From IMG/VR virus record IMGVR_UViG_3300027741_000022, positions 64,001-128,000 of that record: a stretch of DNA of 64,000 nucleotides. The stretch is one strand, 5' to 3'. The position numbers and the translations under genes are program-made. The notes below the pieces were generated by a model. That model was not told the origin of the DNA. It made no database searches and worked only from the letters and a program-made list of their open reading frames with translations. The DNA comes from a virus. This document shows, one piece after another, positions 1-64,000 of this stretch; the stretch's first letter is position 1, and every line of letters begins with the position of its first letter.

Positions 1-132
1 CAGAAGTATCCGCTTATGAAGCAACTTAGCTATATCATCGGTGGATATTATGGTAACCATGCAGATCGTAATAAAGAGCTTAACGAGTTTGTGTTTTATC
101 TCAATGCCAAGCATAGCAAGGTGGCGTCGTGA
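1..132 (+). CDS. 3' end of a CDS running in from the left edge
   Basis: Open frame 1 (QKYPLMKQ...KVAS*) whose stop overlaps the next start. Confidence 0.5.
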   Translation, partial: QKYPLMKQLSYIIGGYYGNHADRNKELNEFVFYLNAKHSKVAS

Positions 133-416
133 TGAATAACAAAAAGTGGGAGGTCAATTACAGAGGATCTCTTGGTAAATGGGCGGAGCGTTTAAAGGAA
201 AGTGATGAAAAAAAGATTACAAGTGGTTTGTTTAAAAGATATCTTGAAGCAAAGAAGCTGTTAAATTCTTTGGTTGATGAGATAAATAAACTTGAAACAG
301 ACGCAGAATCAACGTATCTTTTGTTAAACGCTGTCCCCCACAGCATGTCTGAAAATGAAAATGCTGTTTTTCTTAAAGAATTAATTGTTTATATCAACTC
401 GAAGGAAGTAAAATGA
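132..416 (+). CDS. hypothetical protein
   Basis: ORF with overlapping stop/start junctions. Confidence 0.6.
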   Translation: MNNKKWEVNYRGSLGKWAERLKESDEKKITSGLFKRYLEAKKLLNSLVDEINKLETDAESTYLLLNAVPHSMSENENAVFLKELIVYINSKEVK

Positions 417-694
417 AGACTATGGCAAAAGAACCAAAAAACACTGCTGCTGATATTGTTGAAGAAAAGAAAATCAATGAGAGCGATATTATTGATTTGC
501 TTTTTAAGCAAGTTGAAAAGCCTAAAAATTGTATCAAGATTAAGGCTGTGAATGTTTATGGAAATCGTTATCGTATAAACATTTGGACTATTGTTCATGA
601 AGATAGTTTTGATAAAAATAAGATTACACAAAGCTACTTCTGTATTGTAGATGAAAATAAAGTTAAGATCATAATGGGTAATAACACCCCGTAG
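413..694 (+). CDS. hypothetical protein
   Basis: ORF; its stop abuts repeat motif copy 1. Confidence 0.65.
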   Translation: MKTMAKEPKNTAADIVEEKKINESDIIDLLFKQVEKPKNCIKIKAVNVYGNRYRINIWTIVHEDSFDKNKITQSYFCIVDENKVKIIMGNNTP

Positions 695-711
695 TTTCTT
701 CTTGGTACGCT
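695..711 (+). promoter_or_regulatory. repeated promoter-like motif, variant copy
   Basis: TTTCTTCTTGGTACGCT. Confidence 0.6.
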
Positions 712-749
712 TTCTTCTTAGATGGATACTCTACAATAAGCGAGCGAAA

Positions 750-2081
750 ATGAAATACTATAACCTCAACAATTCGATAGTTCTTTCTTTTGATGGTATC
801 GTCCAAACTATTAGCAAGGATGATTACCGTTACTCAAGGATCAAGGAAGCCCTTTCCAATCAAGATTTTGATTCTGTAAGGGTTGCCGTAGACCCGACCA
901 AGAATCTTGACAAGGAAGGGTTTGTTGTTGAAAACGGCTTGGTGTGTTTCAAGGGAGAGCCAATCCCCAGCATCCTTGGTAATCAATTTTTGAAATACAA
1001 GGAGAGTAGCTGGGTATTCAAGAGTCTTCTCAATTTCTGGTTCAATCTCAAAACTAGGGTGGACAATGAGACTGCAAGCCAGATGATCAATGCTCTTGTT
1101 GAGAATGGGGCATATCCGATTACAGAGGATGGCTTTTATCTTGTTTATAGAAATGCTAATGCAGATCAAACCAAGAGCATTCTCAATAAAAGAAATCAAG
1201 AAGTTGGTTCTATCAACTTTTATAACATTGCTTCTGTTCCTCAGGAGTATAGCAATTTCTTTTATGAGAGAAAGAATCTTGATGATATCTTAACTTCTGT
1301 TTTTGGTTTTTCTGCCAAAAAGTTGAAGAAGATTGCAATTCAAGAAATGTTCAAGCCTGCAATCAATTTTATTGATCATACCTTTTTGCTTTTTGGAGAT
1401 GCTTTCAAGGACGTTCTACATCCCGATAACCTCTATGAAGTTCTTGATAAAAAGCTTTTCAAGATTACTCACGGAGACGCTCAGAGTTATAAAAATTTCA
1501 ACGCTTTTCTCAAAGAATACAGCATAGAGAAAAACGGAACATATAGCCAGAAGAAGATACTTAATCTTTTGTCGAGCGCAAAAGAACAGGTGCGTCTTGT
1601 TGAAATTGGAAGTTATTTTGTTGAGCTCAAAGAAAAGATTAATCTGGATGTTCAGAGGATTCAGTTCACCAATGACTGCCAGACAATTTTTGAATATCTC
1701 AGGTCTGAGCATAGAAAGCTTAGCGATCCTGAAGTCAAGCTTAATATCGAAGAGAATTTCCCAGAATTTTGGGAGCTTAACGATATTGAGGTTGGTAAGC
1801 TTAGATTTCTTTTCCCCAAGACAAACTATGACTTGAAGGAATGGACTAATCTTATGCAAAATTGTATTGGAACACACGGGTATGACAAAAGAGTTATTCA
1901 AAAGGCATGTGTTGTTTTTGCATTAATGTCAACAGATACCAATGAAATGATTTACAATATTGAGATTTCAAACAAGAACGTTGTTCAATTCAACGCAAGA
2001 GGCAATCGTCCTGCAACGCCTTCCGAAAGAAAAGAAGTTTGCTCTCTGTTGAAGGAAAAAGGATTGATTTTTAAGGAATAA
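750..2081 (+). CDS. rIIB-like N-terminal domain fused to PcfJ-like C-terminal domain
   Basis: N-term LLNFWFNL..YPITEDGFYLVYR resembles rIIB; C-term MQNCIG..YNIEI..VVQFNARGNR resembles PcfJ. Confidence 0.55.
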   Translation: MKYYNLNNSIVLSFDGIVQTISKDDYRYSRIKEALSNQDFDSVRVAVDPTKNLDKEGFVVENGLVCFKGEPIPSILGNQFLKYKESSWVFKSLLNFWFNLKTRVDNETASQMINALVENGAYPITEDGFYLVYRNANADQTKSILNKRNQEVGSINFYNIASVPQEYSNFFYERKNLDDILTSVFGFSAKKLKKIAIQEMFKPAINFIDHTFLLFGDAFKDVLHPDNLYEVLDKKLFKITHGDAQSYKNFNAFLKEYSIEKNGTYSQKKILNLLSSAKEQVRLVEIGSYFVELKEKINLDVQRIQFTNDCQTIFEYLRSEHRKLSDPEVKLNIEENFPEFWELNDIEVGKLRFLFPKTNYDLKEWTNLMQNCIGTHGYDKRVIQKACVVFALMSTDTNEMIYNIEISNKNVVQFNARGNRPATPSERKEVCSLLKEKGLIFKE

Positions 2082-2100
2082 TTGATAGTTGAAAAACAAA

Positions 2101-2134
2101 CATCCATAGTGTATATTGTTTTACACTATGGATG
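2101..2134 (+). promoter_or_regulatory. 13-bp perfect inverted repeat covering a -10 box and the ATG at 2128
   Basis: CATCCATAGTGTA / TACACTATGGATG; TTGAAA(2089)-17 nt-TATATT(2112). Confidence 0.6.
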
Positions 2135-3393
2135 TTTGCATATTAACTTGTTATTATAATCCCACCAATTCTGAGAATAGAACTCAGAATTTCTATAAAT
2201 TCTTGGATTCCGCTAAATCAAGCGGAATGGAAGATCATCTTTTTGTTTGTGAAATAGCAAAAAACGATCAGCCAAGATTGACTCCAACAAAAAATCATTT
2301 TTTGTTGTTGAGTGAAGATGATCTATGGCACAAAGAATGTGCTATAAATTTTTTAATTAAAAAAACACCAGAAAGCTATAAAAAAATTATAGTTTCTGAT
2401 TGTGATCTTATTTTTAATGATCTTGGGTGGGTTGAAAAGACCAGCGACTTGTTAAACGAGTATGTGTTTGTCCAACCATATGACAAGATAAAGTATCTTG
2501 GACCCGTAGAAGGCTCCTACGACAGTTTTTACGCCGGTATTGTGTCGTATATGCAAAACAGTAGGGTTGTGGATTTTGGCAATCCTGGGGCTCTTGTAGC
2601 GTATAGGAGAGACTATCTGAGGGCTGTTGATGGTCTTTTCGATAAATGCGTTGTGGGTGGAGGGGATACTATAAATATTATCCCTTTCTTTATTAATAGT
2701 TTCATGAAGTTAGATTTCCTAAATAGAGTTTGCCCAGACACCAGAGTTGAAGCTTTAGACTACATAAATAATTGTGTTGATTTCATTAAAAATAGTGGAT
2801 TGGGTTATGCGGCATATTTAAAAGACGTTGTTTTGACTCATTTGTTCCACGGAATGATAAAACACAGGCAATATGATTCGAGATACAACATAATTAACAA
2901 AATAACATTCAAAAAGAATTTTAAGAAAAAAAATGAATTATATCAGATAACATCAAACGAAAAACTGAAAAATGATTTAAAAGAATATTTGATTGAAAGA
3001 AAAGAAGATTTTAAGCTAAAAGATACAGCCTCTGTATGCATCAATAGCGCTAAATATCCTGTCGAATACGACATATTGTGGTTATGTGAACACAATAGCT
3101 TTATATTTAACAATATATCAAGAGTTAAGTTTCATTTGAAGAAAGTTAAACAATTAAAGAATTTTAAAGTAATATCAAATGATAAAGAAATATTCTCTAT
3201 ATTTGTTGAAAACAAAGCAGTTGTTGAAATTGAAAATCCAAATGTATTATTGATTAGCTCTGACTATTTTATCCCAGCTGATCTTGGCGAAAGTAAAGAC
3301 ACAAGAAGGCTATCTGTTGTTCTTGAGAAAATAGAGATAATTGCTAAAGACGCAACAGAATATACCAACTATCCGCTAGAGGATATATCTTGA
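2128..3393 (+). CDS. glycosyltransferase (GT-A fold) with C-terminal accessory domain
   Basis: WHKECAINFLI, IIVSDCDLIF (DxD), VGGGD, HLFHG motifs. Confidence 0.7.
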   Translation: MDVCILTCYYNPTNSENRTQNFYKFLDSAKSSGMEDHLFVCEIAKNDQPRLTPTKNHFLLLSEDDLWHKECAINFLIKKTPESYKKIIVSDCDLIFNDLGWVEKTSDLLNEYVFVQPYDKIKYLGPVEGSYDSFYAGIVSYMQNSRVVDFGNPGALVAYRRDYLRAVDGLFDKCVVGGGDTINIIPFFINSFMKLDFLNRVCPDTRVEALDYINNCVDFIKNSGLGYAAYLKDVVLTHLFHGMIKHRQYDSRYNIINKITFKKNFKKKNELYQITSNEKLKNDLKEYLIERKEDFKLKDTASVCINSAKYPVEYDILWLCEHNSFIFNNISRVKFHLKKVKQLKNFKVISNDKEIFSIFVENKAVVEIENPNVLLISSDYFIPADLGESKDTRRLSVVLEKIEIIAKDATEYTNYPLEDIS

Positions 3394-4598
3394 TTGAACA
3401 ATTTTTAAACACTGAATTAGATCCTATTCAAACAATAGAAGTTTACTCTAAATTTGCTTCTAAACTGATGTTTTTAGAAGAGGGTATTGTTAGAAATGTA
3501 ATAGAAAAATTAAAGAAAAACATAGAGGATTGGGCTGTAAACAAAAGCTTGGTTTATAAAAATCACGATTATATTAAAACATACAACAGAAAAGATTTGT
3601 TAAACAAAGAAGATTGGTATGTTGATGAATTAAAAGAACAATCACAAAATTTTTCAACAAGTGGTAGCACAACCGGCGATCCTTTCTCATACAGTATTTG
3701 GAGCAAATACATAGATTACATAGAGGATGAACATCAATACGGTATGATATTAGATGAGTTTGATATTGATAGAAAAGATGTCAATATATTGGTTTTGATT
3801 AAACTTCCGTATAATCCCAAAACAGAAGAGTTTACCACAGAACAGATTTGCGACTCTGGTTATACAATGCATACTCATAAATCTATAAGTAGCAAAAGAT
3901 ACTTTGTGAATTTCGATGGCTACATTGAAAATGCAGACGATTGGCACAAAAAGCTATTTGAATTCATAGCAAGCAAATCGCTTGATGTGATCATATCAAC
4001 AGGACCGTCCATAAACACTCTTTGTTTTTATTTGAAAAAATTTAATTATACAAACAAACTCTGTAAACTACTGAGTCACACTGGTGAGTTTTTGATAAAG
4101 CAAGATGCTCATTATTTAAAAGAAAATAAATATATCGATAATTTTTGTGATCACATGCGGTGTTGGGATGGAGGTGCAACATTTTTTACATGTAAATTTG
4201 GAACTTATCATTTGATGGATAATTTGAGTTGGGTTGAAGAAGATGAAAACAATAAAATGATAAGCACAGATTACTTTTCTTTGCCTGCTCCCTTTATTCG
4301 TTATTGGAATGGAGATCTTTGTAAAATATCCAATGATTATCAAAGATGTGATTGCGGCAGATTATATCGTTCTTTCAAGATGCTTGAGAATAGACCTTTT
4401 GGTTTAAAAGGAACAACAAAATTAACATCCATAAAACAACAAGTTTCTAAATTGAATTTTAAAAATGACATTATCCAGGTAAAATTTGACAATCTAAAGG
4501 TTGATATTATCACAAAAAGAGAACTGCTTGATTTTGAAAAACAACAGTTAAATAATATTTTTAATGAATATAAAATAAATTATAGCAATTATGGCTAA
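3390..4598 (+). CDS. phenylacetate-CoA ligase/CapK-like adenylating enzyme
   Basis: FSTSGSTTGDPF P-loop-like motif, HTGE, PFIRYWNGD, CDCGR. Confidence 0.7.
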   Translation: MIEQFLNTELDPIQTIEVYSKFASKLMFLEEGIVRNVIEKLKKNIEDWAVNKSLVYKNHDYIKTYNRKDLLNKEDWYVDELKEQSQNFSTSGSTTGDPFSYSIWSKYIDYIEDEHQYGMILDEFDIDRKDVNILVLIKLPYNPKTEEFTTEQICDSGYTMHTHKSISSKRYFVNFDGYIENADDWHKKLFEFIASKSLDVIISTGPSINTLCFYLKKFNYTNKLCKLLSHTGEFLIKQDAHYLKENKYIDNFCDHMRCWDGGATFFTCKFGTYHLMDNLSWVEEDENNKMISTDYFSLPAPFIRYWNGDLCKISNDYQRCDCGRLYRSFKMLENRPFGLKGTTKLTSIKQQVSKLNFKNDIIQVKFDNLKVDIITKRELLDFEKQQLNNIFNEYKINYSNYG

Positions 4599-4605
4599 AT
4601 ATTTC

Positions 4606-4785
4606 ATGAGAACATTTTTTTTAATTTTACTTTTATCATTATTTTGCATTGGATGTAAAGAAGTTTCTTGTAAATGTGGAAACGAAAAATGCGGTCCTGA
4701 ATGCAAAAATCAATGCGACGGACTTAGATGTATTCCTGGCGAGCCTTGCTGTGATAAATGTATTTGCAAAAAAATCAGCCACTAG
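4606..4785 (+). CDS. small Cys-rich putative lipoprotein
   Basis: Hydrophobic signal, lipobox-like FCIG-C, Cys-rich mature part. Confidence 0.55.
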   Translation: MRTFFLILLLSLFCIGCKEVSCKCGNEKCGPECKNQCDGLRCIPGEPCCDKCICKKISH

Positions 4786-4817
4786 AAGCTGTGTAATTTT
4801 TTTGATATATTTGTTGC

Positions 4818-6959
4818 ATGAGAAAAGCACTAATTACGGGAATCACGGGTCAAGATGGTTCCTACCTATCAGAACTTCTATTAAATAAAGGGTATGAAGT
4901 TCACGGAGTAATAAGAAGAAGCTCACTAATAAACACCAGTAGAATCAATCACGTATACGATCAATTGAATCTTCATTACGGAGATCTTACTGATTCTACA
5001 AATATCGTAAGGATTATACAAAAAGTTCAGCCAGATGAAATTTATAATCTGGCGGCACAAAGTCATGTGAAAGTATCTTTTGAATTGCCTGAATACACAG
5101 GCGATGTTGATGCTCTTGGAACTTTAAGGGTTTTAGAGGCTGTTAGATTATTGGGACTTGAGAAAAACACAAGAATTTATCAAGCATCTACTTCTGAGCT
5201 TTATGGTCTTGTACAAGAATCTCCTCAAAAAGAAACAACTGCATTTTATCCAAGATCTCCTTATGGTGTTGCAAAATTATATGGTTTTTGGATTGTGAAA
5301 AATTATAGAGAATCTTATGGAATGCACGCCAGTTCTGGTATTTTATATAACCACGAATGTTTTGACTCTAACACTCCATTGATTATTAAAAAAAATAATT
5401 TTATAGATATTGTTTATATAAGAAGTTTAACGCCAGAGAGAAAAAATATTCAAAAAGAAAATAATGTATTAACAAAAGAAATTAATAATTTGCAAGTTTG
5501 GAACGGAGAAAAATTTGTCAAAATTAATTTAGTGACAAGAAGAAAAATTAGCACGTTAGATAAAGAAAATCAAGAAAAAATAAATTTCAACACAAGGTCC
5601 GGAGTGGTTAAAGTTACACCTAATCATAAATTATTATTAAATAATTTTGACAAAATAACCGCCAGAGACGTCCCTTTAAACACAGAGCTTAAACATGGAG
5701 AATTTCCTCCTACTGATTGTTTGACTAATCTTACAATTGAGGAGTCGCAATTATATGGAATGCTTGTTGGTGATGGTAATATTTCTCAAAATAGAATTAG
5801 ATTTACAAATAACGATGAATTGATTCGAGATAAATTTATAAGTTTGTGCAGAAGTGTTTTCGGCAATATTACCCACAAGACACACTCCCACGCACTAGGC
5901 TATGGTGTCACGACACAAGTTGATATTTCTGGGTTGTCTAAAAATAAAGTTGCGTCAATAGCAGAAGAAATTTATGAGAAAAAAACAAAACACAAGAAAG
6001 TTCCTCAAAGAATATTGAATTCATCTATAGAAGTCAAAGAATCATTTTTTGAGGGATATTATGCTTGTGATGGACTAAAGAAAGATAGATGTACCTATAA
6101 ATATAAGTCGCTAAAAAGCAATTCTCCAATTTTATGTCAAGGTTTATTACTAATTGTCTCGCAAATAACAGGACAAAAATATAATATAAATGTTTTTGAG
6201 CAAAACAACAAAGAGTATTATCAAATAAATTTAAGGAATTCAAATAAAATTAATAATAAGGGTAGTCATTTTTTAAAAAATGACTCAGAGCTGAAGAAAA
6301 AATCTTCTTTAAAAAATGAAAATAAAGATTGTTTTGTGTATGATATAGAAACAGAATGTGGTTATTTGAATGCCGGGGTAGGAAAATTGGTTGTGGGTAA
6401 CTCTCCAAGAAGAGGTCAAACATTTGTTACTAAAAAAATAACAGATGCTTTTTACAAGATATCCACCAATCAACAAGATTGTCTTTATCTTGGCAATTTA
6501 AATGCTAAACGTGATTGGGGTCACGCAAAAGATTTTGTGGAGGCTATGTGGCTTATTCTTCAACAATATGAGCCTGATGATTACATAATAGCTACTGGCG
6601 AACAACACTCAGTCAGAGAATTTGTCGAGAAATCTGCTGCTTATTTTAATATGAAAATAGAGTGGCAAGGTGAAGAGTTAAATGAAATTGGAATTGACGT
6701 AAACTCTGGAAGAACTGTTGTTAAAGTTGACGCCAGATACTTTAGACCAGCAGAGGTTGAGTCTTTGCTTGGTGATGCAACAAAAGCAAGAGAAAAATTA
6801 GGATGGGTTCCTAAAACTTCTTTTGAACAACTTGTTGAAGATATGTGCGTGAATCAATTGGAGCAAAAAAATGAACAAAACAAGCAGAATATTTGTGACC
6901 GGACACAAGGGATTGGTTGGCTCGGCAATATTAAGAAATTTACAAAAAAATGGATATAG
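4818..6959 (+). CDS. gmd: GDP-mannose 4,6-dehydratase, intein-containing
   Basis: ALITGITGQDGSYL, YNLAAQSHV, YQASTSELYG, PRSPYGVAK, NHE|SPRRG, RDWGHAKDFV. Confidence 0.95.
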   Translation: MRKALITGITGQDGSYLSELLLNKGYEVHGVIRRSSLINTSRINHVYDQLNLHYGDLTDSTNIVRIIQKVQPDEIYNLAAQSHVKVSFELPEYTGDVDALGTLRVLEAVRLLGLEKNTRIYQASTSELYGLVQESPQKETTAFYPRSPYGVAKLYGFWIVKNYRESYGMHASSGILYNHECFDSNTPLIIKKNNFIDIVYIRSLTPERKNIQKENNVLTKEINNLQVWNGEKFVKINLVTRRKISTLDKENQEKINFNTRSGVVKVTPNHKLLLNNFDKITARDVPLNTELKHGEFPPTDCLTNLTIEESQLYGMLVGDGNISQNRIRFTNNDELIRDKFISLCRSVFGNITHKTHSHALGYGVTTQVDISGLSKNKVASIAEEIYEKKTKHKKVPQRILNSSIEVKESFFEGYYACDGLKKDRCTYKYKSLKSNSPILCQGLLLIVSQITGQKYNINVFEQNNKEYYQINLRNSNKINNKGSHFLKNDSELKKKSSLKNENKDCFVYDIETECGYLNAGVGKLVVGNSPRRGQTFVTKKITDAFYKISTNQQDCLYLGNLNAKRDWGHAKDFVEAMWLILQQYEPDDYIIATGEQHSVREFVEKSAAYFNMKIEWQGEELNEIGIDVNSGRTVVKVDARYFRPAEVESLLGDATKAREKLGWVPKTSFEQLVEDMCVNQLEQKNEQNKQNICDRTQGIGWLGNIKKFTKKWI
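5358..6401 (+). mobile_element. intein (348 aa) with LAGLIDADG-type endonuclease
   Basis: Interrupts conserved NHE-SPRRG; starts with C, TPNH block B, VYDIET block F, ends GN before S; YGMLVGDG and FFEGYYACDG motifs. Confidence 0.92.
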
Positions 6960-7797
6960 CAATATACTTACAGTTGATAAAAAAGATCTTGATTTAACTG
7001 ACTCATCTGCAGTAGATAAATACTTTTCAGATAATTACATTGAGTATGTTTTTAATGCCGCTGCTAAAGTTGGTGGCATAAAAGCCAATAATACACAACC
7101 TGCAGATTTTATAACACAAAACATAAGAATACAAACTAATCTTATTGAATCTTCAAATAGACACGGTGTTAAAAAATTCTTGTTTCTCGGCAGCTCTTGC
7201 ATATACCCAAAATTTGCAAAACAACCAATAACAGAAGATCAATTGTTAGCTGGGTGTCTTGAGCCTACAAACGAAGCTTATGCTATCGCAAAAATCTGTG
7301 GAATTAAAATGTGTCAGGCATACAGTCAGCAATATGGATTCAATGCTATTTCCTTAATGCCAACAAACCTGTACGGTCCAGGAGATAATTATGATCCTAA
7401 AAACAGTCATGTATTGCCTGCTATGATCAGAAGGTTTCATGAAGCCAAAATTAATAATGTTTCTGAAGTGGTTTGTTGGGGTGATGGCTCACCAAAAAGA
7501 GAGTTTTTATATGTAGATGATCTGGCGTATGCTTGTTTGTTGTGTATGTTGAATTACGAAAGCGATGAAATTATAAATGTGGGAACAGGCACTGATATAA
7601 CCATAAAAGAGCTCGCTGGGATTGTTGCAAATGTTGTTGGTTATGAAGGAAGTATTGTTTGGGATGATGTTGCTGCAATCAACGGCACACCCAGAAAAGT
7701 TTTAAATATCGATAAGATAAAATCTCTTGGATGGGAAGCTAAAGTGGATTTACCCACGGGCATATCCGAGGCATACTCAAGTTTCTTGGCAAAGTAG
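6871..7797 (+). CDS. fcl: GDP-L-fucose synthase
   Basis: GHKGLVGSA, AAAKVGGI, LGSSCIYPK, EPTNEAYAIAK, PTNLYGPGD, SHVLPA, REFLYVDD. Confidence 0.95.
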   Translation: MNKTSRIFVTGHKGLVGSAILRNLQKNGYSNILTVDKKDLDLTDSSAVDKYFSDNYIEYVFNAAAKVGGIKANNTQPADFITQNIRIQTNLIESSNRHGVKKFLFLGSSCIYPKFAKQPITEDQLLAGCLEPTNEAYAIAKICGIKMCQAYSQQYGFNAISLMPTNLYGPGDNYDPKNSHVLPAMIRRFHEAKINNVSEVVCWGDGSPKREFLYVDDLAYACLLCMLNYESDEIINVGTGTDITIKELAGIVANVVGYEGSIVWDDVAAINGTPRKVLNIDKIKSLGWEAKVDLPTGISEAYSSFLAK

Positions 7798-7814
7798 TTT
7801 CCTCCCGGTACGCT
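7798..7814 (+). promoter_or_regulatory. repeated promoter-like motif, followed by a 10-bp hairpin (7815-7842)
   Basis: TTTCCTCCCGGTACGCT; TTGGCA lies 17 nt upstream of TACGCT. Confidence 0.75.
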
Positions 7815-7848
7815 CTCTTGTTGGCAGAAACACCAACAAGAGAAATAT

Positions 7849-8478
7849 ATGTACGATTCTTTTAAGTATCTTTATCCCCCGCGACCGGAAAACGCTTTAA
7901 CTCCCGATAGAATTTCATACTATGAAAAGCATGGATTTGTCGGTCAATACAAAAAGAACGGGACTTGTAGCATTTTTGCAATAAATCATCCTGCTGATTT
8001 TATTGCAATGACAAGACATAACGATAATCATAAGCAATGGGCATTTTCAGAGTATTTCCACGGTTGTTTTACCAAGTATCTTCCCGCGAATAAGTGGCAC
8101 GTTCTTGTTGGTGAAGTTCTTCATTCAAAGACAGTAAACATCAAAGACACAGTTTATATTTTCGATATTCTTGTGTATAATTCCGAAGAGCTTTATGGCT
8201 CAAAGTTTATGGATCGCCAAAATCTTCTTAAAGAGATATTCCAGGCAGATCATAAGCAGCAGATGTATTCTCATTATGAGGTCGAGCCAAGGTTTCTATT
8301 AGCTAGAAATTTTGAAGGTGGTATGTATGATATGTTTAAGAATATCGAGGACAAAACAGTAGACGAGGGTTTTGTTCTTAAAAAGAAGGACGCAATTCTT
8401 AAGGACTGCTACTCCCCCAGCAATAACAGTTCATGGCAGATTAAGTTTCGACACCCTTCTAAGAAATATCAGTTTTAA
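7849..8478 (+). CDS. ATP-dependent ligase-family nucleotidyltransferase (adenylation domain only)
   Basis: Motif I YKKNG, III VGEV, IIIa IFDIL, IV EGFVLK, V WQIKF; no OB domain. Confidence 0.75.
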   Translation: MYDSFKYLYPPRPENALTPDRISYYEKHGFVGQYKKNGTCSIFAINHPADFIAMTRHNDNHKQWAFSEYFHGCFTKYLPANKWHVLVGEVLHSKTVNIKDTVYIFDILVYNSEELYGSKFMDRQNLLKEIFQADHKQQMYSHYEVEPRFLLARNFEGGMYDMFKNIEDKTVDEGFVLKKKDAILKDCYSPSNNSSWQIKFRHPSKKYQF

Positions 8479-8858
8479 TGGATAATCTTGATAAACTTAT
8501 AGATGACCTAAGAGATCTCTTGTCCAGGAAATATATCGAACAATATTATTTAATTACGTCGAATTTGTCAGTTCGAGTAAAAGATCTTGATGTTTTGCAA
8601 AATTGGATTTGTTTTCTTAAAAAAAATAATATAGATTCACTTCAGCCGCCAGAAATTTGGAGTAAATGTTTGACTACTGAGGAAGTCTTGGTGAATTTAA
8701 TCAATAAAGATCAACACAAGATTAAAAATAAAATAATTTTCAAGATGCAAGATGCAAACCTTCAACAGTTTTTTCGATCAGTTCATAATAACAAATATTT
8801 TTTAACCACAAGAGAAAATGCTCAAAAATTAGTTGTTCTTGGATCTTTTGAAAATTAA
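8478..8858 (+). CDS. hypothetical protein
   Basis: ORF, translationally coupled. Confidence 0.55.
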   Translation: MDNLDKLIDDLRDLLSRKYIEQYYLITSNLSVRVKDLDVLQNWICFLKKNNIDSLQPPEIWSKCLTTEEVLVNLINKDQHKIKNKIIFKMQDANLQQFFRSVHNNKYFLTTRENAQKLVVLGSFEN

Positions 8859-8866
8859 GGGATTTA

Positions 8867-9445
8867 ATGTTATATACTAAGTTTAAAATTAGCGATCATG
8901 CTGCCGAGAGGTTTCGTGAAAGATTTGATCATATTAAGTTGTCGATAGACACTCTGCTGCAAAATTCTATTTATTTTGGTGGACAAAAAGGATCCGACTA
9001 CCTACTTATTAACAAAGAGCATGAAATCGTTTTTCCTGTATCCTGTGACCACATAATCAAATCGGTTCTCACGCTCCAGCAAGCTAAATCAAATCTTTCA
9101 CTTATTAACAAAACAATACTATTCGAATTAGAGAAGAGTAAGTGTGAAGAACTACGAAAAAACGCCGAAGATGAAATTGTCAGTAAATTAAAAATTTTGG
9201 CAAGAGAATATCTTTCTCTTAGACCAGAAGAGCACAGAAATTGTCCTGGAGTTCAAGAGACAAAGTGTTTGATAAAGAAAATTAAAAAGACATTATCTTT
9301 GCCCTCTGCACAGATCGACAAAATTTTTATAGGTGAAATAATAAGAATCGTGCAAGAGTCAGATTGGTCTTGTTTGAATCCTGATAGTAACTGGTCTAGC
9401 ACCGAGGAATTGTTATCTAATTTTAAGTTAGATCCAAAAGCTTAA
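8867..9445 (+). CDS. hypothetical protein
   Basis: ORF; N-term ISDHAAERFRER. Confidence 0.6.
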   Translation: MLYTKFKISDHAAERFRERFDHIKLSIDTLLQNSIYFGGQKGSDYLLINKEHEIVFPVSCDHIIKSVLTLQQAKSNLSLINKTILFELEKSKCEELRKNAEDEIVSKLKILAREYLSLRPEEHRNCPGVQETKCLIKKIKKTLSLPSAQIDKIFIGEIIRIVQESDWSCLNPDSNWSSTEELLSNFKLDPKA

Positions 9446-10027
9446 TGGACACCAAATTCTATTTGATAAACCGCATTTTCTCAATCCAATATTCACCCAG
9501 TTATTGCAGTTTGTTACACAGCTATATTTTAGATTTGACTCGTAAAAGTCCCCAATCTGATAGTGCCAATCTTCTTTTTTTATTTTTTGTTTATTGTATG
9601 AATTTGTTATATGTTTCTTTAATGCGTTGAATTGTTTTTTGTTTGCAGTGAATTTTTTCAATCTTTTTTCTTTGGGAATTTCATCTAAAAAGTCTACTCT
9701 CAATACGGTTTTGTTTAATCCAAAGAAAGCTTTTACAAAATTTTCAATTTTTAGATCTGCCCACTTTTGTGTCTCTAAGAATATTGATCTGTCGCCCCAA
9801 CCTATTGAAACATATTTCTTATCAGTCTTAAATATATTTGTCCAATCTTTTGATTCAAAAACATAGTCAGAATGAATAGCATCTTTTATCACAAAAATCT
9901 TTTTTCTGCCTTTCAATTTCTCAATTTTTCCACTTTTAAATAGCGGCAAAAGCAAGCAACAAATCAAATAAATTAAGAATATTGGGAAAAAAACTAAAAA
10001 TACGGTAAAATAAAACAATTTCTTCAT
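9428..10027 (-). CDS. DUF2459-like membrane-anchored protein
   Basis: N-term TM helix, IHSD, IGWGDR, NCNNW. Confidence 0.65.
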   Translation of the reverse strand: MKKLFYFTVFLVFFPIFLIYLICCLLLPLFKSGKIEKLKGRKKIFVIKDAIHSDYVFESKDWTNIFKTDKKYVSIGWGDRSIFLETQKWADLKIENFVKAFFGLNKTVLRVDFLDEIPKEKRLKKFTANKKQFNALKKHITNSYNKQKIKKEDWHYQIGDFYESNLKYSCVTNCNNWVNIGLRKCGLSNRIWCPLSFWI

Positions 10028-10128
10028 GCATTAGCTATCCATTTTATTTTAATTTTTAAATAAAAGAATTATATATACTTATAGAAGAAATTGTTTCTTC
10101 TATTGTCTTAATTTTTAAGGAGAAAAAT

Positions 10129-10347
10129 ATGGCTAGCTATGCAGTTAAATTAACTCCCGATGTTGTAAACCTCGGGACAGAAGGTTCTTTAGACGTTACC
10201 GTCAATGGCGTAAGCATCCAAAGAACAATGGACATGGTTCTTGTTAAGAACAGCGGTTACAAAATGGTCAGCAGACTAAAAGATGGCGATACATTTGATG
10301 ACGTTGTTTCTGATCTTGGCATGTACGCAAACGTTGTTGAACTCTGA
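10129..10347 (+). CDS. small hypothetical protein
   Basis: Strong SD (AAGGAGA) and downstream terminator. Confidence 0.75.
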   Translation: MASYAVKLTPDVVNLGTEGSLDVTVNGVSIQRTMDMVLVKNSGYKMVSRLKDGDTFDDVVSDLGMYANVVEL

Positions 10348-10375
10348 TCTATTTTTTCATAAAATGGTCTAAATT

Positions 10376-10416
10376 GGACGCTCTGGTTGAAAAACTTGGG
10401 CGTCTTTTTATTTTTT
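10376..10416 (+). terminator. intrinsic terminator
   Basis: Stem-loop followed by a T-tract. Confidence 0.65.
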
Positions 10417-10426
10417 AGGTGAGAAA

Positions 10427-11179
10427 GTGATTTACAAAAACCGATCCCAGGCAGTCAAAGAAACTGGAATTTCTTATTTAGGATCTGTGAATCTTACTGC
10501 AAAGCACATAAAAGCCTATAAGTATAACGAGCTTACATATTCGCTTTATTTAGCTCCAGCAGACATATCTGGATATGAAGTTTGTCCTCTCAGAACAAAA
10601 GATTGCACAAGAGCTTGTTTGCATGAATCTGGGTTAAACAAAATAGATGTTAAGGCAAACAAGATAAATAAATCCAGGATTGCCAAGACTAAATTGTTTT
10701 TCGAAAACAGAGATTTCTTTATGCGTTGGATGATTGATGAAATCCAATCCGCAAGAGAAAAAGCCACTAGACAGAACCAAAGGTTTTCGGTTAGACTCAA
10801 CAACACTAGCGATATATCGCCGGAGCAGTTTGCCTTGGGTGGCAAAAATATATTAGAAATTTTTAATGAAAATCAATTTTATGACTACACGAAGCTATAC
10901 AGAAGAATAGATCTTGCTAAAAAGTATCCCAATTACGATATAACCTTTAGTTATAGCGGTGAAAATAAAGAAGATTGTTTAAATGCCTTGAATATAGATG
11001 ATACTCGGGTTGCAGTTGTTTTTAAGGATGTTTTGCCCGAAAAATTTTGGGATTTTGATGTTGTGAATGGCGATGAATATGACATGAGATATTATGATCC
11101 CAAGAATGTTGTGATTGGATTAAAGTTTAAAGACGTAAGAAACGAAATAGATTTCGAAAACACTTCTTTCATAAACTAA
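10427..11179 (+). CDS. phage GP88-like protein
   Basis: LYLAPA, CP..C..ACL, RLNNTSDI, FYDYTK, NGDEYD.R..D, IGLKFK. Confidence 0.7.
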   Translation: MIYKNRSQAVKETGISYLGSVNLTAKHIKAYKYNELTYSLYLAPADISGYEVCPLRTKDCTRACLHESGLNKIDVKANKINKSRIAKTKLFFENRDFFMRWMIDEIQSAREKATRQNQRFSVRLNNTSDISPEQFALGGKNILEIFNENQFYDYTKLYRRIDLAKKYPNYDITFSYSGENKEDCLNALNIDDTRVAVVFKDVLPEKFWDFDVVNGDEYDMRYYDPKNVVIGLKFKDVRNEIDFENTSFIN

Positions 11180-11180
11180 T

Positions 11181-11741
11181 ATGCCAAAAACAGATCTGGT
11201 TCGTGGAAAGTCTGCAAAACAGTGGGCAGAGGAATTGAATCTTTCTGTCCCTCGTATATACCAGCTCAAAAGAAAAAATCAGCTTGAAGCTAAAATAGAT
11301 GGCTTTTGGCAACCTACGATTAAACAGTATCCAAAATATTTTGGGCATTCTTCAAAAGAATGGGCTAAGAAGCTCAATACTTCAAGATCGAAGATAATGG
11401 AGCTGATTCGTAGTGGCGAATTTGAAAAAGTAATTAAAACTGGTGTTTTTCCAAAGAAAAAAGTTGGGCGGTTAATTGACGGTAAAAATCTTAGCCAATG
11501 GGCTAAAGAACTTGGCATAACAAGAGAAAGAGCCAGACAACTCGCAAACAAAAACAAACTTGTTGGAAGAAAAACAAATGTGAATCAATATGAAGAATAT
11601 AGAAAAAGGAAGCAACAAGAAATAAGCCAAGAAAATAAATTAATTCTCGAAGTCTATAAAAGCCTCAAATTATCAAAAGAAGAATTAGCAATAAAATTAA
11701 ATACAACAATATACAAAATTGATAGAGCGCTAGAGTCCTAG
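11181..11741 (+). CDS. tandem helix-turn-helix repeat protein
   Basis: Three KxxxxWAxEL-like HTH repeats. Confidence 0.6.
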   Translation: MPKTDLVRGKSAKQWAEELNLSVPRIYQLKRKNQLEAKIDGFWQPTIKQYPKYFGHSSKEWAKKLNTSRSKIMELIRSGEFEKVIKTGVFPKKKVGRLIDGKNLSQWAKELGITRERARQLANKNKLVGRKTNVNQYEEYRKRKQQEISQENKLILEVYKSLKLSKEELAIKLNTTIYKIDRALES

Positions 11742-11742
11742 G

Positions 11743-11759
11743 TTTCCTCCCGGTACGCT
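11743..11759 (+). promoter_or_regulatory. repeated promoter-like motif
   Basis: TTTCCTCCCGGTACGCT. Confidence 0.75.
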
Positions 11760-11811
11760 TTGCTGTTGTAGGAGTCGGGAACCACAATACACTTTTTTAG
11801 GAGTCGATAAT

Positions 11812-12870
11812 ATGTCCGAAAGCCTCATGATTGACCGGAATCTTATTACTGGAAGTCTTGCCGACACGATCAGGCGTAACCGTAAGGATGAACGCCCAGC
11901 CCTTATTTTTGGTCCTCCAGGTGTAGGTAAGAGCGAGCAAGTTAGGCAGGCTGGCGAAGAAGCGGACACTGTAATTGATCTTAGGCTTAACAGCTTGGAT
12001 TCAATTGATCTTCGTGGTCTGCCAACAATTCAAAAAGATGAGAATGGCAATCCAACTAAGGTTGTGTGGATTCGTCCTGAGTTTATTCCTTGGGATGGTA
12101 GGGGCATTCTTTTCCTCGATGAAATCAATACTGCTGCTCCAAGTGTTCAAAATCCGGCTTTACAGTTGGTTTTGGATCGCCGTATTGGATCGCATGAGTT
12201 GGGTAAGGATTGGTATATTTGTGCCGCCGGCAATCGTGCAGAAGATAAGGCGCACGTTTACCCTCTTAGCGGAGCTTTGATCGACAGGTTTGCTGTTTAT
12301 GATTATTTGCCCGATTATATGACTTGGAGTGATTGGGCGATGAAGAGTGGCATTCACGATACCGTGATCGGTTTTATTTCCTTTAGGAAAGAGCTTTTGC
12401 TCCAGCCAAGAGTTGATGAATATACTCCAAGCACCAATCCAAGAAGCTGGTCTTATGTGAGCAAGAAGCTTCACAATAAACACACAAGCCTGCAGGATAT
12501 TAGAGCTTGTGTTGGAGCGGCTGCAAGTGAGTTTCTCGCATATCTAGATGTTTATAAGAATCTTCCAGATATGGATAAGCTGATTAGCGGTAAGTCTAAG
12601 TGGAAGGAAGACAAGTCTAAGATCAGTGTTAGTTATGCAATTAGCACAAGTCTTGCAACCCATCTTCTTGGCAACAAGACTCCAGAAAAGATTCTCGATA
12701 ATTGTATGAATGTTGTTCTTGAGATGAGTCCAGAACCCGCAGCACTTTTTGTTAGACGGGCAATGAATTCTACGTCTAAGATTAAGTCTCTCATGTATTC
12801 AAGCAATGTTGTTGAAAAGTGGCTTGAGAAAAACCGAGAGCTTATTTCTGCATCTGTTGATCTTGTCTAA
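11812..12870 (+). CDS. MoxR-like AAA+ ATPase
   Basis: Walker A GPPGVGKS, Walker B LFLDEIN, AAGN sensor. Confidence 0.85.
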   Translation: MSESLMIDRNLITGSLADTIRRNRKDERPALIFGPPGVGKSEQVRQAGEEADTVIDLRLNSLDSIDLRGLPTIQKDENGNPTKVVWIRPEFIPWDGRGILFLDEINTAAPSVQNPALQLVLDRRIGSHELGKDWYICAAGNRAEDKAHVYPLSGALIDRFAVYDYLPDYMTWSDWAMKSGIHDTVIGFISFRKELLLQPRVDEYTPSTNPRSWSYVSKKLHNKHTSLQDIRACVGAAASEFLAYLDVYKNLPDMDKLISGKSKWKEDKSKISVSYAISTSLATHLLGNKTPEKILDNCMNVVLEMSPEPAALFVRRAMNSTSKIKSLMYSSNVVEKWLEKNRELISASVDLV

Positions 12871-12889
12871 TAGAAAGAGAACGTGATAT

Positions 12890-14218
12890 ATGCCCACAAA
12901 GACAAAAGTTAAACAAAATCTTGAAATTTCTCAAGAAGAAGAAAATGGATTTCGTAATAGACTAGATGTTGTGTTGTTTGGTTTTGCTCATTGGTTTCCT
13001 TTTTGGGGAATCTTGAGTGAAAGGTGCCGGTATAGTTTGACAAAGAACAACCTTCTTTGTCCAACTGCTTGTGTTGATAAAAATGGTCATATCATTTTCA
13101 ACCTTGAGTTTGTTGCCACATTGAGCAACGAGCAATTTCTTTTCTTGGTTGCTCATGAAATTTGTCATTTTGTTTTTGAACACGCACCCAGAATGGGAGG
13201 TAGAGATTCTTTATTGTGGAATATAGCGGCAGATTATGCTATTAATCTGATGCTTCACTATCAATTCAACAACATGAAATATATCATCAAGGATATTATT
13301 TTTGATGATTCTTGGAAAAGTGGGGGAGAATGTAAATATGATGGATTGACCGTAGAAGCTATTTATGAAGATCTCAAGAAGGATAAAGACAATAAGTATG
13401 TCAAGGCTATGGGGTCTGGCAATTCTCCCAAGGATATTATTGTTTATGTTTTCGATGAGAACGAAAATGAGCCTGGAGACGGCAAGCCTTCTGAAGGTGA
13501 TATAAAGTATGTCAATATTAGAGATCGGCGTGTTCCACTTCCAAACAAAAAGGGTAAATCTCCCGAGCAAATTTCTCAGGAAATGAAGGATCATGTTCGC
13601 AAAGCAATTACCGAGGCTTTTACTATTTCAAAAAGTCAAGGAAATATGCCTGCTAATTTTGAGCGAGCTATCCATAAACTCTTAAAGCCAAAGATTGATT
13701 GGATTTCTGCCTTAAGGCAGCGATTGAGGCATGGCGTAAGCAGAATGGAAAAAAGAGACACTACTTGGATGATTCCTAATCGTAGGTTTCTTGGCGGAGA
13801 TTTTGTTTTTCCAAGTAATGTTGGTCCCGAAAGCCCAAAGATTTGCTATGCTATTGACACAAGCGGCAGCATGAGTCAAGAAGATATTACCAAAGCTATT
13901 TCTGAGCTTGAGGAAATTCGAAAGAGGTTTAACGCAAAGGTTTATTTTCTTGATTGTGACGCAAATGTTTATTCAAGCAAGTGGATTGGTCCGAATGAGC
14001 CACTGCCTAAATTAGCTGGTGGTGGTGGAACTGACTTTAGACCTGTGTTTGAACACTTAAACGACAAGAAAATCAATCCAGATTACTGTATATTCTTCAC
14101 TGATGGATATGGTGAATTTGGAGAAAACCAAAAGCATCTAAATGTTCTTTGGATAATGACAAGCGATGTTGTTCCTCCGTTTGGAGACGTTATTCGTTAT
14201 AATGTAATGCAGGAGTAG
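12890..14218 (+). CDS. metallopeptidase (DUF2201-like) plus VWA domain protein
   Basis: AHEICH (HExxH), IDTSGS MIDAS, GGGGTDFRP, FFTDG. Confidence 0.85.
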   Translation: MPTKTKVKQNLEISQEEENGFRNRLDVVLFGFAHWFPFWGILSERCRYSLTKNNLLCPTACVDKNGHIIFNLEFVATLSNEQFLFLVAHEICHFVFEHAPRMGGRDSLLWNIAADYAINLMLHYQFNNMKYIIKDIIFDDSWKSGGECKYDGLTVEAIYEDLKKDKDNKYVKAMGSGNSPKDIIVYVFDENENEPGDGKPSEGDIKYVNIRDRRVPLPNKKGKSPEQISQEMKDHVRKAITEAFTISKSQGNMPANFERAIHKLLKPKIDWISALRQRLRHGVSRMEKRDTTWMIPNRRFLGGDFVFPSNVGPESPKICYAIDTSGSMSQEDITKAISELEEIRKRFNAKVYFLDCDANVYSSKWIGPNEPLPKLAGGGGTDFRPVFEHLNDKKINPDYCIFFTDGYGEFGENQKHLNVLWIMTSDVVPPFGDVIRYNVMQE

Positions 14219-14222
14219 TGTT

Positions 14223-14888
14223 TTGAAGGATTATTTCTACAAACCAGTCAAGGAAGATACAAAAGAACAAAACGTTCTTTTTTGGGGCTGCTTGCATTAT
14301 GGGCACGATCCAGATTGGAATATCCCTCTTTGGAAAAATAGGGGATACAATAGCTGTGTCGAACACGATTTAGGGATCGTGAATAATTGGAATTCAAAGG
14401 CAAGCCAAAATACAATTGGTTTCCTTTTGGGTGACAATATATTTGGACATAATGCCGAGGAACGACTTAAAAAGTTTTTCCAAGACATAATGTTCAAAAA
14501 GCTTTATGTCATGCCTGGAAATCATCAGGCTGGATGGAAACAGATATTTGAAAGTGTCGATGAAAACGTTTATACTGAACATGGAAGAGAAGTAATTTTT
14601 GTTCCAAATTATCTTGAAGCCGTAATTGGTGGTCAAGAAATTGTAATGTCTCATTATCCTTTGGCGAGTTGGAACCGTCAAAGCAAAGGATCTTTTATGA
14701 TTCATAGTCACACTCACGCCAATCTTTACAAAAGTGAAGTCGGTAAAATTCTCTATAAAGCCAAGATTATAGATGTGGGCGTGGAAAATTGTCCATTTCC
14801 AATGAGTCTTTCTGAGATAAAACAAAAATTTAGGAACATGAACAACACTTCTTTTGACCACCATACTTCTGATACACTAATGCCTTGA
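14223..14888 (+). CDS. calcineurin-like metallophosphoesterase
   Basis: GCLHYGH, LGD, PGNH, SHYP, HSHTH. Confidence 0.8.
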   Translation: MKDYFYKPVKEDTKEQNVLFWGCLHYGHDPDWNIPLWKNRGYNSCVEHDLGIVNNWNSKASQNTIGFLLGDNIFGHNAEERLKKFFQDIMFKKLYVMPGNHQAGWKQIFESVDENVYTEHGREVIFVPNYLEAVIGGQEIVMSHYPLASWNRQSKGSFMIHSHTHANLYKSEVGKILYKAKIIDVGVENCPFPMSLSEIKQKFRNMNNTSFDHHTSDTLMP

Positions 14889-14899
14889 CAGGTTAAAAA

Positions 14900-15658
14900 A
14901 TGCTCAGACAAAGAATTCATTATTGGAGTTGCAGCAAGTTTGCAAACCTTATTAGAGGTTGTGAAAAACCACCTTATTTAACTATGGAGGATTGGGAAAA
15001 GTGGAGAAGCGAGGTAAAAGCCAAGTCCCCAATCAGATACTTTATTGCAGAAAAACTGCTGAATAAAATTCAGGATTTCATTAACTTTCCAAAAGACACC
15101 TACAACAGCATCAGATATTACATAAGAAATAGATTTATCACTAAGACTCATTATCTTAAAACCGGTCTGGAGCCTGGGGTTTATCATGAGCTTGATGAAA
15201 GAATTTTATACGGATTATTTAATGAGCTTGTTGATTTTGTAGAAGTTGAACAAGCATGGATCAATTATATTTCTAATGACAAGAAATATAATTTCAAAAA
15301 TGGAAGATGTATAGAATCTGGTCTTGATCACCTTAAATGGGCTTCTGGATTGAAGTATGATGAAGATTGCGGAATAGCAGAGGGAGAAGAACTTTATGGC
15401 AAGCCCACACCACAATCAGAATCAGCATTAAAGATTTTAGAGCTATACAATTGGTGGAAAGATAGAAAATACCGCCTCGATCCAACCGAGGCTAGTGGTT
15501 GGTCTGATTATTGTCAAAAAAAGAAAATTGAAGGCAAAAATGATGAAGAAAGTAGAATCGCACTAGAAAAATTGACTAATTTAGAAGAAAAATATGAAAA
15601 AGAAGATGAAGATATGCTGATAGAATTAATAAAAATTCGCAAACATTTGTGGACTTAA
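14900..15658 (+). CDS. hypothetical protein
   Basis: Long ORF in operon. Confidence 0.7.
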   Translation: MLRQRIHYWSCSKFANLIRGCEKPPYLTMEDWEKWRSEVKAKSPIRYFIAEKLLNKIQDFINFPKDTYNSIRYYIRNRFITKTHYLKTGLEPGVYHELDERILYGLFNELVDFVEVEQAWINYISNDKKYNFKNGRCIESGLDHLKWASGLKYDEDCGIAEGEELYGKPTPQSESALKILELYNWWKDRKYRLDPTEASGWSDYCQKKKIEGKNDEESRIALEKLTNLEEKYEKEDEDMLIELIKIRKHLWT

Positions 15659-15673
15659 AACTATAAATAACTC

Positions 15674-15835
15674 ATGAGAGTTATTTGCGTAAACAATGAA
15701 AATTATCCGGTTTCTCTTTCTTTAAATAAAGAATATGAAGTTGTAAGAATAGAAGAATTTTTTTATGTTATTTTGGATGAAACTCTAGAAGAATACTTAT
15801 ACCCAATAGAGCTTTTTGAAATTTCAAAGGATTGA
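15674..15835 (+). CDS. small hypothetical protein (not in ORF track)
   Basis: 53 aa MRVICVNNENY...; TATAAATA just upstream at 15662. Confidence 0.55.
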   Translation: MRVICVNNENYPVSLSLNKEYEVVRIEEFFYVILDETLEEYLYPIELFEISKD

Positions 15836-15867
15836 AAAAGCATCTAACATATTGTATAATGAAGGCT

Positions 15868-16284
15868 ATGAATCTCGAAAGGATTATTGAGACAAGCTTT
15901 GCTCTTGCTGGCAAATATCCCTATAAAAATAGGTGCAAGCACTTTAGCTTTATTCTTGAAAGAAATAGATTAATTTCCATTGGAATAAACAGCCCTAAAA
16001 CTCATCCGCTAAACTTAAAGTTCAATTATGTCAACAAGCAAAAGCTTAAGATAAACGATATAGTTGGAACACATTCTGAATTGAGTGCTGTGATAAAACT
16101 TGGTAATGAAAATTGCAAAGGTCTAACTATCATCAATACAAGAGTCAATAGAAACAACGAAATAGATAATAGTTGTCCTTGTAATGGCTGTAAGGATATG
16201 ATTAAGAAGCTTGGTTTTAAGAAGTTAGTTTATACCACAAAACAACAAAAATTTGAAATCATAGATGTGGAAAAAATCTCCTGA
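15868..16284 (+). CDS. cytidine/dCMP deaminase-like Zn protein
   Basis: HSE..PCNGC; TTGAAA-17-TATAAT promoter at 15832-15860. Confidence 0.75.
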   Translation: MNLERIIETSFALAGKYPYKNRCKHFSFILERNRLISIGINSPKTHPLNLKFNYVNKQKLKINDIVGTHSELSAVIKLGNENCKGLTIINTRVNRNNEIDNSCPCNGCKDMIKKLGFKKLVYTTKQQKFEIIDVEKIS

Positions 16285-16480
16285 AGACAGTGGTTTCTAT
16301 TGGTATTGTTATAGTAAAGATAAAACCTTACATAAAGTTGTTTGTCAGTACGAACGTGTGTCTAAATCTGTTATCTTTCCGGGCGGTGGATATTCAGCCC
16401 CCTACACCCCTTTAGAGCATCTTAGCGATCTTGATGGTTTTTGGTTCGGTCCTATAGTGCCTCCTGATGATCCCGTATAA
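16265..16480 (+). CDS. hypothetical protein
   Basis: ORF in operon. Confidence 0.55.
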   Translation: MWKKSPEDSGFYWYCYSKDKTLHKVVCQYERVSKSVIFPGGGYSAPYTPLEHLSDLDGFWFGPIVPPDDPV

Positions 16481-16490
16481 AGGTTTTGAG

Positions 16491-17333
16491 ATGGATTTCA
16501 AAGATAGAATCGAAAAAATAAAAAGTATACTTCCTTTAAAGTTTTTTTACGAAAAAAGCTTTGATACAAATTCAAGAACTAAAATATTATCTGATTTGAA
16601 GTTGGATGGTCTCGATAAAGAATCATCTATTTTAAGATGCGGAGTTCTTTTAACTAGGGAGCAAGAACTTCACCTGTTCAGAAGATATAACTATATCAAA
16701 TATAGGATTTCCAAACTAACTGTCAATCTTGAAAAATTAAGAGATAGTGGATTAACTGAGATAGAAAAAAATATCAATAAGATGCACGAGACCAGAAATG
16801 TTATCATGAAGTGTAATATGCGTCTTATTGTTAAACCTTCTATCAAACATTTTGGCGTAGATACCTTTAATACAGAAGAGTTTTTCTCTAATGGTTATAT
16901 TCACATGATGAGAGCTATAGACTTTTTTGATCATACAAGAGGGTTTAAGTTTTCAACATACTTTGTTAATGTTTTGTATAGAAATTTTCAAAGAGATAGA
17001 GCTAAGCTTTTTGATAGCAGGTGTGATTTTCTTGAACATGATCCTCAAGACCAAAGAGATGTCAATTACCGAGAAATAAATCACAACTATAACAGACGGT
17101 TTATCAAAGATATGTTAGCCACTTTGGGCGAAAGCTTAAAGGGTTCAAGAAAAGATCCTGTTGTTAGAGCGGCTGTTATTGAAAAATATTTCGGCATAGA
17201 CAACGGCGAAGAAAAAACACTACATGAAGTTGGTCTTCAATTTGGTGTTTCAAGAGAGCGTATTCGACAATTGGTTGATGATACAATCAATGTTCTTAAA
17301 AAATCAAACATCTCTTACGATCCCCTTGATTGA
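16491..17333 (+). CDS. sigma-70 family RNA polymerase sigma factor
   Basis: LLTREQELHLFRRYN, NMRLIV, FDHTRGFKFSTY (region 2), TLHEVG..FGVSRERIRQL (region 4). Confidence 0.9.
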   Translation: MDFKDRIEKIKSILPLKFFYEKSFDTNSRTKILSDLKLDGLDKESSILRCGVLLTREQELHLFRRYNYIKYRISKLTVNLEKLRDSGLTEIEKNINKMHETRNVIMKCNMRLIVKPSIKHFGVDTFNTEEFFSNGYIHMMRAIDFFDHTRGFKFSTYFVNVLYRNFQRDRAKLFDSRCDFLEHDPQDQRDVNYREINHNYNRRFIKDMLATLGESLKGSRKDPVVRAAVIEKYFGIDNGEEKTLHEVGLQFGVSRERIRQLVDDTINVLKKSNISYDPLD

Positions 17334-17542
17334 AGTGGTCTATGCGTAGAAATTTAGAAGAATTTTTTCTTTATTTTTGGCAACTATCTGGTGTTGTCTT
17401 TATATTTTTAATGATTATGATCACAATAATCAGAATATTATCGATTTGACAACTTCTTCAAAGATTATACACTCAGCACTTCTTGCGGGGGGTCTGAGAA
17501 TCACTGGTGGAACGTGATTTAAATTTAGCTTATAGTTAGATT

Positions 17543-18181
17543 ATGGAGAATCTAATGATAGAAGAATATGTTGATGTTGATTGTGAAGAATCACCTATTG
17601 ATTTAAGTTTTTGGGAAGAGTCTTATGGATATGATCACTATGAAACTTATTTTAAGACCGTTAATCAAAAATTAAAATCTGACGCTAAATTTGCTTTTCA
17701 ATATGCACAAAAAAATGGTAGACTAACAAAAGAATATGAACGTGTTTTTCTAACTGATCCTGAACAAGCTTTTTTATATTCTTTTTGGGTTATTCGTTGT
17801 AAGCTTCCCGTAGGAATAGAAAAAGTTTTTATAAAGAGTGCAAAGTGGGCTTTTTCTTATGCAAAAAATGTTTACAAAGGAAGATTGCCAAAAAATTTAG
17901 AAAAGGCTTTTGAGAATGACCCAGAATCAGCTTACAACTATGCTATTTTTATAAATCAAAAGCTTGAAGAGAAAACTGAGAATGTTTTTTTAAGAGATAC
18001 AATTGAAGAGCGAGGCGATGTTCTTCATGAAGATTTTTTTTGGGCTTGTCTTTATGCTAAAAATGTATTAAAAGGCAGGTTCTCAGAAAAAACCCATAAA
18101 TCGCTTTTCTTGAGGTACAGTTTTGATGAAGGATGCTCTAAGAAGTTTCTTAAGGAATATTTTAATGAAAACAAAGCCTGA
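17543..18181 (+). CDS. alpha-helical repeat protein (YA..V.KGR family)
   Basis: Repeats such as AFSYAKNVYKGRL and YAKNVLKGRF. Confidence 0.65.
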   Translation: MENLMIEEYVDVDCEESPIDLSFWEESYGYDHYETYFKTVNQKLKSDAKFAFQYAQKNGRLTKEYERVFLTDPEQAFLYSFWVIRCKLPVGIEKVFIKSAKWAFSYAKNVYKGRLPKNLEKAFENDPESAYNYAIFINQKLEEKTENVFLRDTIEERGDVLHEDFFWACLYAKNVLKGRFSEKTHKSLFLRYSFDEGCSKKFLKEYFNENKA

Positions 18182-18365
18182 GCCGACAAGAGTCAGAGTG
18201 ATAGATGAAATAAAAATTGGCGACTCTGTTCGCTTAAAATACGCCTCAGAAGAAGATATTAGGCTTACAGCTTATTATCTTTGGGAGCAAAATGGAAAAA
18301 TCGGAGATAGCAATCATTGGTGGGCTAAAGCAGAAGAGCATATCAGAGAAAAAATGAAGGCTTAG
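18165..18365 (+). CDS. DUF2934-like protein
   Basis: IRLTAYYLWEQNG..HWWAKAEE. Confidence 0.6.
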   Translation: MKTKPEPTRVRVIDEIKIGDSVRLKYASEEDIRLTAYYLWEQNGKIGDSNHWWAKAEEHIREKMKA

Positions 18366-18553
18366 CTCTTCTTTCGTTTCTTTTTCTTTCGTTTTTTCTT
18401 ACCAACTAGCTTTTCAACTTGCCAAGGTAAAGCTGTAGAATGACTATGAATAGATGCAGCGGGTATAGGTGGTTTTAAACCTAATGCTGCGTCCCAACGC
18501 AATCTTGTTGCTGGGCTTGATTCCTTAGCCAACCATTCTTTAAAGCTTATCAT
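18362..18553 (-). CDS. small basic protein with an FKEWL..E N-terminus
   Basis: MISFKEWLAKES...KKKRKKKKRKKS. Confidence 0.6.
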   Translation of the reverse strand: MISFKEWLAKESSPATRLRWDAALGLKPPIPAASIHSHSTALPWQVEKLVGKKKRKKKKRKKS

Positions 18554-18579
18554 AATAATATATATGCTTGCGTGACAAG

Positions 18580-18596
18580 TTTCTTCCTGGTACGCT
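18580..18596 (+). promoter_or_regulatory. repeated promoter-like motif, variant
   Basis: TTTCTTCCTGGTACGCT. Confidence 0.65.
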
Positions 18597-18668
18597 ACTT
18601 GGTTGCGACGAATAACAAACTGTTCGTGGTACGCTGAGAAATCTGGCGTAAGCCGGATAGATAAGTTC

Positions 18669-18980
18669 ATGGAGTTTAAGTGCTTTTTAGAAATGGCAAG
18701 TTTCACTTTGCCACACCCCATTAAAATAGATGGTGAATATGTAACTGCTGTAGATATGCAGTTTGAAAAATATCCACGTACAATAAATGATTCTGGCAAG
18801 GTTATGAACCAAGGATCAAAGTTTATTGCAAAGATACCAGATAGCTCCGACTATATTGTTTATGATGGAGCCGGAAGTTCTAATTTTGTAAGTAAAAACG
18901 ATATAATTGGATATATCACAAGAGGTTTCAGTAAAATTGGCGTCGATTGGTGGAAAAAAGCCTTCTTTGTAAAAGATTGA
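18669..18980 (+). CDS. hypothetical protein
   Basis: ORF starting MEFKCFLE. Confidence 0.6.
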   Translation: MEFKCFLEMASFTLPHPIKIDGEYVTAVDMQFEKYPRTINDSGKVMNQGSKFIAKIPDSSDYIVYDGAGSSNFVSKNDIIGYITRGFSKIGVDWWKKAFFVKD

Positions 18981-18987
18981 GTTAACT

Positions 18988-19203
18988 GTGAATTGTTCAA
19001 ATTGCGGCGAAGTTGTAAATTTTGAAAGAGCTGAATTTCTTCTTTCTACACACAGACAAATTACTTGTTTGATTTGTTCTAAAGAGCCAAGAAAGACTGG
19101 CTTGATGGACTATTCTCATAAAACCGCCCCACAACTTGTCCTTCTGCCAGAAGATCCAGAAGTAAAAAGAATCGCAATGAGGGCTTTTTGCAGAGCTAGG
19201 TAA
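18988..19203 (+). CDS. DksA/TraR-like C4 zinc-finger protein
   Basis: CSNC..ERAEFL..CLIC. Confidence 0.65.
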   Translation: MNCSNCGEVVNFERAEFLLSTHRQITCLICSKEPRKTGLMDYSHKTAPQLVLLPEDPEVKRIAMRAFCRAR

Positions 19204-19479
19204 ATGAGCATAGATAATCAAATTTCAATTATCGCAAAAAAGAATAAAGATTTGGCAAACTGTATTGATAATCAATATGGTTGTTTGACGATGGAAAATA
19301 TTAAAGAGCTTGCCAAAGACTTTCCGACTCATATGCTTTTGGTAAGGTGTGGCAATGGAAGGTTCGTTACAGCCGCCGACAGTGTAGAGCATTTTTGTGA
19401 GGTTGTTGGAAAGAGCAATAAAGATTATGTTCGTGATGTATCCTTAGTTGTTGATGATTGGATTCCCAATAGGTTTTAA
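19204..19479 (+). CDS. hypothetical protein
   Basis: ORF in operon. Confidence 0.6.
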   Translation: MSIDNQISIIAKKNKDLANCIDNQYGCLTMENIKELAKDFPTHMLLVRCGNGRFVTAADSVEHFCEVVGKSNKDYVRDVSLVVDDWIPNRF

Positions 19480-19504
19480 TTTTTTAATATAGGAGATTAT
19501 AAAA

Positions 19505-19786
19505 ATGGGTTCTTTAACAGTTGTTAAGCCTGCAGGCAGTGTTGCACTTCCCGATAATGATCAGTGGTCAAATCGCTTTGAAATTAGAAGCGAAAGCAGC
19601 AATAGAGTGTATATTGTTGCTCAAAATAAGAAAACTGGTAATTGGGGTTGTAGCTGCCCTGGATATTTGAGTAAGAGAAAGTGCAAGCATCTTATTGATG
19701 GTTGTGGTCTTGACGAGCAGCAGATTCATGGTAACAAGAATGCTATTGAAAATCATTCTCCTTCAACTTACAAAAGGATTGGTTGA
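19505..19786 (+). CDS. SWIM zinc-finger protein
   Basis: CSCPG..CKH; strong SD. Confidence 0.75.
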   Translation: MGSLTVVKPAGSVALPDNDQWSNRFEIRSESSNRVYIVAQNKKTGNWGCSCPGYLSKRKCKHLIDGCGLDEQQIHGNKNAIENHSPSTYKRIG

Positions 19787-20151
19787 TGGGCGCCAGTTTT
19801 AACTACGTTATTGTTCCTAAGAAAATTCAGTCGAGAAAAGACTTGAAAAAGTTTTATGAAGACACCAAGCAGAAATTATTTGATGAATACGGCGAAGATT
19901 TTGAGGGATACAGTGGCGACATGGCGGTAGATAATGGAGAGCTTGAGATTAAAGAAGATCTTAAGCTTGATTTAACGCGACTTGGTCTTCCTAAATACAA
20001 AAAGGTTTTGACCAAGAATAGCTTTAGTGAAGATTATAGTGTTGTAGAAAAGATGATGGACTTGGTAACTGAACACGTTGAAAAATGGGGTCCAAGCATC
20101 GCAATTAGAGTTAATGATCAATGGGTTATTTGTGGCTCCTATAGTGATTGA
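19783..20151 (+). CDS. hypothetical protein
   Basis: ORF, coupled. Confidence 0.6.
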   Translation: MMGASFNYVIVPKKIQSRKDLKKFYEDTKQKLFDEYGEDFEGYSGDMAVDNGELEIKEDLKLDLTRLGLPKYKKVLTKNSFSEDYSVVEKMMDLVTEHVEKWGPSIAIRVNDQWVICGSYSD

Positions 20152-20585
20152 GGAAACAAATGCAAGTTGTAATCACAGACGGTGGAAGAAAAGAAGCTGG
20201 ATATAAAGCCCGTAATTCTGGTGATTGTGTCTGCAGGGCAATATCAATTGCCACTAAACAGGATTACCAAAAGGTCTACGACGATCTAAACGAAGTTGCA
20301 GAAAGAGAACGCCCAAGAGGAAAAAAGAAAAGAAGTAATTCCAACACAGGTGTTCATAAAGTTACCATTAAGAGGTATATGGAAAATTTAGGTTGGACTT
20401 GGGTGCCGACCATGAAAATCGGAACTGGTTGTAAAGTTCATTTAAAAAAGGAAGAATTGCCTTCAGGAAGGCTCGTAGTCAGTGTCAGCAAACACTTAGT
20501 TGCTGTTATCGATGGAGTTATTCACGATAACCACAACCCAGCCAGAAATGGCACTCGTTGTGTTTATGGATATTGGACCAAATGA
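20148..20585 (+). CDS. phage protein with a Cys/His/Asp papain-like motif
   Basis: DCVCRAISIA..HLVAVIDGVIHD. Confidence 0.55.
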   Translation: MRKQMQVVITDGGRKEAGYKARNSGDCVCRAISIATKQDYQKVYDDLNEVAERERPRGKKKRSNSNTGVHKVTIKRYMENLGWTWVPTMKIGTGCKVHLKKEELPSGRLVVSVSKHLVAVIDGVIHDNHNPARNGTRCVYGYWTK

Positions 20586-21412
20586 AATTAGGCATCGTTG
20601 TTGGTACACACGGAACACCAGCTTTTATTCATTTACACCTTGAAATTTCCAAAAGATTATACCCAGAAAAGATTCTCATAGTAGATGATAATTCTTGTGA
20701 ATCAGATAAAATAAAGAATCTTTGCGAAGAATATAGTGTAGATTTCTTACCAGAAACTGGTTCGACAAAAGGTTTCTATGATAGTATCTATAAAGTTTGT
20801 ATAAACTGCAAGCAAGAAAAATTAACAATAAACGATATTTGCGAAAAATGTAATAAGCATTTTCTTGGTGACATTAGTTTAACTGCAAGCGGTCTTAGAT
20901 GGGCAAAAACCAATAATGTTGAATTATTGGTAAAATTCTCCAGAAGATTTATTCCTTTATATGATTGGCGTCAAGAGCTTGTTAGAATAGCTTTGACCAC
21001 TAATTATCCAGCATATACATCTTGGGACGAAGATAGCAAATTTGGCTTTAAAACTGAGGCTGTTGCTTTTACAGTTGATGATTGGATCAAATATGGTGCC
21101 GTTGACATAATGGAAAATTGCAAGCCCGCCTTGGCTGAATCTTTTATGTGGGCTAATTGCTTAAGATTATTTGAAATAAAAAAAATTAATGAGCAGAAGT
21201 TTTCATTTGATCAATTTAGACCAGTAGATCCATATTGGCACCTAATAAAGAACTATCAACTCGGATATGGACAGTGGTTTATAGCTGGTACTGCAAGATC
21301 TCAAAGATTAAGTTGGCGTTTATGGCATCACGTTAATTCACCAGCTGATTATCTATATCTGGCAAATAGTCTTGGAATTAATTATTATACAGAGAAAGAT
21401 TTCATAGTATGA
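20582..21412 (+). CDS. glycosyltransferase family 2-like protein
   Basis: IVVGTH..ILIVDDNS N-terminus. Confidence 0.6.
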   Translation: MKLGIVVGTHGTPAFIHLHLEISKRLYPEKILIVDDNSCESDKIKNLCEEYSVDFLPETGSTKGFYDSIYKVCINCKQEKLTINDICEKCNKHFLGDISLTASGLRWAKTNNVELLVKFSRRFIPLYDWRQELVRIALTTNYPAYTSWDEDSKFGFKTEAVAFTVDDWIKYGAVDIMENCKPALAESFMWANCLRLFEIKKINEQKFSFDQFRPVDPYWHLIKNYQLGYGQWFIAGTARSQRLSWRLWHHVNSPADYLYLANSLGINYYTEKDFIV

Positions 21413-21720
21413 AAAAAAAGCGTAATTTTGGCGATGTGTTTGCAAAATATAAAACATATGATGATAGTTGTGGCAGAGGTTGTGTAGATGAATGGAGTCA
21501 TTCATTTAATCAAAAATACTCTCAGCAAGAAGCAAAGAATATTGTAAAAGAAATCGATCCATATACTCTTATGGAATTGGATCGAGATTGCACTTTAGCG
21601 GATCTTAAGCTAAGATATAGAAAGCTTATGATGCAACACCATCCAGATCGCGGTGGTGATCCAATTAAATGCAAGATGATAATTGCAGCATACTCAATCT
21701 TAGAAATGAGACTATCTTGA
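21409..21720 (+). CDS. J-domain (DnaJ-like) protein
   Basis: LKLRYRKLMMQHHPDRGGD (HPD motif). Confidence 0.85.
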   Translation: MKKKRNFGDVFAKYKTYDDSCGRGCVDEWSHSFNQKYSQQEAKNIVKEIDPYTLMELDRDCTLADLKLRYRKLMMQHHPDRGGDPIKCKMIIAAYSILEMRLS

Positions 21721-22010
21721 AAGTTGAACATTTTGAATGTATTTGTTACAGCGATGAACACAGGCTTACATTCCAAATAGACGACGATATTAAGAATGGA
21801 TGGAAGCCAGAATTTTACACAAGTGTATTTCTAGCCGAACATAGCGATATTTTTAAAAGAATTTGGACTGCAATCAAATATATTTTTGGATATAAATGCA
21901 GATACGGTCATTGGGAAAATTTCATCATGAATGAAAAAGATATTGATAGGATGCTAACTGTCCTGCAAAACTACAAAAAAGTTCTAGAAGAGTCTAAAAA
22001 TGCTGGTTAA
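21717..22010 (+). CDS. hypothetical protein
   Basis: ORF; start uncertain. Confidence 0.55.
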   Translation: MKVEHFECICYSDEHRLTFQIDDDIKNGWKPEFYTSVFLAEHSDIFKRIWTAIKYIFGYKCRYGHWENFIMNEKDIDRMLTVLQNYKKVLEESKNAG

Positions 22011-22117
22011 TAGTACAGAATATGCTTGCGCCTTACTATCGATGCTTTTTGCTGGATTTGCATTAGGTGCTGGTATTTCCTCCTTTTTTCTGGCAAATGA
22101 AAAAAAATAACTTGATC

Positions 22118-22134
22118 TTTCTTCCTGGTACGCT
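22118..22134 (+). promoter_or_regulatory. repeated promoter-like motif, variant
   Basis: TTTCTTCCTGGTACGCT. Confidence 0.65.
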
Positions 22135-22183
22135 AGGATTGTGTCGTGATTGGTTTCGTTCATCTTTTATAGGAGAGCATTAA

Positions 22184-22462
22184 ATGGCTCGTAAGAAGCA
22201 GGTTGGTCGGACGGTTGGCAAGAAGTCGGTTGATGTTAAGACGTTCGTTAGCACCGTTATGGCTGCAAGCAAGAAGGGGCTTTCGCAGACTTGGGTTGCA
22301 AGTGAGCTTAATATCACCCCGGCTGCTGTTAGCCTTCGTTGCAAGTACCTCCGTGACAACGGGGTTAAGGGCTTGCCCGAATTTCCGCGTGGCAATCCCA
22401 CTACCGGAGGTCGGATTGATGTTAAGGCTTTGAACGATCTTGTTCGTTCTTGCCGTTCTTGA
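22184..22462 (+). CDS. HTH DNA-binding protein
   Basis: VASELNITPAAVSLRC; SD AGGAG; own terminator. Confidence 0.7.
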   Translation: MARKKQVGRTVGKKSVDVKTFVSTVMAASKKGLSQTWVASELNITPAAVSLRCKYLRDNGVKGLPEFPRGNPTTGGRIDVKALNDLVRSCRS

Positions 22463-22497
22463 TTCGATCTGGTAAAACAGATTGTGTTGTGAAGATC

Positions 22498-22537
22498 TTA
22501 AGCCGTTTGACTAATAATCAAGCGGCTTAATTTCTTT
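22498..22537 (+). terminator. intrinsic terminator
   Basis: TTAAGCCGTTTGA / TCAAGCGGCTTAA plus T-rich tail. Confidence 0.75.
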
Positions 22538-22572
22538 ATATTAATCAAACATCCCAAGAAAGGAGTCTTGTT

Positions 22573-22950
22573 ATGAATGGGTGGAATTCTGAAATAACCA
22601 CACTCAGATTCAATAAATTCTTATTGGATAATTGGAGGGGTAAAACCCCAGGCGAATTAGCCTCTATTTGGAATAAAGAGAATTCAAGATACAGAACAAA
22701 TTCTGTATGTGTTGTTCATTCTTTGAATAGACTTAAAATTAAAATACCTACTGATGAAATTCAAGGTATTAAAAGATTGAGAGAAAAAGAATCTGCCATC
22801 AAAAAGGGCAAAAGATACACAAGCTCTAAAGATTTATTTGAACAAATAAAAGCTGAAAGAATAAAGCTTATGATGGTCAGGGTTGAAAAGAATAGAGATT
22901 TATGGACAGGAATGGAAGCAGAAGAATCTGTTTATCACAATGAACAATAA
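22573..22950 (+). CDS. hypothetical protein
   Basis: ORF with SD. Confidence 0.6.
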   Translation: MNGWNSEITTLRFNKFLLDNWRGKTPGELASIWNKENSRYRTNSVCVVHSLNRLKIKIPTDEIQGIKRLREKESAIKKGKRYTSSKDLFEQIKAERIKLMMVRVEKNRDLWTGMEAEESVYHNEQ

Positions 22951-23155
22951 AGCGTTGCTTCAATCGTTTGAAAAAACTGTTTATTATGTCGCGGAAGATA
23001 AAGATGGTCCGTACATAACAAAAAATGAAGAGCCAAGTAAAAATGATACTTTGCTCTTTACATCTGAAAATTTATTTGTTGCCGAGTGTTTTCTTTGCAA
23101 GTGTTGTGAAAATTGGTTTGATGGAGAAGAAGATAGTGATAATGATGATGAATGA
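22940..23155 (+). CDS. hypothetical protein
   Basis: ORF, coupled. Confidence 0.55.
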   Translation: MNNKALLQSFEKTVYYVAEDKDGPYITKNEEPSKNDTLLFTSENLFVAECFLCKCCENWFDGEEDSDNDDE

Positions 23156-23783
23156 TTCAAACATCACTTTTGATATCAATAGCTTTAGCAGAGACAAAAT
23201 AAGTTTGTTGAAGTTCTTGTATTCACTTAAATACAAGGGTTTATTTAAAAGAACCAGAGAGCTAGATATTTTCTTTTCTCAACAGCCATCTTTGGCATAT
23301 AAGTACACTAGAAATATAATTGTTGAAAAAGAGTGGTCACCAGCCGGATTAAACCCTGGCAGATGGACATATATTAATGTTGACAAAAATAGACTTGATC
23401 CCGATCAAGAAAAAGTATTTTTAAAGAACATTAAGTTTGGAATAGCATATCTTGAAATAACTCAGCAAAAAAAGTTTAGAGACGAAAAATTACATAAAAA
23501 ATTTGAGAAAAAAGTTTATAAAGACTCTGGGGCTTCTTTTGATTACGCAACAAGAGTTTTATATGAAAGAATCCCCGAAGAAAAAGAAATTATTTTTCTT
23601 GACAATTATTATGTAATGTATCATTATGCCATGATTGTTATTAAAGGAAAGTTCCCGGACAAAATTCACAATCAAATTCATCTAAGAAGTTTTGAAAAAA
23701 ATGTTTGGAGATTTGATTGCTTGCAGGCTTACTTAAAGCAAGATTCGTCACTCCTAGATAAAAATTATAGTTATTACAGATAA
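23148..23783 (+). CDS. alpha-helical repeat family protein
   Basis: YAMIVIKGKFP and DYATRVL repeats. Confidence 0.6.
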   Translation: MNDSNITFDINSFSRDKISLLKFLYSLKYKGLFKRTRELDIFFSQQPSLAYKYTRNIIVEKEWSPAGLNPGRWTYINVDKNRLDPDQEKVFLKNIKFGIAYLEITQQKKFRDEKLHKKFEKKVYKDSGASFDYATRVLYERIPEEKEIIFLDNYYVMYHYAMIVIKGKFPDKIHNQIHLRSFEKNVWRFDCLQAYLKQDSSLLDKNYSYYR

Positions 23784-24241
23784 TGTTTGAAATAATTAGA
23801 CTGGAAGATAAAACAAAACAGTCTATACACCATAAAATCTTATCCGGAATTCCAGTTCGCAGGGGATTTCGTAAAAAAACATTTTGTGAAAAAGAATATG
23901 CTTCTGACCCAGGTGATTTTGGAAGAGGAATATACTACGATACTAACTACTATAGGGCAAAAACCTATGGAGAGGTCATTAAAAGTATTCTTAAATTGAC
24001 TAATCCAATTGTTCTATCGAGTGGTGAAGCATATGAAATTGCCGAAAAATTTCAAACTGTCAGACTAAATGATGATTGGTATACACAAAATAATTCTCAA
24101 GACTCCATGCGAGCAAGATTGAATAATGCTCAAAAAATGACAGAATTCTTTCTTAATCAAGGATATGATGGTCTTGCGTCTGTAAACACCAGAATGGGTT
24201 CAATAGAAATAGTTGATTATAGACCTTATATCGAAGGTTAG
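23783..24241 (+). CDS. putative ADP-ribosyltransferase-fold protein
   Basis: RRG..FGRGIYY..AKTYG..GYDG pattern. Confidence 0.45.
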   Translation: MFEIIRLEDKTKQSIHHKILSGIPVRRGFRKKTFCEKEYASDPGDFGRGIYYDTNYYRAKTYGEVIKSILKLTNPIVLSSGEAYEIAEKFQTVRLNDDWYTQNNSQDSMRARLNNAQKMTEFFLNQGYDGLASVNTRMGSIEIVDYRPYIEG

Positions 24242-24244
24242 AAG

Positions 24245-24261
24245 TTTCCTCCCGGTACGCT
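24245..24261 (+). promoter_or_regulatory. repeated promoter-like motif
   Basis: TTTCCTCCCGGTACGCT. Confidence 0.75.
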
Positions 24262-24301
24262 TCTTGTGCGAGAGGATTTCTCATTATCTCAGGAGTATAA
24301 A

Positions 24302-24985
24302 ATGATTAAAATCAACGATACATTCAGATCAGCTTACGCCGATAGCAACGCTCTTTGGAAGGTAATTAAGAAGAAGAGTAGCGACGTTTATCTTTGCGAA
24401 ATTGTAAACGAACCTGTTGAGTATGATGGTAAGGTTTTTGATGGTGATTATGCTGGTACTCAGAAGGTTTTTCTGGCTCAAGAAGTTGAGAGATCAATCA
24501 ATTTTGAAAGAGTTTTCGATAAGATTCGTCAAAATCATGATGAATATTATGATTCTTTAGTTGAGGGTCAAATTGTCCATTATCACAATGGATTTGGCGA
24601 GTATGTAAGGTGTAGGATTAATCAAGATAAAAAATTGGTTGCTTTTGCTTTGGTGGGCAATTGGAGAATCCATGACTTGCCAAAGCGTCTGGCTGATGGT
24701 AAAATTCATTTGTCTTATTACTGCAAGATGATAATGAATCAAGAGCCATTTAAGCCCAATGCTTCTAATATATTTGAATTCCCTGGATTCTCAGATAAAA
24801 ATAATTTCAGTCCAATCAATGCCTCAGAAGTAGACATTAGTATTCCCGAGCAAACCAAGGAAGAAAAGCACACAAGCAGTCTTTGGGTTACTTTAAACGA
24901 AATTCAAAAGGAAATCTCGGATAACATTAGTCAAGATCCGAATGTTATTTTGGGGAAAATCAAGAAAATTATTTCAAGGAGTTGA
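24302..24985 (+). CDS. hypothetical protein
   Basis: ORF with SD AGGAG. Confidence 0.7.
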   Translation: MIKINDTFRSAYADSNALWKVIKKKSSDVYLCEIVNEPVEYDGKVFDGDYAGTQKVFLAQEVERSINFERVFDKIRQNHDEYYDSLVEGQIVHYHNGFGEYVRCRINQDKKLVAFALVGNWRIHDLPKRLADGKIHLSYYCKMIMNQEPFKPNASNIFEFPGFSDKNNFSPINASEVDISIPEQTKEEKHTSSLWVTLNEIQKEISDNISQDPNVILGKIKKIISRS

Positions 24986-25725
24986 AAATGATTGAATGTA
25001 TCAAAAGTGCAGAAATTAGAGACGCACTCAATAGTGAGTCCCACAGCAAGAATACAAACTTGCTAAGAGATTTATTTACAGAAATTCCAACTCTGAAAAG
25101 TGTTGGCTTTTGCAAATACAATGAATATAATGATAATAATTATTCTGATTATTTCAAAATTACTTCAATAAATGGAGTAATTTTTGATCGTGATGACTGT
25201 TATGTCGATGAAGAAGGCAATGAAACAAAAGATTTGCCCAAAGAGATGCCAGATAGGAACTATGAAGTTCCATTCATCATCAAAACGCTAGAAAGCTTAT
25301 CAGAAGAATATGGTTATGACGATTATCTGGAAACAAGAGAATCTGTTTTAAGCAAACCCAGGAAAAAAGAAAATAAAGATAAAGCTTTCAATGCTTATTA
25401 TATCTCTTTAAAGACTGGTGAAAAAGTAAATGATTTATCTGTATTTAAAAACAATCCCAATTGGGCTCTTTATTATTCTATGGATGTTTTAAAAGACAGG
25501 CTTCCAAGGGAGATAGAGAGTGTTTTTAAGAAAGATATTAGATTTGCTTATTATTACGCAAAAAATGTCATAAAGGGTAGCCTTCCCGAAATGATTGAAA
25601 AGTATTTTCTTCAAAAAGCAAAAAATATTTTGCTTGAGACCTTTGATAAAGATGGTTATGTGAATCCCGAGGACAAATATTACCTTCGAAAATACGTAGA
25701 GTTTACTAACGGGAGCAAAAAGTAA
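24982..25725 (+). CDS. hypothetical protein with C-terminal helical repeats
   Basis: AYYYAKNVIKGSLP. Confidence 0.65.
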   Translation: MKMIECIKSAEIRDALNSESHSKNTNLLRDLFTEIPTLKSVGFCKYNEYNDNNYSDYFKITSINGVIFDRDDCYVDEEGNETKDLPKEMPDRNYEVPFIIKTLESLSEEYGYDDYLETRESVLSKPRKKENKDKAFNAYYISLKTGEKVNDLSVFKNNPNWALYYSMDVLKDRLPREIESVFKKDIRFAYYYAKNVIKGSLPEMIEKYFLQKAKNILLETFDKDGYVNPEDKYYLRKYVEFTNGSKK

Positions 25726-25893
25726 TGAAGAATTTTTTGATTTTTTCTGTTGTAGTTCTTGCAATTGTGTCTATGGGCTTTTCTAAAAAGACATACAAGT
25801 ACGTTTGTCCTAAGTGCAAGCTAGTTCAAGAGTATGAAAACATTGGAACAAAAAAGTGTCCCAATGATGGAAGAACCATGATTAGGAAGTAAG

Positions 25894-26415
25894 ATGGAAA
25901 TTCGACATAAATATTTATCTAAAACAAGATTCCCAGAAATTGTAGTTAGGGAATACGATTTTGATAAATTCTGTGCTAAGTATAGAATTTTCAGCAATAT
26001 TGTTTCTGAGATGAAGAATATAATTAGCTCTGGTTTTAAGAACTATCTTGTTAATATTGTGTCTGCCAATTATAAGGCTGGCGAAAGAACCTGTTCGGAC
26101 ACTCGATACCATGTAGATGGAGAGTTTAATAGCGGCAATGAGTATTGCATATGGTGCAGTGGCGTAAACAGAACAATTTTTCCAAGTGAAACAATTGAAC
26201 TTCAGGACTTTCCAGCCGACAGAAATTCCCAGAATGTTTTTCTTGAAAGAGCTTTGAAAGGTAAAAAGTCTTCTGAAATCCCTAATCAAACTTTTGTTCA
26301 TTATTCAAGCAAAGATCCACACAAGGGCGTAAATTGTAAAAAGTCAGGCAGGCGTGTTTTTATTCGTTTGATGGGAACAAATTACATTGGTGCAAAAAAT
26401 TATGCAAAAATCTAA
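25894..26415 (+). CDS. 2OG-Fe(II) dioxygenase-like protein
   Basis: YHVDG (HxD), distal H, RVFIR. Confidence 0.6.
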   Translation: MEIRHKYLSKTRFPEIVVREYDFDKFCAKYRIFSNIVSEMKNIISSGFKNYLVNIVSANYKAGERTCSDTRYHVDGEFNSGNEYCIWCSGVNRTIFPSETIELQDFPADRNSQNVFLERALKGKKSSEIPNQTFVHYSSKDPHKGVNCKKSGRRVFIRLMGTNYIGAKNYAKI

Positions 26416-27025
26416 ACCTATGTCTGTTTATTCTTATAAACAACACACAATAAACATATACTACGATAAAAACCCAGAAAATAACCCAAGGTCAAATGAT
26501 AATCTTGGAACTATTCTCTACGGAGATAATGAAGAATATCATGAACTTTGTAACTGGGGTGATGCAGTTGCAGATTGGGATGAGATAGAAGAAATAGAAA
26601 AAAATGACAGTTGCATATACACCCCAGTTTATGGTGCTGTAACAATGAATGGAATTGTTTTAAGTGCAAATCCTATTGGTGGTTTTGGCAAAAGTGGAAA
26701 ATGCGGAATAATTCACAACACAAAACGCAACCTTGATTTGATGAAGAGTTCTTACCACTCTTTCCAGAAAGATAGCAAATCTTTGCTCAGTAGTTTTTCT
26801 GATTATGATTGGGCTATCTCTGTTTTCAAAAAAGAAATACGAGTGTTTAGCGACTTCCTTGAAGGAAGAGTTTATGGCTATGAAACAGAAAATACTGCTG
26901 GGGAAGTTTTGGACAGTTGCTGGGGTTATATTGGAGTGGATATAAAAGAAATATACGAGGAAGCAAAAGAGATAATCGACAAGTGCTACTCTGAAAACGA
27001 AGAGCCTATTGAACAGCTTTATTGA
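26402..27025 (+). CDS. hypothetical protein
   Basis: ORF. Confidence 0.6.
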   Translation: MQKSKPMSVYSYKQHTINIYYDKNPENNPRSNDNLGTILYGDNEEYHELCNWGDAVADWDEIEEIEKNDSCIYTPVYGAVTMNGIVLSANPIGGFGKSGKCGIIHNTKRNLDLMKSSYHSFQKDSKSLLSSFSDYDWAISVFKKEIRVFSDFLEGRVYGYETENTAGEVLDSCWGYIGVDIKEIYEEAKEIIDKCYSENEEPIEQLY

Positions 27026-27029
27026 CGGA

Positions 27030-27057
27030 TTGACAAGAAGTTTCCTCGCGGTACGCT
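27030..27057 (+). promoter_or_regulatory. repeated motif with a perfect -35 box
   Basis: TTGACA-16 nt-TACGCT; core TTTCCTCGCGGTACGCT. Confidence 0.75.
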
Positions 27058-27110
27058 GTGGTGTTGTAGGACGGACGGATAGACAAAAATACTTATACAG
27101 GAGATATAAA

Positions 27111-27779
27111 ATGGGTTTTGCTGATGAAATTCCTTCGGACGATGCTGGCGATTCTAAGAAGAAGAGCAAGCCGAAGGAGCAGGTTTACTTTAGTGATACC
27201 GACGCTGGTGGTATGAATCTTTTTGATAAGGTTTCCGCTTTTAAGCACGCTATCAAGATTATTGAGGGCGAGCTGGATATTGCGGAAACTGATCTCAAGG
27301 CTGCACTTCGGCAGCGTTTTGCTCAAGAAGGCGTGAGGACTCATACCAAGCCCGAAAGCATTGAGGCTCAAGGTGATGTTGCCTCCTCCACAATTAGCTT
27401 CAAGAAGGGCATCAGCGTTCTTGATAAGAAGACTCAGACCGATTTTAAGAACCTTGGCGTCAACTTCAGTGTTGTTGAAAAGGTTGAAATCAAGAAGGCT
27501 GTTCTTCAAGATCAGTCTAAGGTCGATCAGCTCATTGATCTGATTAAGTCAGCTGGTCTAAAGGTCAGCGATTACTTTGATCGAACCGAGAAGATTGTTC
27601 CGAGTGATCGGACTACCTCCGATATTCTTGATAATGTCAAGGATGTCAGTAAGGTTGTAGAGTATTTCGAGAAGGTTAGCACTATTGCTATCGGAACTCC
27701 GCATTTCGACGGAGATAGCATTAAGGCTAAGAAGAAGATTGTGAGCATTCTTAATGCCACTGGAATCTTCCAGGTCTAA
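27111..27779 (+). CDS. hypothetical protein, probably highly expressed
   Basis: SD AGGAG, own promoter and terminator. Confidence 0.75.
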   Translation: MGFADEIPSDDAGDSKKKSKPKEQVYFSDTDAGGMNLFDKVSAFKHAIKIIEGELDIAETDLKAALRQRFAQEGVRTHTKPESIEAQGDVASSTISFKKGISVLDKKTQTDFKNLGVNFSVVEKVEIKKAVLQDQSKVDQLIDLIKSAGLKVSDYFDRTEKIVPSDRTTSDILDNVKDVSKVVEYFEKVSTIAIGTPHFDGDSIKAKKKIVSILNATGIFQV

Positions 27780-27800
27780 GTCGCCCTCTTAAGTGTTTTT

Positions 27801-27839
27801 ACAGGGAGGGTGGAATTTCCACCCTCCCTGTTTTTGTTT
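27801..27839 (+). terminator. intrinsic terminator
   Basis: ACAGGGAGGGTGG / CCACCCTCCCTGT plus T-tract. Confidence 0.85.
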
Positions 27840-27930
27840 AGGGATATGTTATGAACGAGAATGAATATTATGATTGGCTTGCAGAATTAGCCGGAACACA
27901 AGAAACACCAGAGGATTATAAGGTTTAACA

Positions 27931-28203
27931 ATGGATGATATCGACATAATTAATCTCCAGTATTTTGATCCGCAGGGAAGAATTTCTTCTGCTTATGTAG
28001 TTAGAACTTGGTTCTCAATGTATCCTAATAACAGCTATTCTGAAGAAGATTTTGTGGATGGTCTTTATTGTGCAAGAAATAAGGAAGATGCTTTCAAGCA
28101 AATGTTTGAAGATTTTGCTAAGAGTTGCCCCGAAAGGAAGATTGAAAAGTTTGAACTATTGAGAATTAATGGTGGAATTGAAAATCGAAAGCCAATGGTG
28201 TAA
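27931..28203 (+). CDS. hypothetical protein
   Basis: ORF. Confidence 0.55.
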   Translation: MDDIDIINLQYFDPQGRISSAYVVRTWFSMYPNNSYSEEDFVDGLYCARNKEDAFKQMFEDFAKSCPERKIEKFELLRINGGIENRKPMV

Positions 28204-28204
28204 T

Positions 28205-28789
28205 ATGAAAAATATTCCTGTAGGATCTGTTGTTAAAGGCTTTACAAAGCTCGGAAGTCAAACAAAAGAAAAATGGACAAGGGGAACTTATATTGGCAAC
28301 AATAAGGTGGAGTTTTGGACAGGTGTTGTAGTAACTCTGCCGGACGACAAGATCAAAGAGTATAAAAGGTTTGAGCGAATTGGTAAGGAATATCCAGAGC
28401 AAAGTGATTTTGTAAATAAAAATTGGAATAAACTCAAAGAAGATGTAAAAGAAAGCGTAAGTAAATTTTTTCCTCAAGTTAAACTTGAAATAGACGAAGA
28501 AGATTATGTTATTTATGCTCTTGAAAATTCAGTTAGTATTTGTCCTGCTATTATTGAGCGGGAAAGTATTTTTGCTTTTACAGAAACTTCCACTTGGCAG
28601 GTTTGCGTAGAGATAAATTATCCGTCTACACGTTGGGAGCCAAGCACAAGTGAGTTATCAGAAATCAGCGAGTCTCCAAACACTATAACAGCATCTAGAA
28701 TGTTCCTAGATGCTGTTTGGAAATACTCTACAGAAGATTATTGGCAGAACAAATATGATGATGAATTGGCAAAGGAGTTTGTTGATTAA
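28205..28789 (+). CDS. hypothetical protein
   Basis: ORF. Confidence 0.6.
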   Translation: MKNIPVGSVVKGFTKLGSQTKEKWTRGTYIGNNKVEFWTGVVVTLPDDKIKEYKRFERIGKEYPEQSDFVNKNWNKLKEDVKESVSKFFPQVKLEIDEEDYVIYALENSVSICPAIIERESIFAFTETSTWQVCVEINYPSTRWEPSTSELSEISESPNTITASRMFLDAVWKYSTEDYWQNKYDDELAKEFVD

Positions 28790-28839
28790 TAATACCTAAA
28801 AAGAAGTAGAAGAATGGCAAGCAATATAATATATATTGT

Positions 28840-29073
28840 ATGCCTAAATTTTATGTAAAACACAAAGATTTAACACTTCTCACAGATGAAATTAATTCAG
28901 AAAACGCAGCAGCTAGAATGATGCTTTTGCTTGAAGAGTTGAATACAAAAAGCTTAATTTATGTAGATGAACGAGGATACAGGACAAAAACTGCTGCATA
29001 CAAGTATAGTATTGTTAAAACAATTAGCAGGCACTCAAACAAGCCTGTTTGGTATTTGAAAATCAAAAAATAA
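28840..29073 (+). CDS. hypothetical protein
   Basis: ORF. Confidence 0.5.
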   Translation: MPKFYVKHKDLTLLTDEINSENAAARMMLLLEELNTKSLIYVDERGYRTKTAAYKYSIVKTISRHSNKPVWYLKIKK

Positions 29074-29157
29074 TGCTGTTTCTTTTGAGGCTCTATACAA
29101 AGAGGTCAGCAGCAGATACAATACGTCGGTATTTTTCCGATCCTTCAAGGAAGAAGA

Positions 29158-29619
29158 TTGTTTATGAAAGAAATGAATCCAGAGCTAGTTGAATCACTGG
29201 CTTATCTGGAAGAAAAACAACAACGATCTAAATCTTTGGTTGTTTGGGATACACCAACACCAATTATTGATTTTGGATCTTTTGAGTGGGAAGTTCCTTT
29301 TCTCACTGTTTGGCTTGACGATGTAAGACCAATGCCAAAAGATTTTGATGTTCATGTGACAAACGCACATGATGCAATAGAAATACTTAAAAAAAATAGA
29401 GTTAGACTTATCAGTCTTGATCATGATTTGGGTGAAGATACTCAAACAGGATATGATGTCGCAAAGTTTATTGAAAAACAGGCTTACGAATACTCAATAG
29501 ACAATAAAAATGGTTTGAAGCCCATCGAAATTAGGGTTCATTCCTCAAATCCTGCTGGTGTTAAAAATATTTTGATGTGCATTGAAAACGCATATGATTT
29601 TTGGGATACGGAGGCTTAA
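29158..29619 (+). CDS. cyclic-phosphate-processing receiver domain protein
   Basis: WLDDVRP, ISLDHDLG, TGYD, VHSSNP. Confidence 0.75.
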   Translation: MFMKEMNPELVESLAYLEEKQQRSKSLVVWDTPTPIIDFGSFEWEVPFLTVWLDDVRPMPKDFDVHVTNAHDAIEILKKNRVRLISLDHDLGEDTQTGYDVAKFIEKQAYEYSIDNKNGLKPIEIRVHSSNPAGVKNILMCIENAYDFWDTEA

Positions 29620-29828
29620 ATGATTATTTCTCTTAACAAGGACATTAATTGTGAGCTGGTCTGTAGAATTGTTAAAGAATTAATTCAAAAGAATGTTAAA
29701 TCAAAAGAACAAGCTAGTAATATGGCTTTGTCTATTACAATTGTTGAAATAAAAGATGCAGAAGAAAATGCTACTCTTGCTATAGAGCAAAAATAATTAA
29801 ATAGTCTATCATTCAAACGAGGGATCGT

Positions 29829-31016
29829 ATGAACAAGATTTCGAAGAAAAGGAAGACTCTTCTTGAAAAGACAATCAAACTAACAGAGATAGAAGATCAA
29901 TATAAGCTTCTTCCTGCAAAAGCTAAAGAGATTGTAAGCGCCTTTAGTTGGCCACAAATATCAATCAATATTGATCAAGCCAAAAACTTTTCAGAAATAA
30001 AGATTGTTGAACAAAATATAAAAAATGCTCTATCGAACAAAAAAATAGTTATTAAGAATGGTGAAATGCCATTGTCTGAGGTTTATTGGATTTTTGGTCT
30101 TAACAACATATTTAAATCATTAAAGGCAGAATCTTCAATCAATATTGGCATTCTGAAAAGAGAGAAGATAACAAAGAATTTAGATTTTTATACAAATCTA
30201 TATGATGTTTCGAGTAATCTTTCTGATGCCATAAGTGATACTCTTGCCGAAATACACATTGAATATTTTCAAGAAGTATTTGAAGTAATCTTGCAAGAAG
30301 TATTTAAGCACTTCCACTTTGATAGAGATGGTATCTATCCTTGTTTTGAATTCTGTGAAACTGCAGGGCGTAAAAGATATCCTCAAGTAACTATCAAGAA
30401 GCTTTCACCTACCAAAAGAGTTTTCTCAATAGATGGCAAATCCAGGGCTGCATATTGTTGCCATCATTTTAATCATTACGATTCTTTTCCCATAACAATA
30501 AAAGAAAATACAGTAAATAATATCAAGCCTGCTGCTGTTTACATCCAAGACCATGCAATAAACAGGATGATTGAAAGGCTTAAAATAACGCCCTCTGGAT
30601 ATATGTTTGAAGGCGTAGCCAGATCTTTAATTGATCCTGTTGTTTCGGGCAGAGATGGCGAATCTTACTTGATTGACTATTATTATGCAAATAAGAAAAT
30701 GGGTTATTTGGTAGTACGCCCAGTCGAAGACATTCTTTTGATAAGAAGCTTTAAGTTTATTACAATGAGTGGAACCCCTGAGTTCTATAGACTAAAGCGT
30801 GAATTGGGGGGAGATAGGCACGATTTTGAATACCTTGGGTTGGACACTGTAGACGGTCTAATAAATTCAGATCTTCACAAAGATTCAAAACTAAGGCGAA
30901 TATTCAAAAATTGTGGTCTTTCACACTTGTTTGAGTTTTCCAAAAATGTAAAATTTGATAATCCAAGATCTTTGATTGCGGAAGAAATCAAAAAATATTT
31001 CCAAATTGATAAATAG
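29829..31016 (+). CDS. hypothetical protein
   Basis: 395 aa ORF. Confidence 0.7.
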   Translation: MNKISKKRKTLLEKTIKLTEIEDQYKLLPAKAKEIVSAFSWPQISINIDQAKNFSEIKIVEQNIKNALSNKKIVIKNGEMPLSEVYWIFGLNNIFKSLKAESSINIGILKREKITKNLDFYTNLYDVSSNLSDAISDTLAEIHIEYFQEVFEVILQEVFKHFHFDRDGIYPCFEFCETAGRKRYPQVTIKKLSPTKRVFSIDGKSRAAYCCHHFNHYDSFPITIKENTVNNIKPAAVYIQDHAINRMIERLKITPSGYMFEGVARSLIDPVVSGRDGESYLIDYYYANKKMGYLVVRPVEDILLIRSFKFITMSGTPEFYRLKRELGGDRHDFEYLGLDTVDGLINSDLHKDSKLRRIFKNCGLSHLFEFSKNVKFDNPRSLIAEEIKKYFQIDK

Positions 31017-31172
31017 TAACGTGAACGCCAATCCTTACACCGACAATAAAGTTATACAAGGCATGATTAAAGATCACAAAGAGCTAGAGCGTAAATGTAA
31101 GTTTTGCAAAGTAAAAACTAACAAAGAAGTTTGCAAAGACTGTAGTAGAATCAATCCAAAAGCATAGCACTT

Positions 31173-31535
31173 ATGATCAAAGTCAGATTCAATTTAGGTC
31201 GCGGGGGATACTATCGACATTGGCAGGTAACAAAGTTTCCCAATGTAGATTATTTTGACCCAAGCAAGTACAGCTTGATACTAACTAGTTGCCGGCTTAA
31301 AAATGTTCGCAACGTTGCCGACAAAATCTTTAACGGACAAAACAAAGATGTTTGTAGCTGGGTGATTTGTTACGAAGCTATAGTTACTCAAGCAACACCA
31401 GAAGTAAATCCAGAAAACGAGATAGCCTATAATCCAAAGGTTAATCCCTTTTGGACAGACCACCTTGGCAACAACATTGATGGATCAAGCTATGAAAAAA
31501 TAGTCAGTGTGGGAAAAAGGCTTTACCGCATCTGA
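31173..31535 (+). CDS. hypothetical protein
   Basis: ORF. Confidence 0.6.
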   Translation: MIKVRFNLGRGGYYRHWQVTKFPNVDYFDPSKYSLILTSCRLKNVRNVADKIFNGQNKDVCSWVICYEAIVTQATPEVNPENEIAYNPKVNPFWTDHLGNNIDGSSYEKIVSVGKRLYRI

Positions 31536-31732
31536 CCGTTTGCCACCATATCTTCCATGATATAAAATGCTTTTTCACATCTTAAATCGTTAAGCTTTTT
31601 GATGCCCAAAAGAGTATCGGCAATTTCATCAGGACTCATTCCGGAATTTAAAATCTTTTCACATAAAATATCAATGTCTTCTGATGTTTGAAAACACTGA
31701 GTTATCGCTTGCTCTAAATCAAATCTATTCAT
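31523..31732 (-). CDS. hypothetical protein
   Basis: MNRFDLEQAI...; SD AAGGAG. Confidence 0.6.
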   Translation of the reverse strand: MNRFDLEQAITQCFQTSEDIDILCEKILNSGMSPDEIADTLLGIKKLNDLRCEKAFYIMEDMVANGQMR

Positions 31733-31779
31733 GGCTTTCTCCTTAAGAATCATTTTAATACAAACAAGAAGCAAAATCA

Positions 31780-32598
31780 ATGCGAATTTTAGCTCACAGC
31801 GGTAAAGCACATCAAGATGACTTCTTGGCAGCTTGTGTTTGCTGTTATAAACTTAATACAAAAGAAGTGTTTAGAGATGCTTATAAAGAAGAAGATTTAA
31901 TTGATCCGGATTGTTGGGTATTAGATCAAGGTAGAAAGTTTGAGCCAGAGCTGCACAACTTTGATCACCACCAAATAGAAGAAGAAATTTGCGCTTTTAC
32001 TATGGTGTTAGATTATTTTTATGGCAAAAAATATAGAGAGTATATGCCACAACTCAGATTTGTGGAAATATACGATAGCTATGGTCCAAAAAAAGCCGCT
32101 GAATTTGTTGAAATGAAACAAGACAATTTGGATATTGTTTTGAGCCCTATTCACACTTCTATGATGCGGGTGTTTTCAAAAATAGAAGGTAGGGTTGAAG
32201 ATCCTATGCTTTCTATTATGAAAGAAATGGGCTTCGAAATATGTAGTCAAATTGAAAACACAGAAGTTCTTTTGAATGCTCTGGATGAGGCTATTTATTT
32301 TGAGTATGAGGATGTTAAAATACTCGATAATGTTAATTGCAAACTTCCAGAAGGATTCAAACATGACGTTTTGCCCACAAAGCTTTATTCGAAAATCAAA
32401 GACATATACCCAGAAGTTATTTTAACCAAAGACAGTAGACAAGACGGATACAGAATGATCAGCACAAATACTGATTGTTTGAAGTTTTTGCCTAATCCAT
32501 GTTCGTATTTTGTTCATAACAGTGGTTTTCTTGTTGGGTTCAAGAAATATGAAGATTATATGGTTATATTAAAAAATTACATAGAAAGAGGAAAATGA
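31780..32598 (+). CDS. MYG1-like exonuclease/hydrolase
   Basis: HSGKAHQDD, VLDQG, NFDHHQ. Confidence 0.7.
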   Translation: MRILAHSGKAHQDDFLAACVCCYKLNTKEVFRDAYKEEDLIDPDCWVLDQGRKFEPELHNFDHHQIEEEICAFTMVLDYFYGKKYREYMPQLRFVEIYDSYGPKKAAEFVEMKQDNLDIVLSPIHTSMMRVFSKIEGRVEDPMLSIMKEMGFEICSQIENTEVLLNALDEAIYFEYEDVKILDNVNCKLPEGFKHDVLPTKLYSKIKDIYPEVILTKDSRQDGYRMISTNTDCLKFLPNPCSYFVHNSGFLVGFKKYEDYMVILKNYIERGK

Positions 32599-32677
32599 AT
32601 AAAAATTTAATTATTCTTTTTATCTCTTTTATTATGGGAATTGGATTTGTTTTGTTGGTTGAAAATATAGGTGCAAA

Positions 32678-33013
32678 ATGAGCGAAAACCTTGAGAATGA
32701 TTTAAAATCATGCGATTGGATTATAGATAAGTGCAAAAATTCAAAGAAGTATAGTCAAAATTTTTATGCCGCCATCTGCAATAATGATTTTTTCAAAAAC
32801 AATCAAGAATGGCACTGTAGCTGGAGAGCCGCAGGCAGAATAGTTTCTGAATTGACTGGGGTTGGAGACTATTTAGATTATTATTGCTCTGGTCTACAGG
32901 CTGATTATAGCAATGACGATGGTTATGTTGCAGAAGGCATTGTTAAAAATGAAATAAAAGATGATCTGAATAAACTTGGATGGACAGTCAAACAAAATGA
33001 GGAACTGGCATGA
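32678..33013 (+). CDS. hypothetical protein
   Basis: ORF. Confidence 0.6.
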   Translation: MSENLENDLKSCDWIIDKCKNSKKYSQNFYAAICNNDFFKNNQEWHCSWRAAGRIVSELTGVGDYLDYYCSGLQADYSNDDGYVAEGIVKNEIKDDLNKLGWTVKQNEELA

Positions 33014-33225
33014 AACCAAATATTGAAGTTTCTGTTGAAGGAAAGCCTGTTGAAATTGAGTTCATGCCCAGCGCATACCTCGATCAAACATACGATGAAA
33101 TATTCGTGCAGTTAAAAGATTCCGAAGAATATGAAGAAAAACTCAATGACCAAATCACTTTGTACAAAGACGTTAAAACAAATGAAATAATTGGCTTGAA
33201 GATACACTATTTAAACAAAATCTAA
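33010..33225 (+). CDS. hypothetical protein
   Basis: ORF, coupled. Confidence 0.55.
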   Translation: MKPNIEVSVEGKPVEIEFMPSAYLDQTYDEIFVQLKDSEEYEEKLNDQITLYKDVKTNEIIGLKIHYLNKI

Positions 33226-33800
33226 TGGACAATTCAGAAGTTTTATTGATGTTTAGCGGCGGCTTGGACTCTACTGGAGTCTTTTATAAGCTGCTAAAAG
33301 AAAACAAAAAACTTCATATTCATCATCTTCATTTGGTGAATAAAGAAAATAGACACAAGGCAGAAAATATTGCTGTTAAAAATGTCTGTGAATATATGAA
33401 AACGTTAGGAGATTTTGAATACAGCGAAAGTTATCATGAATACCCATGCTATAATAAAAATTTCATGTGGGACAGCGATATGTATAACTTTATAGCAGGA
33501 ACCATATGCCTGTCTTTAAAGAGTGTTAAAGAAGTCGCTTTGGGAATGACAAAATCTGACATAACAAGAAGCGTCACAGACAGAGCAGAGCGTGGCACAA
33601 AAATATTTGAATCTTTCGGCACAAGTGCCAAAAAAGTTTATCCGCTCAGAGACATGACAAAAAAAGAAGTCTTTGAAATGCTTCCAGCAGAATTGAGAAG
33701 TTTAACATGGAGTTGTAGAACACCAATATACTTGCCTGATGGTGATATGAAGCGATGTAAAAGATGCAAAGCCTGTAGCGAACTAATATTTAAAAGATAA
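33225..33800 (+). CDS. QueC-like PP-loop ATPase
   Basis: FSGGLDST; SC..CxxCxxC zinc site. Confidence 0.7.
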   Translation: MDNSEVLLMFSGGLDSTGVFYKLLKENKKLHIHHLHLVNKENRHKAENIAVKNVCEYMKTLGDFEYSESYHEYPCYNKNFMWDSDMYNFIAGTICLSLKSVKEVALGMTKSDITRSVTDRAERGTKIFESFGTSAKKVYPLRDMTKKEVFEMLPAELRSLTWSCRTPIYLPDGDMKRCKRCKACSELIFKR

Positions 33801-33829
33801 AATTACCACTCTAGTATAAGCATCCCCGA

Positions 33830-34798
33830 TTATGTTGCAGTTGGTGTTGCCGTAGCAGTTGGTGTTGCCGTAGCAGTTGGTGTTGCCGTAGCAGTTGGTG
33901 TTGCCGTAGCAGTTGGTGTTGCCGTAGCAGTTGGTGTTGCTGTAGCAGTTGGTGTTGGAGTTGGAGTTGGAGTTGGAGTAATCAAAGGAACTTCTTCGGA
34001 GCCTACTAAAACTTTAAATCCTTCCGGAGGATTAGATACTGAATTATTAATTGATATTTGACCAAAGACGCCATCGTAAGCATATGGACAAGCGCCCGGA
34101 TAAACATCTCCAGATATAGCTGATATGTCTATTCCACCTGTTGTTGTCGCTGGATCTCCATTGTCGCCATTCCAATCTCCGCCATCAACTCTAAACCAAA
34201 TCGAATTATTCATTCTATCAACGGCAACATCCACAATATTTCCATTTTGTTGAAAATTTAAGCCTAGATTGATGTGATTACCATCAAAAAAGACCTTACC
34301 ATCATCCCAAAAACCAATTGAATTAGCATCTCCACCTAGATAATTATTATTGTTTATATCAGCTTGATGGCTTGCTATTCCCACACCTGTATAACTTTCA
34401 TAATTACCATAAACTGTTACCATGCTGAAAACAACTTTTTCGCCACTTTTTATTGCATAATTTGTTAAAACTATTGTTTCGTCTGCACCACTGTCATCTG
34501 TAAATGAAGCCGTGCAATTATTGTTACTTAATTCTATATAATCCCCAACATAGTTTGGATCAAAAGCAAGAAGCCCCACGGTTTCAAAGGTTCCTATGCC
34601 ATCACTATTTTGAAAAGTTGTGTTATTGAATTCTTCGCCATCTTTGCCTGAAATTATCTTTTTATTACCAGCATTATCTATTTCATACATATTTAATGTG
34701 CGTTGTAGACTTTTACCGTTCAGTATAGATGAATCTAAACTGCCTTCTGAGGCGGGATTAATTAAACCAGGGGTGAGTTTGATGTTGTAGTTTGACAT
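33830..34798 (-). CDS. beta-rich (SPRY/ConA-like) protein with a Thr/Pro-rich C-terminal tail
   Basis: GVGIA..SIGFW..VDVAVDR..IWFRVDGG; ends in (TATATP)6. Confidence 0.65.
   Translation of the reverse strand: MSNYNIKLTPGLINPASEGSLDSSILNGKSLQRTLNMYEIDNAGNKKIISGKDGEEFNNTTFQNSDGIGTFETVGLLAFDPNYVGDYIELSNNNCTASFTDDSGADETIVLTNYAIKSGEKVVFSMVTVYGNYESYTGVGIASHQADINNNNYLGGDANSIGFWDDGKVFFDGNHINLGLNFQQNGNIVDVAVDRMNNSIWFRVDGGDWNGDNGDPATTTGGIDISAISGDVYPGACPYAYDGVFGQISINNSVSNPPEGFKVLVGSEEVPLITPTPTPTPTPTATATPTATATPTATATPTATATPTATATPTATATPTAT
33834..33979 (-). repeat. coding tandem repeat: 6 x 18 nt plus 6-nt TP repeats
   Basis: GTTGGTGTTGCCGTAGCA units on the + strand. Confidence 0.9.
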
Positions 34799-34822
34799 AA
34801 TACTTTATATATTAAATATAAA

Positions 34823-35257
34823 CTATTTTTCCCAAACTACCATTGCTATATCTTCTTGCGTGGGAATAACAAGGCTAGAACCGGGGAATTTATTTGGAAA
34901 ATGAGTAGCATATTTCATCCAAGAAAACTTTTTCAAGAAGACTCTAATAACAACCTTTTCGGCTATTTTTAACAAATCGTCAACTATATCCAAGCCCACT
35001 AAATTAACTACACCATCGCCAATAAAAACTTCTGCAAACTCTTTTATGTCCCGCCAATCACCTCTTAAAACGGGTTTAGATTGTTGAACAGGATACAAAT
35101 CAATCATAAACTCACAGAGAGGTTGAAGCTCTTTTGTCATTCCAAGTAGACAAATAGGACCGTAGCCCTTAGAATGATGACGATACAACTCCACTTCATA
35201 AGAATTGGGGCAAAGTGGAGGAGATAAATTCTGCCAATATTCTATATCTTTAATCAT
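34823..35257 (-). CDS. hypothetical protein
   Basis: ORF. Confidence 0.6.
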   Translation of the reverse strand: MIKDIEYWQNLSPPLCPNSYEVELYRHHSKGYGPICLLGMTKELQPLCEFMIDLYPVQQSKPVLRGDWRDIKEFAEVFIGDGVVNLVGLDIVDDLLKIAEKVVIRVFLKKFSWMKYATHFPNKFPGSSLVIPTQEDIAMVVWEK

Positions 35258-35279
35258 AATATTGCCGATACTTTATATA

Positions 35280-35519
35280 TTATCTGAAGTTTATTATTAA
35301 TGGATAAATCAAAAAAAACAAAACGTGAAACAAAAAGAAAAGAATCAAAAGTCCCACAGCTGTCATAAAAGGACTTATTGAAGTTATCTGGTTGGCTAAC
35401 TTCTTTATCTTTCTTTTATTTAAGTTGGCTTGACAAGCTAGGTAGTTTAGCTGAACATCATTGATGTCGCCTGTCATGTATCTTAGCGCTAATTCAAATT
35501 CTTCTGGTGTGCAATTCAT
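35280..35519 (-). CDS. small membrane protein
   Basis: C-terminal hydrophobic helix. Confidence 0.55.
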   Translation of the reverse strand: MNCTPEEFELALRYMTGDINDVQLNYLACQANLNKRKIKKLANQITSISPFMTAVGLLILFFLFHVLFFLIYPLIINFR

Positions 35520-35803
35520 ATTTCTGATAAAAATTTCAAAAGTTTAATTTCTTCATCAGATAGTTTAACATTTACTGTTTTATTGTCAATAGAATCGTAT
35601 ATTTTTTTCAACAATTCGATTCCACCTGGTGTTGCTTTAATGTTTTCTGAATCTTGAAAAGACTCTAATGTGTCTGTGTAATTTTTGAAACCATCTATTA
35701 TCTGCTCTTTTACTGGTGCAATATAACCAATAAGAGCAAGTGCTAAAGAAACACTTATGCCTGTGCATAAAAGAACCTCAAAGAAAGAACTTCCTGTTCT
35801 CAT
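35516..35803 (-). CDS. prepilin-like N-terminal domain protein
   Basis: MRTG|SSFFEVLL..(E at +5) then a hydrophobic helix; SD AAGGAG. Confidence 0.5.
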   Translation of the reverse strand: MRTGSSFFEVLLCTGISVSLALALIGYIAPVKEQIIDGFKNYTDTLESFQDSENIKATPGGIELLKKIYDSIDNKTVNVKLSDEEIKLLKFLSEI

Positions 35804-35852
35804 AAAAACTCCTTTATAAGTATTTATGAGAACCAAAGAATAAAATCTTTTG

Positions 35853-35869
35853 TTTCCTCCCGGTACGCT
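35853..35869 (+). promoter_or_regulatory. repeated promoter-like motif
   Basis: TTTCCTCCCGGTACGCT. Confidence 0.75.
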
Positions 35870-35935
35870 TGTTCGTTGGAGTTCCTCGTGATGTTATTGT
35901 TGCTGTAAGACTTCCAGTGAAAAAAGGAGATAACC

Positions 35936-36223
35936 ATGAAGTGCATTTGTTGCGGAGCCGAAACTAAAAACTGGATTAAAGAGGATGATATCAATATCCC
36001 TAAATGCAGGGAGTGCTATAGATCAATTCCAGGATCGGAACTTCTTAGAACCTTTTGCTCAGAGTGCCGCCAACCCATGCTGATTACAGATCAAAAGCGT
36101 TCATATTTATTGTCATCGCGTTCTTCACCCAAATGTAATGATTGTGGAAACTTGAAGAAAATAGCAGCCAATGGTACTAATTTGACTCCTCGACAGAAAA
36201 TAGGATCAGGCAAGACAAAATAA
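35936..36223 (+). CDS. multi-CxxC zinc-finger protein
   Basis: Four CxxC pairs. Confidence 0.6.
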   Translation: MKCICCGAETKNWIKEDDINIPKCRECYRSIPGSELLRTFCSECRQPMLITDQKRSYLLSSRSSPKCNDCGNLKKIAANGTNLTPRQKIGSGKTK

Positions 36224-36224
36224 A

Positions 36225-36407
36225 ATGACTACCAAACAAGTTTTGCAGTGGCTTAAAAATTTGACTGAAGACGATATTATTGAAGGCAACGAAGATTGTT
36301 TTGTTATTAGGCAGTGCGAAGGCGTTGCTGCTAACTTAGAGCTTGGTGTTTTTGATACAGTAGATTTCCCTGAATGGATTAAAGAGGATGAATATGACAA
36401 CGCTTAA
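36225..36407 (+). CDS. hypothetical protein
   Basis: ORF. Confidence 0.5.
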   Translation: MTTKQVLQWLKNLTEDDIIEGNEDCFVIRQCEGVAANLELGVFDTVDFPEWIKEDEYDNA

Positions 36408-36744
36408 AAAGACAGCTACTCTTGAAAAGCCGGTTCTAATCAAAGGCAATGGAACAAGCCTTTGGTGTGAGCCAGAGCAGAGTCATTGCGATTTCGTCAT
36501 TGAAGAAATGTTGATTGAAACTTGTGTTGACACAAACGATAAGCCATACGAGCTTAGGTTGTTTGGTAAGAACACACAGTGGTTTCAATACACTGATGAA
36601 AAGATTGAGACCCAGGTTAAAAAGAATTTTCTCAAGATTGTTCAAGAAGCGTTTCCCAAGTATAAGGTGATTAACATTACTTGGAGCGAACAAGGTATGC
36701 AGCCTGAAAACGGCTGGAGTTTTGATGTGGTGCTGGATGATTAA
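36394..36744 (+). CDS. hypothetical protein
   Basis: ORF. Confidence 0.6.
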   Translation: MTTLKKTATLEKPVLIKGNGTSLWCEPEQSHCDFVIEEMLIETCVDTNDKPYELRLFGKNTQWFQYTDEKIETQVKKNFLKIVQEAFPKYKVINITWSEQGMQPENGWSFDVVLDD

Positions 36745-37018
36745 TAATAAAGAGCTACTTGACAGTTTTGCAACTATTACTTTGGGCGAAGCTATCAAGC
36801 CGATCAAAGATAAGATAATTGCAATTGAAACTGAAGAGGAAACCTTTTATTACTTTGACATTGCAGAAGGAGAATTGATACTGTATCCGGAATCAGATTA
36901 TCGGAATCCACAACACCAATGGTCGCTTGGCACAAAGGTAAAAATTTCTGGAACTGATTTAGAGATTGAAGGGAAAAAGTTAAGTTTTCTTGTCGGCAAA
37001 TTACATCAATTTAATTAA
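36737..37018 (+). CDS. hypothetical protein
   Basis: ORF. Confidence 0.55.
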   Translation: MINNKELLDSFATITLGEAIKPIKDKIIAIETEEETFYYFDIAEGELILYPESDYRNPQHQWSLGTKVKISGTDLEIEGKKLSFLVGKLHQFN

Positions 37019-37029
37019 GGATTAATAAA

Positions 37030-37452
37030 ATGCGTCTTCAAGATTGTCGGATTGGTATGAATGTTGTTTTTGGCACCACCAGATACGATGGGTTAAAGAC
37101 CAGAGGCACTGTTGTTAAAATCAATAGAGCCAAGGCTAAAATCAGAACAATTGACGCCAGGGGTAGGCATCCTGTTGGCGCAATTTGGAGTGTTCCTTAT
37201 TCGTTTATTGATGAAGTCAACAGCTTTGGCGTTGTTGTTAAAGATTCGTTGTCAGATAAGTTTATTGTTTACAAAAAGACTGATGGAATTTATGACGATG
37301 GAAATGAAGCCGAAGAAGTTACTGTCAAGTGCAAAGTAAACGATGACTATGTGAACGTTGTTTTCTCAGGCGGTAAGATGCGAATTGAATCTTGGAATGG
37401 CGTTCAAAACGTAGTGTTGCAAGAAGTTAATTTTCAAAATAGTTTGGGATAA
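37030..37452 (+). CDS. hypothetical protein (SH3-like N-terminus)
   Basis: IGMNVVFG..RGTVVKIN. Confidence 0.6.
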   Translation: MRLQDCRIGMNVVFGTTRYDGLKTRGTVVKINRAKAKIRTIDARGRHPVGAIWSVPYSFIDEVNSFGVVVKDSLSDKFIVYKKTDGIYDDGNEAEEVTVKCKVNDDYVNVVFSGGKMRIESWNGVQNVVLQEVNFQNSLG

Positions 37453-37500
37453 AAATATCTGTTGCCTCCTTGTCTAAATAATATAGACAAGGAGGTAGTC

Positions 37501-37629
37501 ATGGATGACGATTTATCCCAAAAAGAGTTAAGAGAACTTGTTTGGTATAGTTTGCTAATATCAGTAGGAATGCTTATTGTTCAGTTAGCTTTTAGATATT
37601 TGTTTAAGTATCTGCTAACACAAATCTAA
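37501..37629 (+). CDS. 42-aa membrane peptide (not in ORF track)
   Basis: SD AGGAGG; one hydrophobic helix. Confidence 0.55.
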   Translation: MDDDLSQKELRELVWYSLLISVGMLIVQLAFRYLFKYLLTQI

Positions 37630-37679
37630 CCTAATTACTCGTTTTAGCTCCTCTAGCTACTGGCAAAAGAGGAGTTAAA

Positions 37680-38132
37680 ATGAGTAGAACAAAAGTTTCT
37701 GTAGTAGCAGAACAGATATTAGAAGATTTAATAAATGGAAAGCAAACTTATAACAGGAAGCTAGGAAGCGAAATTGAAATTCTGGCTCCTGTAGTTGAGG
37801 AAAATAAAACTGGATTAAAAACCTGGTTGTTGTTAACTGCTTTTTGCTTTGTTGGAATATACTACGGTATAGAGTATTCTAAAAATAAAGTAACAGGTGT
37901 TGCAGTTAATGAAACCGGGGAGTTATTGAGTGACTCAAAGGTTGTTTTTTATTGTGTAGAAAATGAAGAACAACATACTTGTAAAACTGATGAAAAAGGT
38001 AATTTTAATACAAGATTACCAACAGGTAAATATAAGTTTTGGGTAAAAGATCATGGAAGCCTGGACACAACTAAAGTAACCGTAGAAGTAGCTGGGGAAA
38101 GTAATTACAGAGTAACTTCGTTTAAAAAATAG
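37680..38132 (+). CDS. membrane protein with carboxypeptidase-regulatory-like domain
   Basis: TM helix then VTGVAVNETGE..TDEKGNF..LPTGKY. Confidence 0.65.
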   Translation: MSRTKVSVVAEQILEDLINGKQTYNRKLGSEIEILAPVVEENKTGLKTWLLLTAFCFVGIYYGIEYSKNKVTGVAVNETGELLSDSKVVFYCVENEEQHTCKTDEKGNFNTRLPTGKYKFWVKDHGSLDTTKVTVEVAGESNYRVTSFKK

Positions 38133-38159
38133 GTTTTCAATACTAGTTTAAATAACAAA

Positions 38160-38231
38160 GCAGTTCTGGCAGAGAAGTTATGCACTTCACTTGTAATGAA
38201 GACTAGGTGGGCGCGATACCCATGGACTGCT
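38160..38231 (+). tRNA. trnT: tRNA-Thr(UGU) with atypical D and T loops
   Basis: Acceptor GCAGTTC/GGACTGC, anticodon arm CTTCA-CTTGTAA-TGAAG, T arm GTGGG-CGCGATA-CCCAT. Confidence 0.75.
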
Positions 38232-38288
38232 CTTAAAATCACCAAAACGTTTTCGAAAAAATTTTACGGCATTTTACTTATATACTAT

Positions 38289-38879
38289 ATGAGTAAATTA
38301 AGCCCATCAGAGTGCGGAAAACTTGGTTACGAAAAAACAAAAAAAATCTTTGAAGAAAGACGAGAGTTAGCCCGGCAATCTTATTCAGATAACCCAAATT
38401 GTTGCCAATATTGTGGGGCTAAATTAGAATACGAGTCCAGGAAAAATAAATTTTGCACCAGATCTTGTTCTGCTAAAGTCAACAACGCAGATAGACGTAA
38501 AATAAGATTATGTTTGTATTGCAACAAACAACATAAATCAAAAAAATATTGTTCTCAGCAATGCAGAACAGATCTGGAGTGGCAGATCAAAAAAAATAAA
38601 ATAAACGAAAGCGGTAAAGTTGAAGGATCAAGACAAGCACGCCGCTATCTACTTGAAAAATTTAACAGTTGTCAAATGTGCGGCAATGATACTTGGCTCG
38701 GAAAACCAATTTTGCTTATATGTGATCACATAAATGGAAATTCAGAAGATTGGCGGCTTGATAACTTAAGAATGATATGTTCTAATTGTGATGCAACCAC
38801 ACCTTTCTACAAAAATAAAAACATGGGAAATGGGAGAGCATATAGAAGGTTGAGATATAAAGAGGGAAAATCTTTTTGA
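38289..38879 (+). CDS. free-standing HNH endonuclease with N-terminal Zn fingers
   Basis: CDHINGN..DNLRMICSNCD; several CxxC. Confidence 0.85.
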   Translation: MSKLSPSECGKLGYEKTKKIFEERRELARQSYSDNPNCCQYCGAKLEYESRKNKFCTRSCSAKVNNADRRKIRLCLYCNKQHKSKKYCSQQCRTDLEWQIKKNKINESGKVEGSRQARRYLLEKFNSCQMCGNDTWLGKPILLICDHINGNSEDWRLDNLRMICSNCDATTPFYKNKNMGNGRAYRRLRYKEGKSF

Positions 38880-38919
38880 ACTTGATTTGGTTTTAAAAGT
38901 TGTTAAAATGAATGAAAGT

Positions 38920-39198
38920 TGCCCGATAGCTTAACTGGTAGAGCAAGGGATTTTGTTAAAAACAGGATGCTCTAAGAGAAATTTTAGAAGTAGAATTGCT
39001 TAAATTCGGTGAAAGCTTTAAAATGCCAATACCGAGCCAAGCCTAAGAAAAATCTTAGGAAGGTGTAGAGACTTAACAGGCAACACCTAAAGCTAACGCC
39101 ATGGTGAAGATAAAGTCCAGACCACAAACAGCAATGGTAGTGAAAACTATAGTGGTAAGTGGTTCCCTAGGTTAGAGGTTCGACTCCTCTTCGGGCAT
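38920..39198 (+). tRNA. trnQ: tRNA-Gln(UUG) interrupted by a group I intron
   Basis: Acceptor TGCCCGA/TCGGGCA; spliced loop TT-TTG-GT in stem AGGGA/TCCCT. Confidence 0.8.
38954..39159 (+). mobile_element. group I intron (IC3-like, 206 nt, no ORF)
   Basis: AAATTCGGTGAA, AATACCGAGCCAAGCC, GGTGTAGAGACT, AAAGTCCAGAC core; U34-G wobble in P1; terminal G. Confidence 0.88.
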
Positions 39199-39214
39199 TT
39201 TTAAAATAACCCCC

Positions 39215-39421
39215 ATGACCCTCCAAGACATAACTTCCGATTTAATTGAACACCTTCAGCAAACCACCAAATTGCCTGCCGGTTGCGATTTAAGCGACTT
39301 GGGCAATGAAATTGGTATTGCTATTGGCAAACACATAAACAAAGATAAAATGGGCTACGAATTAGATTCTTTTATAGCCGGAATCAAGCACGGTGTTAGT
39401 CTGGTTGACGGGACGCACTAG
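39215..39421 (+). CDS. hypothetical protein
   Basis: ORF. Confidence 0.5.
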   Translation: MTLQDITSDLIEHLQQTTKLPAGCDLSDLGNEIGIAIGKHINKDKMGYELDSFIAGIKHGVSLVDGTH

Positions 39422-39534
39422 CAGACGAAGCAGAACAGCGTAGGACGGGCGACAGCAACCGGGGCGGGATTATGGATGCCCGCCGGATCATGCCCACAGA
39501 CGGCAAGCAGGGCGTTTTAATAATAGGTATTAAC

Positions 39535-39723
39535 ATGATTAAAATTGGATACATGTGCAAAACAGATTATGAGCATGAATTGGGCTCTGCTGTTGGTGGA
39601 GTTATTGTTTATACTTCAATAGAAGATTTGAAAGAACATAAAAAATGTTGGCAAGATTGCGGTATAGTTGAAGTTTTGGTAGAATTGAATCTTCAAGTCA
39701 CAAAAGAAAAAGAAGATGAATAA
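39535..39723 (+). CDS. hypothetical protein
   Basis: ORF. Confidence 0.55.
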   Translation: MIKIGYMCKTDYEHELGSAVGGVIVYTSIEDLKEHKKCWQDCGIVEVLVELNLQVTKEKEDE

Positions 39724-40165
39724 TTCGTTTCTACTGATATTTTTACTTTTAACAAACATTTCATTTGCTGAAGACTATGTTCTTCTTAATATTGATGTAG
39801 AAATTGATGCTGATCAAGAATATGTTGATCTGCCAGCTATCTCAAAGCAGAGTGAAAAAACTGAAAATCATATTGGATATGGAATCCATTTAGATGAATG
39901 GAATGTTAAAAACTACATCTCAAGAATTCACTTCAAAGAAAAACTTAAAAGTGATTCAATAATTAAAAAGAATACTCTTATTGTTTTGAATGGCAAACAC
40001 GAAGTTGAAAAAACAATTGATGGAACATTTGCACACAAATTTTTCGTAAAAGAACCAAAAGAGATAGAGTATATTGCCTGTGGAGTCTATATTGACTATT
40101 ATAGAGATTTGCTGGGAGAAAAAGTAAGGTTGGTTGGTAGATCGTTTCCAGAGAATTATCGATGA
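39716..40165 (+). CDS. putative secreted protein
   Basis: N-terminal signal peptide-like segment. Confidence 0.55.
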   Translation: MNNSFLLIFLLLTNISFAEDYVLLNIDVEIDADQEYVDLPAISKQSEKTENHIGYGIHLDEWNVKNYISRIHFKEKLKSDSIIKKNTLIVLNGKHEVEKTIDGTFAHKFFVKEPKEIEYIACGVYIDYYRDLLGEKVRLVGRSFPENYR

Positions 40166-40761
40166 TAACTTTAATTGGCGATTTGCATGGTAAGTATAAA
40201 CGTTACCATGAAATAATCAGAGAAAAAGATCGCCACCCTTATACAATTCAATTGGGGGACTTTGGATTCGACTACAGCACGTTAGATAATGTTGATCCAA
40301 AAAATCATAAGTTCATTGGTGGCAACCATGATAATTATGATAAAGTCAATGCTGTTTCTCATTATCTCGGAGATTTTGGTTATACAACTTTAAACGATGT
40401 TGACTTTTTCTATTATAGGGGTGCATGGAGCATCGATCAGATATATCGCACAATAGGCATAGACTGGTGGGAGCAAGAACAAGTTAATATAGAGGGCTTT
40501 ATGAAGGCAAGAGAACTCTATCGACAAATAAAGCCAGACATTGTATTAACTCATGATTGTCCTGAAAGTGTTACTCCTTATCTTTTGCCTCCCGGTAGTA
40601 GAATATTTCAACAAAATACTGGCTGGGCTTTGCAAGAGCTATTTAATATTCATCAGCCAAAGATTTGGCGGTTTGGTCATTATCACAAAAGTTGGCAAAT
40701 GAATATTAGTGGTACAGATTTTAGATGTTTAAATGAGTTGGAAACAGAGGTGATCAGTTAA
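40162..40761 (+). CDS. metallophosphoesterase
   Basis: IGDLHG, LGDFG, GGNHD, THDCP, FGHYH. Confidence 0.85.
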   Translation: MITLIGDLHGKYKRYHEIIREKDRHPYTIQLGDFGFDYSTLDNVDPKNHKFIGGNHDNYDKVNAVSHYLGDFGYTTLNDVDFFYYRGAWSIDQIYRTIGIDWWEQEQVNIEGFMKARELYRQIKPDIVLTHDCPESVTPYLLPPGSRIFQQNTGWALQELFNIHQPKIWRFGHYHKSWQMNISGTDFRCLNELETEVIS

Positions 40762-40980
40762 GCCGAAAGGTTCTTGGTCGCGGGTATCCAAGATTAAATT
40801 AACTTCCGTAAAGTTTCGCAGGGTTTCTATAAGATTGAAACGCTGTTTTAGTTTTTAAATAGGAGTTATTATGATTAGTAGAGAAGCAATTATCTGGACT
40901 GTCGGAGCATGGTTTGGCGGTAGTCTTGTGGGTCTAGTTATGTCTATGATGTTCTCAATCATCATATCAAGGATGCAACG

Positions 40981-41175
40981 ATGACTAACGAAGACAAACA
41001 AGACTGTCTTACTTTACTAAAAGAAATAAAAGATGCTTGTAAGGTGCTCATAAAAAATAAAGATAAAGCTAATGATACCGATATACAATCATTTGCTTAC
41101 GCCATAGATCAATCTGTTGATGTTCTTGTTGAGATTATTGAAAATAAACCTTTACATATTGAAAAAATGCTCTAG
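40981..41175 (+). CDS. hypothetical protein
   Basis: ORF. Confidence 0.5.
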   Translation: MTNEDKQDCLTLLKEIKDACKVLIKNKDKANDTDIQSFAYAIDQSVDVLVEIIENKPLHIEKML

Positions 41176-41260
41176 AACAAAAAACTTTACCGCTCGGGAC
41201 ATTTTCAATGATTTTTGCCAAAAATAACCAAAATATTCCCGCTCGGGAAAGAAAATAAAT

Positions 41261-41503
41261 ATGCCTTGGACACACAGAATAATTAAAAAGACTGAGATGA
41301 GAGAGTATCTTGAAAACTCAATCACCACATATGGTGTTCATCAAGTATATATTGATGAAAACGGAGACATATCAAGAATAGAAGATAACCCGATGCCTAT
41401 TTTTGATGAAAGCGTAGATAATCTTAAAGAAACTATTGAGAAAATTCAAGATTGTTTAAAAAAGCCTGTTATCGACTACGTTACTGGAAAGGAAATCCAA
41501 TGA
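41261..41503 (+). CDS. hypothetical protein
   Basis: ORF. Confidence 0.6.
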   Translation: MPWTHRIIKKTEMREYLENSITTYGVHQVYIDENGDISRIEDNPMPIFDESVDNLKETIEKIQDCLKKPVIDYVTGKEIQ

Positions 41504-41748
41504 AGAAAATCATTTTTTTAATAGTTTGCTTGCTATCTGTTTCAGTAAGCTGCGCGTGGTACGCTGTTCGACAAGATTCAATTCCAAAGATTGTTTCAAA
41601 ATCTGATGGTGCAGTTCCAATGGACAGTCCAAGAAAAAGCACAAGAATGGTAACTGTTCAACATGATGGACATTGGTTTTTAGTTCTTGGAGAACATTTT
41701 ACGCACCACATTGATTGCCCTTGTAAAAAAGCACTTGAAAAAGAGTGA
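41500..41748 (+). CDS. small secreted protein
   Basis: Signal peptide; C-term HHIDCPC. Confidence 0.55.
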   Translation: MKKIIFLIVCLLSVSVSCAWYAVRQDSIPKIVSKSDGAVPMDSPRKSTRMVTVQHDGHWFLVLGEHFTHHIDCPCKKALEKE

Positions 41749-41785
41749 GGGTAGCCAACTATTACATTAGCTACCCTCACTTTTA
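41744..41785. terminator. probable bidirectional terminator
   Basis: AGTGAGGGTAGC / GCTACCCTCACT between convergent units. Confidence 0.75.
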
Positions 41786-41789
41786 TATG

Positions 41790-41926
41790 CTGACGAAACA
41801 GGTTTCGAACCTGTAACCTAGCGGTTATTCCACTGTTGGGAATTGAACCCAATAAATATCCAGCTTTTTGAGCTTCAATTCAGTGGCTTTGTACAGCCGC
41901 TCGCTCTACCGTTGAGCTATTCGCCA
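41790..41926 (-). tRNA. trnN: tRNA-Asn(GUU) with a 65-nt insertion in the anticodon loop
   Basis: Acceptor TGGCGAA/TTCGTCA, G73, D arm GCTC-AACGGTA-GAGC, stem AGCGG/CCGCT; CTGT+TAA rejoins to CT-GTT-AA. Confidence 0.75.
41828..41892 (-). other. tRNA-shaped insert or non-group-I intron inside tRNA-Asn
   Basis: Stem CCACTG/CAGTGG, hairpin AGCT-CAAAA-AGCT, T-arm TTGGG-TTCAATT-CCCAA. Confidence 0.7.
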
Positions 41927-42050
41927 GTGATAAAAGTATTATACCATAGCTTAGTTTAAAATCAACCGTTTTGCTGAAAAATTAGTTTTTGACAAAACAA
42001 AAATTTCTGGTATCCTCTTAGCACCCACTATTTTTTCCAAGGAGGGAAAA

Positions 42051-42377
42051 ATGACACGATGCCTTTGTTTGATAGATGATAAATGGATTGAAAGACTTTC
42101 TCCAAAGTTCTCAGAAGAAGAAAAGAAAATCTTGGACGATTGCTCAAGTTCTAATGATGAGAATAGAACTAAGGTAATCAAAGATTATAATGAAAGAGGA
42201 TCTCGTCCTGCCTCCTTAGAGGACATTAAAATAGCCCAAGAAGTCTACGATAAGAATAAAGTAATTGGCTCCGAGTTAATCATTGCTAATATCATCCTTC
42301 CAGGTTTACACGGAAGTATAAATTGTAAAGTTGGCAAAGATTATAAGGTGGTTAGGTTTTACGCCCACCTTCATTGA
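42051..42377 (+). CDS. hypothetical protein
   Basis: ORF with SD. Confidence 0.6.
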   Translation: MTRCLCLIDDKWIERLSPKFSEEEKKILDDCSSSNDENRTKVIKDYNERGSRPASLEDIKIAQEVYDKNKVIGSELIIANIILPGLHGSINCKVGKDYKVVRFYAHLH

Positions 42378-42430
42378 CAACCACCTCAGTTGATATTCCA
42401 TCTGTTTCTTAACTAACAAAGGACAACTAA

Positions 42431-42637
42431 ATGAAAATCACAATACTTATATCGACTTTAGTTTTACTTTTAGTCGCTTTTGTAGGTTACACATCAGTTC
42501 AAGCTAATCCTGAACCTGAGCCTATAAAAGTAGAGAAAGCTGATAAATCGAAATGTTTTTGTAACGGTTTGAGTTTACCTCAAGAACGTCAGTGTCCAAC
42601 AATGGATGATTTGGACAATGGAGTAATTTTGCGGTAA
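42431..42637 (+). CDS. small secreted protein
   Basis: Signal peptide. Confidence 0.55.
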   Translation: MKITILISTLVLLLVAFVGYTSVQANPEPEPIKVEKADKSKCFCNGLSLPQERQCPTMDDLDNGVILR

Positions 42638-42715
42638 TAGATATGCCCGAATGTGGTGACGTTTTATAATTTTAGCCACTCAATATTTATTTTAAGACAC
42701 GTATATATCGTGTAT

Positions 42716-43462
42716 ATGGGAAAAATTATTAAATTTAAAGAATGGCTAAACGAAAGCCCCCTACAACACTACGGTTATGATTTTCACTCTGAGAACGACC
42801 CAGATGAAGGGTTTTTTAAAGATAAAGCTCAATCCAATAATGATGGTGCTGGCGATGAGTGGGATAAATTTAGTAAAAGAGACAAAATACTCATTTCTCA
42901 CCCCAAAACACTCAAAACGCTAGAAGATAAACTTAGAAAAAGCAGTTTTAACTTTATCATATTACTTATTGAACAACCATTAAGTAAAATCTACAACTAC
43001 CGCAATCGGCGTTCGGAATATGTAAGTCAAATACAAGAGTATCTAAGTGATAATGATATCAACATACAAAATTCAATAGTTTTTGCTAAAGACTCAACAT
43101 CAGGACATTTATTAACTCCTTGGATGATTCTTCACACAATAGGGCACGCCTTAGCTGATTCTCCTTACTTTAGGGATGAGATACAAAATTTAGTATGGGA
43201 AATTGATGGATTATCAAAAGACAATGTAGGTAAAGTGTTTGCTTTTAAAAGTGCCAAAGAATATAAAATACCTAACAGAGTAGAGCTTATTAATGAAATA
43301 ATAGCAGAATTTTTATGGAGTGGAAAGATAAGGATAAATCCAGAAATAGTGTCTTTAGACTCTGCAGAAGAAATAAAGAGTAAAGTCTTAAAGTTAGAAG
43401 AAGAAATAAAGAAAAGTTTAAGTCTTTGTGTTGGTAAGATAATATATGATAAATTAAATTAG
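42716..43462 (+). CDS. hypothetical protein with an FKEWLNE N-terminus
   Basis: MGKIIKFKEWLNES; ILHTIGHA motif. Confidence 0.65.
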   Translation: MGKIIKFKEWLNESPLQHYGYDFHSENDPDEGFFKDKAQSNNDGAGDEWDKFSKRDKILISHPKTLKTLEDKLRKSSFNFIILLIEQPLSKIYNYRNRRSEYVSQIQEYLSDNDINIQNSIVFAKDSTSGHLLTPWMILHTIGHALADSPYFRDEIQNLVWEIDGLSKDNVGKVFAFKSAKEYKIPNRVELINEIIAEFLWSGKIRINPEIVSLDSAEEIKSKVLKLEEEIKKSLSLCVGKIIYDKLN

Positions 43463-43502
43463 GGTTAAGAGTAGATAAAATACACCACCCTAGAATATCT
43501 GC

Positions 43503-44216
43503 ATGGATTTTAAGCTATACTTAGAGATATCAGAAGAACTATTTAAAAACGCTTACTCTTTAGGCGAAATGCCAAGAGAAGAAGTTGAAAAGTTTCTTGA
43601 TAACAGAGGATTTGATTTCTCAACTAGAAGAGCTTTTACAACTTATTTTGGCTGGTCTGTGCCATGTAAAGAAGCTGTAGAAGCTATTAAAAAGTATGCC
43701 AGACAGCCAGTTTACGATGTTCTTGCAGGAAGTGGGTATTGGGCTAAGACGCTTAAAAAAGCTGGCATAAATGTAATAGCGTCAGATATTCATAAGATTA
43801 CTAGTAAGAATTATTACCATAGATCAAAAGAAGATCTACCAGATATTTCAAATTTAGTCAAACCTGAAAAAGAAAAAATACTCAGAAGGAATGCATTAAA
43901 AGTTGCGTATGACCTAAAAAGAGAAAGATTAAAAGGCGACGTTCTCATTAGCTGGCCACCCTATAAAGAACCATTTGCAACCGATATATTGGAAATGTTA
44001 CCAATAGGAAGTAGAGTTTTTTATATTGGCGAAGATATGGGCGGATGCACTGCTGACGCCAGCTTTCACCAATATCTTTGTGTGAACTTTGAACATCTTC
44101 ACACTGAAGATTTACCACAATTTCCTGGTATACATGATTACTTATCTGTTTATGAGAAAAAGCAAAATCTGCCAATAGATCCAAAGTATAGAGGCAAATA
44201 TTGGGTTGATGATTGA
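43503..44216 (+). CDS. class I SAM-dependent methyltransferase-like protein
   Basis: YDVLAGSGYW, IASD, ISWPPY. Confidence 0.7.
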   Translation: MDFKLYLEISEELFKNAYSLGEMPREEVEKFLDNRGFDFSTRRAFTTYFGWSVPCKEAVEAIKKYARQPVYDVLAGSGYWAKTLKKAGINVIASDIHKITSKNYYHRSKEDLPDISNLVKPEKEKILRRNALKVAYDLKRERLKGDVLISWPPYKEPFATDILEMLPIGSRVFYIGEDMGGCTADASFHQYLCVNFEHLHTEDLPQFPGIHDYLSVYEKKQNLPIDPKYRGKYWVDD

Positions 44217-44240
44217 CACCAAGTTTCCTCCCGGTACGCT
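44213..44240 (+). promoter_or_regulatory. repeated motif with a perfect -35 box
   Basis: TTGACACCAAGTTTCCTCCCGGTACGCT. Confidence 0.8.
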
Positions 44241-44260
44241 CTGCCGGTAAGAGGAAAACG

Positions 44261-44494
44261 ATGAAGAATAAATACGAACAGAGTGCTGTAACTCTTGGTG
44301 ATTGGAACATTTCGTTAGTCAATGATGAAGATGGGCATTTATCTGTATATTTGTCTCATAAAGACGGAACTGAAATTATTGACTGCCAAGCCGATATTGG
44401 CAATGAGTACGAGTGGGCAGAGCGGTTTACCACAGAAAAAATAGAAAAAGACTATAATTTAGAAAATAACGACGATTATGATGATGATGAGTAA
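44261..44494 (+). CDS. small acidic protein
   Basis: SD GAGG; D/E-rich. Confidence 0.65.
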   Translation: MKNKYEQSAVTLGDWNISLVNDEDGHLSVYLSHKDGTEIIDCQADIGNEYEWAERFTTEKIEKDYNLENNDDYDDDE

Positions 44495-44500
44495 AGGAGT

Positions 44501-44710
44501 TTGAATATGAAAAATTCTAAAGCGATCATCCCCAAGAATCTTATTGATGCTATTGATCGTTTGGTCGATAGTGGAGATGATGAAGGTTGTGAAGATTTGG
44601 TTGTTGTAGATAGGCAATGTTTTTTGGATTTAGTTGAGGTGTGTCATAATTTGGGTGTGGATCATATTTTAACCCACATCAAAGATGATGAAGATGAAGA
44701 CGACGAGTAA
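44501..44710 (+). CDS. small acidic protein
   Basis: SD AAGGAG; D/E-rich. Confidence 0.65.
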   Translation: MNMKNSKAIIPKNLIDAIDRLVDSGDDEGCEDLVVVDRQCFLDLVEVCHNLGVDHILTHIKDDEDEDDE

Positions 44711-44734
44711 TCAACAATAACAAGGAGAATATTT

Positions 44735-44989
44735 ATGCAAGATGAAAATCACTCTAAGAAACTTTATAGCGTTTTACATGCGTATGATGAAGGTGGGCAG
44801 TCTTTTACGGGTGAGATTGTAGATGCTAAATTTGCGAGCTACGAAGATGCGATGGATTTCATTCGTACAGCAGGCGTTGATGATGATGATGATGGTGACT
44901 TCGATTTAGATAACCAATATGTTTATATCATGACTCCAGATCATGAACTTATTCATATTACTTCGTATGATGTTAAAGAGAACAAGTAA
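44735..44989 (+). CDS. small acidic protein
   Basis: SD AAGGAG; D/E-rich. Confidence 0.65.
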   Translation: MQDENHSKKLYSVLHAYDEGGQSFTGEIVDAKFASYEDAMDFIRTAGVDDDDDGDFDLDNQYVYIMTPDHELIHITSYDVKENK

Positions 44990-45020
44990 TTAATTTATTT
45001 TTTAAACAAGGAGAATTATT

Positions 45021-45254
45021 ATGCACGATGATGATATGGAAAAGGATGAGGCAGTTTTTCAGGCTTTCTTGAAGGCTACTACAGATGCTCTTGATGACCA
45101 TAGCGGCGGATGTATTGATAAAATGATCAATGCGTTTAGCTCATTTGGTTTTAATGTTCAGCACACCAGGAATGAAGATGGCACTCATGGTGGTGCTTAT
45201 GTCAATGGTGATGAAGGTGTTCCGGAAATCTTTTTCAAGAAGAAGAAGAGGTAA
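45021..45254 (+). CDS. small acidic protein
   Basis: SD AAGGAG. Confidence 0.65.
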   Translation: MHDDDMEKDEAVFQAFLKATTDALDDHSGGCIDKMINAFSSFGFNVQHTRNEDGTHGGAYVNGDEGVPEIFFKKKKR

Positions 45255-45259
45255 TAATC

Positions 45260-45688
45260 ATGAGTAGAGATTTGTGTTATATTCCTGATTACATTCGGGA
45301 ATCTGCAAAAGATTTTGTGAAATCTTACAAAAAAGGTATTCCAGAAAGTGAGATTAAAGGTTATCTAAGAGAAGCAAATCATATCCTTAGCAATCTGTTG
45401 GCAGAAGCAAGGGAAGATGAGGATGAAGATGAGGAAGATGAGGATGAAGATGAGGATGAAGAAGAAGAAGTGCCTGCCAACAACGAAATGAAAGAGATTA
45501 TTGAAAAAATTGAAACAGAATTAAAGAATGCACAAGTAAAATTAAATCAAGCTTACACATACTCCAGAAATCATCCTTACCCTGGACCAAATTCTGGTAC
45601 TGCGGAGATTAGGATGTCTAGTGCACAAAATCGTGTCCATGCTATAGAGAGAAGGCTCTCAGAAGCAAGAAGGGGTAAAGTAGTTTAA
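45260..45688 (+). CDS. protein with a poly-D/E tract
   Basis: EDEDEDEEDEDEDEDEEEEV. Confidence 0.65.
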   Translation: MSRDLCYIPDYIRESAKDFVKSYKKGIPESEIKGYLREANHILSNLLAEAREDEDEDEEDEDEDEDEEEEVPANNEMKEIIEKIETELKNAQVKLNQAYTYSRNHPYPGPNSGTAEIRMSSAQNRVHAIERRLSEARRGKVV

Positions 45689-45689
45689 A

Positions 45690-46040
45690 ATGGAAGTCTT
45701 TAAGATCAACGACAACATTGAAGTTTCTGTAAACTTTTCGTTTGAACAAGAATCTGATTGTGAAACTGGTTATGTTCTGACTTCTAATGGTCCGGACACA
45801 GTTGATAACTGGTATACTTATTATTACATGCACAGTTTTGATGTTGTTAAAGTCTTGATTGATGGAAAAGAAATCAATGATTACACAAAAGAACTGAGCG
45901 AAGAACAGGTTAATTTCATTGACTCTGAGGTTACTAAGCACGGAGAAGGCTTAGCAGAAAATATGGCAGAAGAAATGGAATGTGATTATTGTGAGGAGCC
46001 AGATGATTGGCGACCAGACGGTTATTACGATGAACCGTGA
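45690..46040 (+). CDS. acidic protein
   Basis: ORF. Confidence 0.6.
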   Translation: MEVFKINDNIEVSVNFSFEQESDCETGYVLTSNGPDTVDNWYTYYYMHSFDVVKVLIDGKEINDYTKELSEEQVNFIDSEVTKHGEGLAENMAEEMECDYCEEPDDWRPDGYYDEP

Positions 46041-46043
46041 AAG

Positions 46044-46060
46044 TTTCCTCCCGGTACGCT
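46044..46060 (+). promoter_or_regulatory. repeated promoter-like motif
   Basis: TTTCCTCCCGGTACGCT. Confidence 0.75.
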
Positions 46061-46102
46061 GAGAGGGTGAGTCCGATTAAAAACACTAAGGAGCCTAAAG
46101 CT

Positions 46103-46390
46103 ATGAAAAAGACAAATAAAGCCGATCAGTGCGATCAGTATATGGATATGATGGGCGGATCTTATACTCAGATTACACCAACTACTAAAACTAAGCCTAT
46201 GACCCCTGTTGTTGATCTCGGACAGATGCTTGTGGCTTATGCTAAAGAAAGTGGACACCCTGCGGCTGTTATGGGTGCAAGAATGGCAGGCGAATTGCTC
46301 TTTCGCATTTCAGAGCGGGCTTGTGAATTGAAGGATGAGGTTTTGCTTGATGCTTTGCAGAAGCTCTGTCTTGTTGGTGAAAATAAGTAA
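46103..46390 (+). CDS. hypothetical protein
   Basis: SD AAGGAG. Confidence 0.65.
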   Translation: MKKTNKADQCDQYMDMMGGSYTQITPTTKTKPMTPVVDLGQMLVAYAKESGHPAAVMGARMAGELLFRISERACELKDEVLLDALQKLCLVGENK

Positions 46391-46396
46391 ATCCTT

Positions 46397-46762
46397 ATGT
46401 ATAAATCTAAAAAGCATTTTGATGTTGAGTGCATGAAGGATTTAACTTCTCTGGCAGTAGTTAATAAATTCTTGAAGGAAGATATTTCAAGAGAATTTGT
46501 TGTTAAACATCATGTAAGCGGATATAGAGTTACGCTTAGGGATAGCGATTATGGTGAAATAACTTTTGCCACCGCTTATCATAATGTGCCTATGGCGTCT
46601 GCAATGGTGGATTGTATTGAAAGATACAATGATGGTATTAATCGCAAGGAAAAGGAAAAGATTGAAAGCCTTGCAAGAAGGAAAAAGCAAATTCAAAAGG
46701 AACTTGAAGAAGTTTCAAGGGAACTGACTGCTATTACTTTGAATAAGTTTGAGAATGTGTGA
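46397..46762 (+). CDS. hypothetical protein
   Basis: ORF. Confidence 0.6.
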   Translation: MYKSKKHFDVECMKDLTSLAVVNKFLKEDISREFVVKHHVSGYRVTLRDSDYGEITFATAYHNVPMASAMVDCIERYNDGINRKEKEKIESLARRKKQIQKELEEVSRELTAITLNKFENV

Positions 46763-46775
46763 AAAAGGATTAAAA

Positions 46776-47003
46776 ATGAACGTTGATTTGGATGATTATG
46801 TTTCTTTGTCTGTTACTTTCACGGAAGGTAAGTCCCATTCTGGCGATGTGATTAAAGGAATGAGATTTCATCTTGCCGATGATAATTCTGGCGTAAAGTG
46901 GTATCCGACCAAGAAAGCTATTGGCAAGTTAATTACTGTTCTTAAGGAGCTTGAAGAACAGATGACAGATGATACTAATGCAGAATGCGATGATGAATCT
47001 TAA
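46776..47003 (+). CDS. hypothetical protein
   Basis: ORF. Confidence 0.55.
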   Translation: MNVDLDDYVSLSVTFTEGKSHSGDVIKGMRFHLADDNSGVKWYPTKKAIGKLITVLKELEEQMTDDTNAECDDES

Positions 47004-47024
47004 AGAAGGCGAACCAAAAGGAAT

Positions 47025-47052
47025 TTGACACCAAGTTTCCTCCCGGTACGCT
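47025..47052 (+). promoter_or_regulatory. repeated motif with a perfect -35 box
   Basis: 28 nt identical to 44213-44240. Confidence 0.8.
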
Positions 47053-47097
47053 TGTGGTGAGAAGGAAACTCCCGGTGCAAAGGTCGAAGAAACCGTT

Positions 47098-47439
47098 ATG
47101 AATACTCTTGATGGCGTTTATATTTTGATTCAAAAAGGCAAGCCTGTATTTTGGAAACAAAAAGGACCGAATGGAAAAGATGTGTCTGGCTTAGTGATTG
47201 CTTTGACACATCAAGATGCAAAAAAGTGGAGCGATTGGTTTTACGAAAGACACAATCAAAGAATTAGCCCGTACCTTATGGGATCATCCTCTGAGAACTT
47301 CAATATAAGTCTCGCAGAGTTTTCAGCCCATGATTTGGGGGAAAGACTTGATGTTGTTTTTGTTTTAAATTACGAAGAAGATAAGCCAAGGTTTTGGTTC
47401 GTACCACCCGAGCAGCTTCCTGAAATTTTAGATAATTAA
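47098..47439 (+). CDS. hypothetical protein
   Basis: ORF. Confidence 0.6.
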   Translation: MNTLDGVYILIQKGKPVFWKQKGPNGKDVSGLVIALTHQDAKKWSDWFYERHNQRISPYLMGSSSENFNISLAEFSAHDLGERLDVVFVLNYEEDKPRFWFVPPEQLPEILDN

Positions 47440-56414: not shown

Positions 56415-56687
56415 GGGAGCGTAGACCAACGGCAGAGTCAAAGGACTTGATATTAAATTGAGTGCTTAAAGAGAAATCTTTAATGTAGAATCGCTTAAAT
56501 TCGGTGAAAGCTTAACTGCCAATACCGAGCCAAGCCTAGAAATAGGAAGGTGTAGAGACTTAACAGGCGACACCTAAAGTCGAAAGACAATGGTGAAGAT
56601 AAAGTCCAGACTACAAACCGCAAGGGTAGTGAAAACTATAGTAGTAAGAAAATCCTTCAAGTACGAGTTCGAATCTCGTCGCTCCTA
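56415..56687 (+). tRNA. trnL: tRNA-Leu(UAA) interrupted by a group I intron; short variable loop
   Basis: Acceptor GGGAGCG/CGCTCCT, A73; spliced loop CT-TAA-AA in stem AAGGA/TCCTT. Confidence 0.82.
56449..56648 (+). mobile_element. group I intron (200 nt, no ORF)
   Basis: Same core; U34-G wobble; ends GTAAG. Confidence 0.88.
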
Positions 56688-56733
56688 CTGTCATCGATGT
56701 TAATTTAATTTATTCACTAACTAACTAAAACTC

Positions 56734-57094
56734 GGGGACGAATTTGGTATCGACTGGATAAAAAGATTTATAATTGCATGTCGGAGTTAGTCGATGGCTC
56801 CGTTAAAAATCGACTAAAGCCTTAACCGGCACTGTTAATTACGCAATGGCTGCCTGATAAAAAGGGCTACCACGGATTTAGGAAGCTACTGTAGGATGCG
56901 TCCTAATAATTCGTCGTCAAATCCTACTGGTTTTCTGATGGTCAACTTATCAGAAAATGAGAAAATAGGTTGAGAGGTTTTAAAGACTTTTGTTTATTGT
57001 AGTCTTTAAGGTCTTATTGAACAATAAGCCAAACATGTGAAGAAGTTATATTTTGATTTATCTCAGGACAGGAGTTCAACTCTCCTCGTCTCCA
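56734..57094 (+). ncRNA. ssrA: tmRNA
   Basis: GGGGACG/CGTCTCC-A acceptor with G3-U70, T arm AGGAG-TTCAACT-CTCCT, tag (A)GTVNYAMAA** at 56828-56860. Confidence 0.92.
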
Positions 57095-57098
57095 CTTT

Positions 57099-57144
57099 CA
57101 ATCATCCCACTGTCTTGTGTTAGACAGTGGGATGATTGTTTTTA
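57099..57144 (+). terminator. 17-bp perfect hairpin terminator
   Basis: CAATCATCCCACTGTCT / AGACAGTGGGATGATTG plus T-tract. Confidence 0.8.
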
Positions 57145-57150
57145 AACACT

Positions 57151-57384
57151 ATGAAAAACAAAAAGTTACTTAAAACATTTGATGGCGGTGAAACTACCGT
57201 ATATCAGGTTTGTTATTATCCTTCATCTCGTAGTGTTTATTTCAACGAGAAGCCAAACAAAAAACAACTATTAAACATTGCTGAAAAGTATTTTGAAATA
57301 ACTTCAGAAGAAGAAATAGCCCAGATAGATGAAAATTTTAGCGTCATTGAAGTCAAAGTTTTTAATTTGTATTCACCCCAGTAA
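57151..57384 (+). CDS. hypothetical protein
   Basis: ORF. Confidence 0.55.
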   Translation: MKNKKLLKTFDGGETTVYQVCYYPSSRSVYFNEKPNKKQLLNIAEKYFEITSEEEIAQIDENFSVIEVKVFNLYSPQ

Positions 57385-57389
57385 TTATC

Positions 57390-58022
57390 ATGAAAATTGC
57401 AGCCCGAAAACTTATGAGTTCTTTTGAAAAGATTCCACTTTTCTTTGAAGAAGCAACCATAAAGACTGAGGAAGAAACTATAGATGCTGTGATAGTTCAC
57501 AGCAAGTCTGATGATGTCCCAGATTGGTTTATCGCTACTGAAGAGCCCCGCTTTTATAGCGAAGATTACAAGGGTGTAAATGATTTAATACTTGAATGTA
57601 TTGATGGAGGCATGATAGAGGTCACTAGACTCGTCCACGGTAGTGAATGTATTGATGATTATTTGTTTGACCCAATTTCTAAAATTATAGTATATTTTTC
57701 TCAAGATGATCATCATGAAGATCCTGTTGATGTTAGTATTTTAAATAATGAAGAAAAGAATAAGTTGTTCCAAGATTATTCTTGTTATGCTTATGAGCAA
57801 GAAGTTGTTTTACCGAAAATTATTTACGACGAAGTGCTAAATTCATTGTCAATAAAAGATATCATAGAATTCAAAGAATACTTTAGAGAGAATTGTTCTG
57901 GTCTTGATGATATGCGCCCGAGATATAATTCGGAAGGTAAATTGACCGAATCAAAAGCAAGTCAAGAGGATCGTGAAAATTTCGAAAAATATTTTGATAA
58001 GATCTTGGCTTTGTATGTTTAA
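57390..58022 (+). CDS. acidic hypothetical protein
   Basis: ORF. Confidence 0.6.
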   Translation: MKIAARKLMSSFEKIPLFFEEATIKTEEETIDAVIVHSKSDDVPDWFIATEEPRFYSEDYKGVNDLILECIDGGMIEVTRLVHGSECIDDYLFDPISKIIVYFSQDDHHEDPVDVSILNNEEKNKLFQDYSCYAYEQEVVLPKIIYDEVLNSLSIKDIIEFKEYFRENCSGLDDMRPRYNSEGKLTESKASQEDRENFEKYFDKILALYV

Positions 58023-58039
58023 ATCTAAGGAGAATCATC

Positions 58040-58609
58040 ATGAGCACAACAATTGATATGCCAAGTTGGTTCAAATACACATACGATGACTTCATAGAGA
58101 AGAACTCGGAGGTTTGGACTTACATAAAAGAAAAACTTAAATTCGAAGAAATGATTGAGCTATATGCTATTTGTAAAGCAGAAAAAGAAATAACTGATGG
58201 TTTGTTTGAGATTGTTTTTGAACAATTTCACATGTATGAAGATGATATAAACAATTTTGTTAAAAGCAATAAGTATAAACTTCTTTCGTTCAATAAAGAA
58301 ACAGCCGATCTTGTTGGTGCTTGTGTTAAGAAAAATAATATAGCACAGGTTGTAGAAGAAGACTTGAAAAATTTGAATGAAATTGAAGAAAAGCTAAGAA
58401 GCTATGAGAAATCTTTTGGAATTAAATTTGATTTTGTTGATTTTGAATGTCTAAATAAAGCAAAAAAAATTGGCAAGTTTTGGATGCATGAAAAACAGAT
58501 AGTTAATAATGGCGATGTTTATGGTAGCGAGATAAACACGATAATAAATCTTTTTCCAAAAACGTTTGCGTATGTCAAAGAGAATGATTTGGATTGGAAC
58601 TTAGATTAG
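58040..58609 (+). CDS. hypothetical protein, paralogue of 62455-63063
   Basis: PSWFKYT.DDF..NSEVW..NLFPKTF.YV. Confidence 0.7.
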   Translation: MSTTIDMPSWFKYTYDDFIEKNSEVWTYIKEKLKFEEMIELYAICKAEKEITDGLFEIVFEQFHMYEDDINNFVKSNKYKLLSFNKETADLVGACVKKNNIAQVVEEDLKNLNEIEEKLRSYEKSFGIKFDFVDFECLNKAKKIGKFWMHEKQIVNNGDVYGSEINTIINLFPKTFAYVKENDLDWNLD

Positions 58610-58617
58610 GCAGGATA

Positions 58618-59088
58618 ATGATTACCATTAATACATTTTGGCATAGCAAAAAAGAAGCATCTTTGATTAGAAAATTAAAGAAAATTCTAACGGAAGATGC
58701 TTCTAAGATCAAAAAGTTTATTGATAGTAAAGCAAAATTTTTACCTCAAAAAGAAACAAACGCCAAACTTCTTGGTTCGTTTGTTAATAAAGAAAAATGG
58801 TGTGAAGAAAATTGGCGAGACACTGGATCGCCTTTAAATAGATCTGAGCGTTGGCATTTGAGGGCATTGCTCAAAAGCTTGTGTTCTACGAATTATGGAG
58901 ATTCTGAAAATCATTGCACTTATATTTTTTGTGTGCACCATAGATCATTTAATGCTGATATTTACGCTTTAAAAGGATTATCGGAAATATTCTGCGAGCA
59001 GACACTAGATTTTTTGCGAGAAAATAATATCAAGATTGAATATCAAATGGAGGATATTCACACCTGTGAATACCAATCAACTAAGTAG
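58618..59088 (+). CDS. hypothetical protein
   Basis: ORF. Confidence 0.55.
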   Translation: MITINTFWHSKKEASLIRKLKKILTEDASKIKKFIDSKAKFLPQKETNAKLLGSFVNKEKWCEENWRDTGSPLNRSERWHLRALLKSLCSTNYGDSENHCTYIFCVHHRSFNADIYALKGLSEIFCEQTLDFLRENNIKIEYQMEDIHTCEYQSTK

Positions 59089-59105
59089 TTTCCTCCCGGT
59101 ACGCT
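59089..59105 (+). promoter_or_regulatory. repeated promoter-like motif
   Basis: TTTCCTCCCGGTACGCT directly after a TAG stop. Confidence 0.75.
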
Positions 59106-59145
59106 CTGTATGTAGCTGGTTCTATTTTTATAACAAGGAGTTTAT

Positions 59146-59541
59146 ATGTATTACCCCCGAAGCAAGACAACTGATTCTATTCACAGCAAGATCGTGGTTA
59201 TTTGCGAACATCTGAGAACCAATTATAATGCTAAAAAGCATGGTGGTTATAACATCTATTCAGATGATAAGATCGTTGCTGCAACTGACACTTTTGTTCC
59301 CAACGTTGATCTTAGCGTCAAGGTTGGTCAAAATCTTGAGCGTGTTTTTGGTTGCAACTTTAATGGCGAACAGGTAACTTATCATCCTGGTAAGTGGGAA
59401 GATTATCTTGACGATCTTTACGTCAAGGCTCTTGCAATCCGACAGGAAAAGCAACAAGATGAACTGTTGAGGCTTGAGCAGGAAAAGTTGAATTGTGTTA
59501 GCGATGCCAGTGAAGCCGCCAATAATGTTTTTGCCAATTAG
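59146..59541 (+). CDS. hypothetical protein
   Basis: SD AAGGAG. Confidence 0.7.
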   Translation: MYYPRSKTTDSIHSKIVVICEHLRTNYNAKKHGGYNIYSDDKIVAATDTFVPNVDLSVKVGQNLERVFGCNFNGEQVTYHPGKWEDYLDDLYVKALAIRQEKQQDELLRLEQEKLNCVSDASEAANNVFAN

Positions 59542-59555
59542 AAGAAAGCCTAAAA

Positions 59556-60089
59556 ATGAATTTATTTGCAAAAGAAGAAAAACTTGAAAAAGAACTGTCT
59601 GAAGTCAGGTTGGCAATACAAGAACAAGTTAGAACAGCTGGTGAACTACTACTTGATGAAGTTAAAGAAGAAATAAATTCGCTTAAGAATGCAAGTTTTT
59701 ATAATCAAGAAGAAACTATTGAGGTTAATGTAACCTACACAATAAAGAATTTTAAAATTCTTTACAGGGATTTGTTTGATTCAGATATATCATCTGTTGG
59801 TCAGTGTAAAGTAGAAATTAAACAAAAGCTAGGTTTGGGTTTGGGCATACAAGAAGAAGTTAAAAACACAATTGAAAATAATTTTGACGACCACAGGGTG
59901 TTTGAGTGGATTGGAATAAATTCAAAAGAACAAATTGGATGTATTTCTTCCAATACAAAGAAATTTATTGAAATGCATGAAAATTGTAGGCAAGATTTAA
60001 TCAAAAAAGCATCTTCTATTGGGAAGAAGTTAGGATTAACTACAGATGTAGTAAACAGGCTTCTAAAAAGTTATCTGGGGAGTGGATAA
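59556..60089 (+). CDS. hypothetical protein
   Basis: ORF. Confidence 0.6.
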   Translation: MNLFAKEEKLEKELSEVRLAIQEQVRTAGELLLDEVKEEINSLKNASFYNQEETIEVNVTYTIKNFKILYRDLFDSDISSVGQCKVEIKQKLGLGLGIQEEVKNTIENNFDDHRVFEWIGINSKEQIGCISSNTKKFIEMHENCRQDLIKKASSIGKKLGLTTDVVNRLLKSYLGSG

Positions 60090-60168
60090 ATGCAACTATA
60101 AACCGTAACTGATGATGCGGTTAGAGAATTTTAGAGAATGTTTCAATCAAAACCAGTAGGAGAATAAA

Positions 60169-60570
60169 ATGACTGATAAAATTTTTGAAGAATTAGATCA
60201 CATTTGTCATATTGCAGCAAATAAATTAAAGAGTAGACTTGGAGGAGGCAGAGATTTTACTGCTGCTGTTACATTTCGTAATTCTTTTCAAGATTTGAGT
60301 GGACAGACCCCTCTTTGGTCAATAACAATGCCAGACATTGATGGTAGAGAAATACTATTTAAAAAGCCAAATTATGATGAATTGATTGAAGAGTATAACG
60401 GAGAAAAAATAGAAGGTGGATACTACAATCATATTACATTAGACTTAACCGTATTTGGCGACAGTTATTCTGAGTGTTTTGAAGAATTCAAGCAAAAGAT
60501 CAACAATCTCCCAGAAGATGATAGCAGTTACCCAGATTTCAATAGTGGCGACATTATTCAATCTTTTTAA
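60169..60570 (+). CDS. hypothetical protein
   Basis: SD AGGAG. Confidence 0.65.
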   Translation: MTDKIFEELDHICHIAANKLKSRLGGGRDFTAAVTFRNSFQDLSGQTPLWSITMPDIDGREILFKKPNYDELIEEYNGEKIEGGYYNHITLDLTVFGDSYSECFEEFKQKINNLPEDDSSYPDFNSGDIIQSF

Positions 60571-60581
60571 GGAATTTATTA

Positions 60582-60833
60582 GTGGATATCATTGAAATTG
60601 AAAACTTTGTTAAAGATAAAAGAAAAGTTGTAAAAGAATTTTTTGAAAATAATCCCGAAGAAAATGTTTTTACTGTTCTGTTTGAGCTTGTGGACAAGAA
60701 CCTAGATATTATCAACAAGTTCAAAAATGATTGTGAAAAATCTGGCGATGAGAAAGAAAAGGATCAGTTGAAGGATATGATCAAAAAAATGATGGACAGT
60801 GTTGTAAACAGTCTATCTGTTACCGTAGAATAG
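60582..60833 (+). CDS. hypothetical protein
   Basis: ORF. Confidence 0.55.
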   Translation: MDIIEIENFVKDKRKVVKEFFENNPEENVFTVLFELVDKNLDIINKFKNDCEKSGDEKEKDQLKDMIKKMMDSVVNSLSVTVE

Positions 60834-60843
60834 AAAGTTAAAA

Positions 60844-61383
60844 ATGACCACAAAAGAAACCATCAGAAATAAGATTCCTTTGCCTAACCATTCTTTGAGT
60901 GATTTGGCTGATTCTTTGGCGACAGCATCAAATATTGCCAAAGGACTAGGAATAGACATTTCGCAAATGGGTGCTTGGAGAAGGGTCATTATCTCCAATA
61001 CTTTGGGACATAGCCCAGTTACTGGTTCTGGTGAATCGCTGCTTGATGCTACCAAAGATGGAGTAAATTACTCTTATTTGTCGTCTCATTATGGAAAAAG
61101 AGCACAGATTTATATGGGAGCATCAACATTATCAGCACCAAGAAAAGATGTAACATTTATTTTGGCTTTTTTCTCAGATCACGATTCTTCCAAAATTCTT
61201 TCAATGTGGAGTTGTGATTCTGATACTATTTGGAAAGAAGTAGAAGAACAAGCAGCTAGAAAAGCTAGAAAAGCTAAATCTAAAACCAAGCCAAAATCAC
61301 AGTTGGCTTATTTTTCTGAGGCATGGCTTCGATCTAAGAAGGGCAAAGGCGCAGAATTAATTTTCAAAAACGAGAATCTTTAA
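60844..61383 (+). CDS. possible degenerate PD-(D/E)XK (PvuII-like) fold protein
   Basis: LGH..G..DATKDGVNYSYLS where active enzymes have DA..G..YE.KS. Confidence 0.35.
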   Translation: MTTKETIRNKIPLPNHSLSDLADSLATASNIAKGLGIDISQMGAWRRVIISNTLGHSPVTGSGESLLDATKDGVNYSYLSSHYGKRAQIYMGASTLSAPRKDVTFILAFFSDHDSSKILSMWSCDSDTIWKEVEEQAARKARKAKSKTKPKSQLAYFSEAWLRSKKGKGAELIFKNENL

Positions 61384-61384
61384 A

Positions 61385-61672
61385 ATGAAACTATACACCG
61401 TAACAGATAACAATATTGTGATTGAGTTTCTGAGTATTCAGCTAACTGATAAGCTTGAAGAAAAGGCAGAAATTATTGCTGCAAAAGGGTGGAAATTTTT
61501 CTTCAAAGAACAAGATAGTCTCACCGTTGTGGCATCTATGAAAGATGGTGTTGAGATTGGCGATAAATATCTTGGTTCCACAAGGATTGTAAAAAAAGAT
61601 GGCAATGTTCGCAAAGAAATCATACTGCTGGTGAATGAGACATTTCACGCAGTTGAAAATTCAGAGGATTAA
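61385..61672 (+). CDS. hypothetical protein
   Basis: ORF. Confidence 0.55.
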   Translation: MKLYTVTDNNIVIEFLSIQLTDKLEEKAEIIAAKGWKFFFKEQDSLTVVASMKDGVEIGDKYLGSTRIVKKDGNVRKEIILLVNETFHAVENSED

Positions 61673-61679
61673 AAGACAT

Positions 61680-62432
61680 ATGCCCACAACCAAAACTAAA
61701 ACCAAAACCAAACTTATAACCTTTGCAAATTTAGTAAATAATAAGCGTTACGCCACCATTCTTGCCAATTTAATTGAAGGTAAGATTTCCAAAGAAGAGT
61801 TTTTGAGCAAAGAAATTTATACAAGTATTAAAAAATCAATTCTTCTTGGAAGTTTTGAAGAAGAAAATGATGATCTCAAGCAAATTTCATCAAAGTTTCT
61901 TGAAGTCCTTAAAATAAAAGACAAAGATTCTCTCAAAAAGTTTACTGACAGTGTTAATGATGAATATTTTAGAGAGAACGCAACTGTTGAGAATGCTTTG
62001 ATAACTTTTCTGAAAAGCGTTATTGGTACCGACTTTGCCACTCACAAAGACTCAAGACTCTTTAAGCCTCAAAAGTTTTTAACAAAGTTATTAGGTGATA
62101 AAGAATTTATTGAACAAGTGGAAAAAGATAAAAAGCATATAGTTTCATTTCAAAAATTTCTCCAAGAAATTCCATCTAACTTTAAAAGGTTTGTGAACAT
62201 TGGTTGGTGGGATGACACGTATCTAAACGGAGATTATAATGCGTTAAAAAAACTTCTTGATAATGCTTTGAAAGACTGCGACAAATGGATTGAAGAGGAA
62301 AAAAATGGACTAAACCTAGCCTCTGTAGACTCAGAGTGTATTAGTATTTCTGGCTCTACTGGACAAAGCGATAGCTGGGAAGAATGGAAGTATATTTTCC
62401 CAAATACTTACAAGTATCTTTATGACGTTTAA
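61680..62432 (+). CDS. hypothetical protein
   Basis: ORF; C-term IFPNTYKYL. Confidence 0.65.
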   Translation: MPTTKTKTKTKLITFANLVNNKRYATILANLIEGKISKEEFLSKEIYTSIKKSILLGSFEEENDDLKQISSKFLEVLKIKDKDSLKKFTDSVNDEYFRENATVENALITFLKSVIGTDFATHKDSRLFKPQKFLTKLLGDKEFIEQVEKDKKHIVSFQKFLQEIPSNFKRFVNIGWWDDTYLNGDYNALKKLLDNALKDCDKWIEEEKNGLNLASVDSECISISGSTGQSDSWEEWKYIFPNTYKYLYDV

Positions 62433-62454
62433 AACCTAGGATAAGCAATAAGCA

Positions 62455-63063
62455 ATGACTACTACAACAATTAATCTCCCAAGTTGGTTCAAATATACTC
62501 TCGATGACTTTACTAATAAAAATAGTGAAGTTTGGTTTCATATAAAAAACGAACTTGAATTCGATGAAATAGTCGATCTGTATGCCAGCTGTAAATCAGA
62601 CAAAGAAATAACTGATAGCTTGATTGAAGTTCTTTATGAAGAATTTCCCAAGTATGAAGACGATATAAATAATTTTGTCGGCACAGATAAGCACCTTCTT
62701 CTTTCTTTCGACAAAGAAACAAGTGAATTTATTAATCATTGTATCACAAGAAACAACCTGGGACAGGTTGTAAAAGAAGACTTTAGGACTTTTAATGAAG
62801 TCGAGGAATCATTAAAAAATTGCATAGAAGTTTGCAAAAAAGTCAAAATTAACCTTGAAGGCATTGTTGATTTTGAATTCTTCACCAAAGCAAAAGAGTG
62901 TGGCGAGCTTTGGATCAAAGAGAAAAAGATATTTGATTCCGGTGATATTTCCGGTGATTATGAAGTGAATAAATTAATGAATCTTTTTCCAAAAACATTC
63001 GAATATGTTATGAAACATAAATTGGGTTGGGATTTGGGCGGTTGGTCTGGTGGATACGAATGA
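62455..63063 (+). CDS. hypothetical protein, paralogue of 58040-58609
   Basis: Colinear similarity. Confidence 0.7.
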   Translation: MTTTTINLPSWFKYTLDDFTNKNSEVWFHIKNELEFDEIVDLYASCKSDKEITDSLIEVLYEEFPKYEDDINNFVGTDKHLLLSFDKETSEFINHCITRNNLGQVVKEDFRTFNEVEESLKNCIEVCKKVKINLEGIVDFEFFTKAKECGELWIKEKKIFDSGDISGDYEVNKLMNLFPKTFEYVMKHKLGWDLGGWSGGYE

Positions 63064-63392
63064 AAATCAAACTCTTAGTTTGGTGTGAAGGCATTTTGCC
63101 AGAGCAATTTGAAGAAACTGATGACTTCACGGTAAGTGAGAATTTCGATGATTTTGTTGTCAGAGAAGTAAACAACAACAATCTTCTTCAAAGTTTTGAA
63201 AAAGATAGTCCATTAAACAAAATGAAATCTATCGAGTTTGAAGTTCCAGACGATCTTGATAGGCAGTTAATCTTTAATATTTGCTGGGGAAAGGCATGTG
63301 ATATGTGGTTTGATCACCAAATAGATGTTTATCAAGATTACTTGCTGAATTGGACTTTTGTGGAAAAAGATGGAAAGTGGGAGAAATTTTAA
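63060..63392 (+). CDS. hypothetical protein
   Basis: ORF. Confidence 0.55.
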   Translation: MKIKLLVWCEGILPEQFEETDDFTVSENFDDFVVREVNNNNLLQSFEKDSPLNKMKSIEFEVPDDLDRQLIFNICWGKACDMWFDHQIDVYQDYLLNWTFVEKDGKWEKF

Positions 63393-63799
63393 TGTACATG
63401 ATTTTTAAAGAAACTTATGACGGCTGTGAAGATCGTGTGCATTTGCATCATTATGAGTATCTATCGAACCATCAAGATAGGAATGCTTTTAGCAATGCTG
63501 GTCTTTGGGCTTCCGTAGAAGAAGCTGCCGTTAATATGTTTCTGAGTGGAAGTTTGGAGCGAAGAAGGTTTGATATGTTTGCTGATTTGCAAGAGGCAAC
63601 AAACATTTTGAATGTTTTCCAAAATCAATTGATTGAAGAATATAGAGAAACCCTTCCAGAAGCAAGAGAAGAAATAAACTTCTACGTTGTCAGGATCAAT
63701 ACCAGAGATGTTGTTAAGGTTGTTCCTAATGAGTTTGTTGAAATTTCTGCACGGACAGAAAACGCAAATTGGGAAGATATTCCTTATGATGGAGTTTAA
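63392..63799 (+). CDS. hypothetical protein
   Basis: ORF. Confidence 0.55.
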   Translation: MYMIFKETYDGCEDRVHLHHYEYLSNHQDRNAFSNAGLWASVEEAAVNMFLSGSLERRRFDMFADLQEATNILNVFQNQLIEEYRETLPEAREEINFYVVRINTRDVVKVVPNEFVEISARTENANWEDIPYDGV

Positions 63800-64000
63800 A
63801 TGACACCCGAACTAACTGACAAGCTAATATCAAAATACCCAGATCAGTTTAAAAACCTCAAGGGTATTGAGTGTGATGATGGTTGGTATAAAATACTAGA
63901 CAAGCTGTTTTATATTGTAACTAATCGTCTTGACTATAAAAACAGACTAAATGAACCTTTGGATTTTGGTTGGACTCAGCTTAAAGAAAAATTTGGTTCT
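63800..64000 (+). CDS. 5' part of a phage protein, truncated by the window edge
   Basis: MTPELTDKLISKYP..IECDDGWY..QLKEKFG. Confidence 0.6.
   Translation, partial: MTPELTDKLISKYPDQFKNLKGIECDDGWYKILDKLFYIVTNRLDYKNRLNEPLDFGWTQLKEKFGS

Follow-up and report, generated by a model that had tools for sequence, protein, structure and literature searches.

A tRNA-shaped insert in the anticodon loop of a freshwater phage tRNA-Asn gene: a candidate protein-dependent intron

The interrupted tRNA-Asn gene

The stretch of 64,000 nt analyzed here (the window) is part of a 187.6-kb IMG/VR virus contig (G000) from an uncultured freshwater jumbo phage, with 35 % G+C and an estimated completeness of 75 %; a tmRNA and a sigma-70-type promoter give G000 a context of bacterial type. 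Positions 41790–41926 of the minus strand contain a tRNA gene of 137 nt, insert included, which lies antisense between plus-strand ORFs. The Rfam tRNA model (RF00005) matches this segment end to end with 50.2 bits (gathering score, 29), covering model positions 1–71 and leaving 68 unaligned nt in the anticodon loop, which confirms the coordinates, the strand and the split of the tRNA body inside the anticodon by 65 nt described in a first-pass annotation of the window. ARAGORN made no gene call in its normal mode, and found the gene in intron mode only, where it was mis-parsed as Ile(aat).

The 5′ exon (41893–41926, minus strand) comprises the acceptor strand TGGCGAA, the D-arm and the anticodon-stem strand AGCGG, followed by C32, U33, G34 and U35. 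The 3′ exon (41790–41827, minus strand) contains U36, A37 and A38, the strand CCGCT, the variable loop AGGTT, the T-arm, the acceptor strand TTCGTCA and G73, and encodes no CCA. Between them, the 65-nt insert (41828–41892, minus strand) splits the anticodon loop between U35 and U36. A sigma-70-type promoter (41938–41965, minus strand; TTGATT, a 16-nt spacer and a TG-extended TATAAT, 10 of 12 matches with the TG present) has its 3′ end 11 nt upstream of tRNA position 1, which would leave a 5′ leader of only a few nt; TATAAT-like boxes are visible at an equal distance upstream of the homologs described below. An intrinsic terminator (41744–41781, minus strand), formed by a 16-bp stem and then CTTTTT, begins 8 nt after G73. 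With its own promoter and terminator, and its antisense position between plus-strand ORFs, the gene is a self-contained transcription unit of ca. 190 nt with known boundaries. A metallophosphoesterase gene is situated 1 kb from it, at 40162–40761.

From the D-arm to U35, the 5′ exon does not differ from uninterrupted phage tRNA-Asn genes: these 25 nt recur in seven uninterrupted phage tRNAs, where they continue as GGCTGT-TAACCGCT and give Asn(GUU), and L101, whose acceptor and D arms are the same as those of the interrupted gene, is an ordinary tRNA-Asn(GUU). The anticodon loop reads CUGU / 65 nt / UAA in the window and CTGTTAA in the uninterrupted relatives, whose flanks are the same and which therefore place the junction at CTGT|TAA. 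The spliced product would be tRNA-Asn(GUU), with the predicted exon–exon junction GGCUGU-UAACCGCU, in which the 5′ exon end GCGGCUGU would be joined to UAACCGCUAGG. The body is also of the Asn type, with G73 and a variable loop of 5 nt.

The first-pass annotation had preferred Asn(GUU) while pointing out that a 1-nt shift of the junction would give GUA, and its preference is borne out by the CTGTTAA relatives and by the contigs of two homologs, L006 (contig G001) and L017 (contig G002). These contigs carry 16–17 tRNA genes each, including a separate class II tRNA-Tyr(GUA) of 83 nt, and the L006 copy is called by ARAGORN as Asn(gtt) i(36,64), i.e., with a 64-nt intron. The interrupted gene is the only Asn tRNA among the 7–17 tRNAs of G000 (seven), G001 and G002. 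Given the separate tRNA-Tyr(GUA) and the lack of another Asn gene, the GUA reading can be set aside; likewise, a dead gene is very unlikely, since none of the three large related phages has another gene for tRNA-Asn. In both G001 and L028 the interrupted gene lies within an ordinary tRNA cluster.

Fold, conservation and relatives of the insert

The insert is a three-way junction, in which a 6-bp closing stem is continuous with a canonical T-arm and carries, in addition, a long third arm (all coordinates on the minus strand). It starts with a spacer, ACAAAG (41887–41892; AYAAAG in the family), that is unpaired in this nested fold, is invariant save for the Y across six homologs, and is absent from other insert families at the 35/36 site. 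The 5′ strand of the closing, acceptor-like stem (CCACTG, 41881–41886) pairs with CAGTGG (41830–41835), after which an A and an A or T lead to the end of the insert at 41828. The first of these, A(41829), is opposite G(41887) in a mismatch like that of positions 1–72, and the next base (A/T), the last of the insert, is discriminator-like. The third arm (41855–41880) leaves the closing stem without a linker and consists of an outer helix (AAUU, 41880–41877, with AUU, 41857–41855), an internal loop and the hairpin AGCU-CAAAA-AGCU (41874–41862), which forms its inner part; both the hairpin loop CAAAA and a GG immediately after the hairpin (41861–41860) are conserved. Another 1–4 nt separate the third arm from the T-arm (41836–41852; TTGGG, loop TTCAATT, CCCAA), which is joined directly to the 3′ strand of the closing stem and whose loop has the equivalents of U54, U55 and A58 in 6/6 sequences. 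In the nested fold, the splice sites are within a 10 × 5 internal loop. The stem CCACTG/CAGTGG, the T-arm and the hairpin AGCT-CAAAA-AGCT had all been recognized at first pass and are indeed in the sequence, although the "small D-like hairpin" does not stand alone but sits on the covarying AAUU/AUU helix of the third arm. Neither ARAGORN, in its bacterial and mitochondrial modes, nor Rfam calls the insert itself a tRNA.

Pattern scans of IMG/VR and JGI metagenomes identified five further distinct versions of the interrupted gene (L006, L017, L028, L033 and L051), in freshwater phage contigs from different metagenomes, some of them recurring across several samples. Insert length in this family is 62–69 nt, and the six homologs show no variation in the overall tRNA shape, in G73 or in the bases of the split anticodon. 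In a structure-guided alignment of the six sequences, with shuffled and slid controls, 98.6 % of the cells of the nested fold are paired, and both partners have changed in 10 pairs (shuffles, 2.3 ± 1.3; slid controls, 0–3), bearing in mind that six related sequences are few and that a shuffle control overstates significance for relatives. The covariation pattern is consistent across every helix and exceeds chance. The search for homologs and covariation proposed in the first-pass annotation thus found six distinct versions that keep both the insert and its structure.

Five of the double-changed pairs are within the insert: one each in the closing stem, the hairpin and the T-stem, and two in the outer helix of the third arm. 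The closing stem is 100 % paired in the six sequences, with a change from G-C to U-A in L017 and from U-A to U-G in L028; the hairpin changes from U-A to C-G in L006 and L028. The outer third-arm helix is 90.9 % paired, and in L033 it reads CC/GG, both variable pairs having become C-G. The T-stem contains a change from U-A to C-G in L006 and from G-C to G-U in L033. As for the exons, L051 differs in five of the seven acceptor pairs and in two T-stem pairs, all of them compensated; the exons are under tRNA-type selection.

The insert is also capable of other folds. The first-pass annotation noticed that it contains AATTGAA, the complement of its own T-loop TTCAATT, and this pairing is indeed part of the minimum-energy fold in the window, but the complementarity is lost in the relatives compared (e.g., AATTAAA versus TTCAAAC in L006). 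A second alternative fold is conserved. It arises because the insert stem CCACU/AGUGG and the anticodon stem CCGCU/AGCGG are nearly the same in sequence, which allows the four strands to swap partners and form the hairpins AGCGGCU-GUAYAA-AGCCACU and AGUGG-AWUAA-CCGCU. In this swapped fold the last two bases of the spacer, A and G, pair with U33 and C32, the closing stem is destroyed, and each splice site follows the second nucleotide of a small loop (GU|AYAA, 6 nt, and AW|UAA, 5 nt). Both folds are possible in 6/6 sequences, two variable positions (A to G, in L017 and L028) being paired in both, and nearest-neighbor energies favor the swapped fold by 2.6–4.3 kcal/mol in all six. The only fold-discriminating covariation, the change from G-C to U-A at the base of the closing stem in L017, supports the nested fold.

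A scan for tRNA-Asn with any insert of 40–70 nt between CTGT and TAACCG retrieved 46 stretches, which include, besides the AYAAAG family, ca. ten unrelated families of 47–68 nt and a few uninterrupted genes. Nearly all families have one unpaired base, usually G, and then a closing stem of 4–7 bp whose 3′ strand comes after a T-loop-like hairpin. The 3′ tail is of 2 nt in the families of 65–68 nt and of 5 nt in those of 47–51 nt; the AYAAAG family has a 2-nt tail, as do two unrelated families of 65–68 nt. Counted with a mismatched 1–72 pair made of their first base and the base that follows the stem, the 65–68-nt families run exactly from position 1 to the discriminator, and in two unrelated ones the 5′ end also fits RNase P. 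The AYAAAG family has five extra 5′ bases (AYAAA), where the ten other families have 0–1 nt. Its swap hairpins have energies of −7.6 and −4.5 kcal/mol, versus 0 to −3.2 in the other families; the strand swap is therefore peculiar to the AYAAAG family, like its 5′ spacer. Boundaries differ among insert families yet are constant relative to the exons, and removal of the insert restores the 7-nt loop CUGUUAA in every family. Inserts at this one position of phage tRNA-Asn are thus widespread, and are missed by tRNA annotation of phage genomes.

Putative removal of the insert and sealing of the exons

The insert is too small for self-splicing, and the known classes of intron do not accommodate it. 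The group I model RF00028 has no match in 41700–42000 at E ≤ 10, whereas it detects two group I introns at 61 bits in other parts of the window; four group I introns of ca. 200 nt interrupt other tRNAs of G000 in the anticodon loop. A group I intron was rejected on the lack of an RF00028 match, on size (62–69 nt versus ca. 200 nt or more) and on its ends, since the last intron base, with the junction taken from the uninterrupted relatives, is A/U and not G; the only parse ending in G gives the anticodons AAU or AUU, inconsistently among homologs. Nor does the insert derive by deletion from the group I introns of the genome, as local alignment scores are no better than those of shuffles. Curated Rfam ribozyme models returned, at E ≤ 10, nothing but tRNA itself and three chance-level hits. 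A bulge-helix-bulge intron is equally rejected, because on inspection no 3-4-3 motif can be drawn on the conserved folds; the EndA/Sen catalytic domain PF01974 has no match in G000, G001 or G002. The first-pass view that the insert is too short for a group I or II intron and has no bulge-helix-bulge therefore stands.

The reading that we favor, with a probability of about 45 %, is that of a working phage tRNA-Asn(GUU) gene with a protein-dependent, non-self-splicing, tRNA-shaped intron, which, judging from sequence and predicted structure, would be excised by tRNA end-processing nucleases and its flanks rejoined by an Rnl1-type ligase. The pre-tRNA would be matured by host tRNA end-processing enzymes leaving 3′-OH and 5′-phosphate ends. 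None of the ca. 40 tRNA genes in G000–G002 encodes CCA, so removal of 3′ trailers and addition of CCA are required during infection; a homolog of the CCA-adding enzyme is present in G001. On precursors that lack CCA, RNase Z is known to cleave immediately 3′ of the discriminator, and we infer that an RNase Z-type activity is available in the infected cell. The geometry of the 3′ splice site fits such an activity: 6 bp, the G-A apposition and a 5-bp T-stem are followed by one base (A/U), and an RNase Z-type cut after this discriminator-like base would fall exactly on the 3′ splice site. With G(41887) opposite A(41829) acting as positions 1 and 72, the cut after the next base would free pU36.

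The 5′ splice site fits less well. It precedes the G opposite A by 5 nt and the first pair by 6 nt, a geometry that does not suit RNase P, whose cut would fall 5 nt 3′ of the splice site. The removal by tRNA-processing nucleases suggested at first pass is hence consistent with the 3′ boundary and not with the 5′ one. At the 5′ site, U35|A, either AYAAA would be trimmed, or a second endonuclease would cut in the single-stranded spacer. Against the favored reading, AYAAAG would stay on the 5′ exon after an RNase P cut, and no exonuclease known to us would halt exactly at U35. Furthermore, the 5-nt 3′ tails of the 47–51-nt families do not fit a cut right after the discriminator, so that one simple rule for RNase P and RNase Z fails to explain all families; tRNA finders reject the insert as a tRNA; and the calculated energies favor, in 6/6 sequences and by 2.6–4.3 kcal/mol, the fold in which the closing stem is destroyed.

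RNase P and RNase Z leave 3′-OH and 5′-phosphate ends, which are substrates of ATP-dependent RNA ligases. After excision, the two halves would be held together by the acceptor and anticodon stems, and an ATP-dependent RNA ligase would seal them. The best candidate for sealing would be the phage enzyme of the T4 Rnl1 family encoded at G000:28455–29468, outside the window, which matches PF09511 with 49.4 bits (cut-off, 28.3) and T4 Rnl1 structures with 3e-15; its match to TIGR02308 (2.4e-16, 59.8 bits) is far below the equivalog cut-off of 242. The prototype of the family, T4 Rnl1, reseals broken anticodon loops. G001 has a homolog of this ligase, and G002 an RNA ligase of family PF09414 (81.7 bits). 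RtcB and a PNK3P phosphatase were not found in G000–G002 (75–88 % complete), nor an AAA_33 kinase in G000 (ca. 75 % complete), which fits the 3′-OH/5′-phosphate chemistry, although a missing gene proves little for a genome ca. 75 % complete. The first-pass annotation had pointed instead to an ORF of 209 aa in the window (7849–8478); it was discarded as an RNA ligase because it had weak hits to DNA-ligase domains only and no PDB relative, and a single-sequence AlphaFold model reached a pLDDT of 35. We regard its product as a weak, uncharacterized ligase-like protein, and the Rnl1-family gene as the clearer candidate.

Each of the five 100 %-complete phage genomes with Asn inserts has a match to some family of ATP-dependent RNA ligases, which is below the cut-off in two cases. 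Nevertheless, RNA ligases are common in large phages and occur also in some phages with an uninterrupted tRNA-Asn, a point against the favored reading; the co-occurrence of ligases in insert-bearing versus uninterrupted tRNA-Asn phages is no more than suggestive, most contigs being fragments. We hold only tentatively, and think it rather doubtful in its full form, that the locus represents a third tRNA-splicing route in bacterial viruses, additional to group I self-splicing and to the endonuclease route of archaea and eukaryotes, in which an intron with the shape of the upper half of a tRNA would recruit the end-processing nucleases of the cell, an Rnl1-type ligase would rejoin the exons, and the strand swap and the AYAAAG spacer would set or time the 5′ cut.

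Alternative readings, known systems and spread

The main alternative keeps splicing but changes the enzyme, and we consider it unlikely, if still worth weighing: another endonuclease, of phage or host, would read the tRNA body, or the two small loops of the swapped fold, leaving 2′,3′-cyclic phosphate and 5′-OH ends that would be joined by host RtcB or, after healing, by Rnl1. It would account for a swapped fold that is possible in 6/6 sequences and more stable by 2.6–4.3 kcal/mol, with two variable positions that keep pairing in both folds, and for the fact that both the swap and the 5′ spacer contributing to it are peculiar to the AYAAAG family; the variation of boundaries among families, constant relative to the exons, also speaks for it, as does the metallophosphoesterase gene (40162–40761) 1 kb away. 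However, the conserved tRNA-like shape of the insert would then have no role, and the sole discriminating covariation (L017) backs the nested fold. No candidate endonuclease was found, including any EndA-type domain in G000–G002, and the enzymes for healing or joining such ends are likewise missing from what was searched (RtcB and PNK3P in G000–G002, AAA_33 kinase in G000).

The 137-nt RNA might never be spliced and act as a look-alike of tRNA-Asn, for instance as a decoy or sponge for a host anticodon nuclease or for another tRNA-binding defense or modification enzyme, with the insert making it uncleavable or non-decoding. This is quite unlikely, because the gene is the only one for tRNA-Asn in three phages whose remaining tRNAs are ordinary decoding ones, lies within ordinary tRNA clusters in G001 and L028, and has an insert whose removal restores exactly the 7-nt CUGUUAA loop, as in every family. 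In the same genome, moreover, other tRNAs have self-splicing introns in the anticodon loop, interrupted functional tRNAs being the norm. Still, the invariance of the whole tRNA shape, of G73 and of the split anticodon bases would suit a decoy, the phage also encodes a ligase of the anticodon-loop repair type, and phage tRNAs are reported to counter tRNA-targeting defenses (PMC10264068, PMC11555353).

It is improbable that the insert itself is the product, i.e., a stable tRNA-like RNA of ca. 60 nt freed by end-processing enzymes from a tRNA-Asn frame whose only function would be to carry it through transcription and processing. Conservation of the insert is no weaker than that of the distal parts of the exons, with L051 differing at 5/7 acceptor pairs and having a nearly identical insert, and the CAAAA loop and the GG after the hairpin are conserved. 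This reading conflicts with the covariation of the exons, which shows that the tRNA frame itself is selected, with the lack of stand-alone copies in five related genomes, and with the many unrelated inserts at the same site, which indicate that the site matters and not a particular cargo. Finally, a tRNA-Asn inactivated by a chance insertion, the dead gene considered at first pass, would explain that standard tRNA finders miss the gene, but is hardly credible given six diverged copies with compensatory changes in exons and insert, a promoter and terminator that are kept, and its condition of sole Asn tRNA in three genomes.

In the tRNAs of bacteria and of their viruses, only self-splicing introns are generally accepted. 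The insert is like group I tRNA introns (RF00028), with which it coexists in G000, in interrupting the anticodon loop, having no intron ORF and having HNH genes nearby, but it differs from them in length (62–69 nt versus ca. 200 nt), in giving no RF00028 match and in ending in A/U, not in G. Archaeal and eukaryal tRNA introns are cut by EndA/Sen at a bulge-helix-bulge, and RtcB or Trl1 joins the exons. The insert shares with them a short length, the location in the anticodon loop, the protein-dependent removal proposed here and exons held by the tRNA body; in contrast, it occupies site 35/36 and not 37/38, has no bulge-helix-bulge, and neither EndA nor RtcB was found in G000–G002. In phage T4, Rnl1 and Pnkp repair anticodon loops broken by the host nuclease PrrC. 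Here too there is an Rnl1-family ligase, and the last step proposed would be the sealing of a nick in the anticodon loop, whereas no AAA_33 (G000) or PNK3P (G000–G002) was found and the break would be programmed by the intron and not made by a defense nuclease. The tRNA-like element mascRNA is released from MALAT1 by RNase P and RNase Z, and offers a parallel for an acceptor/T minihelix that works, within another transcript, as a handle for tRNA end-processing enzymes; mascRNA-type elements, however, are eukaryotic and 3′-terminal and their flanks are not religated, and the insert fits this scheme at its 3′ boundary only.

We found no described mechanism for such inserts in the literature and, in print, only the report of Devoto et al., 2019 (Nat Microbiol, PMC6784885) on conserved "enigmatic" introns in tRNAs of Lak megaphages, which proposes no mechanism and in which one intron is predicted to fold as a tRNA or may itself encode one. 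In view of this report, the "unrecognised" intron type of the first-pass annotation was too strong a claim. Like the Lak introns (PMC6784885), the insert is short, interrupts the anticodon region of a phage tRNA, is conserved between phages, and is non-ribozyme or unclassifiable with Rfam. The Lak introns, compared here by description and taken as unrelated to the insert in sequence, are from gut Prevotella megaphages and interrupt tRNA-Thr or tRNA-Tyr, whereas the insert is in the tRNA-Asn of a 188-kb freshwater phage contig; unlike one of them, it is not called as a tRNA by ARAGORN or Rfam, although it has a covarying acceptor-like stem, a canonical T-arm and a third arm, and its 6-nt 5′ spacer and conserved strand-swap fold are its own. 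The locus is a new sequence family of the enigmatic-intron kind, in a different phage group, made distinctive by the 5′ spacer, the strand-swap fold and the group I introns in neighboring tRNAs. It implies either an enzyme-driven splicing route in bacteria, not demonstrated before, or tRNA look-alike RNAs with another job; if the favored reading is true, phage RNA ligases gain a role beyond the repair of defense damage. The locus is a clean test case, being a unit of ca. 190 nt with six natural variants, an Rnl1-type ligase in the same genome and group I introns as internal controls.

An insert-only covariance model detected exactly one copy per genome in five related genomes, always inside tRNA-Asn, with no stand-alone copies, or copies in other tRNAs, above noise in these genomes. 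A BLAST search with the locus had no match among 50,697 GenBank phage records, and the exact 23-mer of the insert was not found in IMG/VR; a degenerate pattern of T-arm and stem gave 19 hits, only four of them homologs in tRNA-Asn. The family pattern found no bacterial copy among 185,579 GTDB species genomes, its two hits there being fortuitous matches within coding sequence. Synteny is lacking around the interrupted gene, whose only shared neighbors are HNH endonuclease genes, situated 40–350 nt away in L006, L017 and L051 (three of the six loci). The insert probably spread as selfish DNA, and the location of these genes fits homing with a free-standing HNH endonuclease, but the proximity may equally reflect the habit of such genes of settling in tRNA clusters. 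A homolog of the HNH gene is also present in the other tRNA cluster of the window.

Structured inserts in anticodon loops

The position between U35 and U36 of tRNA-Asn(GUU) genes is also occupied in other phage contigs from IMG/VR (L059–L100), by about ten unrelated families of structured inserts of 47–68 nt. In the majority of these families, a G across from an A flanks the closing stem, and the T-like loop is of the UGCAA or UUCAA type.

Group I introns interrupt the anticodon loops of four further tRNA genes of the phage to which the window belongs (window 38920–39198, 55619–55891 and 56415–56688, and 147989–148285 in the full contig, G000). These related introns are ORF-less and ca. 200 nt long, with matches to Rfam RF00028 at window 38943–39140 and 56439–56624; the related phage contigs G001 and G002 contain one comparable intron each. 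The isotypes assigned by ARAGORN to the intron-bearing tRNAs look unreliable. Judged by its junction, the tRNA at 55619–55891 reads as Lys(UUU), and that at 56415–56688 has the anticodon UAA, yet its variable loop is short, which is odd for a tRNA-Leu.

An RNA ligase, a ligase-like protein and a possible end-healing enzyme

The window codes for a minimal ligase-like protein of 209 aa (7849–8478; motifs KKNG, DEGFVLKK and WQIKFR), whose matches to DNA_ligase_A_M, the only ones obtained, are weak. Its counterpart in the related phage locus L017 (9928–10560), with 68% identity, is encoded 29 nt upstream of a tRNA-Ser gene and adjoins the interrupted tRNA-Asn. Outside the window, the phage also encodes an RNA ligase of the T4 Rnl1 family (G000 28455–29468, 337 aa, motif EKYDGS). 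No AAA_33 kinase to accompany this ligase was detected in G000, nor a PNK3P phosphatase in G000, G001 or G002. A calcineurin-like metallophosphoesterase gene (window 40162–40761, phrog_1649), situated 1 kb from the interrupted tRNA-Asn, could code for an RNA end-healing enzyme or else for an ordinary phage phosphatase; its location next to the tRNA is not kept in relatives.

Genes neighboring the tRNAs

Free-standing HNH endonuclease genes were found inside the tRNA clusters of the window (38196–38879) and of the three related loci L006 (9128–9607), L017 (10682–11149) and L051 (3340–3972), lying in these relatives 40–350 nt away from the interrupted tRNA-Asn. Since the predicted start of the window gene overlaps a tRNA-Thr (38160–38232), its real start is probably further in. 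Separately, in locus L033 the interrupted tRNA-Asn directly adjoins an intein-interrupted gene for a T4-like portal protein (7204–9702; Portal_T4 and Intein_splicing).

tRNA ends and tmRNA

CCA is encoded in none of the ca. 40 tRNA genes of G000, G001 and G002, which have U-rich trailers; G001 contains a homolog of the CCA-adding enzyme (192744–193115). One of the intron-bearing tRNAs is followed, after ca. 45 nt, by a phage-encoded tmRNA (window 56734–57095, 123 bits), which specifies the short tag GTVNYAMAA; in relatives, the tag is GTNSYAMAA. In being short and starting with G, the tag resembles those of Bacteroidota, a possible hint to the host.
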